NCBI GenBank assembly: GCA_964578975.1
Contig: CAZOFA010000001.1
Location: 4,111-68,110, forward strand
Source of the DNA: an uncultured Coxiellaceae bacterium
GTDB taxonomy: Bacteria > Pseudomonadota > Gammaproteobacteria > DSM-16500
Direction of reading: 5' to 3'
Length of the DNA: 64,000 nt
Every line of letters starts with the position of its first letter. Positions within the stretch are counted from its first letter, which is position 1. The position numbers and the translations under genes were made by a program. The notes beneath the pieces are model-generated. The model was not told the origin of the DNA. It saw nothing but the letters and a program-made list of their open reading frames with translations, and did no database searches. Below are positions 1 through 64,000 of the stretch, in pieces.

Positions 1-2279
1 AATTGATTTGCATTATTTCTTAAAATAATTTGATTAAAATTAATCTGGTCGTGAGAAGCATGCACGATAACAGGATATGTTTTTCCTAACATTGTAAATG
101 TTTGAAGTGTATTTTCATTAAAAAGCAATGATAAATTCTGCGTTATCGTGTCAATTGAAATACCTGCATGTGCTGCCTTTGCTCTATCAACCTCGATGAC
201 TTCTTGCGGTGTATTAAAATGCACATCTTGATCTAAAAATAAGAATTTTCCTGATTGCAGCGCATGATGTTTGATTTGTTCGCTGATGTCGTACAATTTT
301 TTATAATCTATCGAACTTTTCAGCACAAATTCAACCGGCAGTCCAGCATCGATGGGTAATGGACTTGGCTCAATGACCGTTGCTTGAATGCCCGTAATTG
401 CATTGATTTGTTCTTGTAATTGATTTAATAATCTTTGCCAATGTTTCGTTGGTTTAAACGTAATGAATGATAAAAACTGATGTTCATCAGGGATATTATT
501 AATATAAACGTAACGATCGATTTCTGCTTGATGGTGATAAACTGTATTGAGTTGTTGGGTGTAGCGCTGCAAATAATTTGTAGTTGTTGAGTTGGGCGCA
601 TTACCCATCACTTGCAGAAAGCCTTGATTTTCCCGTGGTAAAAGATTTTTGGTCACAACACTATATAAAAATACGCTGGCTAAGATTAAAAAGCCTATTA
701 CTAAAATCATTTTCAATTTTTTTTGTTGTAGTAGAGCAGCAAGCAAGGATAGATATTTTTTCTTAAGATAAGTAATTATTTTTTCGCTGACAGAAAGTGT
801 TATGCGTGTTTGCGGTAATAGTGTTGCACACATCATGGGTGATAAAATAATTGCAAGCACAGCTGAAATGATAACCGATAATGATAATGTCAACGCAAAT
901 TCAGCAGATAATTTTGTTGTTATTCCATTCACAACTATCAGTGGCAAATACACAACGCTTAAAATTAAACTCATGCTGATTAACGGCGCGATCATTTCTC
1001 GCGCGCCCTGCAACGCTGCCTCATCAAGTGACGCGCCTTGTTCTCGATAGCGATAAATATTTTCTAACATAATAATCGCATCATCCACCACCAGCCCAAT
1101 CGCCAGCACCATGGCGAGCAGTGTCACGACGTTCAGAGAACACTGAAAAACCCAGAGAAAAATACACACGCCAATTAATGATAATGGTATGGTGACCAAA
1201 GGAATTAGCGTGGCACGCATGCAGTTTAGGCTGCAATAAATAACAACTAAAATGATAAAAAAAGTCATGATGATGGTTATGCTTAATTCCGTGACGGCAA
1301 GATTGATATAACGACTGGCATCGTAAATGATGTTGCTGGTCATTGTGTTGGGTAAAAAAGTTTTACTCTGCGACAAAATAATTTTAATTTTTTTTGCAAC
1401 CCATAATGGATTGGCTTCCGGTAAAAGTTGGATAAAGAGCATTGTCGCAGGTAGTCCATTCACAATGGTTGTGATCTTATCCGAGTCGGCGCCGAGTGTA
1501 GCCATGCCAATATCGTTTAAACGGACTAAATGATTCGGTAACGCACGAAGAACGATATGATTAAACTGATTGACAGTGCTAAGCTCAGTGTCGGCAAATA
1601 AATCAGTTTGCGTATCCCTATTTTTATTGATGCCAGTGGCACTGATTATATTTTGGTTTTTGAGACTGTTCGCTACATCAAGTGGTGTTAAACCATGCAT
1701 CACAAGACGATTTGGATCAAGTGAGATGCGCATTGCATAATGCTCGCCCATGACTTGTGCCGCTGCGACACCTGGAATTAATTCTAATGATGGTTTTATG
1801 TAACGCTCCAAATAATCATTCATGGCTAATGGCGATAAACGAGCGCTGGTAAAAGCAATAATTGAAATTGGTTTATCATCCGCGGAAATTTTTTTTATGA
1901 CAGGCTCATCTGCTTCTCTCGGCAAATTTTGTCTGACTACCGCAATTTTTTGTATCACATCATTCAGCGCTAAAATTGAAGATTCTCCTAATTCAAAATG
2001 CACTTGAATATTGCTTTGTCCGCTACGACTTGAAGAAGTGAGATAGTCAATTCCATCGATTCCCGCCAACGCATCTTGCAACACATTTGTAATAGCGTCT
2101 TCCACCACATTTGCTGAAGCACCTTGATACAAAGTTGTGATATCAATCACAGGAATATCGATTTTTGGCATTAAACGTATGGGCAAATGAAACAACGCCA
2201 TGCCACCCACTAACAAGATAAAAATACATAAAGTCAGCGACAGTACCGGTTTATGAATAAAATAATCAGTAAAATGCAT
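1..2279 (-). CDS. RND (AcrB/HAE1-type) efflux permease; 3' end cut by window edge, about 759 N-terminal codons present
   Basis: Absent from the ORF track because it runs off the window. My minus-strand translation from ATG 2279-2277 reads MHFTDYFIHKPVLSLTLCIFILLVGGMALFHLPIRLMPKIDIPVIDITTLYQGASANVVED... and stays open to position 1. It contains an RND TM4-type segment, AMVLAIGLVVDDAIIMLENIYRY. The start overlaps the adaptor gene stop (TGATG). Confidence 0.85.
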   Translation of the reverse strand, partial: MHFTDYFIHKPVLSLTLCIFILLVGGMALFHLPIRLMPKIDIPVIDITTLYQGASANVVEDAITNVLQDALAGIDGIDYLTSSSRSGQSNIQVHFELGESSILALNDVIQKIAVVRQNLPREADEPVIKKISADDKPISIIAFTSARLSPLAMNDYLERYIKPSLELIPGVAAAQVMGEHYAMRISLDPNRLVMHGLTPLDVANSLKNQNIISATGINKNRDTQTDLFADTELSTVNQFNHIVLRALPNHLVRLNDIGMATLGADSDKITTIVNGLPATMLFIQLLPEANPLWVAKKIKIILSQSKTFLPNTMTSNIIYDASRYINLAVTELSITIIMTFFIILVVIYCSLNCMRATLIPLVTIPLSLIGVCIFLWVFQCSLNVVTLLAMVLAIGLVVDDAIIMLENIYRYREQGASLDEAALQGAREMIAPLISMSLILSVVYLPLIVVNGITTKLSAEFALTLSLSVIISAVLAIILSPMMCATLLPQTRITLSVSEKIITYLKKKYLSLLAALLQQKKLKMILVIGFLILASVFLYSVVTKNLLPRENQGFLQVMGNAPNSTTTNYLQRYTQQLNTVYHHQAEIDRYVYINNIPDEHQFLSFITFKPTKHWQRLLNQLQEQINAITGIQATVIEPSPLPIDAGLPVEFVLKSSIDYKKLYDISEQIKHHALQSGKFLFLDQDVHFNTPQEVIEVDRAKAAHAGISIDTITQNLSLLFNENTLQTFTMLGKTYPVIVHASHDQINFNQIILRNNANQ

Positions 2280-3292
2280 CACGATGTTTTCACCATAATG
2301 TTAATGGCTTCACCATCGAACAATTTTTCCGCTCCGACACTGACGACACGATCGCCTGGATTTATTCCCTGATGAATGATCGCATAATTGTGTGTGATTA
2401 CTGCATCCACTGCTTTGAGCTGTACACGATTATTTTGTACGACAAAAACTGCACTGCCCTTTTGATCATACGTGATAGCAGTCGCGGGAACTGTAAGCAC
2501 ATTTTTTTGGCTTAAGTCTAAATAGGCAGTCACAAATTTTCCCGCCACTAGAGAATGATGATCATTATTTAAAATGACACGCGCGGTTAACGATTGGGTG
2601 GCATTATCAATTTGCGAATCAAATGCAACAATTTTACCTTCATTGTCGTTGGGTTCTTGAAGATGCACCGTTTGCCCGATATAAACTTGATTAATATTAT
2701 TTTCGGGTATCGTTACATCAAGCAACATCGCATCATTACGCGCGAGTGTCACCAGTATTCTTCCCGACTCAATATGCTGTCCTACGCTAATTTGTTTTAT
2801 TCCTAACACACCATCGAAAGGTGCTTGAATGAATTTTTTATTTAATGCTATTTGTAATTGGTGTTGTTTCGCTTTTTCTTGTGCAAGATCGGATGTCAGT
2901 TTATCGAGATTATCTTGGGCAATAATGCCTTGTTGCGCGAGCTTTTGATAACGCTGAAAATTTTTCTCTAAATATTTTAATTTCGCAATTATTTCATCGA
3001 TTTCAGCCGAAATTTTTTCATGATCTAACAAAAAAAGCATGTCGCCTTGATGAACAAACTGCCCAGATTTAAAAAATATTTTTGTGACGATACCAGGATC
3101 CTCAGCAACAATATCCACCGATTGAATTGCTTTCATGACGCCCTGGACTGGAAGATATTGATGAAGACGCGTCATGGTTGCACTGGCAATCTCAACGGCG
3201 GGAAATATATTTTGTTTTGGATAAGAAGTATGAATTTTATTTTTAAAAAATAAAATCGAAAAAATCACTGCTATAATTATTAAAATACGCAT
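2279..3292 (-). CDS. RND efflux periplasmic adaptor (HlyD/AcrA membrane fusion protein family)
   Basis: N-terminal membrane anchor MRILIIIAVIFSILFF. Long coiled-coil hairpin (EIDEIIAKLKYLEKNFQRYQKLAQQG...LAQEKAKQHQLQIALNK) followed by IQAPFDGVLG, typical of MFP lipoyl/beta-barrel domains. Lies directly upstream of the RND pump and overlaps it. Confidence 0.85.
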   Translation of the reverse strand: MRILIIIAVIFSILFFKNKIHTSYPKQNIFPAVEIASATMTRLHQYLPVQGVMKAIQSVDIVAEDPGIVTKIFFKSGQFVHQGDMLFLLDHEKISAEIDEIIAKLKYLEKNFQRYQKLAQQGIIAQDNLDKLTSDLAQEKAKQHQLQIALNKKFIQAPFDGVLGIKQISVGQHIESGRILVTLARNDAMLLDVTIPENNINQVYIGQTVHLQEPNDNEGKIVAFDSQIDNATQSLTARVILNNDHHSLVAGKFVTAYLDLSQKNVLTVPATAITYDQKGSAVFVVQNNRVQLKAVDAVITHNYAIIHQGINPGDRVVSVGAEKLFDGEAINIMVKTS

Positions 3293-3302
3293 GACAACTC
3301 TC

Positions 3303-4829
3303 TTATTGATTTTGTAAATATTGTTGTTTTAATAAAATTTTATCGATTTTTCCGTTGATGTTTTTAGGTAGCTCATGCATGAGAACAATGTCATGCGGCC
3401 AATGAGATCGTGCTAATTCATTTTTGCAATGTTGCAAAACTTGCCCTTTGAGTTCAGCTTCATGATTTTTGACGGTCATAAAAACAATAATGGATGCGCC
3501 CAACATATCATCTGGAATATCAATGACCGCAACTTCTATGGTGGATGGAAATAAATAAATGGTTTTTTCAATTTCTTTTAAACTGACTTTTTCGCCATAA
3601 CTTTTAATCGTTTCATCCATTCGACCGCAAAAATAAAAATATCCTTCTTCATCCATGTAGCCATAATCACCGGTATATAACACTTTTTCGCCGGGTAATA
3701 ATCCATCTTTAAGTGCCTTGGCGGATTCCACCGGATTATTCCAATACCCTTGCATCACGGTGGCACCACGTATCACCAGTTGTCCGGTTTGATGGTGATT
3801 TAATTTTTGATCTAGATCATTCACGATCCACATTTCAGTATTGGGTATTGCGATACCGACACTATCTGATTTTTTTGTAATATCCTCAGGCGGCAAATAA
3901 GTACAACGTTTACATTCTGTTAATCCATACATTGAAAAAATTTCAGCACGAGAAAATAAATTTTTAATGATGTCGATATGACGAAATAATAATGCGGCAC
4001 CCGTGTTGGTCACGCAGCGTATTGTGCTTAAATCATATGACACTTTGGGCGCATGATTTGCCAAAATAGAAAACATCGTTGGCACCCCGGGAAGCAACGT
4101 TGCTTTTTCCTCAGCGATTTTTTTTAAAAACTGGAGTGGCCAAGTGAAATCTTTTTCTAGAATTAACGTCGCACTTGCTTGAAAAGCTAATATCATTTGA
4201 TACAGCCCGTAATCAAATGACATGGGCAACGCAGAAATCAAGATGTCCGCAGGGTTTAAATTCAGATATTTATGAATTGAATGAGATGCTGCAAGCATAT
4301 TTCGGTGCGTTAACATGACCCCTTTCGGTGTGCCGGTTGAACCTGACGTGTAGACAATGGTTGCTAAATCGATGTCAATTGTTTTTCGTTTTGGTCTATT
4401 ATTTTCTGACTTTTGCATTTGGGTAAAACATTCAGAATCAACTAAGATGATTTTGTTTAACGAGGTTTGCAATTTATTTATTTCATCATAAACAAATTTG
4501 TCTTTAACGAATAAAAATTTTGCGCCAGAATTTTTTATTATAAAAGTAAGTTTGTTGAGAGGAACACCTGAATTAATGATCGAAACCACCGCATTGGCTT
4601 TTAACACAGCCCAAAATAAAATTACGGTTTCTATTCGATTGTCTAAATATAAAAGTACTCGTTCTCCACGCTGCAGATTCATTTTGCATAATGCATGGGC
4701 TAAACAATTTGCTTGCTGCTCAATCTCGCCATACGTTAAACGTTGATTGCCAAAAATAATGGCGACTTTGTCTGGATAATGTTTTTTGGAATACTCTAAA
4801 TAATCGACTAAATGAGTTGGAACAAACAT
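3303..4829 (-). CDS. Stand-alone adenylate-forming enzyme (ANL superfamily; acyl/aminoacyl-AMP ligase loading a carrier protein or CoA)
   Basis: Motifs VYTSGSTGTPKGV (A3), MSFDYGLYQ (A4-like), YGLTE (A5), YTGDYGY (A7), GRMDETIKSYGEKVSLKEIE (A8), NGKIDK (A10). I place the start at MFVPTHLVDYLE (ATG 4829-4827). The track's longer 4949 start overlaps the upstream transporter gene. Confidence 0.85.
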   Translation of the reverse strand: MFVPTHLVDYLEYSKKHYPDKVAIIFGNQRLTYGEIEQQANCLAHALCKMNLQRGERVLLYLDNRIETVILFWAVLKANAVVSIINSGVPLNKLTFIIKNSGAKFLFVKDKFVYDEINKLQTSLNKIILVDSECFTQMQKSENNRPKRKTIDIDLATIVYTSGSTGTPKGVMLTHRNMLAASHSIHKYLNLNPADILISALPMSFDYGLYQMILAFQASATLILEKDFTWPLQFLKKIAEEKATLLPGVPTMFSILANHAPKVSYDLSTIRCVTNTGAALLFRHIDIIKNLFSRAEIFSMYGLTECKRCTYLPPEDITKKSDSVGIAIPNTEMWIVNDLDQKLNHHQTGQLVIRGATVMQGYWNNPVESAKALKDGLLPGEKVLYTGDYGYMDEEGYFYFCGRMDETIKSYGEKVSLKEIEKTIYLFPSTIEVAVIDIPDDMLGASIIVFMTVKNHEAELKGQVLQHCKNELARSHWPHDIVLMHELPKNINGKIDKILLKQQYLQNQ

Positions 4830-6112
4830 TACAATCTCCTTAAAAATAAAATGGGATAAAAGATAACGACAACGAAGAATGAGAAAAAATTGATGTGCGA
4901 GATAATATGAAAAAAACTGGTATAGTTGGGTTGTGATAGCAAAATCCATTTTCCGATGAGACCAATACTAGAAAAATAAAGAAGATTGATGATTAATACG
5001 TATATGCCATAACCGATTTGTTCAAGCAGTGTGGTGAATGCAATCAGAGGGCCCAATACAAAATATGAAGATGCAACGCAATGAAAATATTGGATAGCAG
5101 TTTGATAAATCATCCCCGTTGGCATGAATAAATGAACGATATGACTTGAATCATAATACATTACTATTGCTATGAACCCATAAAAGACGAAGCCAATTAA
5201 CATTCCGCCAGAGATAGAATATTTCTGCTTGAGTAAAATTGCCATTGCGCTTCCTAAACCTATTGCCGGTAAAATCAGAATGGCCTGCAGACGACAAGCC
5301 ATTCCATACCCTGAAACAACGTCGATGCCAAATTTTGTTAACAGAGAATTAAAAATTGCGTAGCCGCTGAAGATGACTAAATAGGAAAAGAAGATGGGTA
5401 AACCTATTTTGCTAAACGATTGGATGACTGAAGTAAAGTTGTTCTCGCAGCGATTGGAATCTATTCTGAATGGATCTGCGCCTGGTCGTGGATGAAAAAT
5501 TCTTCTTTGTAGAAATTTCAACATTAATATGGCGCAGATAATATTGGCAACACCCAATGCATTAATCAAACTCGATAAACCTTCGTTCCCGCATTGCATT
5601 TGCACTATCAATAGCATCAGCGCCATCAAACAAGTGAATGCCTGGAAAACAAATGATGCTTTCGCACAGCGCGCGCTAAAAATAATTGCATTAAAAATAC
5701 TATTGATTGAAATAATGATATTTAGCCACACCATATCTGTATTAAAGTGCTGAAATCGATTTGTTAAATGCGCATCGACATGCAAATGAAACGCAAACCA
5801 ATTATCAGTCAAATGAAAAAAACAAATAAACAACCCACCCACCATTAATGCCAACACCACAAAATTTTTTATCATGTATTTTAATTGTGAAACATCAAGA
5901 CGGGATGTAATTGCAATCGTTGTGGATTTAAATGATTCTTGTATCGAGAGTAATACATAATAAATAGGTGAAAAAATTGCGAGAATATATAAATCATTTT
6001 TATCATATTTTGCGAGATATTGCGCATTGATGAATCCCCCAACGTTTAGCAACAGACTTGCCGTGGTCATGGACAACATCAATTTAATCAGAGCATAAAT
6101 GCAACTTATCAT
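4829..6112 (-). CDS. Polytopic membrane protein, MATE/MOP-superfamily-like exporter
   Basis: 427 aa, hydrophobic throughout with about 12 predicted helices. The N-terminal pattern LLLNVGGFINAQYLAKYDKNDLYILAIFSPI resembles the MATE first repeat. The start overlaps the ACAD stop (6109/6112). Confidence 0.5.
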   Translation of the reverse strand: MISCIYALIKLMLSMTTASLLLNVGGFINAQYLAKYDKNDLYILAIFSPIYYVLLSIQESFKSTTIAITSRLDVSQLKYMIKNFVVLALMVGGLFICFFHLTDNWFAFHLHVDAHLTNRFQHFNTDMVWLNIIISINSIFNAIIFSARCAKASFVFQAFTCLMALMLLIVQMQCGNEGLSSLINALGVANIICAILMLKFLQRRIFHPRPGADPFRIDSNRCENNFTSVIQSFSKIGLPIFFSYLVIFSGYAIFNSLLTKFGIDVVSGYGMACRLQAILILPAIGLGSAMAILLKQKYSISGGMLIGFVFYGFIAIVMYYDSSHIVHLFMPTGMIYQTAIQYFHCVASSYFVLGPLIAFTTLLEQIGYGIYVLIINLLYFSSIGLIGKWILLSQPNYTSFFHIISHINFFSFFVVVIFYPILFLRRL

Positions 6113-7239
6113 GTCGGTAATCCTGTCACAAAATTCATCCCCAACGAATCAGTGCGATAAGCATTAAAAATATTTATTTTCTGAATATTCTCGGTTCCTT
6201 CCATAAATTCAAATCCATAAGCATCTCGATACCATTTTTCAAGGTAGGGATGTTCGACGAGAAAAAATTTTCCCATTAAATTTGGAATGGAATTTACAAT
6301 GGTTTCAATTGTGAAAGTTGCTTTTACTTTTGCGAGAGAAGAGAGCCCACTATTGAAAGGATTTTTTTCGACTTGCTCTGCAGCTGAATAAATTAGATTT
6401 TTTGCATCCACAATCATTCGATTAAATGAGTTAAGTTTTTTGTGCGCTTCTTTGTGATGAAATGGAATTACCACAGACAGGTAATCAACAATCGCATCTG
6501 CCACTCCGATCGCTAATGCACCAACACATGGACGCATACGATTAAATGTTTTAATCAGTGCAGCCATGCCCCGTTTCATTGGTTTTAAATGTAAACCCAA
6601 CACGTTTTTATCAGTGAGCAACACATCACGAAAAATTAACCGTCCTAATCTTGCCCCTTTTAAACCGACCATGGGCAACAGGCTACGTTCAATGGGGTGA
6701 TCATGATTATTTTTCAAAATACTTTGTGTTAATAATACAGCGCACACCCCTAAAGGTTTGTCGCTTTCACGTGCAATGACAACACCAATCGTGCCTGATG
6801 CACCATGTCCTACCAACCATTTTTCACCTGTTAGCCTGCTTTTCGCCGTCAATGTGGTTTTCATTTGACTTAAGTTAGAACCACATTGAGGTTCGGTAAC
6901 CGCCAAAAAAGTTCTTGCTTGTGTTTTTTGCACATAGTGATGAAAAAAATATTTTTGCGCGTCGTTACCAACTTCATCTACGATCATGCCGGCGAGTGAT
7001 GGCCCTGGACACGCCAATAAAACTCCTGCATCACCATATCCTAACGCTTCATAAATTTTGGCACGTTGCAGACAGGTTTGACTCGTGGCAAAAAGTGCAT
7101 TTTGCATGAATTGAAAATGCATATATTGCATAATTGCTTCAGGATTTTCTTCTACTTCAAATGCTTTCGCACGAAATAAACGAATCGCGTCAGAGAAAGC
7201 ATAATCGAATTTTTCTAATTTCAATGCATCATTTATCAT
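6109..7239 (-). CDS. Acyl-CoA/acyl-carrier-protein dehydrogenase (ACAD family flavoenzyme)
   Basis: FLAVTEPQCGSNLSQMKTT (ACAD signature TEPxxGSxxxxxxT) and a C-terminal FMEGTENIQ matching the YEGTxxIQ catalytic-base region. 376 aa is a typical ACAD length. Confidence 0.8.
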   Translation of the reverse strand: MINDALKLEKFDYAFSDAIRLFRAKAFEVEENPEAIMQYMHFQFMQNALFATSQTCLQRAKIYEALGYGDAGVLLACPGPSLAGMIVDEVGNDAQKYFFHHYVQKTQARTFLAVTEPQCGSNLSQMKTTLTAKSRLTGEKWLVGHGASGTIGVVIARESDKPLGVCAVLLTQSILKNNHDHPIERSLLPMVGLKGARLGRLIFRDVLLTDKNVLGLHLKPMKRGMAALIKTFNRMRPCVGALAIGVADAIVDYLSVVIPFHHKEAHKKLNSFNRMIVDAKNLIYSAAEQVEKNPFNSGLSSLAKVKATFTIETIVNSIPNLMGKFFLVEHPYLEKWYRDAYGFEFMEGTENIQKINIFNAYRTDSLGMNFVTGLPT

Positions 7240-7251
7240 GTCAACCTCATT

Positions 7252-7956
7252 TTAATAAAAATAAATATCTCGGAAGTATTCAAACACCATGATCATCTCC
7301 ACAATATTTCCTGACAAAAAGGCTCTGCCGCCATGCAACTTTGCTAAAAGTTGATTTGCGGTTTTTAATTCATTGATCGCGCGTAATTGATAATCTTTTT
7401 TTTCATTTGACTGTGATTGCTCAGAACGGATTTTGTAATCGGTTGCGGCTTTAATGTGGATGACAACATTGCCTAACATGACTTGAATGATTTCTTTATT
7501 AATTAACGTGTGTTGAGCAGTTTTTCGATTTTTTAAATAGTCATAAACGATATTTAAAAATTCAGTTGCCCAACATAATTGAATATCGATAATCATTTTT
7601 TTGAATTTAATCAAAATATCAATCTGGTTATGTTCTGAAAAAATCATTTCAAATAATGTTTCACAATAGCCAATTTTAAGTTGATGTTTTTCCAGCAGCG
7701 TACATTTGATAAATCGGCACGTTTCTTGTTTTACTTTATAACAGTACTGATCTGAAATTAACGTCAACGTTTCTCGAGTTAATGCATTTTTATGTAAAAT
7801 AAAATAGTTACCGCAAATAATGCTATCGACACCTTGATCTTCACAGAGCTTAAACAGTTGCTCATTGTTAAAATTAAGATTAAACCGATGGTAACCTAAA
7901 TCGCCTTTATCTACCGATGCAGCAACTGTTTCCAAACTTTTTTTTGTTGATTTCAC
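7252..7956 (-). CDS. Hypothetical protein, possibly a degenerate ACAD C-terminal-domain-like partner
   Basis: 234 aa with no clear catalytic motif. The tail QLLAKLHGGRAFLSGNIVEMIMVFEYFRDIYFY loosely resembles the ACAD C-terminal helical bundle (GGxGy...RD). It is translationally coupled to its neighbours. Confidence 0.3.
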   Translation of the reverse strand: MKSTKKSLETVAASVDKGDLGYHRFNLNFNNEQLFKLCEDQGVDSIICGNYFILHKNALTRETLTLISDQYCYKVKQETCRFIKCTLLEKHQLKIGYCETLFEMIFSEHNQIDILIKFKKMIIDIQLCWATEFLNIVYDYLKNRKTAQHTLINKEIIQVMLGNVVIHIKAATDYKIRSEQSQSNEKKDYQLRAINELKTANQLLAKLHGGRAFLSGNIVEMIMVFEYFRDIYFY

Positions 7957-8807
7957 AAACTTCTCCTTAATAACACATATCCTATATCTGTTGTTTCTAC
8001 ATCTTCATCGAGCATTAAAATCCAAGACTGTTTTGTCTCGGTTAAATCTTGTAAATACGAAAACAAGGGAAAATTTCCTGGTAAATTGGCAATAGCTGTC
8101 GTTTGCATACCGGGAAAATCACGATGAATATTTTTTAACGCTAATTGCAGTGAACTATTATTTTTAACAATGACATTTAATGTATGATACGAAATATGAT
8201 GATAAGCACATTGCTCCATAATGAATTGATCAAGCCCTGCGTTTGATCGAATTCCCGACGATAAAATTTGATGATGATTTTCTTGATTTTCTTTGTTACT
8301 TGAAATCATTAACCCAAAAGAAGCATTCTGCGTAGGCAATTGACAGGCGTGTACCGCGCCTGGAATACTGGTTTGTTCCATCATTAATAACAATGCATGC
8401 CGAGCAGGACTGTTTTGCAAATATTTTTTTGCAACATCAAGTGCGGTAAAAAATCCCAACGCACCTTGATCACCAATATCAAATATTTTTCCTTTGAATT
8501 GAAATTGATGTGTGAAATACGCACCAGTACTGCAATAATCGGGATCAAATTCGTGTGCCCATGCGACAATTATCAATAAATCAATTTCTTTAATTAAATC
8601 ATCATAGGCATATTTTGTTAAAACACCTTTCCCTAATTCGACATAGGAATATTGTGATCCTGTCAGAAATGTTTCATCTAATAATGATTTATTTTGTCGC
8701 GCATATAAATCATGATAATAAGTGATAAATCTTTTACGCGGCATGCGCGCTGTTCGCGTTTCATAATGAATTAAATAATGATTTGCAATATGTATTGAAC
8801 TATTCAT
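7953..8807 (-). CDS. Thiolase-fold (KAS III-like) protein lacking the nucleophilic Cys
   Basis: IDLLIIVAWAHEFDPD...KGKIFDIGDQGALGFFTALDVAKKYLQNSPARHALLLMMEQTS follows the KAS III pattern (LIVAT.TPD...FDI..aCsGF..AL..A...I.....ALVV..E..S). The position of the active-site Cys reads GALGF. Confidence 0.4.
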   Translation of the reverse strand: MNSSIHIANHYLIHYETRTARMPRKRFITYYHDLYARQNKSLLDETFLTGSQYSYVELGKGVLTKYAYDDLIKEIDLLIIVAWAHEFDPDYCSTGAYFTHQFQFKGKIFDIGDQGALGFFTALDVAKKYLQNSPARHALLLMMEQTSIPGAVHACQLPTQNASFGLMISSNKENQENHHQILSSGIRSNAGLDQFIMEQCAYHHISYHTLNVIVKNNSSLQLALKNIHRDFPGMQTTAIANLPGNFPLFSYLQDLTETKQSWILMLDEDVETTDIGYVLLRRSL

Positions 8808-9067
8808 GTGATTTTTTCTCTGAGTTGACGATTGATATATTGCATAATAGTTTTTACGCTGGTTAAATCATCCATATTGAGTTCATCAGGATCGACGATA
8901 AAACCTTCGATGACTTCTTCGAGTGCCATTAAAAAAGTGAGGGAAGTGATGGAGTCGAGACCGAGGTCGTCGCGGAGTTTTGTTTGTTCGGTGATGTGCT
9001 CTATGATTTTTCCGTTTAAGGATTTTGAGAGAGCGAGTTTGATTTGTTCGATGAGGTTGGGTTTCAT
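8804..9067 (-). CDS. Acyl/peptidyl carrier protein
   Basis: 87 aa, acidic, with the phosphopantetheine attachment motif DDLGLDSITSLTFLMALEE. Confidence 0.85.
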   Translation of the reverse strand: MKPNLIEQIKLALSKSLNGKIIEHITEQTKLRDDLGLDSITSLTFLMALEEVIEGFIVDPDELNMDDLTSVKTIMQYINRQLREKIT

Positions 9068-9105
9068 GGGGGCTCCTTAAAAAAATGAAAATTAATTTTT
9101 TGATA

Positions 9106-9150
9106 CTGGATTGCCACGCCCACAAAAAACGTGGGCTCGCAATGACGACG
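9106..9150. repeat. Solo half-copy of family-B palindromic element (ctggattgc...ctcgcaatgacgacg) with an internal small hairpin gcccac/gtgggc
   Basis: Matches the right arm of the long hairpins at 23514-23596 and 41881-41972. Lies in the 161-bp gap between the carrier-protein and decarboxylase genes. Confidence 0.6.
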
Positions 9151-9228
9151 GGGTGATGCTGGATGGTTAGTCAAAAAAGAAGGGCTGTAATGACGATGAG
9201 GATTGAATTGAAAATATTTTAGACGTGC

Positions 9229-17226: not shown

Positions 17227-18261
17227 ATGACGACCCCCTCTGATTTAGAAAACACCATTAACAAACTCGCTCAACGTGGCAAAGGTATTCTTGCTGCTGA
17301 TGAAAGTGGCGCCACGATCGGCAAACGTTTTGCCGCACTCAACATTGAATCCACGGAAGAAACTCGCCGCACCTATCGTGACATGTTAATCACCACGCCC
17401 GGCATCAATGAATTTATTGCGGGCGTTATTTTGTTCGAAGAAACCTTAAATCAAAAAACACTGGATGGCACACCATTTCCAGAAAAATTAAAACAATTGG
17501 GCATTTTACCGGGCATTAAAGTCGATAAAGGTTTAGTGATGTTGCCCAACACGGCAGATGAACAATTCACCCAAGGTTTAGATGGTCTTGCTGAACGACT
17601 CGCTGACTATAAAAATAAAGGGGCTTGTTTTGCAAAATGGCGTGCCGTTTATAACATCACACCCAATACACCGAGCACGCTTGCGATCAAAACGAATGCG
17701 GAAGGTCTTGCGAGTTATGCAGCACTGTGTCAAGCGCAACAGATTGTGCCGATTGTTGAACCTGAAGTGTTAATTGATGGTGATTATAATTTAGAACGCT
17801 CTATGGAAGTCACAGATAAAGTGTTACATGCTGTATTTAACGCATTATATCGTCATAAAGTTAAACTTGAATACATGGTGTTGAAACCAAGCATGGTGAT
17901 TAGCGGTAAAAAACATGCAAGCAAAGCATCGGTCGAACAAGTCGCTAAAGCCACCATCACCGTTTTGCGTCGCAACGTTCCAGCGGCTGTTCCTACCATT
18001 AATTTTCTCTCAGGCGGTCAGTCGTCTGAAGATGCAACCGCGCACTTGAATGCCATGAACGCACTGTCATCGCATCTTCCCTGGAATGTTAGCTATTCTT
18101 ATGCACGTGCACTACAAGATTATGCGATGAAAATTTGGCAAGGGGACAATAAAAATATTCCACTCGCACAAAAAGCATTTTATCAACGTGCAAAATTAAA
18201 TAGTTTAGCAGCGATTGGGAAATATGCGCCTTCCATGGAGAAGGAAACGTCAATTGCTTAA
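17227..18261 (+). CDS. fba: Fructose-bisphosphate aldolase, class I (eukaryotic-type, Schiff-base)
   Basis: GILAADESGATIGKRF and the Schiff-base lysine context LEYMVLKPSMV. I prefer ATG 17227 (MTTPSDLEN), which is preceded by aagga, over the longer track start at 17173. Confidence 0.9.
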   Translation: MTTPSDLENTINKLAQRGKGILAADESGATIGKRFAALNIESTEETRRTYRDMLITTPGINEFIAGVILFEETLNQKTLDGTPFPEKLKQLGILPGIKVDKGLVMLPNTADEQFTQGLDGLAERLADYKNKGACFAKWRAVYNITPNTPSTLAIKTNAEGLASYAALCQAQQIVPIVEPEVLIDGDYNLERSMEVTDKVLHAVFNALYRHKVKLEYMVLKPSMVISGKKHASKASVEQVAKATITVLRRNVPAAVPTINFLSGGQSSEDATAHLNAMNALSSHLPWNVSYSYARALQDYAMKIWQGDNKNIPLAQKAFYQRAKLNSLAAIGKYAPSMEKETSIA

Positions 18262-18288
18262 AATTGTTGGCTAAATGGAATTTACCTT

Positions 18289-18549
18289 ATGACAATGAGC
18301 TTAATGAATACGATAGAAGCAAAAGAACAATTTGCTGATTTAATTAATCGGGTCGCCCACAGCAAAGAACGCATTATTTTAACGCGTCGCGGCAAAGAAA
18401 TTGCCGCGATTATTTCCATTGATGATTTACAATTATTATTGGAAATACAAAACAAGCATGATTTGCGTGATGCAATTGATGCGTTAAAAGAAGCGCGCAA
18501 TAGCGGCACAATTTCTTTGGAACAATTAAAAGAAAATCTGAGCACATGA
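18289..18549 (+). CDS. Type II antitoxin, Phd/YefM family
   Basis: 86 aa. EAKEQFADLINRVAHSKERIILTRRGKEIAAIISIDDLQLL is the typical Phd/YefM N-terminal fold. There is a 4-nt ATGA overlap with the downstream toxin ORF. Confidence 0.8.
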   Translation: MTMSLMNTIEAKEQFADLINRVAHSKERIILTRRGKEIAAIISIDDLQLLLEIQNKHDLRDAIDALKEARNSGTISLEQLKENLST

Positions 18550-18782
18550 CCAATCCTTATCATGTAAAAATTGCACCGAAAGCCGCAGAGCAAATTAAAA
18601 TGCTTTCGCCTAAAAGTCGCAAATTAATTTTAAAACTGGTCGAAGCGCTCGCCATTAATCCTCGTCCGCCCGGTGTAAATAAAATCGAAGGAATGACAGG
18701 GCTTTATTCTGAATCGATCACAAATTTTCGTTTGATCTATAAAGTGGAAGAGCAGGAGATTTTGTTGTTGTTGGTAAAATAA
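18546..18782 (+). CDS. Type II toxin, RelE/ParE superfamily (short, possibly C-terminally truncated)
   Basis: 78 aa. ...KIEGMTGLYSESITNFRLIYKVEEQEILLLLVK follows the RelE/ParE beta-sheet pattern (YRIRVGDYRIIYxIdd..i.il.v) but stops before the usual GHR..VY tail. Confidence 0.65.
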   Translation: MTNPYHVKIAPKAAEQIKMLSPKSRKLILKLVEALAINPRPPGVNKIEGMTGLYSESITNFRLIYKVEEQEILLLLVK

Positions 18783-18801
18783 TTTGTGACGCGACAGCCG
18801 T

Positions 18802-19827
18802 TTAATGCAACGTGATACCCACCATTTTTCCAATAAGAAACGTGGCACCGCCTGCGAGACTACCAATCAATAACATGCGCAAACCACTCCACACAGCACT
18901 GCGATTCGTGAAAAGACTTAACAGGCTGCCGATCACAATCAAGAAAAATCCGGTCAACCCAATACTAAAAAAGATCGTGGTATTTTCACTCATGAGAAAA
19001 AACGGCAACAACGGAATAAATGCACCAATGCCGAATGATAAAAAGGATGAAACGGCAGCGCCGATGGGTGATCCTAGTTCTTGTGGATTTAAACCTAATT
19101 CTTCGCGCGCGAGGGTATCAAGTGCTTTTTCTGGATTGCTAATAATCAAATTTGCCATGGCTTTGGCTTCAGCCAGTGGCACACCGCGTGCGCGATAAAT
19201 ACAGGCAAGTTCAGCGGCTTCTTCTTCTGGATAAAGCGACAACTCTTCGCGTTCTAACTCAATTTGATATTCAAAAAATTCGCGTTGTGAACGCATTGAA
19301 ACATATTCACCTGCCGCCATTGAACAGGCGCCCGCGAGCAATCCTGCAATGCCCGATAGCACAATAAAATCATGTTGCGCATTCGCACCTACAATGCCTA
19401 ACAACAAGCTCACGTTGGAAATCAAACCATCATTCACACCGAAAACCGCGGCGCGTAAATTTCCTGCCGTATTTAATCCTTTATGTCGTGATTCTAAATG
19501 TGATGGCGCAGGAAGATTGGACGGCGCGCCGGAATAAATTGACATGCCGCGCACTTTCATCGCCGATAAAATAAATCGCATGGATTGCACGCCAAACAAG
19601 CTAATCAATCCGCCCACTAATTGGGTGCGAAAATTTGGTTTGTGCACTAATGGTATTTGCTCGCCGGATTTTTTTAATTTACTTTCCCAAATTTTTGCTT
19701 GTTTCTCGGCGCCATCGGCTAATTCAAGAAAAAGTTTTTGCCGCGCTGCATCCACTTCACGCTGCGCGATTTTTTGATAAAGATACGCTGAATTTTTTTC
19801 TTCTTGCCAATTTTTTAAAAAAATCAT
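18802..19827 (-). CDS. VIT1/CCC1-family Fe/Mn transporter with an N-terminal ferritin-like (erythrin) domain; MbfA-like
   Basis: FGVNDGLISNVSLLLGIVGA, AGEYVSMRSQRE, C-terminal TM helices, and an N-terminal helical domain YLYQKIAQRE...ADGAEKQAKIWE. Confidence 0.8.
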   Translation of the reverse strand: MIFLKNWQEEKNSAYLYQKIAQREVDAARQKLFLELADGAEKQAKIWESKLKKSGEQIPLVHKPNFRTQLVGGLISLFGVQSMRFILSAMKVRGMSIYSGAPSNLPAPSHLESRHKGLNTAGNLRAAVFGVNDGLISNVSLLLGIVGANAQHDFIVLSGIAGLLAGACSMAAGEYVSMRSQREFFEYQIELEREELSLYPEEEAAELACIYRARGVPLAEAKAMANLIISNPEKALDTLAREELGLNPQELGSPIGAAVSSFLSFGIGAFIPLLPFFLMSENTTIFFSIGLTGFFLIVIGSLLSLFTNRSAVWSGLRMLLIGSLAGGATFLIGKMVGITLH

Positions 19828-19845
19828 CGAAAGCTTCTCCGCAAC

Positions 19846-21642
19846 TTATTCTGCATAATAACAACATCGATCAGTGGATTCATCCATGGTGATAACACTC
19901 TCTTTTTTCTTTTTCGGCCGAAAAATCGTACAGCCTTTCAATCCTAAATTGTAAGCTTGCATGTAAAGATCACTTAATTGCTCAAAAGGAAAATCTTTTC
20001 CGATGATAATTGTTTTTGATACTGCATTATCAACATACGGTTGAATGGCTGCTTGCATGGCTAAATGTTGTTTGGGTAAAAGATTTTTTGCTTCAACCCA
20101 TTGCGGAGGTAGTTGTTCTTTTTTATTTATTTTTCTCCAATGACGTAACGCGTAATCCATGACAGAAAATTTTATTAATTCTCCATTCACATTACGTAAA
20201 GCTCGATCGTAATCCGCACTAAAAATGGGTTCAATGCCATTGGAAACATTGTTGGCTAGTAAACTAATAGTGCCTGTGGGTGCGATGGCATTGTGATGGC
20301 TATTGCGAATTCCGTTTTTCAAAATCGCATTGCGCATGTCTTCCGATAAATTCTGCACGAAATTTCCTTGCGCATATTTCTGTGCATGGAAACCTGCAAA
20401 GACACCCCGTTCCTTCGCCAAATCCATTGATGCTTGCCAGGTTTTTTCCATCACAAATTTCATGAGTTGGTTGGCAAGTTTTAATGATGCTTCATCGCCA
20501 TATTTTAAATTGAGCATGACAAACATGTCGGCCAATCCGGTGACGCCCAGACCAATGCGTCTGGTCGCATACACTTCTTGTTTTTGCATTTTGAGTGGAT
20601 AGTGTGAAATATCAATCACGTTATCTAAAAAACGTGTCGCAACAATGACTGTTTGTTCTATACCATCCCAATCAACAGATGCCTTATTGCTAAAAGGATT
20701 TTGCACGAATTGTGTGAGATTTATCGCGCCTAAATTACATGCACCATTTATCGGCAATGGAATTTCACCGCCCGGATTTGTCGCGCAAATCCATTCGCGA
20801 TACCACAAATTATTTTGTCGATTAATGGTATCTTCAAAAAGCACACTCGGTTCGGTGTGATCGTAGCCTGATTTAATGATTTTTTGCCATAAATCGCGCG
20901 CATTGATGCGACGCACGATGCGACAAGCGACGGGTTCTGCACTGTTGCTCCAATGACGCAAAACAGTATCAGTGGCATCTAGCTCCGCTGCTGGAAAAAT
21001 TAATTCCCAATCACGATTTTCTTTCACGCATTGCATGAAATTATCCGAGACCAAAACAGACACATTAAAAAAACGCAATTCTTGTGGGTCCGCTTTTACA
21101 GAAAGAAATTCTTCAATGTCCGGATGATCACAACGCAACACACCCATCATGGCACCACGTCTCACACCGGTTGATCCCATGATTGCACACATGGAATTCC
21201 AAATACGCATGAAAGAAACAGGGCCAGACGCCGTACCACCTGTTTGTGTGACAGAAAATCCGCGTGGACGTAATGTTGAAAAATCATAACCCACGCCACC
21301 CCCTTGCTGTAGCGTGAATGCGGCTTCTTTGAGTGAGTCAAAAATTCCTGATAAAGAATCTTCTAACAGTGGCATGACAAAACAATTAAACAATGTCACA
21401 GAATGTTTTGTGCCAGCGCCCGCCATAATTCTTCCGCCAGGTAAAAAACGAAAATTTTCTAGCGCTTGATAAAATTTTTCTTGCCAATGAGTTGCATTTT
21501 TTGCTTGCTCGGCTTTTGCAACTGCTTTTGCGACACGTTGCCAAGTTTCTTCAATGCTTTGATCCACTGTTTTTTCTTTTTCGCGATAACGATATTTTTG
21601 ATCCCACACTTTTTCTGAAATCGTTTCTTGAAAAATGCTCAT
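19846..21642 (-). CDS. nrdJ: Class II (adenosylcobalamin-dependent) ribonucleotide reductase, with Gly at the expected thiyl-radical Cys position
   Basis: [34 protein letters not shown], and a C-terminal Cys pair (RCCYYAE). The motif normally written TNPCGE reads TNPGGE (ccg ggc ggt gaa, verified on the DNA). Confidence 0.8.
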
Positions 21643-22715
21643 GAAACCTCCTTGGCATGATATTGGCGGCTCAATGAATGCACCGCATCAACTAATACTG
21701 TTACATTTTCAGGTGGCACATCGGGTGTAATGCCGTGACCTAAATTAAAAATATGTCCTGAGCCCGTTCCATATTCCGCTAAAATTCGTGCGACATTTTG
21801 ATAAATTTCGTCTGGTGTTTTGAGTAATAATTCTGGATGCATATTTCCTTGCAACGCGATTTTATTTTTAAGCTGAGCACGTGCTTGACCTAAATGCACT
21901 TGCCAATCCACACCGAGCACGTCACAACCCGTGTGCGCCATCTTTTCGAGCCACTGCGCACCATTTTTGGTAAACAAAATAATTGGAATGCGTCGTCCAT
22001 GTTGTTCGCGAATTAAATTTTCGATGATTTGTTGCACGTAGTTGAGAGAAAATTCTTGATACTGTTGCGTTTCTAACATGCCGCCCCACGTGTCAAATAT
22101 CATCACCAGATGAACGCCTGCTTTGATCTGCGCATTTAAATGTTCTGCAACCGATTGTGCTAATCGATCGAGTAAGGTATGGAGTAAGCGTGCATCTTCG
22201 CGCAGCAACGCGCGAATCATGGGAAATTCTTTATGCGCGCGACCTTCCACCATATAAGTTGCGAGGGTCCATGGACTACCACAAAAACCGATTAAAGGAA
22301 CCCGTCCGGCTAACTCGTGTTGAATCATGCGGATTGCATCTAAGACATATTTTAATTGAGTTTCTGGATCAGGCACTGAGAGCGCTGTGATATCGCTGGC
22401 AGATTTAAGCGGTCTTTCAAATAGGGGGCCGGATCCTTCCACAACTTGCAGTCCGAGTCCCATCGCATCGGGAATAGTTAAAATATCAGAGAAAACAATG
22501 GCGGCATCGAGCGGGAAACGTTTCAGTGGTTGAAGGGTCACTTCGCAGGCTAATTCGGGTGTTTTACACAACGTCAAGAAACTACCGGCGCGTTGACGTG
22601 TTGCGCGATATTCGGGCAAATAGCGGCCAGCTTGGCGCATAATCCAGATGGGCGTCTGATCGATAGGCTCATGCGCAATGGCTCGAAGCACGCGATCATT
22701 TTTTAATTCAATCAT
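21639..22715 (-). CDS. hemE: Uroporphyrinogen decarboxylase
   Basis: N-terminus [43 protein letters not shown] and [16 protein letters not shown]. Confidence 0.95.
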
Positions 22716-22854
22716 GGGTACGGTTACCTATTCTTATCTTTTGGCTGTTCAAGATCTTTATTGTCCTGCGATCGTTTGTACCATGCAACAGGCTTTGCAT
22801 GAAGAACCATTTAGAGATACGATTAGCCTTTTAACACACAAAAGGAAGATAGCT

Positions 22855-23430
22855 ATGCAAAAACAAATTTTGGCCGTTGCATTAACCAGTCTCTGTTTAA
22901 TGGGCGTGACGGCTTGCCAACAAAAACCAGCGAATGATGACAACAAAACAACGGCTGAAGCCATTAAAGCGCCAGATGCAACCACGCAAACCACGACGCA
23001 GACGACAACAACCGCTGCGAATGCCAATCCAACGACAACCGAAGCCACCCCGCAAAGCAACGTCGCGACAACAACCTCCACCACCACGTCAACTGACCCC
23101 AGTGGAAATGCGACGACCACTTCAACGTCGGTGACAGCACCCACACCAGGAACACCGGCCGCAACAGCACCTGCAGCTCCTGCAGCACCAGGCATGCCCG
23201 CACCAGGTGATGCCACCACCCAGAATGGCGCCGCGGCACCCGCACCCGCAATGAGTGGTTCCATGCCACCAGCACCCAACTCTACCAGCGTCACCACAAC
23301 AACACCGCCGGGTAGCACAACCAATACGACAACAACAGTGACAACACCGACTGCAGCACCAGCACCGGGAACAGCTCCTACTCCAACTGTGTCAGGCACA
23401 ACCCCTGTTCAACCTGCTCCAGGTCAATAA
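22855..23430 (+). CDS. Lipoprotein with a long Thr/Pro/Ala-rich (mucin-like) low-complexity region
   Basis: MQKQILAVALTSLCLMGVTAC is a signal peptide plus lipobox (L-M-G-V-T-A-C). ATG 22855 is preceded by aaaggaag. The remainder is nearly all T/P/A/N/S. The track's start at 22678 overlaps hemE and is rejected. Confidence 0.75.
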   Translation: MQKQILAVALTSLCLMGVTACQQKPANDDNKTTAEAIKAPDATTQTTTQTTTTAANANPTTTEATPQSNVATTTSTTTSTDPSGNATTTSTSVTAPTPGTPAATAPAAPAAPGMPAPGDATTQNGAAAPAPAMSGSMPPAPNSTSVTTTTPPGSTTNTTTTVTTPTAAPAPGTAPTPTVSGTTPVQPAPGQ

Positions 23431-23493
23431 AAATTTCAATCCGATCACTTTCCTTCGAGCGTCGCTTCGCGACCTTCGAAGGGGTGAGCGTAT

Positions 23494-23597
23494 GTCATTG
23501 CGAGTCTTTTACCCGTCATTGCGAGCGTAGCGAAGCAATCCAGGTTTTCTTGATCGACACACAAACCTGGATTGCTTCGCTGCACTCGCAATGACGA
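23494..23597. repeat. Family-B composite palindrome (gtcattgcgag...cgaagcaatccagg / cctggattgcttcg...ctcgcaatgac); long hairpin between convergent genes
   Basis: Arms cgtcattgcgagcgtagcgaagcaatccaggtt (23514-23546) and aacctggattgcttcgctgcactcgcaatgacg (23564-23596), plus an extra partial gtcattgcgag at 23494. Lies between the lipoprotein gene and aroK, so it probably also acts as a bidirectional terminator. Confidence 0.85.
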
Positions 23598-23605
23598 TAG
23601 GCGTT

Positions 23606-24172
23606 CTACTTGCGACGCAACCAATGAATAATTTCATCCGCCACAGCGTGTACGCTTCTTTTATCGGTTAACACACGAAAATCCGCCATTCCTTGATAAA
23701 GAGGTTCACGTTCTTCCTGAAGTATTTTTAATATTTCATTGCGATTTTTGACGCGCAATAACGGTCTTCGACTTTCATTTAACGTTCTGGCACTTTGATA
23801 ACGCAGGGATACCTCAAGATAAACAACGACACCATGTTGTTGCAACGCAGTACGTGAGTTCTCTGAGAGAATAGTGCCGCCTCCCGTCGCTAAAATGATG
23901 TTAGACATCGTCGCTAATTCAGCGACAACCGCTTCCTCACGTTTACGAAACCCAGGCTCGCCTTCTAAATCAAAAATCCAACCAATATCCACACCCGTTC
24001 TTTTTTCGATTTCTTCATCCGTGTCAAAAAAATCCATGTTTAGTTGAGCCGCTAAATATTTTCCAACACTGCTTTTGCCTGCGCCCATCGGCCCAATCAA
24101 AAAAATGTTGTTATGTTTTTTTTTCACCGCGAGTCCCCTTGCTTTCTGTTTTGAAAGTTTAATGAAAGCCAC
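23606..24172 (-). CDS. aroK: Shikimate kinase
   Basis: Walker A IFLIGPMGAGKSSVGKYLA and LATGGG. Sits downstream of pilQ as in many gammaproteobacteria. The N-terminal roughly 20 aa may be over-extended; an internal GTG start is possible. Confidence 0.9.
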   Translation of the reverse strand: MAFIKLSKQKARGLAVKKKHNNIFLIGPMGAGKSSVGKYLAAQLNMDFFDTDEEIEKRTGVDIGWIFDLEGEPGFRKREEAVVAELATMSNIILATGGGTILSENSRTALQQHGVVVYLEVSLRYQSARTLNESRRPLLRVKNRNEILKILQEEREPLYQGMADFRVLTDKRSVHAVADEIIHWLRRK

Positions 24173-24206
24173 GGGCTAGATCAAACGATAATTGGCTCTT
24201 TTCTGG

Positions 24207-25361
24207 TTACGTAATAATTTTGGGTGTGACGAAAATCAGCAGCTCTCTTTTGTTTTCTAACCAATCATGTTGTTGAAAAAGCAATCCGACGACTGGGATT
24301 TTATTCATAAACGGAATGCCTTCACTCGTGTGATTTTTATTCGACTCAAAAATGCCCCCCAATACAATCGTTTGCCCATTGCGTACCAGAATATGCGTAC
24401 TGATTTGTCGCGTGGTAATGGCAGGCACACCTTGCACAATGCGAGTACTGGGCCGATCCTGATTCACTTGCAGCGCAAGCAGTACTTTATTATTCGGCAA
24501 TATTTGCGGCGTGACTTTTAAACTGAGCACTGCTTTTTTAAATGCAACACCCGTCGCACCACTTCGACTGATTTCCTGATAAGGGATTTCTTCGCCTGAT
24601 TCAATGGATGCTGTCTGTTGATTGGCGGTAAACAAACTGGGACTTGAAATTAATTCACCGTGGCCAGCATTTTCCAGCGCCGCGAGCTCAACGTCTAACG
24701 CTGCACCATCAGACAAACGTGTCAGACTCAAGCTCGCGGTCGTTGAAAAATGAATCCCTAATTGTCGTTCAAAATCATTGTCGACACTCGCTAAACGCGT
24801 TTCGATTAAAACTTGTTGCACAGGAATATCGACGTGGCGGATGAGATCGTGAATGATGGCTACATTTTTTTCGATATCTTGCAGATAAATTTGATTGGTG
24901 CGTAAATCGACGTGCATCATTCCGCGTTTTGAAAGCAGTGAGTGACTGTTATCTTGCACCAAGCGCGCAATTTCATCCGCGGTCGCATAACGAATTTTAA
25001 AGATGCGCGAAATAAGTGGCGCCGATTCAATCAACATTTCTTGCAGTTTTATTTCATCTTGTTTTTGAGAAATCAATTCTTTTTGCGGCATGATGAACCA
25101 TAAATTATTTTTATTATATTGCACCAACCCTTTTGACTGGAGTATAAAATCGAAAGCTTGATGTGCTGTCATATGGTGTAAATTTAATGAAATCACACCA
25201 TTGACTGCCGGGCTAATGACGATATCTTGCTGTAATTGTTTTGCCAGAATGCGTAATGCATCTTGTAGATTCACGTTTTGTAAATTGAGTGAAATGGGTG
25301 GGCTCGCGAAAACCATATTTATCATCATCAAAAGTAAAAAGCGTAAGACTATTTTTTTCAT
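24207..25361 (-). CDS. pilQ: Type IV pilus secretin PilQ (short form, no AMIN-type N-terminal domains evident)
   Basis: Signal peptide MKKIVLRFLLLMMINMVFA. Secretin C-domain ...RNGQTIVLGGIFESN...GIPFMNKIPVVGLLFQ...RELLIFVTPKII. Confidence 0.85.
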   Translation of the reverse strand: MKKIVLRFLLLMMINMVFASPPISLNLQNVNLQDALRILAKQLQQDIVISPAVNGVISLNLHHMTAHQAFDFILQSKGLVQYNKNNLWFIMPQKELISQKQDEIKLQEMLIESAPLISRIFKIRYATADEIARLVQDNSHSLLSKRGMMHVDLRTNQIYLQDIEKNVAIIHDLIRHVDIPVQQVLIETRLASVDNDFERQLGIHFSTTASLSLTRLSDGAALDVELAALENAGHGELISSPSLFTANQQTASIESGEEIPYQEISRSGATGVAFKKAVLSLKVTPQILPNNKVLLALQVNQDRPSTRIVQGVPAITTRQISTHILVRNGQTIVLGGIFESNKNHTSEGIPFMNKIPVVGLLFQQHDWLENKRELLIFVTPKIIT

Positions 25362-25930
25362 GGGGTTCCTTGTTTATTAAGGTGTATAGCAAACACAGCG
25401 CCAGTGGGAAGTTTTACGATTGAAAGTGTTTCATGCGGCAATTGTAAATAGCCTACAATATGCGGATTCTTTTTTAGATAACGCATGGATGATGTAGACT
25501 GATTATCACACGCATTCAATAAAGATAATTTGATTGAAAAAAACAATTTTCCCTGCTGATTGGTTAACTCAAATTGATTCGCCATAAATGGAAAACATAT
25601 TTCTCTCAAACGCTGAAAAAAATTTTCGATTTGGAAAAACTGCCCACTGAAAATAGTGTCACTCAACAAAACTTCATTATTCTTTTTTGTCGAATCCATT
25701 TTGATTAATGTGAGCCCGCTTGCACGTGATTCTTTAAGCAATCGATCTAACAACATAGTTTGTTGCCAAAATTTTATGTGATGTGACAAGCGCGGCGATT
25801 TTTTTGGCAATAGCGTTTTTGTTTGCATATGTTGTTGATGATGGGCGTCTAAAACACGCTTAATTTGCAGCGCGTTATCAATAACACCCACCAAAATAAT
25901 GATGAATATCAAAATAAATAATCGTTGCAT
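25358..25930 (-). CDS. Pilus assembly protein, PilO-like; the only ORF between pilN and pilQ
   Basis: 190 aa with an N-terminal TM helix (LFILIFIIILVGVI). Call is positional. Start and stop overlap the neighbouring genes. Confidence 0.5.
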   Translation of the reverse strand: MQRLFILIFIIILVGVIDNALQIKRVLDAHHQQHMQTKTLLPKKSPRLSHHIKFWQQTMLLDRLLKESRASGLTLIKMDSTKKNNEVLLSDTIFSGQFFQIENFFQRLREICFPFMANQFELTNQQGKLFFSIKLSLLNACDNQSTSSMRYLKKNPHIVGYLQLPHETLSIVKLPTGAVFAIHLNKQGTP

Positions 25931-25933
25931 GAT

Positions 25934-26380
25934 TTACTCAACAACAAGATAAAACGACTGTGCATGCAGCGAAAATTTTTTTATGCTTGGTTGAGGCAAT
26001 GTTTGAATAAACCGTGAAATGTCATAAGCCGAGCGCATGTGTCCTGAAATCATGATTTGCTTTCCTGTGTACTGTATTTTTATCATTTGTAGAGAATAAA
26101 AATCCATGCGCTCAATTTTTTCGAACACATGAAATAAAGTGTCTTGATTGATTTTCATATTGAATAACGCATTATCATGGCTACTCGTTTTTACAAAGTG
26201 ATTTTGTTTTTTTAATCTTGCCGCATGCGCATTGTCTGATGAAACAACCCAAGCAAACATCACATGCGACATAATAAAAAACATTCCGAGCGCTAAAGCG
26301 ATCATGAATAAATAACGCTGTTGTTTTATTTTTCTTGCATATTGTTCTTGGCGCCAAGGCAACAAATTAATTTCGATCAT
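25934..26380 (-). CDS. pilN: Type IV pilus assembly protein PilN
   Basis: MIEINLLPWRQEQ (the INLLP motif) followed by a TM helix. ATG 26380 overlaps the pilM stop (ATGA). Confidence 0.8.
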   Translation of the reverse strand: MIEINLLPWRQEQYARKIKQQRYLFMIALALGMFFIMSHVMFAWVVSSDNAHAARLKKQNHFVKTSSHDNALFNMKINQDTLFHVFEKIERMDFYSLQMIKIQYTGKQIMISGHMRSAYDISRFIQTLPQPSIKKFSLHAQSFYLVVE

Positions 26381-35832: not shown

Positions 35833-37614
35833 ATGGCCACAACAAAAACAACAAAACAGTCCCTGTCTTTTGTCAATGTATTAAAATTTGCCGCAAACTA
35901 TTGGTTTCGTCAACCCAAAACATTCGTTTTGATTCTTTTCATGGTTCTGACGGCTGCATTTCTTGAAACATATTTACCTAGCGCACTCGCGTCATTTTTA
36001 GGAGCGATTCAACATCATCAAGATAAAACCCTCATTCTCACTTATCTCGGCATTTTTCTCGGTACGTATTTCGCCCAAGCGTTGATTTACGCCATCGTGT
36101 ATTTGATTTATAACACATTTGAAACGCATTTGTTTAAATCGCTGGTCGACGATGTGTTTGAACATGTGTATCGTTTGCCAGAAAAATTTTTTGCAAACAC
36201 ATTTACTGGCAGTATCGTATCGAAAATCAATCGTGCACGACAAAAAATCGAAGTGTTTGAAGATCAAATTCTCATTCGTATTTTTCCGACCATCGTTGTG
36301 CTGGTCGGTAGCATTATTTTTCTCACGTTTCGTTTTCCGATATTAGCGCTGTTGATGATGGCTTATCTTTTTATTTTAGTCGTCGTCAGTTCTTATTTAG
36401 TGTTTAAAGTCTCAGGTCCCGCACAAGGAATTTATGCGGCAGCACAAGATCATTTTAGCGCGCATCTTGCCGACAATATCAGCGGTGTTTCGCCCACGAA
36501 ATCCTATGCGCAAGAACCTTATGAATTAGCGCGTTTTTATTCGGTCACCGCTGATTTACGCAAAAAAAATGTGCGTGCTTATCATTTAGGAAATTATGCG
36601 GGTTTAATTCAACGCATGCTGCTCGCGGGGATGTTAGCGTTGTTGATGGGTGGCGGTGTTTGGTATTTTTTTCATGGCTTGGCGAGTGTGGAAAGCATGG
36701 CGTATTTAGCATTTGCGTATACAATCATGCAATCGTATATTCGCGATGTCGGAGAAAATATAAAAAACTTGCTGACATCCTCTTACGATTTACACGGTGT
36801 CATGCAACTGTTGCACGAAGAACCGGAAGTCGCAACCCATGTTAAACTTCCTGATCTCAACATTAAACAAGGCGAAATTATTTTTGAACGCGTCAAATTT
36901 ACTTATCCAGAAAAAACAGCGCCCATTTTTAATAATTTTTCTGCGAAAATTTATGCGGGTGAACGCATTGCGTTAGTTGGACACTCGGGCGGCGGTAAAA
37001 CAAGTTTTATTCGTTTATTACAATGTTTGTATCCCATTCAACAGGGACGTATTTTAATTGATGGACAAGATATCGCGCATGCTTCGCGCCAATCGTTACG
37101 CAGTTCAATTGCATTGGTACCGCAAGATCCCATTTTGTTTCATCGCACCCTCCGAGAAAATATTGCCTATGCAAAACCCGATGCGACGCAGGATGAAATT
37201 CATGCCGCCGCGCAAAAAGCGCATATTGAAGGATTTATTTTAAGTTTACCGCAAAAATATGAAACGCTCGTCGGTGAACGTGGCGTGAAATTATCGGGCG
37301 GTGAACGACAACGCATTGCCATTGCACGCGCAATTTTGGCGGATCGTCCCATTCTTATTTTGGATGAAGCCACCAGTTCCCTTGATTCTGAAAGTGAGCG
37401 TGCGATCCAAGATGCATTGTACACACTCACCCATGGCAGAACGTCAATCATGATCGCGCATCGTCTTTCAACGATTTTGGATGCGGATCGGATTTTAGTG
37501 TTTGATGCCGGGAGAATTGTGGAAGAAGGTTCGCATGAGGAATTGATTAGGCTAAATAATGGCATTTATGCCCATTTATTCAAGCTGCAATCCGGTGGGT
37601 TTATTGCAGAATAA
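35833..37614 (+). CDS. ABC exporter, fused permease-ATPase (MsbA/multidrug type I exporter family)
   Basis: Six N-terminal TM helices. Walker A GHSGGGKTS, signature LSGGERQRIAIARA, Walker B ILILDEATSSLD. Confidence 0.9.
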   Translation: MATTKTTKQSLSFVNVLKFAANYWFRQPKTFVLILFMVLTAAFLETYLPSALASFLGAIQHHQDKTLILTYLGIFLGTYFAQALIYAIVYLIYNTFETHLFKSLVDDVFEHVYRLPEKFFANTFTGSIVSKINRARQKIEVFEDQILIRIFPTIVVLVGSIIFLTFRFPILALLMMAYLFILVVVSSYLVFKVSGPAQGIYAAAQDHFSAHLADNISGVSPTKSYAQEPYELARFYSVTADLRKKNVRAYHLGNYAGLIQRMLLAGMLALLMGGGVWYFFHGLASVESMAYLAFAYTIMQSYIRDVGENIKNLLTSSYDLHGVMQLLHEEPEVATHVKLPDLNIKQGEIIFERVKFTYPEKTAPIFNNFSAKIYAGERIALVGHSGGGKTSFIRLLQCLYPIQQGRILIDGQDIAHASRQSLRSSIALVPQDPILFHRTLRENIAYAKPDATQDEIHAAAQKAHIEGFILSLPQKYETLVGERGVKLSGGERQRIAIARAILADRPILILDEATSSLDSESERAIQDALYTLTHGRTSIMIAHRLSTILDADRILVFDAGRIVEEGSHEELIRLNNGIYAHLFKLQSGGFIAE

Positions 37615-37705
37615 CCTCCCAAACCACGCGTAAAAATCTTGACAAAAAAAGTGCGATATCATAGCCTTTACTGCTATTTTTACCGATTAAAGGGTGATTG
37701 GAAGC

Positions 37706-38644
37706 ATGTCTACCCGCATAACGACCAATATTGTTTTTCTCGGCGGAGCCAGACGGGTGACGTTAGCGGAACAAATCCAGACGATCGGTCACGCATGGAA
37801 TATTCAACCGGTCTTTTACTCCATTGAAAAAGATGAGAAATTTTACCCGATTGCCAGTCATGCCACCATTTTGGCAGGACCTAAGTTTCAAACCCAGGCA
37901 TTTGATTCATTGTTAGAAAGTCTTTATGGCAAGGATGGTCGACCCACCTTGTTTATTGCGTGTATGGATGCGGCTATTCCCGCACTAGCAAGACTCGCCA
38001 CCCAACATGACACCATTGTGGCATCCAGTTTGGCCGGTGCTGAAATTGCTTTGGATAAAGAATTAACGGCGCAATTTTGTCAGAAATACGGGGTGACTCA
38101 TCCAACCTGTTTCGGGGTAAATGATCACTCTACAAAACGCGTGATTGCAAAACCCAAACAAGGTTTTGGCAGTAAAGGAATTTTTATTTTCGAAACACTG
38201 GCTGACGTGACCGATGATTTATTTGCGACCCATGTGATTCAGGAATATATTGAAGGTCCAGAGACAACTCACGATGTGTATATTGCGCGCGATGGCACAT
38301 TTCATATCGCATCGCGTGATCGTATGGCCGTCATTGATGGCGAAGTTGATCACTGCATTGTACGCCAACCTCAAGCGGCTGAGCGTGAGCTCATCGAAAA
38401 GATTGTGCAGAGCGGTTTATTTTCGGGGCCGATTACCATTCAAACGATGGGTAAAGATAACATTTGTTATTTGATTGAGATTAATGCTCGACTGGGAGGC
38501 GGTGTCACCGCAGCAATCGAAGCAGGCTTCCCTGCGATTGAACTGCTGATTTCCGAAACTTTTGGTATCGCGACACGCCATCGCGAATTCCGTTCACTTG
38601 AAATGAAGAGGGCTAGACGTGACTTTTACCGATTCCTTGCGTAA
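37706..38644 (+). CDS. ATP-grasp domain enzyme (carboxylate-amine/thiol ligase type)
   Basis: AKPKQGFGSKGIFIF, IQEYIEG, LIEINARLGGG. Start ATG 37706 (MSTRITTN) is preceded by ggaag. Confidence 0.6.
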   Translation: MSTRITTNIVFLGGARRVTLAEQIQTIGHAWNIQPVFYSIEKDEKFYPIASHATILAGPKFQTQAFDSLLESLYGKDGRPTLFIACMDAAIPALARLATQHDTIVASSLAGAEIALDKELTAQFCQKYGVTHPTCFGVNDHSTKRVIAKPKQGFGSKGIFIFETLADVTDDLFATHVIQEYIEGPETTHDVYIARDGTFHIASRDRMAVIDGEVDHCIVRQPQAAERELIEKIVQSGLFSGPITIQTMGKDNICYLIEINARLGGGVTAAIEAGFPAIELLISETFGIATRHREFRSLEMKRARRDFYRFLA

Positions 38645-38948
38645 TCTGCGCAACAAAGTATTGGCTATCGATATTGATGGCACCATCTGTACTGAAGAAC
38701 GAACATTTGAGCGTCCGCTGGCAAAACCCGTTGCGGGAGCCGTTGAAGCGATTCGCTTGCTCAAAGAAAATGATAACACCATTATTTTTTGGACGGCACG
38801 CGGCTGGGAACAATACAAAGTCACCAAGCTCTGGTTAGACAATTATGGTTTTGTCTACGACCAACTCATCATGGGAAAACCAATCGTCGATTGCATTATT
38901 GATGATCGCGCACGACAATTTATTTCTTGGGAAAATTTACATGTCTAA
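38619..38948 (+). CDS. Small HAD-superfamily-like phosphatase (109 aa)
   Basis: VLAIDIDGTICTEE is HAD motif I (DxDGT). FWTARG is plausibly motif II. The GTG start overlaps the end of the ATP-grasp gene. Confidence 0.45.
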   Translation: MTFTDSLRNLRNKVLAIDIDGTICTEERTFERPLAKPVAGAVEAIRLLKENDNTIIFWTARGWEQYKVTKLWLDNYGFVYDQLIMGKPIVDCIIDDRARQFISWENLHV

Positions 38949-40335
38949 TTCATCAGAACTTGTTATTTGGATACCGTTGTCGCCTAAAAATTCTTGGAAT
39001 GGCGAAGGGATTAGTCGCACCATTGAAAATATTCTTGAGCATTTACCCCGCGACATTATTTGTCAGATGGTTGTTTCAAAAAATCATGCGCTCGAACTCG
39101 CGGGTCTCGCGGCAAAATATCCCAACATCCAGATTAAAACCTTTGGTTTCACCGCTCGATATAAAAATGTGAAAAAAGGTGACACCAAAAATGATGGAAC
39201 AATCGAATTTATCATCACCAAAATTAAACCATTGTCCTGGTTGCGCAAAAAACTGACGTCTGGTCTTGTGCAGCGTGTTCAATATGTGTTTTACGTGCAT
39301 CTCTATGCTTTTTTACAACGTTGGAATTTATTTCTCCCCGATCGCAAAGTTTTTTGGATACCAGTTCCTGGCATTCCGGCGCTAGGATGGTTACGCGCAA
39401 AAAAAATTTTTTCATTCTGGGATCCGTTTGTTTTTGAATACAAAGATTTTGCTGATATCAATGCATTTCTTTTTAAGCATTTTGCGAGCCTCTATCGCGA
39501 TGCTGAATTACTCATTACTCAATCGCAAGCAAACAAAGATTTTTTGACCAACGTTTTTCAAGTCAGCCCAGAGAAAATTGAAATTATTAATAATGGCAAC
39601 CCAGATTATTCTGAATTTTACAACCAATTGGATGCCATTGGTCGACGCAACAAAGATGGTTTGCTTAACCTGTGGGCTAAATCAGAATATCTTGCGCTCA
39701 CTTACAAAGAAGCGAACAACAAACAAGTTCATGACTTGCTGAATAAATCAATTTTATGGCGCCTGTTATATAAATTAACGCCGCGCGATCGTGTGTTAAT
39801 GATTTCAACGCAAATACGTCCGTACAAAGGTTTTAATTTATTGCTCGAATTTTTGAATAATCTTGTGCAGAACGAAACAGAATTTCGTTATCAATTTATT
39901 TTTACGGCGGAATTATCCGACGACATGCGAAATTTGTATCCTGCGTTATATGAACGCATTCACGAAATTACTCGTGTTTCAAATCCACAACACGCGCTGC
40001 TTTACTATATTTCGGATCTTGTCATGCATCCAAGTTATGTGGAAGGTGGACGCGGTGTGTATCCACAATTTGAAGCAGCCTCAGTTGGCACACCCAGCTT
40101 AGTCAATTTAGGGCGACATGTGTTTGAGCAATCGCCACAAGCAATGAGCACGCCAACACATTACGCGGTCGATTTTACCAATACTCAAGAATTACAGAGA
40201 CGTATTCATGAGTTGATGTCATCCGAAGAAGCGCGCCAACTGAATCTCATGGAAACACGACAATTATCCATTTGCTGGGCTGATTCCGCTAAAAAATATG
40301 GCGAGACGTTTAAAAAGGTCATGCAGCATGGCTAA
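38941..40335 (+). CDS. GT-B fold glycosyltransferase (GT4-like)
   Basis: C-terminal HPSYVEGGRGVYPQFEAASVGTPSLV matches the E-x7-E nucleotide-sugar-binding motif. ATG 38941 (MSNSSELVIWIP) overlaps the HAD stop. Confidence 0.6.
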   Translation: MSNSSELVIWIPLSPKNSWNGEGISRTIENILEHLPRDIICQMVVSKNHALELAGLAAKYPNIQIKTFGFTARYKNVKKGDTKNDGTIEFIITKIKPLSWLRKKLTSGLVQRVQYVFYVHLYAFLQRWNLFLPDRKVFWIPVPGIPALGWLRAKKIFSFWDPFVFEYKDFADINAFLFKHFASLYRDAELLITQSQANKDFLTNVFQVSPEKIEIINNGNPDYSEFYNQLDAIGRRNKDGLLNLWAKSEYLALTYKEANNKQVHDLLNKSILWRLLYKLTPRDRVLMISTQIRPYKGFNLLLEFLNNLVQNETEFRYQFIFTAELSDDMRNLYPALYERIHEITRVSNPQHALLYYISDLVMHPSYVEGGRGVYPQFEAASVGTPSLVNLGRHVFEQSPQAMSTPTHYAVDFTNTQELQRRIHELMSSEEARQLNLMETRQLSICWADSAKKYGETFKKVMQHG

Positions 40336-41116
40336 TTTATCCATGATCAGTGATATTCGATATGCTGCCACCAACTGGCGCGTGGTGCATTTACTGGGGA
40401 TCACGGCACTGCGTTCACGTTACGCGCGTTCCAAATTCGGTCAAGCTTGGTTGAGTATTACCACACTCATCCAAATTCTCTGCACCGGCATGGTGTGGTC
40501 GTTAATCTGGCGCATGAAAATTTCCGAATATCTTCCTTATGTCGGTGTCGGTCATATCGTCTATTTATTTTTATCGCAAACCATTAACGACAGCACTGGC
40601 GCATTTGTTTCGGATGCACGCCTTTACATGAATGATAAATTACCTTTCATGATTTCAATCGGCGCACATATTTATCGAAATCTTCTTATTCTCTTGCATA
40701 ACGTGCCGACCGTTATCATTCTGCTGTTATGGTCGAGCGCAGTGCATCCTGCAATTACGCTTTCTTTTTTGGCCGGCGTTGTGTTGGCATTTATTTTTGT
40801 ATTTTTTTCCTGTTATTTGCTTGCAACCATCTGCACGCGATTTCGTGATCTGATTCAGTTGGTTTCATTATTATTTCAAATCATTTTTTTAGTTTCACCG
40901 ATTATGTGGAAAGTGAGTTTTCTGCCGGAGCAATATCAAAAATACGCGTATATTAATCCGTTTGCCTCATTGTTGGAATTACTCAGAAATCCATTACTGG
41001 GCTTACCGGTGAATTCATGGGCCCTGATTTCTCTCTCAGCATGGACGTTGCTAATTAGTGTTGTATCTATTATCACTTTTAAGAAAATGAGTCGATATAC
41101 GATTTACTGGATTTAA
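40328..41116 (+). CDS. ABC-2 type polysaccharide/glycan export permease (Wzm/KpsM/TagG-like)
   Basis: About six TM helices. N-terminal LLGITALRSRYARSKFGQAWL is typical of ABC-2 permeases. ATG 40328 overlaps the glycosyltransferase stop. Confidence 0.7.
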   Translation: MANLSMISDIRYAATNWRVVHLLGITALRSRYARSKFGQAWLSITTLIQILCTGMVWSLIWRMKISEYLPYVGVGHIVYLFLSQTINDSTGAFVSDARLYMNDKLPFMISIGAHIYRNLLILLHNVPTVIILLLWSSAVHPAITLSFLAGVVLAFIFVFFSCYLLATICTRFRDLIQLVSLLFQIIFLVSPIMWKVSFLPEQYQKYAYINPFASLLELLRNPLLGLPVNSWALISLSAWTLLISVVSIITFKKMSRYTIYWI

Positions 41117-41118
41117 CT

Positions 41119-41874
41119 ATGATTGAGCTTTCGTCTGTACATTTGAAATATCCGTTGATGGGACATTTTTCTCATTCTCTTCAATCACTGGTGAATCATA
41201 AAGTCGGTGGCGTGTTGCGTCGTCATGAACAACAAGAAAAACTTGTCACCTATGTGCATGCGTTACGCGATATATCATTAAAAATTGAAGATGGTTGTCG
41301 TCTGGGTTTGATTGGGCATAACGGCGCTGGAAAAACAACATTATTACGCGTGTTATCAGGCGTGTATCCTCCGACCAGCGGTTCCATTGTGACGAAAGGA
41401 AATATCAGTGCACTGACCGATTTTACGCTTGGCATGGATCCCAACGCCTCTGGATTAAAAAATATTGAATTCCGCCTCGTTTTTATGGGTTTTTCTTTCA
41501 AAAAAGCCCGTCAAGCGATCGATGACATTGTGGCTTTTTCTGAGCTGGGTGAATTTATTAATCTGCCGGTCAGAACTTATTCGACCGGAATGTATTTACG
41601 ACTGGCTTTTGCCATTTCCACGCATTTTATTCCGGATATTTTAATTTTAGATGAAGTGATTGGCGCAGGAGATGAAACCTTTCGCATCAAAGCGAAAGGA
41701 CGATTAGAAAAATTGATTTCAGGCTCACGCATTGTGGTTTTATCTACGCATGACATGGGCGCTGTTAAAACGTATTGCGATCGTGCGCTTTGGTTGCAGC
41801 AGGGTGAGATTATGCAAGAAGGATCTCCGACGGATGTTACTCAAAATTATTTGATTGCATCTACTCAGTCATAA
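41119..41874 (+). CDS. ABC transporter ATPase for glycan export (Wzt/KpsT/TagH-like, no C-terminal carbohydrate-binding domain)
   Basis: Walker A GHNGAGKTTLL, signature-like YSTGMYLRLAF, Walker B ILILDEV. Confidence 0.85.
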   Translation: MIELSSVHLKYPLMGHFSHSLQSLVNHKVGGVLRRHEQQEKLVTYVHALRDISLKIEDGCRLGLIGHNGAGKTTLLRVLSGVYPPTSGSIVTKGNISALTDFTLGMDPNASGLKNIEFRLVFMGFSFKKARQAIDDIVAFSELGEFINLPVRTYSTGMYLRLAFAISTHFIPDILILDEVIGAGDETFRIKAKGRLEKLISGSRIVVLSTHDMGAVKTYCDRALWLQQGEIMQEGSPTDVTQNYLIASTQS

Positions 41875-41880
41875 TCACTA

Positions 41881-41972
41881 TCGTCATTGCGAGTCGCGTA
41901 GCTACGAAGCAATCCATAAATATTATAAAAAAAACCTGGATTGCTTCGTCGCTACGCTCCTCGCAATGACGA
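41881..41972. repeat. Family-B composite palindrome (long hairpin) between convergent wzt-like gene and pdxB; overlaps the pdxB 3' end
   Basis: Arms tcgtcattgcgagtcgcgtagctacgaagcaatcca (41881-41916) and cctggattgcttcgtcgctacgctcctcgcaatgacga (41934-41971). The pdxB stop is at 41952-41954, inside the right arm. Confidence 0.85.
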
Positions 41973-43052
41973 TAACCCCAATTGCTGTAAAATAACGCGA
42001 TCGTTTTCCGCTAGCCTAATCTCACGCAATTCACTAAACCCAAATTCATCACGCTCTTGAAAATTTTTTCTTAAATTATCAAATTGATTTTCATCTTCAA
42101 GCAACGTCTGTTTCATTTTTTTGGTTTCAGCCAACGGATCAAAAATAGTTAACACCACCTCACGCCAATCCAATGTAGCATTGTGAAAAGAAATTATTTT
42201 TTTAGGATAAGGAATATCTTTTATCGATGCCTGCTCAATAACACCTTGCCGCACCGCATCATCATAAATCATTTTGATTCCGCGATACTTACTTTGCAGC
42301 GAGTAACCCGCAATATGCGGTGTTGCAATGAGCGCTGATTCAAGGATTTCAGCGTCAATGTTGGGTTCATTTTCCCACACATCAAAACACCATAATAATT
42401 CTTGTCCATATAATTTTAATTGCGCAGTGTCAATCACCGCACCACGACCACTATTTAATAACACACAATTCTTTTTTTGCCGCGCTAAAAAATCTTGTTT
42501 CATTAAGTGATAGGTTGGATACGCGCCCTCGTGCGTCAAAGGTGTATGCAGAGAAATAACATCAAGATCAGTGAGCGCATCGAATTTTGTGGATAAAATA
42601 TCTTGGCGCAATGGATCGCATAACACGACATTAAAACCCAATATTTCAAATATCTTTGCAACCGCACCCCCGATCCGACCGACACCAACCACACCGGCGC
42701 GCAGATTTTTTTCTGTCAACAATTGCATTTTTTGTAAAGCAGCAATCACACAAACAACATATTCAACCACGGCGGTCGCATTGCAGCCACTTGCAACACT
42801 CAATTGAATTCCGTGCGCGTGTAACCACGCTTGATCGATATGATCGGCACCGGTTGTGACACTTCCCACAAATTTAACACGGGTATTTTTTAATAATGCT
42901 GCATTCACTTTTGTCACTGAGCGCACTAATAATATGTCCGCATCGATTAAATCAGATTGTGTAATGGCACGTCCTGGTTTCAATAACAGTGTGTGCTCAT
43001 CGCCAAAATACGCATTGACTAAAAAAATATTTTCATCTGCAACAATTTTCAT
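41952..43052 (-). CDS. pdxB: Erythronate-4-phosphate dehydrogenase
   Basis: MKIVADENI N-terminus, NAD-binding fold VGVVGVGRIGGAV, and a D-2-hydroxyacid dehydrogenase core (SLHTPLT, NSGRGAVID). Confidence 0.85.
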   Translation of the reverse strand: MKIVADENIFLVNAYFGDEHTLLLKPGRAITQSDLIDADILLVRSVTKVNAALLKNTRVKFVGSVTTGADHIDQAWLHAHGIQLSVASGCNATAVVEYVVCVIAALQKMQLLTEKNLRAGVVGVGRIGGAVAKIFEILGFNVVLCDPLRQDILSTKFDALTDLDVISLHTPLTHEGAYPTYHLMKQDFLARQKKNCVLLNSGRGAVIDTAQLKLYGQELLWCFDVWENEPNIDAEILESALIATPHIAGYSLQSKYRGIKMIYDDAVRQGVIEQASIKDIPYPKKIISFHNATLDWREVVLTIFDPLAETKKMKQTLLEDENQFDNLRKNFQERDEFGFSELREIRLAENDRVILQQLGLSSLRGA

Positions 43053-43888
43053 GCGAATAAAATTCCAATAAAAATAATCAAGCCCACCCAGTTATTATTT
43101 AAAAAAGCTTTAAAACAACTTGCCGGATGACGATCTTTAATCAACCATTGTTGATACACAAACAGTAACAATGCAAAAAACAAAGCAACAAAATAACTAA
43201 AACGTAATGCAAATAAATATCCCACCGTGAATAGCACCCCTAAAAAACTCAGTTGCAATAGTCCAATGATAAATCTGTCCCATGCGCCAAACAAAATGGC
43301 GGTTGACTTCACTCCAATTTTTGCATCATCAGCGCGATCAGCCATTGCATACAATGTGTCATACATCAATGGCCAAATCACCGCAGCAAGAAAAACAATC
43401 CAATCCGCTGCGCTAATTGTATTATTCACAGCAGCAAACGCCATTGGCACGCCCCAGGCAAACGCCAGTCCCAAACCGACTTGGGGTAAATGAGTGTAGC
43501 GTTTTAAAAATGGATAAATGCTCGCGAGAAATGCGCCGATAAACGCAAGCAAAATAGTAAAACGATTTAAAAATAACACGAGAATAAATGCAGTGCACAT
43601 CAACACAAAAAATAATAGGAGGGCTTGGGAAAGCGTGATTTTATTTGCGGTGAGTGGACGTGTGCGTGTGCGTTCAACATGTTTATCAATATGACGATCG
43701 GCAATGTCATTGATCACACAACCAGCTGAACGCATGACAATCACACCCATCACAAAAATTGACACGATGAAAATATCCGGTTCGCCATTGCTCGCCAACC
43801 ATAACGCCCACAATGTGGGCCACAACAATAAAAAAATTCCGATCGGTTTATTTAAACGCATCAATTGTAAAAAATAGTTTAATTGCAT
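43049..43888 (-). CDS. ubiA: 4-hydroxybenzoate polyprenyltransferase
   Basis: NDIADRHIDKHVERTRTRPL (first Asp-rich motif) and YDTLYAMADRADD (second). Multi-TM. Confidence 0.9.
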   Translation of the reverse strand: MQLNYFLQLMRLNKPIGIFLLLWPTLWALWLASNGEPDIFIVSIFVMGVIVMRSAGCVINDIADRHIDKHVERTRTRPLTANKITLSQALLLFFVLMCTAFILVLFLNRFTILLAFIGAFLASIYPFLKRYTHLPQVGLGLAFAWGVPMAFAAVNNTISAADWIVFLAAVIWPLMYDTLYAMADRADDAKIGVKSTAILFGAWDRFIIGLLQLSFLGVLFTVGYLFALRFSYFVALFFALLLFVYQQWLIKDRHPASCFKAFLNNNWVGLIIFIGILFA

Positions 43889-44433
43889 AATTGATTCATA
43901 TCTGGCAAAAAAACTTCTGTTAACAACAAGGACTTATGTTGCAAAACAAAAAGCGAACGACGTGCCCACATGTCATTTTCGCCTGCGCGAATATTGCAAT
44001 TTTTAGTGATATCCTCATACCATTGCGTGTTGGAATGCACACAGGCAATTTCAAATTCACTGCGTTGTAAATTTGGATCTCTAAATAAAACAGATCCCAG
44101 CGAACGACTTTTTAAACGTGCCAAACAGCGTTCATTTCCGGTCAGCGTTTCGCGTGGAAACACCGTGCGCGCAAACATCCATTTTTTTTGTTCGCTAAAA
44201 ATAAGCACTTCTCGAACCAAAGCATACGTGCGTGGTGGAATGTCTAATTGAAGCTTTTCATCCAATAAAGGAAAAAGCCATTGTTGACGCAATACGTTGA
44301 CCTTGGGATTTTGGGCGCCACACGCACGTAACCGTTGCATAAACGAACCTGGATAAAATAACCACGTATGCAAATAATCGGGTACTGCAATTCCTGGATG
44401 TTTTTGCCATGTTAATTGATTTTTTTTCTGCAT
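43879..44433 (-). CDS. ubiC: Chorismate pyruvate-lyase
   Basis: 184 aa, overlapping and upstream of ubiA, which is the conserved ubiCA arrangement. The sequence call itself is weak. Confidence 0.6.
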   Translation of the reverse strand: MQKKNQLTWQKHPGIAVPDYLHTWLFYPGSFMQRLRACGAQNPKVNVLRQQWLFPLLDEKLQLDIPPRTYALVREVLIFSEQKKWMFARTVFPRETLTGNERCLARLKSRSLGSVLFRDPNLQRSEFEIACVHSNTQWYEDITKNCNIRAGENDMWARRSLFVLQHKSLLLTEVFLPDMNQLCN

Positions 44434-44477
44434 GGTTGCGCCTATAATATGGTTTCAATCAAGTCGGACTTAAAACT

Positions 44478-45626
44478 ATGTCTCATCCTATCGTTATCAT
44501 TGGTACTGGCCTTGCAGGATACCAGCTTGCGCGTGAGTTTCGCAAACTGGATAATAGCGCGCCGCTCACCATTGTAACGGCGGATGAGGGGCAATTTTAT
44601 TCTAAGCCGCAACTGTCCACCGCGCTCACCAGTGGTAAAACCGCAGAAACATTACCCACTGCCAATGCTACCCAGATGGCTTCAGAACTGAATGCCATCA
44701 TCAAAACGCGGGCGCGCGTCACCGCGATTGATCCTGCGAGAAAATTGATTACCGTCAATGACGATCAAATCGGTTATAGCAAACTGGTGTTAGCGTGCGG
44801 CGCTGATGTCATTCGCCCTGAACTGGCAGGCGATGCCGTCAAAGAAATATTGTCGATCAATCATATTTATCATTACGCGGAATTTCGTGACCTCATTGAA
44901 AATAAAAAAAAGATTGCGATTTTGGGTGCGGGACTCATCGGTTGTGAATTTGCCAATGATTTAAGTAATGCGGGCTATGAAACGCATATCATCGCACCGG
45001 TCAAAGCACCGCTCGATTTACTTGTGCCTGAGACTGTTGGGCGAGTTTTGCAAACCGCGCTCGAGCAAAATGGGGTGCATTTTCATTTACCCAGCATTGC
45101 CACGCGCATCGATAAAATGGAAAACGGGGTTTATTGTCTTGAATTATCCAACAATAACGTCATCGAAGTGGATTTTGTTTTATCGGCCATTGGGTTAAGA
45201 CCGCATACGACTCTCGCAAAAGTCACTGGCATTGTGACCAATCGTGGAATTGTGGTGAATCGTTTTCTTGAAACGAGTCAGCCGGATATTTATGCATTGG
45301 GTGATTGCAGTGAAGTCGAAGGTCATGTGTTGCCCTACATTACGCCATTGCTAAACTGCGCACGCGCGTTGGCAAAAACACTGACTGGCACGCGCACCGC
45401 CGTGCTCTATCCTGCCATGCCGGTGGTTGTCAAAACGCCCGCCCATCCGATTGTCGTCTGTCCGCCACCCAAAAATATTGAGGGCAATTGGGAAATTGAG
45501 ACGACTGACTCGAATGTGCGCGCATTGTTTTATGATGAACAGCGCCATTTGTATGGATTTGTATTAACCAATGAAGCAGTGAAAGAACGCGCGAATTTAG
45601 CTAAAATGATACCATCATTGTTTTAG
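44478..45626 (+). CDS. FAD-dependent pyridine nucleotide-disulfide oxidoreductase family protein (rubredoxin reductase/NorW-like)
   Basis: IVIIGTGLAGYQLA (FAD GxGxxG), IAILGAGLIGCEFA (NAD GxGxxG), ALGDC. Confidence 0.75.
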   Translation: MSHPIVIIGTGLAGYQLAREFRKLDNSAPLTIVTADEGQFYSKPQLSTALTSGKTAETLPTANATQMASELNAIIKTRARVTAIDPARKLITVNDDQIGYSKLVLACGADVIRPELAGDAVKEILSINHIYHYAEFRDLIENKKKIAILGAGLIGCEFANDLSNAGYETHIIAPVKAPLDLLVPETVGRVLQTALEQNGVHFHLPSIATRIDKMENGVYCLELSNNNVIEVDFVLSAIGLRPHTTLAKVTGIVTNRGIVVNRFLETSQPDIYALGDCSEVEGHVLPYITPLLNCARALAKTLTGTRTAVLYPAMPVVVKTPAHPIVVCPPPKNIEGNWEIETTDSNVRALFYDEQRHLYGFVLTNEAVKERANLAKMIPSLF

Positions 45627-45637
45627 GCGATAATGAC

Positions 45638-46225
45638 ATGACACTTTACACTGCGACAATTACATTAATATTAGTGATGGATCCGCTGGGAAACATTCCA
45701 GTGTTTTTAGCCATCCTCAATAAAGTCGCCCCCGAACGACGTCAAAAAATTATTTTACGTGAAACTTTTATCGCATTTATTATTCTCACCGCATTTTTAT
45801 TTTTCGGAAAATATATTCTGAAAGGCATGCAAATATCAGAACCTGCACTGAGCATTGCGGGTGGTATTATTTTATTTTTAATTGCGATTCACATGATTTT
45901 TCCCCAAGAAAATGATAATCAACGTATTAAACAAATTGGTGAACCGTTTATTGTGCCACTCGCCATTCCACTGATTGCCGGTCCCTCGACGCTCACGATG
46001 GTGATGCTGTTTGCGAATCAACAACCGCGTCACATTTGGTTGTGGATGTTAGCGTTATTTATTGCTTGGTTTGTTTGTACCGTGATTTTAGTGTTTGCGA
46101 ATCGTCTACGTCGATTTTTTGGCGAACGTGGACTCATTGCGATCGAACGATTAATGGGGATGATATTAACCACCATGGCAGTGCAAATGTTTTTAACCGG
46201 TGTGGGACAATTTTTTCATATATAG
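45638..46225 (+). CDS. MarC-family (UPF0056/NAAT) membrane protein
   Basis: VMDPLGNIPVFLAI motif. Six hydrophobic helices. 195 aa. Confidence 0.8.
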   Translation: MTLYTATITLILVMDPLGNIPVFLAILNKVAPERRQKIILRETFIAFIILTAFLFFGKYILKGMQISEPALSIAGGIILFLIAIHMIFPQENDNQRIKQIGEPFIVPLAIPLIAGPSTLTMVMLFANQQPRHIWLWMLALFIAWFVCTVILVFANRLRRFFGERGLIAIERLMGMILTTMAVQMFLTGVGQFFHI

Positions 46226-46237
46226 GAATACGTCACG

Positions 46238-46693
46238 ATGAGCATTGAAAAAAATTTATTAGAAGGTGAAGAAATTATTTATCGCACGAAAAAACATTAT
46301 ATTATTTTTTTTGTGCCTCTCGTCTGGGTTCTTGGCACCATCGCTTTCCTGTTAACGCCTAATTCTCTCGTGGTCAAAGCCGCCATTGCACCTGCCATTG
46401 CCGCCGTTTTCACCGGAGTCAATCAATGGTTAGAATACATCACGGCAAGATTTGTTGTGACCAACAAACGCGTCATGATGAAAGAAGGTTTTTTTAATCG
46501 TCATGCGAACGAATTGCGGTTGGCGACAGTTTCAAACATGACAGTGGATCAAAGTTTACTTGGACAAATACTCGGTTATGGCGCTGTGACGATCAATCCA
46601 TTTGGTGGAAATAGTGATGTATTTAACGATATCGCGAATCCTTTTGAGTTTCAAAAACAAACGCAGGCGCAGTTGGATAAATTAGTCAAATAA
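46238..46693 (+). CDS. Membrane-anchored bacterial PH-domain protein (bPH_2/YdbS-like)
   Basis: Two TM helices followed by FVVTNKRVMMKEGFFNRH...LGYGAVTI, typical of bPH_2. Confidence 0.65.
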   Translation: MSIEKNLLEGEEIIYRTKKHYIIFFVPLVWVLGTIAFLLTPNSLVVKAAIAPAIAAVFTGVNQWLEYITARFVVTNKRVMMKEGFFNRHANELRLATVSNMTVDQSLLGQILGYGAVTINPFGGNSDVFNDIANPFEFQKQTQAQLDKLVK

Positions 46694-46706
46694 CAGGGTC
46701 ACATTT

Positions 46707-46835
46707 TTAGAAAACTAAACTCACCACCACTGCCAAAACAATTCCCGCCAATGCGATCAAACCCATCAGCGCTAATAGCGGCAAACCAAATGTGCGATAT
46801 TCCGTTAAATCACTCTGTTGCTTTTGGTTCATCAT
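46707..46835 (-). CDS. Possible 42-aa tail-anchored membrane peptide (below the ORF-track size cutoff)
   Basis: My translation reads MMNQKQQSDLTEYRTFGLPLLALMGLIALAGIVLAVVVSLVF-stop. Its ATG lies inside the last codons of the upstream 46810-47163 ORF in another frame. Confidence 0.2.
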   Translation of the reverse strand: MMNQKQQSDLTEYRTFGLPLLALMGLIALAGIVLAVVVSLVF

Positions 46836-47163
46836 TTTTTTTGTCCTCTTCATTTGCCACAACTATTTTTTGATAAGAGTCTGCCATGCGTGCAAGCTCT
46901 GTTAATTCCTTCTGCATTTTTTTAACTAAGTTAGCCTCTGCAGCAATGATGGAATTTAATTCGCTCACTGTTCCAAGGATATTTTGTAATGCATTTTTCA
47001 GTTGATCATCTCCGGGTGTGGCTGCCGCCGAACTTTTTTTCCCGACAGAACCTACACTCGTTTTTACTTTATCAACCATTTCACCTAACTTCACCGTTTT
47101 AGCAGAATCGATGATATCTGTCCCAATCTTTTTTAAATCACCAAAACCAGGTATCTTGACCAT
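46810..47163 (-). CDS. Hypothetical coiled-coil protein
   Basis: MVKIPGFGDLKKIG...; ATG 47163 is preceded by gagg. No recognisable domain. Confidence 0.5.
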   Translation of the reverse strand: MVKIPGFGDLKKIGTDIIDSAKTVKLGEMVDKVKTSVGSVGKKSSAAATPGDDQLKNALQNILGTVSELNSIIAAEANLVKKMQKELTELARMADSYQKIVVANEEDKKNDEPKATE

Positions 47164-47216
47164 ATCTTTTTTTCGCCTCACTTGTATTAGATATCATCAT
47201 TATAGCAGAAATGGCT

Positions 47217-48287
47217 TTAAAAATAATCCTGTTTCATCATCTGTTTAGTCAACCTAAGTGTTTCATTTGCAACAACATTTGCACGCGCCGTGCCTTCTTG
47301 CAAAATACTTAAAACCTGCGCCGGATCGCGCTCAAAAACCAAACGGCGTTGACGAATCGGCTCAATTAAATTGACCAACACTTCAATCAAGCGTTTTTTA
47401 CATTCCACATCGCCAATTTTGCCCTGACGATAACGCTCTGCAGCGTCCTGCACCCAGGCTTTATCTGGATTAAATGTTTCATGAAAAATCCACAGTGGAT
47501 TATTTTCCGTACTGCCCGGATCAGTGGCTTTCAATCGTTTCGGATCGGTATACATGCCCATGACTTTACGCGTAATGGTGTCTGCATCATCTGACAGAAA
47601 AATTGCGTTGTTAAGTGATTTGGACATTTTCAACAAATTGCCCTCTGCATTCGGTGTCCCCGTACCAACTAAGCGCTGTGCACGTCCCAACTTAACATCC
47701 ACAATCGGAAACAACCCACCTTTTTTGACATAATCTTTATCTTCGGTGTGCGAATCAACACCGCAATAGAGTTGATCAAAACGGCGCGCCACTTCTCGGG
47801 TCATTTCAATGTGCGGCACTTGATCTTCGCCGACCGGTACAATCTCGGGGCGAAACGCTAAAATATCGGCGACCTGGCCGACGGGATACAGCAAAAATCC
47901 GAATGAATAATTATCACCTAATCCTTTATCGCGAATTTCATCTTTAATCGTAGGATTACGCATGACACGCGGAAAAGGAAGCAACATGCTAAATAAAAAA
48001 GTGAGATCCGCGATCGCTGGAATTTCTGATTGAATGAACATGGTGCTTTTTTTCGGATCCATGCCGACGGCTAACCAGTCACTCGCCACATCCATCACGC
48101 TTTGGCGAATTTCTTCCGGACGTTCGAGGCGTGTGGTAAATGCATGGATATTCGCAATCAGAAAATAGCAATCATAATCCTGCTGTAATGCAAGTCGATT
48201 TTCTAATGAACCGACCCAATGGCCTAAATGCAATCGACCTGTCGGTGTATCGCCCGTCAAAAGACGTGGTTTTTTTATTTCTTTCAC
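47217..48287 (-). CDS. trpS: Tryptophanyl-tRNA synthetase
   Basis: HIGH-type motif TGRLHLGHWVGSL and KMSKS. Confidence 0.9.
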   Translation of the reverse strand: MKEIKKPRLLTGDTPTGRLHLGHWVGSLENRLALQQDYDCYFLIANIHAFTTRLERPEEIRQSVMDVASDWLAVGMDPKKSTMFIQSEIPAIADLTFLFSMLLPFPRVMRNPTIKDEIRDKGLGDNYSFGFLLYPVGQVADILAFRPEIVPVGEDQVPHIEMTREVARRFDQLYCGVDSHTEDKDYVKKGGLFPIVDVKLGRAQRLVGTGTPNAEGNLLKMSKSLNNAIFLSDDADTITRKVMGMYTDPKRLKATDPGSTENNPLWIFHETFNPDKAWVQDAAERYRQGKIGDVECKKRLIEVLVNLIEPIRQRRLVFERDPAQVLSILQEGTARANVVANETLRLTKQMMKQDYF

Positions 48288-48321
48288 GCTGCCTGCTCCG
48301 TAAAAAAATCATTGCGGCAGT

Positions 48322-48885
48322 TTAGCAGGACTCCGAGCGTTGCGCCAAATGATATGCGACTTGGCCTGCCCGCTTTTTTTTGATGAGTTGCCAATCGGTG
48401 GGTAAAGATGTCTCCGTCAACAACTCAGGCGCTTCTAAATAAATATACGCTTGTTTTGCCAAAAATTGATGTTCTTCCAGATAAAAACAACACGCTTGTA
48501 ATTTGTTGTCGGAAAAAGGTGGATCCAGAAAAACAATATCAAAGGGTTTGAGCGGTTTTTTTAATTGTGTGGGCACGTTCGCGCAATACACTTCTGCATT
48601 GTTTGCTTTAAATAATTTTAATTCTTCTTGCAATAAACTGACGACTTGGCGCGCCTCATCCACCATGACAACGTGCGCGGCACCACGGGATAATGCTTCA
48701 AATCCTAATGCACCACTGCCGGCAAACGCATCCAGACAATGTGCGCCGGGCACAACCGACTGCAACCAATTGAATAATGTTTCTCTGACACGATTAGGGG
48801 TGGGACGTAAATGGAGCACCTCAGGCACTTTTAATTTGCGACCGCGCCATTGCCCGCCAATGATTCGTACATTGCCTTGAGTCAT
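48322..48885 (-). CDS. rsmD: 16S rRNA (guanine966-N2)-methyltransferase
   Basis: RIIGGQWRGRKL, DAFAGSGALGFEALSRGA, FLDPPF. Divergent from ftsY as in E. coli. Confidence 0.9.
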   Translation of the reverse strand: MTQGNVRIIGGQWRGRKLKVPEVLHLRPTPNRVRETLFNWLQSVVPGAHCLDAFAGSGALGFEALSRGAAHVVMVDEARQVVSLLQEELKLFKANNAEVYCANVPTQLKKPLKPFDIVFLDPPFSDNKLQACCFYLEEHQFLAKQAYIYLEAPELLTETSLPTDWQLIKKKRAGQVAYHLAQRSESC

Positions 48886-48943
48886 GATTTCTTAACCTCG
48901 CTATGTTACTATTATCCAGCAATTGGCTCTACTGGAATATACT

Positions 48944-49936
48944 ATGTTTAATATATTAAAACGAAAAAAATCATCAGAACCAGAGCACCAACCTGAAACT
49001 TCTGCAGAAAAAGTGGGGTTTTTCACACGCCTCAAAACAAGTCTGACAAAAACACGCACTAAATTTGCCAATGGGATTGCGAATTTAATTCTGGGCAAAA
49101 AAACATTGGATCAAGATGTATTAGATTTAATTGAAACAGAATTATTAACCGCCGATGTGGGGATTGAAGCGACAGAACATTTGGTGAAGCATTTAACACA
49201 AAAATTGGCGCGCAAAGAATTAAATAATACGGAAGCGGCATTGCAATGTTTGCAAGATGAGATGCAAACGATTTTAGAACCGTGCGCGCAACCACTCAGC
49301 ATAAATACAGAAAAAAAACCGTTCGTTATTTTAGTGGTTGGAATTAATGGCTCGGGCAAAACGACAACGATCGGTAAATTAGCCAAGCAATTGCAAGCGA
49401 ACGGCCACAAAGTCATGTTAGCCGCGGGCGATACGTTTCGCGCGGCCGCCATCGAGCAATTACAAATTTGGGGCGAGCGTAATCAGATTCCGGTCATTGC
49501 ACAACAACCGGGTGCAGATACCGCTGCTGTCATCTATGATGCGATGGAATCCGCGAAAGCGCGCAATGTCGATGTGTTAATTGCAGATACCGCAGGACGC
49601 TTACACACCCAAACCAATCTGATGGAAGAATTAAAAAAAGTTAAACGTGTGCTCACGAAAATTGATCCCACGGCACCACACGAAACATTATTAATTCTTG
49701 ATGCAGGGATTGGACAAAATGCATTGACGCAAGCAACACAATTTAATGAAGCGATGAGTGTGACTGGATTGGTTCTCACTAAATTAGATGGCACAGCAAA
49801 AGGTGGTATGCTGTTTGCTATTGCAAAACAATTAAGGATTCCAATTCGTTTTATCGGGGTCGGGGAAGGCATCGATGATCTGAGACCTTTCGATGCTCAC
49901 GAATTTGTTACGGCACTTTTCGAGAGTGAATCATGA
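48944..49936 (+). CDS. ftsY: Signal recognition particle receptor FtsY
   Basis: VGINGSGKTTTIGKLA, DTAGRL, LTKLDGTAKGG. The start could be 48923 or 48944. Confidence 0.9.
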   Translation: MFNILKRKKSSEPEHQPETSAEKVGFFTRLKTSLTKTRTKFANGIANLILGKKTLDQDVLDLIETELLTADVGIEATEHLVKHLTQKLARKELNNTEAALQCLQDEMQTILEPCAQPLSINTEKKPFVILVVGINGSGKTTTIGKLAKQLQANGHKVMLAAGDTFRAAAIEQLQIWGERNQIPVIAQQPGADTAAVIYDAMESAKARNVDVLIADTAGRLHTQTNLMEELKKVKRVLTKIDPTAPHETLLILDAGIGQNALTQATQFNEAMSVTGLVLTKLDGTAKGGMLFAIAKQLRIPIRFIGVGEGIDDLRPFDAHEFVTALFESES

Positions 49937-50586
49937 TTCGTTTACAACATGTCAGTAAGCGTTACGCAAATGGATATCTTGCATTAGATAATGTGAGTTT
50001 TGATTTAGCGGCCGGTGAATTTGCATTTTTAACCGGGCATTCAGGTGCCGGGAAAAGCACCATACTGAAATTAATTGCTGCGATTGAAATGGCCTCACAA
50101 GGTCAGTTGATTGTCGGCGATCATCATCTCAATCGATTAAAACCCCGTCATCTTCCCGCCTTTCGGCGCAGTATCGGAATTATTTTTCAAACACCGAATC
50201 TTTTAACCGATCGCTCCGTGCTCGATAATGTTGCGCTGCCGCTCATTGTCGCAGGCGCACCCTATCGCGATATTCAAAATCGCGCACGCGCCGTGCTCGC
50301 TAAAATGAATTTACACAATAAACAAAAATGTTTTCCAAACGAACTTTCGATTGGCGAACAACAACGTGTTGCAATTGCACGTGCGATTATCAACAAACCG
50401 GCGATTTTGCTGGCGGATGAACCCACAGGAAATTTAGATCCCGATCTTGCCTCTGAAATCATGGATTTATTTCAGCAATTTAATCAACTGGGCATGACGA
50501 TGTTAATTGCCAGTCACGATCTGCCACTCATCCACAAATTAAAACATCGTGTGATTACCTTGTCAGAAGGGAAACTGCCATGTTAA
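49933..50586 (+). CDS. ftsE: Cell division ABC ATPase FtsE
   Basis: GHSGAGKST, LSIGEQQRVAIARA, LLADEPTGNLD. Follows ftsY with overlap. Confidence 0.9.
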   Translation: MIRLQHVSKRYANGYLALDNVSFDLAAGEFAFLTGHSGAGKSTILKLIAAIEMASQGQLIVGDHHLNRLKPRHLPAFRRSIGIIFQTPNLLTDRSVLDNVALPLIVAGAPYRDIQNRARAVLAKMNLHNKQKCFPNELSIGEQQRVAIARAIINKPAILLADEPTGNLDPDLASEIMDLFQQFNQLGMTMLIASHDLPLIHKLKHRVITLSEGKLPC

Positions 50587-51491
50587 AAAATTATTTTGCG
50601 CGTCACTGCCAAGCCGGATTATATAGTTTAGGAAATTTAATTCGCGCACCGTTTGCGAGTTTTATGACATGTTTAATCATTGGCATTACATTGGCACTGC
50701 CAGCCGTTTTATTTGTCGCCTTAAAAAATGCAGAGTTACTCAGCAACACGTTTCAACAAACCATGCAAATCACACTTTATTTGAAAGACAACGTTACCGA
50801 AAATGAAACTCAAGCACTCGCGCGCGACTTACAAACAGAAAAAGATATCAAAAGTGCACGCGCTATTTCACCCGCTGACGGTTTAAAAGAATTGCAGAAA
50901 CAAGCAGGTTTTGATGTCACCCCCGGTGATTTACAAAATAATCCGCTACCTTGGGTCATTGTCATTTTACCCACTGAGAAAGCAAGCACACCTGCCGCAT
51001 TAGAACATTTACAAGCTCGCATGAAACGTTTTGATATCGTGGACAATGTGCAACTCGATATTCTCTGGGTGAAACGCCTAGCATCACTGATCACACTGAC
51101 CCATCGCATCATGTATGCACTGGCTATTTTTTTAGGGCTTGCAGTGTTACTGATTATCAATGACACGATTCGTTCCACCACTGAACAACATCAAAAAGAA
51201 ATTGAAGTGATCCAATTAATTGGTGGCACTGATGCGTTTATTCGTCGCCCATTTCTCTATGCGGGAATCGCGTACGGATTACTGGGTGGAATAATTGCCT
51301 GGTTGTTAGTGGAATTTTTTTTATTACTTCTCAAAAATCCTGCGCATCGTCTTGCAGAATTATATAGTAGTGATTTTCATCTCGCTGGGATGGGATTGAC
51401 GACGATTGTAATTTTGTTGGTGATGAGCATGTCATTAGGTCTGATGGGTTCTTGGATTGCTGTCACGAAATATTTGCAGCAGCAAAAATAA
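50580..51491 (+). CDS. ftsX: Cell division permease FtsX
   Basis: Four TM helices, a periplasmic loop, and its position after ftsE. Confidence 0.85.
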   Translation: MLKNYFARHCQAGLYSLGNLIRAPFASFMTCLIIGITLALPAVLFVALKNAELLSNTFQQTMQITLYLKDNVTENETQALARDLQTEKDIKSARAISPADGLKELQKQAGFDVTPGDLQNNPLPWVIVILPTEKASTPAALEHLQARMKRFDIVDNVQLDILWVKRLASLITLTHRIMYALAIFLGLAVLLIINDTIRSTTEQHQKEIEVIQLIGGTDAFIRRPFLYAGIAYGLLGGIIAWLLVEFFLLLLKNPAHRLAELYSSDFHLAGMGLTTIVILLVMSMSLGLMGSWIAVTKYLQQQK

Positions 51492-51560
51492 TGTAAAGAA
51501 AAATTTCTTGCTTCGATAAATCTACATCGATAGACTTGGCGTTTTTTTAAGGATAAGAAA

Positions 51561-52373
51561 ATGCAAGATTCAGATTTCACAAGAATCTATAGCGGTGGAA
51601 ATCTCACCGGTACAATTGCAACAAATGGTGAAAATTCCGGAACAACAAATCCAAAAAGATGCTCTATATCAATGTGCGCATCAGGATTATTTTTATTAGC
51701 ATGCGGAGTGGGTGCAGGCGTGTTTGCCGCCAATTTTGTTGGTTCTACACCACCTCCCTGTCCGATACCGTGTCCTAATTGTTTCAGTTACACAGCAAAT
51801 GATTTCCAAACAATCGCCCAAGCCGGTCAGCTTTATACCTTCCCTTTTCAGGTTCAAGATTATTGCCCCGATGGAACTTATCCTCCCGATTGGGTCAATG
51901 GCACTTTAAATGTGATGTTTGGTTCCCATCCTATTACAAACGAATTCTTAGCAGTCGGTCCTGTGATTGGCTATCCTACGCCCGAAGATGCGCGTCAACG
52001 TGCTGTAGACTATGTCAACTTAGAATATCTTCCAGACATAGGATCCCCTTTGGCCGATCCAACTAACAATGTTTGTATATCTCGCACAGGTGAATTTGCT
52101 GATGGCCCATTCGGTTGTGAAACACCTGCCGCCTATGCATACAGTCTTACTAATGACAATGATCCGATGCCTGATTTAGTCCCTGATTCTCAGGCAGTAG
52201 AATCAACATCCGCGTCTGGATCAACTTATCCAACATTCACAACTGATCTACGTAAAAATCCATTTCTTATGTTTGCTTTTAATCGATTAGCTGGAAAAGA
52301 TCCGCAGCAAGAACATAAGCCCACAGAAAAACAAAATGAGACATCAGAAAGACGGTTTAACAAAACTGCTTAA
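51561..52373 (+). CDS. Hypothetical single-pass membrane protein with a Cys/Pro-rich juxtamembrane motif (orphan)
   Basis: TM segment SMCASGLFLLACGVGAGVFAANFV followed by STPPPCPIPCPNC. No recognisable domain. Inserted between ftsX and rpoH. Confidence 0.5.
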   Translation: MQDSDFTRIYSGGNLTGTIATNGENSGTTNPKRCSISMCASGLFLLACGVGAGVFAANFVGSTPPPCPIPCPNCFSYTANDFQTIAQAGQLYTFPFQVQDYCPDGTYPPDWVNGTLNVMFGSHPITNEFLAVGPVIGYPTPEDARQRAVDYVNLEYLPDIGSPLADPTNNVCISRTGEFADGPFGCETPAAYAYSLTNDNDPMPDLVPDSQAVESTSASGSTYPTFTTDLRKNPFLMFAFNRLAGKDPQQEHKPTEKQNETSERRFNKTA

Positions 52374-52381
52374 TTTTTTTA

Positions 52382-52403
52382 GTGACGCTCTACGGGGCGT
52401 CAC
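52382..52403 (+). terminator. Hairpin gtgacgc-tctacggg-gcgtcac downstream of the orphan ORF
   Basis: 7-bp perfect stem read directly. No following T-tract. Confidence 0.3.
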
Positions 52404-52436
52404 GAAAATTGGCTATTTTCTAAAAATTTTAGTATA

Positions 52437-52463
52437 TTAGCACTCAATAAAACAGAGTGCTAA
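52437..52463 (+). promoter_or_regulatory. Perfect 9-bp inverted repeat ttagcactc-N9-gagtgctaa ending 2 nt before the rpoH ATG
   Basis: Read directly. It would enclose the ribosome-binding region of rpoH mRNA, or it could be an operator. Confidence 0.3.
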
Positions 52464-52465
52464 AT

Positions 52466-53326
52466 ATGGATAATACTTCACTTCAAACCCTCGATCTGCA
52501 TCTGCCCATCAGCAGTCTTGAAACCTATATTAGTCATGTAAATCAAATACCTATGCTAACTCAAGCCGAAGAGCTTGCACTGGCAACTCGTCTCTATAAA
52601 ACCAATGATCTTGCCGCCGCGAAAGGATTGGTATTGGCTCATTTGCGCTATGTGGTGCGTGTGGCACGTGGTTATATGGGTTATGGGTTGCCGTTAAATG
52701 ATTTAATTCAAGAAGGCAATATTGGGTTGATGAAAGCGGTCAAGCGTTTCAATCCTGAAGTTGGTGTACGTCTGGTCACGTTTGCCATGCACTGGATCAA
52801 AGCTGAAATTCACGAATTTGTTTTACGTAACTGGCGCATTGTGAAAGTTGCGACGACAAAAGCACAACGTAAATTATTTTTTAATTTACGCAACATGAAA
52901 AAACATTTAGGTTGGTTAACGTCTGAAGAAGTCATGGAAGTTGCGAAAGATTTACGGGTTAAACCTGAAACGGTACGTGAAATGGAAATGCGGTTAAGCA
53001 CCTCCGACACGCCATTTGATGCGCACGATGATGATGACGAAGATGGATTCCATTTTGCACCCGCGGGTTATCTCGAAGATCATCGTTTTAATCCTGAAAA
53101 ACAATTAATTTCGACTGATTCGGCCAAACAATCACATTCGAGTTTACAACATGCGCTGACGCAACTCGATGAACGCAGCCAAGAAATTCTTCAGGCACGT
53201 TGGCTCGCTGAAGAAAAATCGACATTGCAAGAATTAGCAGATAAATTCCAAGTTTCGGCTGAACGTATTCGTCAACTTGAAAAAAATGCGATGCAGAAGT
53301 TGAAAGCTGTGCTTGAGCAAGCTTAA
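52466..53326 (+). CDS. rpoH: RNA polymerase sigma-32 (heat-shock sigma factor)
   Basis: RpoH box QRKLFFNLR, region 2 [28 protein letters not shown], region 4 [23 protein letters not shown]. Confidence 0.95.
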
Positions 53327-53612
53327 CACGTGTCATTCCCGCGAAGGCGGGAATCTATCTAAAATAAGCACTATGACATTTTCAGAATAGATTCCCGCAT
53401 GCGCGGGAATGACACGGCGCGCGCATACTCACGAAATCCGCCCACGTGTCATTCCCGCGAAGGCGGGAACCCATCTAAAATAAGCACTATGACATTTTCA
53501 GAATAGATTCCCGCGTGCGCGGGAATGACACGGCGCGCGCATACTCATGAAACCATGTCAGCAGAGTCTCTCTCCGCCCACGTGTCATTCCCGCGAAGGC
53601 GGGAATCTATCC
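53327..53612. repeat. Tandem composite array (about 2.3 units; periods 116 and 136 bp) built from family-A palindromes
   Basis: Units start with cacgtgtcattcccgcgaaggcggga at 53327, 53443 and 53579. Each full unit also carries the variant palindrome attcccgc(a/g)tgcgcgggaatgacac. Unit 2 has a 20-bp insertion. Confidence 0.9.
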
Positions 53613-53648
53613 TAATTTAATCACAACACTTAATTTGAAGGCGATATT

Positions 53649-53945
53649 ATGTTATCAAAAGAATTCTATGTTTATATTATTTCAAGCAGGAAAAACGGCA
53701 CTTTATACATTGGAGTCACAAACGATTTATTAAAGCGAATCTCCATTCATAAAGAAAAGCTTGCTGATGGATTTACCAAAAAATATTCCGTTCACGAATT
53801 GGTGTATTTTGAAACGCACAATGATATCAACACAGCTATCTTGCGTGAAAAACAAATTAAAAAATGGAATCGTAATTGGAAAATAAGTTTAATCGAAGAA
53901 ACAAATCCAGATTGGATCGATCTTTATTATGAATTAATTGGATAA
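53649..53945 (+). CDS. GIY-YIG nuclease superfamily protein (small, stand-alone; COG2827/YhbQ-like)
   Basis: FYVYIISSRKNGTLYIGVTNDLLKRISIHKE (GIY...YIG), ETHNDINTAILREKQIKKWNRNWKISLIE (catalytic Glu / K-W-R-K region). Confidence 0.85.
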   Translation: MLSKEFYVYIISSRKNGTLYIGVTNDLLKRISIHKEKLADGFTKKYSVHELVYFETHNDINTAILREKQIKKWNRNWKISLIEETNPDWIDLYYELIG

Positions 53946-54026
53946 ATAGATTCCCGCCTTCGAGGGAATGACACAGGCTCGCACACGTGTCATTCCCGCG
54001 AAGGCGGGAATCCATCTAAAATGACA
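53946..54026. repeat. Two further family-A palindromes, starting immediately after the GIY-YIG stop codon
   Basis: atagattcccgccttcgagggaatgacac, then cacgtgtcattcccgcgaaggcgggaatccatctaaaatgacac. The second copy has the same sequence and direction as the left-flank units. Confidence 0.9.
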
Positions 54027-54035
54027 CAGCTTCTT

Positions 54036-54767
54036 TTATTTCAAATGATCATACCCAAACACATCTGAAAAATAATTTTCTCGTTTCAATCCCGCAGTCA
54101 AAAAATCTTGTAATGCGTCATGCACAATAGACTCAGGTGCACTTGCATATATTCGATAAGGTGAAAGATCAGAATGGTTTTCTAAAATAACGTGCTGCAA
54201 TAATCCTATTTTTCCTTGCCAATGCGTATGCGGTCGACTTAACACCGGCGTGTAAGAAAAATTTTGCAATTCGTTCATCCAACCTTGAGCTAATTCGTGC
54301 AAATACAATTCTTCAGGGGCGGTCGCACTCCAGTATAAATGCATCGATGGATAGGTGTTTAATCGTGTTAATTCTTCTACGATTGATTTGACCGGCGCAA
54401 AACCTGTGCCCCGTGCGAGAAAAATAATAGGTTGATCGCGCTGCGCTGCAAACTCGGTCGAACAACCATAAGGACCGCGCAATGTTAATTTTTTTTCTGC
54501 AGAAATTTTTAATAAAATTTCGCGCGCAAAATGATTTGAATCAGGATGGGCAATATGCAATTCAATGAACGAATAATCGTGAGGACTACAGGCAATTGAT
54601 AATGGTGAAAGTTTTCCATCGGGATGAACAACTTTAACGTATTGTCCAGCATGATAACGCAAAGCATCCTGCTTTGGAGCTTGTAATAAAATGCGTGTGA
54701 TGTCTTTTCCGATTGAGTCACGCTGCACAACAAGATAAGTGATGTCTTTAAGCAACTTGCGAACCAC
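54036..54767 (-). CDS. fre: NAD(P)H-flavin reductase (Fre/FNR-like two-domain oxidoreductase)
   Basis: Colinear with E. coli Fre: HAGQYVKV (RAGQY), LSPLSIAC (RPFSMAS), IELHI, FLARGTGFAPVKSI (AGGTGFS). Confidence 0.7.
   Translation of the reverse strand: MVRKLLKDITYLVVQRDSIGKDITRILLQAPKQDALRYHAGQYVKVVHPDGKLSPLSIACSPHDYSFIELHIAHPDSNHFAREILLKISAEKKLTLRGPYGCSTEFAAQRDQPIIFLARGTGFAPVKSIVEELTRLNTYPSMHLYWSATAPEELYLHELAQGWMNELQNFSYTPVLSRPHTHWQGKIGLLQHVILENHSDLSPYRIYASAPESIVHDALQDFLTAGLKRENYFSDVFGYDHLK

Positions 54768-64000: not shown

What the first reader, a model, noticed from the sequence alone, without database searches (positions are those of the whole stretch)
53327..54026. GIY-YIG nuclease gene bracketed by arrays of the genome's dispersed palindrome: a REP/RAYT-like 'repeat plus nuclease' unit with a different enzyme
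The 98-aa GIY-YIG ORF (53649-53945) is flanked on the left by about 2.3 tandem composite units (periods 116 and 136 bp). Each unit contains two family-A palindromes (cacgtgtcattcccgc-gaag-gcgggaat and attcccgc-(a/g)tgc-gcgggaatgacac). On the right, starting at the base after its stop codon, are an inverted-loop copy (attcccgc-cttc-gagggaatgacac) and another cacgtgtcattcccgcgaaggcgggaat copy. The same palindrome is dispersed elsewhere in the window: inside rlmJ, at the rlmJ 3' end, and after proS. In enterobacteria and pseudomonads, REP palindromes are mobilised by RAYT (IS200/IS605-like TnpA) genes that are themselves flanked by REPs. Here the flanked gene is a GIY-YIG endonuclease, a fold used by homing endonucleases and some mobile elements. 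The layout suggests an undescribed hairpin-element propagation system, with the GIY-YIG protein as the trans-acting nuclease.
Basis: partly seen in the sequence, partly recalled or inferred. Interest (0 to 1): 0.7.

Follow-up and report, generated by a model that had tools for sequence, protein, structure and literature searches.

The report
ssnA nuclease gene with its hairpin repeats
This is a typical copy of a system first described in 2025: a tiny GIY-YIG nuclease (SsnA) that cuts single-stranded DNA next to a specific hairpin repeat, sitting among an array of those repeats.

Summary
A 98-aa GIY-YIG ORF (53649-53945) is bracketed by eight copies of the palindrome ATTCCCGC-N4-GCGGGAAT. Three more copies lie 36-41 kb away, where none is expected by chance.

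The system is not undescribed. The protein is 56% identical, without gaps, to the Neisseria gonorrhoeae orthologue of SsnA, and it keeps the three residues whose mutation abolishes cleavage (Y9/Y20/E67 = Y6/Y17/E64). The repeats fit the published Ssn-related motif (SRM/NTS), an oriented form of Neisseria dRS3 and of the "CGTC-tagged REPs".

Chenal et al. 2025 (Nat Commun 16:2388) showed three things. SsnA binds this hairpin only as ssDNA. It cuts a few nucleotides 5' of it. ssnA genes are flanked by the motif across phyla. They also drew the RAYT/REP analogy themselves.

I reproduced the association in 80 genomes from many phyla: 58/80 have an SRM within 200 bp of the gene, a roughly 50-fold enrichment, and the flanking copies face inward.

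The propagation role remains unproven. Three results are compatible with it. Paralogous cassettes share homology only from SRM to SRM. A relative has an empty rpoH-fre site. Array length varies between samples.

Verdict: already known, low interest.

The parts
53649..53945 (+). ssnA homologue: 98-aa single-domain GIY-YIG site-specific ssDNA nuclease (predicted)
   Evidence: Pfam PF01541 E=1.8e-16. It is 56% identical with no gaps over 90 aa to the N. gonorrhoeae SsnA orthologue (tblastn E=1e-27). Y9/Y20/E67 align with the experimentally required Y6/Y17/E64. AF2 model pLDDT 86.7 with a GIY-YIG fold.
53331..53358 (+). SRM/NTS hairpin repeat F1 (TGTCATTCCCGCGAAGGCGGGAATCTAT), starting 4 nt after the rpoH stop
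   Evidence: Matches the published SRM degenerate pattern. 0 hits in 50 shuffles of the window.
53387..53414 (-). SRM R1, inverted partner of F1. F1, a 28-nt spacer and R1 form a REPIN-like doublet.
   Evidence: SRM pattern hit. The doublet folds as ssDNA into a long hairpin, -35.5 kcal/mol, z=-11.
53447..53474 (+). SRM F2 (one substitution in the 3' stem arm: GGGAAC)
   Evidence: SRM pattern hit. Second composite unit of the 116/136-bp tandem array.
53503..53530 (-). SRM R2
   Evidence: SRM pattern hit.
53583..53610 (+). SRM F3, the left end of the SRM-ssnA-SRM cassette, 38 nt before the ATG
   Evidence: SRM pattern hit. ssDNA hairpin -8.9 kcal/mol, z=-4.1. Same position and orientation as in 42 of 49 upstream SRMs in other genomes.
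53946..53973 (-). Degenerate SRM R3, the right end of the cassette, starting at the base after the stop codon. One stem mismatch (CCCTC/GGCGGG).
   Evidence: Matches the palindrome with 1 mismatch but fails the SRM pattern. Weak hairpin, -3.5 kcal/mol. Minus orientation is typical of downstream SRMs (37 of 46).
53988..54015 (+). SRM F4, last repeat of the array, 20 nt before the stop of the convergent NAD-binding oxidoreductase gene (54036-54767, -)
   Evidence: SRM pattern hit.
53327..53578 (.). Two tandem composite units (116 and 136 bp), each F-SRM + spacer + R-SRM + linker. This is a NIME/BIME-like array.
   Evidence: TRF period 116, 96% identity. Units printed.
13474..13501 (-). Solo SRM overlapping the last codons and stop of rlmJ. 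Identical over 31 nt to the ssnA-proximal SRM F3 (53581-53611).
   Evidence: SRM pattern hit. Sequence.
12862..12887 (.). Symmetric dRS3-like palindrome GTCATTCCCGCGAAGGCGGGAATGAC inside rlmJ, read in frame as an extra ~14 aa. It lacks the C after the palindrome that is critical for SsnA binding in Neisseria.
   Evidence: Alignment to E. coli RlmJ (7p8q) shows a gap of 14 residues exactly here. Not an SRM pattern hit.
17094..17119 (.). Symmetric dRS3-like palindrome 8 nt after the proS stop
   Evidence: Not an SRM pattern hit.

Best explanation
The locus is an ssnA gene embedded in an array of its own recognition repeats (Ssn-related motifs, SRM/NTS). The host is an uncultured Aquicella-like gammaproteobacterium.

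How it works, by homology to the characterised Neisseria and Wolbachia enzymes:
- The 98-aa single-domain GIY-YIG protein binds the repeat only when the DNA is single-stranded and the 8-bp stem/4-nt loop hairpin has formed.
- It reads the unpaired 5' tag (T/C)GTC and the C that follows the stem. These give the repeat an orientation.
- It hydrolyses the same strand a few nucleotides 5' of the tag, using Mg2+.
- Double-stranded DNA, RNA and the complementary strand are not cut.

The repeats face inward on either side of the gene, so the predicted cuts fall just outside both ends of the cassette, on opposite strands.

What is shown here: family membership, motif identity, orientation, hairpin covariation and the cross-phylum gene-repeat linkage.

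What is inferred: activity of this particular orthologue, and its role in this host. The most likely role is cutting ssDNA that carries the repeats (incoming or replicating DNA), which modulates recombination, as shown for transformation in Neisseria. The repeats and cassette probably descend from a selfish IS-like element.
For: Membership:
- 56% identity without gaps to gonococcal SsnA (94 aa).
- Y9/Y20/E67 are invariant in 25 homologues and align with Y6/Y17/E64, whose mutation abolishes cleavage (PMC11893778).
- Single-domain GIY-YIG. The fold model is nearest to UPF0213, Slx1 and UvrC GIY-YIG domains.

Motif:
- 7 window hits to the paper's own SRM pattern, against 0 in 50 shuffles.
- All oriented copies keep the GTC tag, and 7 of 8 keep GGGAAT-C.

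Linkage reproduced independently in 80 genomes from many phyla, including Cyanobacteria, CPR, Planctomycetota, Ignavibacteriota, Rickettsiaceae and Omnitrophota:
- 58/80 have at least one SRM within 200 bp, and 24/80 have one on both sides.
- SRM density is 3.0/kb near the gene against 0.059/kb in the rest of 1.03 Mb.
- Upstream copies are + in 42 of 49 cases. Downstream copies are - in 37 of 46.

Hairpin:
- In 45 distinct 28-nt SRMs all 8 stem positions are Watson-Crick paired in every sequence.
- 4 positions show two-sided compensatory changes, which the search pattern does not enforce.
- ssDNA fold -8.9 kcal/mol, z=-4.1.

Biochemistry and genetics of the family: PMC11893778.
Against: - No biochemical data exist for this orthologue or for any member from Legionellales/Coxiellales-like bacteria.
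- The window repeats miss the strict Neisseria NTS consensus at its first and last positions (T for C, T for G; 0 strict hits).
- Cross-specificity between Ssn homologues is only partial in the paper.
- The gene-proximal right repeat has a stem mismatch and folds weakly.
- Whether this host is naturally transformable is unknown, so the Neisseria role may not transfer.
- 22 of 80 homologues have no SRM pattern hit within 200 bp. Many of these show variant hairpins by eye.
Confidence: 0.88

Rival explanations
1. SRM-ssnA-SRM would be an active, autonomous IS-like mobile element, and the SRM doublets and solo copies its non-autonomous (REPIN/MITE-like) derivatives. SsnA would be the nuclease that initiates their copying. 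It does not exclude the best explanation; it concerns the biological role.
For: - Paralogous cassettes in one genome share homology only from a few nt outside one SRM tag to a few nt outside the other. The two L072 copies are 85% identical over 398 bp, from -45 to +52 relative to the gene. L014 and L063, from one MAG, are 81% identical over 365 bp.
- A relative with 82% identical RpoH and the same synteny (ftsYEX-rpoH-fre-x-comM) has a 58-bp rpoH-fre spacer with no ssnA or SRM.
- The protein is 55-80% identical across very distant phyla, which suggests horizontal spread.
- The doublet spacer starts like the ssnA leader.
- A solo SRM 40 kb away is identical over 31 nt to the cassette end.
- Predicted cuts lie outside both cassette ends.
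- The authors of PMC11893778 raise the same hypothesis.
Against: - No transposition event, target-site duplication or excision product has been seen here or in the literature.
- GIY-YIG nucleases hydrolyse DNA and form no covalent intermediate, so a separate joining or copying step would be needed.
- ssnA is single-copy in the window and in 79 of the 80 other loci examined, like a domesticated gene.
- Several homologue pairs sit at orthologous loci with conserved flanks, that is, vertical inheritance (L011/L019, L016/L018).
- The empty-site relative is too diverged for exact boundaries.
- Array length variation can arise by slippage or recombination alone.
Confidence: 0.3
2. A free-standing GIY-YIG homing endonuclease gene that cuts the double-stranded palindrome and copies itself into it by double-strand-break repair. 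On this reading the flanking repeats are simply the halves of its target site.
For: - GIY-YIG is a classic homing-endonuclease fold (weak TIGR01453 group I intron endonuclease hit, E=0.0019).
- The gene sits between inverted copies of the repeat.
Against: - The protein has no DNA-binding domain beyond the ~98-aa catalytic core.
- Neisseria SsnA shows no binding or cleavage of dsDNA (PMC11893778).
- The flanking repeats are complete hairpins, not split half-sites.
- Stem covariation points to structure recognition in single strands.
Confidence: 0.03
3. The palindromes are ordinary transcription terminators or mRNA-stabilising hairpins, and their position next to a small GIY-YIG gene is coincidental.
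For: Copies lie just after stop codons of rpoH, proS, rlmJ and ssnA. One terminator-like hit was found at 53969-53950.
Against: - The same 28-nt motif flanks the homologous gene in dozens of phyla at about 50-fold local enrichment.
- The hairpins lack T-tracts (1 terminator-like site found against 1.1 expected).
- One copy is inside a coding region.
Confidence: 0.02

Closest known systems
Ssn nuclease family / NTS-SRM repeats (SsnA of Neisseria meningitidis; Chenal et al., Nat Commun 2025, PMC11893778)
   Same: - Same protein family: 56% identity to the gonococcal orthologue, the same residues required for cleavage in Neisseria SsnA, and a single domain of about 94-98 aa.
- Same repeat: (C/T)GTCATTCCCGCG-loop-GCGGGAATC(C/T)(A)(G/T).
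- Same SRM-gene-SRM layout with inward-facing repeats.
- Same clustering of repeats into arrays.
   Different: - Host is an uncultured Aquicella-like gammaproteobacterium rather than Neisseria.
- The tag is TGTC and the tail CTAT/CCAT instead of CGTC...CYRG.
- Only 11 repeats occur in 64 kb, and 8 of them are at the gene.
- No functional data exist for this host, and its natural competence is unknown.
CGTC-tagged REPs, family CGTC-1 (Di Nocera et al. 2013, PMC3733652), which equal Neisseria dRS3/NIME arrays and Rickettsia RPE-6/RPE-4
   Same: - 8-bp stem starting with A-T and T-A pairs, a 4-nt loop, an unpaired CGTC/TGTC head and a 3-nt tail.
- Dimers in inverted orientation.
- Occasional intragenic in-frame copies.
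- Reported in Coxiella, Rickettsia, Wolbachia and Neisseria.
   Different: [quoted passage not shown] Here, and in the 2025 paper, the associated gene is ssnA.
REP/BIME + RAYT (TnpA-REP, IS200/IS605-related HUH Y1 transposase)
   Same: - A single-copy nuclease gene flanked by the hairpin repeats it recognises.
- Recognition of a hairpin plus an unpaired tag in ssDNA.
- Inverted doublets (REPIN-like) and mosaic arrays.
   Different: - Unrelated enzyme: a hydrolytic GIY-YIG nuclease rather than HUH/Y1 with a covalent 5'-phosphotyrosine.
- The tag is GTC(A) rather than GTAG.
- The two cassette ends are recognised on opposite strands rather than the same strand.
- No strand-transfer chemistry is known.
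GIY-YIG homing endonucleases (I-TevI, I-BmoI) and UPF0213/YhbQ and Slx1 GIY-YIG proteins
   Same: Catalytic GIY-YIG core. The nearest solved folds are BH0048 (1ZG2), Slx1 and the UvrC N-terminal domain.
   Different: - No DNA-binding or partner domain.
- The substrate is ssDNA, not duplex or branched DNA.
- Only weak sequence similarity to UPF0213 (E=6e-5).
- A conserved C-terminal KKWNRxWKxxLIExxNPxWxDLY extension is specific to this clade.

Membership tests
Ssn (SsnA, cd10448) site-specific ssDNA nucleases | Single-domain GIY-YIG protein of about 94-100 aa | tested here: met
   98-aa ORF. Pfam GIY-YIG covers residues 6-78 and there is no other domain. AF2 model pLDDT 86.7 with a beta-beta-alpha-alpha-beta-alpha core plus two C-terminal helices.
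Ssn (SsnA, cd10448) site-specific ssDNA nucleases | Homology to Neisseria SsnA at E<1e-10 (the paper's operational criterion) | tested here: met
   tblastn against an N. gonorrhoeae chromosome record gives E=1e-27. The 94-aa ORF there has Y6, Y17 and E64, as described for Nm SsnA. Pairwise BLASTP gives 56% identity, 0 gaps, E=1e-38. I used the gonococcal orthologue because the meningococcal sequence itself was not available to me.
Ssn (SsnA, cd10448) site-specific ssDNA nucleases | Conserved residues whose mutation abolishes cleavage in Neisseria SsnA: the two GIY-YIG tyrosines and the metal-binding glutamate (Y6, Y17, E64) | tested here: met
   Y9, Y20 and E67 are invariant in alignment A1 and align to Y6/Y17/E64 with identical spacing of 11 and 47 residues.
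Ssn (SsnA, cd10448) site-specific ssDNA nucleases | Gene flanked by Ssn-related motifs (pattern HGTCWYN(0-2)YYVSBRHN(0-5)WNVSBRGN(0-2)RNCYNB) | tested here: met
   There are 5 pattern hits within 320 bp upstream and 1 hit 43 nt downstream. The copy abutting the stop codon fails the pattern by one stem mismatch.
Ssn (SsnA, cd10448) site-specific ssDNA nucleases | Assignment to CDD model cd10448 (GIY-YIG_unchar_3) | not testable with these tools
   No CDD library is available here. The indirect evidence is the 56% identity to a Neisseria SsnA orthologue.
Ssn (SsnA, cd10448) site-specific ssDNA nucleases | Binds and cleaves the motif only as ssDNA, on one strand, a few nt 5' of it | not testable with these tools
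   This needs EMSA and nuclease assays. It is supported only by homology and by hairpin covariation.
REP/RAYT (REPtron) | Flanked gene encodes an HUH Y1 (IS200/IS605-type, Y1_Tnp) transposase | tested here: not met
   The only Pfam matches are GIY-YIG and a weak T5orf172 hit. There is no Y1_Tnp match.
REP/RAYT (REPtron) | Hairpin repeat with an unpaired GTAG tag | tested here: not met
   The tag is (T/C)GTC, which places the repeat in the CGTC superfamily.
CGTC-1 REP family (Di Nocera 2013) | CGTC/TGTC head, 8-bp stem beginning A-T/T-A, 4-nt loop, 3-nt tail | tested here: met
   Window consensus is TGTC-ATTCCCGC-GAAG-GCGGGAAT-CTA/CCA.
GIY-YIG homing endonucleases | GIY-YIG domain tethered to a separate DNA-binding domain; duplex target | tested here: not met
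   No extra domain is present. The hit to TIGR01453 is 18 bits against a cut-off of 56.

The most novel reading that the evidence does not exclude
SRM-ssnA-SRM is a still-active autonomous mobile element of a new mechanistic class. A hydrolytic, hairpin-guided GIY-YIG ssDNA nuclease nicks just outside each end on opposite strands. Host replication or repair then copies the cassette, and in trans the SRM doublets and solos, to new sites. That would make CGTC-tagged REPs the non-autonomous partners of a non-HUH, non-DDE 'transposase'. The cassette-limited homology between paralogues, the empty site in a relative and the strong inward orientation bias are compatible with this reading but do not prove it.
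Probability: 0.3. Interest if true: 0.7.

Novelty: already known. Interest (0 to 1): 0.22.

Why it matters
That system was published in 2025, so this locus adds only another host, an Aquicella-like and probably amoeba-associated gammaproteobacterium.

The open question is how CGTC-tagged REPs / SRMs multiply, and whether SsnA drives that. My side results bear on it:
- exact cassette boundaries between paralogues;
- an empty orthologous site in a relative;
- copy-number variation of arrays between samples;
- in-frame intragenic copies.

These could guide a direct test, but they are incremental to a hypothesis the authors already stated.

Tried and rejected
- The look-up of encoding contigs and the listing of cluster members on the window protein gave no record name or organism. 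The host was instead placed near Aquicella through RpoH homologues.
- The Ssn paper has no supplementary files held as text, so the N. meningitidis SsnA sequence could not be taken from it. A gonococcal chromosome mislabelled as a plasmid in PLSDB supplied the orthologue.
- The strict Neisseria NTS consensus gives 0 hits in the window. Only the degenerate SRM pattern matches.
- The Rfam scan gave only sub-threshold FtrB hits and nothing at gathering score.
- NCBIfam has no specific model for the protein.
- The PDB holds no Ssn structure. The WD40 'hits' are a KKWNR low-complexity artefact and were rejected.
- A look-up of P0014 contexts failed because the server gave no answer and was not repeated.
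- The P0116 look-up, intended to find one protein in several contexts, returned essentially one locus with array-length variants, so it did not show transposition.
- The empty-site relative is too diverged to align the intergenic DNA. No exact insertion boundary or target duplication could be defined.
- The promoter scan found no convincing promoter in the 38-nt leader.
- Terminator, homing-endonuclease and YhbQ/UPF0213 readings were considered and rejected (see the rival explanations).
Full report
**1. Observation**

- The ORF 53649-53945 (+) encodes 98 aa and matches Pfam GIY-YIG (PF01541, residues 6-78, E=1.8e-16).
- The palindrome ATTCCCGC-N4-GCGGGAAT, allowing up to 2 mismatches, occurs ten times in the window. 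Positions are 53335, 53391, 53451, 53507 and 53587 left of the gene, 53950 and 53992 right of it, and 12865, 13478 and 17097 elsewhere. Expectation in 100 dinucleotide-preserving shuffles is 0.00.
- Tandem Repeats Finder reports a 116-bp unit, 1.9 copies, 96% identity, at 53327-53552. The second unit is 136 bp because of a 20-bp insertion. A third, partial unit is the palindrome just before the gene.
- The right-hand copy begins at the base after the TAA stop.
- The distant copies sit inside and at the 3' end of an RlmJ gene (12600-13499) and 8 nt after a prolyl-tRNA synthetase gene (15596-17086).
- tblastn finds no second GIY-YIG copy in the window.

**2. What it is**

The protein belongs to an enormous, highly conserved family.
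- A word-indexed search returned 7,999 proteins at E<=1e-5. The best 120 are 64-80% identical to the window protein and come from Omnitrophota, Desulfobacteraceae, Margulisiibacteriota, Phycisphaerae, Doudnabacteria and others.
- An alignment of 25 members has 27 invariant columns. They include Y9, Y20, R30, H34 and E67 and a C-terminal KKWNRxWK..LIE..NP.W.DLY block.
- One homologue (P0086) carries an N-terminal extension reading SFPRRRES, which is the palindrome translated. This was the first hint that the repeat travels with the gene.

I fetched 80 loci encoding homologues from one-genome-per-species contigs. They include Cyanobacteria, Saccharibacteria and Parcubacteria, Planctomycetota, Ignavibacteriota, Bacteroidota, Rickettsiaceae, Burkholderiales and Dehalococcoidia.
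- The exact motif ATTCCC-N8-GGGAAT occurs 79 times in the 31.9 kb lying within 200 bp of the gene (2.48/kb). It occurs 28 times in the remaining 1.09 Mb (0.026/kb).
- The printed flanks show a common architecture: GTCAT-stem-loop-stem-ATCCAG, then 0-40 nt, ATG ... stop, then 0-20 nt and CTGGAT-stem-loop-stem-ATGAC.

**3. It is a published system**

A literature search for dRS3 and GIY-YIG found Chenal et al., Nat Commun 2025;16:2388 (PMC11893778). That paper reports the following.
- It defines the Neisseria Transformation Sequence, NTS = CGTCATTCCCGCGMAVGCGGGAATCYRG, as an oriented subset of dRS3.
- The gene most associated with it across RefSeq is ssnA. It encodes a 94-aa single-domain GIY-YIG protein (CDD cd10448).
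- With a degenerate 'Ssn-related motif' (SRM), 71% of homologues have at least one flanking motif and 42% have one on both sides.
- 81% of genomes with more than 200 SRMs encode SsnA.
- Purified SsnA binds and cuts the NTS only as ssDNA, only on the NTS strand, a few nucleotides 5' of the motif. It does not act on dsDNA or RNA.
- Y6A, Y17A and E64A abolish cleavage.
- The C after the palindrome is critical for binding. The three nucleotides before the palindrome are critical for cleavage.
- In N. meningitidis, ssnA deletion raises transformation about 5-fold, but only for NTS-bearing DNA.
- The discussion states that NTS-ssnA-NTS has the architecture of an insertion sequence and draws the IS200/IS605-RAYT/REP/BIME parallel.

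An earlier survey (Di Nocera et al. 2013, PMC3733652) catalogued the repeat class as 'CGTC-tagged REPs'.
- Family CGTC-1 has an 8-bp stem beginning with A-T pairs, a 4-nt loop and a CCA tail, with TGTC variants of the tag.
- It equals dRS3 in Neisseria and RPE-6/RPE-4 in Rickettsia, and is present in Coxiella.
- The survey found no dedicated transposase for it.

**4. Membership tests**

PLSDB contains two 2.17-Mb N. gonorrhoeae records that are really chromosomes.
- tblastn of the window protein hits one at E=1e-27.
- The ORF there is 94 aa with Y6, Y17 and E64, and is surrounded by NTS copies.
- Pairwise BLASTP gives 56% identity and 79% positives with no gaps over 90 residues. Y9/Y20/E67 fall on Y6/Y17/E64.

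Using the paper's own SRM pattern, the window has 7 hits against 0 in 50 shuffles.
- Six hits lie in the ssnA array and the seventh is the solo copy at 13474-13501.
- Along the array the orientations alternate: + - + - + [ssnA] (-) +. The bracketed copy is the one abutting the stop codon. It fails the pattern by a single stem mismatch.

In my 80 loci the results are:
- 58 (72.5%) have at least one SRM within 200 bp, and 24 have one on both sides.
- Density is 3.0/kb near the gene against 0.059/kb far from it.
- Upstream copies are + in 42 of 49 cases. Downstream copies are - in 37 of 46.

This reproduces the published association on an independent genome sample.

Among 45 distinct 28-nt SRMs, all eight stem positions are Watson-Crick paired in every sequence.
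- Four positions show two-sided compensatory changes (T-A/C-G/A-T/G-C and others), which the search pattern does not enforce.
- This fits recognition of a hairpin.
- The window hairpin folds as ssDNA at -8.9 kcal/mol (z=-4.1). The F-spacer-R doublet folds at -35.5 kcal/mol (z=-11).

The AlphaFold2 model (pLDDT 86.7) has a GIY-YIG core.
- Its nearest solved folds are UPF0213 BH0048 (1ZG2), Slx1 and the UvrC N-terminal domain.
- There is no solved Ssn structure.
- The weak match to 1ZG2 (E=6e-5) shows the protein is not in the YhbQ/UPF0213 clade.

RAYT membership fails: the protein has no Y1 transposase domain and the repeat has no GTAG tag.

**5. Context and host**

- RpoH, encoded immediately upstream, is 73% identical to that of Aquicella siphonis. 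Its closer relatives are unnamed gammaproteobacterial MAGs. The host is therefore an uncultured Legionellales/Coxiellales-like bacterium. This fits the paper's note that SRM-rich genomes are often symbionts.
- A relative with 82% identical RpoH (L081) has the same gene order: ftsY-ftsE-ftsX-rpoH, a convergent NAD-binding oxidoreductase, a small ORF, then comM. Its rpoH-oxidoreductase spacer is only 58 bp, with no ssnA and no SRM.
- None of four relatives' 10.9-kb loci contains an SRM.
- The roughly 710-bp array plus gene is thus an insertion in the window's lineage, or a deletion in the relative.

**6. Does the cassette move?**

Evidence compatible with mobility:
- **Paralogue boundaries.** Two ssnA copies on one contig (L072) are 85% identical over 398 bp, running from 45 bp before the start to 52 bp after the stop. 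Two copies in one MAG (L014/L063) are 81% identical over 365 bp. In both cases homology starts a few nucleotides outside the GTCAT tag of the left SRM and ends a few nucleotides outside that of the right SRM. That is about where Neisseria SsnA cuts. This last point is my inference.
- **Empty site.** See section 5.
- **Shared ends.** The doublet spacer begins like the ssnA leader (CTATCTAAAATAAGCAC against CTATCCTAATTTAATCAC). The solo SRM at 13474-13501 is identical over 31 nt to the cassette's left end.
- **Array variation.** Samples carrying the identical P0116 protein differ in the number of 40-bp SRM-like units after the gene.

Evidence against mobility:
- No target duplication or junction polymorphism was found.
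- The gene is single-copy in nearly all loci.
- Several homologue pairs are at orthologous loci (L011/L019, L016/L018).
- GIY-YIG chemistry is purely hydrolytic.

I rate active mobility at about 0.3.

**7. Verdict**

It is wrong on novelty and unproven on propagation. This is a canonical ssnA/SRM locus in a new host: already known, low interest.

Noticed in passing
window 12600-13499 (rlmJ), palindrome 12862-12887: The symmetric dRS3-like palindrome lies inside the RlmJ coding region. It is read in frame as about 14 extra residues (LCHSREGGNDRDGNTN) that are absent from E. coli RlmJ, in the manner of Rickettsia palindromic elements. The last codons and stop of the same gene are supplied by the solo SRM at 13474-13501.
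   Followed up: partly
window 53313-54043 (Rfam scan): The SRMs give sub-threshold matches (25-32 bits against a gathering score of 66) to Rfam FtrB (Francisella sRNA B, RF02748). Its consensus contains an SRM-like hairpin, GUCAUUCCCGCGUAGGCGGGAAUCUC. That Rfam family may be built around an Ssn-related repeat.
   Followed up: no
L085-L092 (contigs carrying the identical ssnA product P0116): The same locus in different samples carries different numbers of a 40-bp SRM-like unit directly after ssnA: one in L085, more in L087 and L088. In L087 an IS110-family transposase sits next to the cassette.
   Followed up: partly
L003 vs L073 (Burkholderiaceae / Casimicrobiaceae MAGs): The flanks on both sides are 82-83% identical over about 850 bp. 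The ssnA cassette between them does not align at the DNA level. This suggests cassette replacement or much faster divergence than the surrounding genes.
   Followed up: no
PLSDB records NZ_CP119140.1 and NZ_CP119142.1 (L093): Two 2.17-Mb Neisseria gonorrhoeae records are labelled as plasmids but are evidently chromosomes. They carry almost no annotation, and the ssnA ORF at L093 1516-1800 is unannotated.
   Followed up: partly
window 55286-56809 (-): A ComM/Mg-chelatase-like gene (507 aa) lies 1.3 kb from ssnA. The ssnA-less relative L081 has it at the same position, so the proximity looks coincidental.
   Followed up: partly
window 51561-52373 (+): A 270-aa Cys/Pro-rich ORF lies upstream of rpoH, at the position where relatives have ftsX. 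It was not examined.
   Followed up: no
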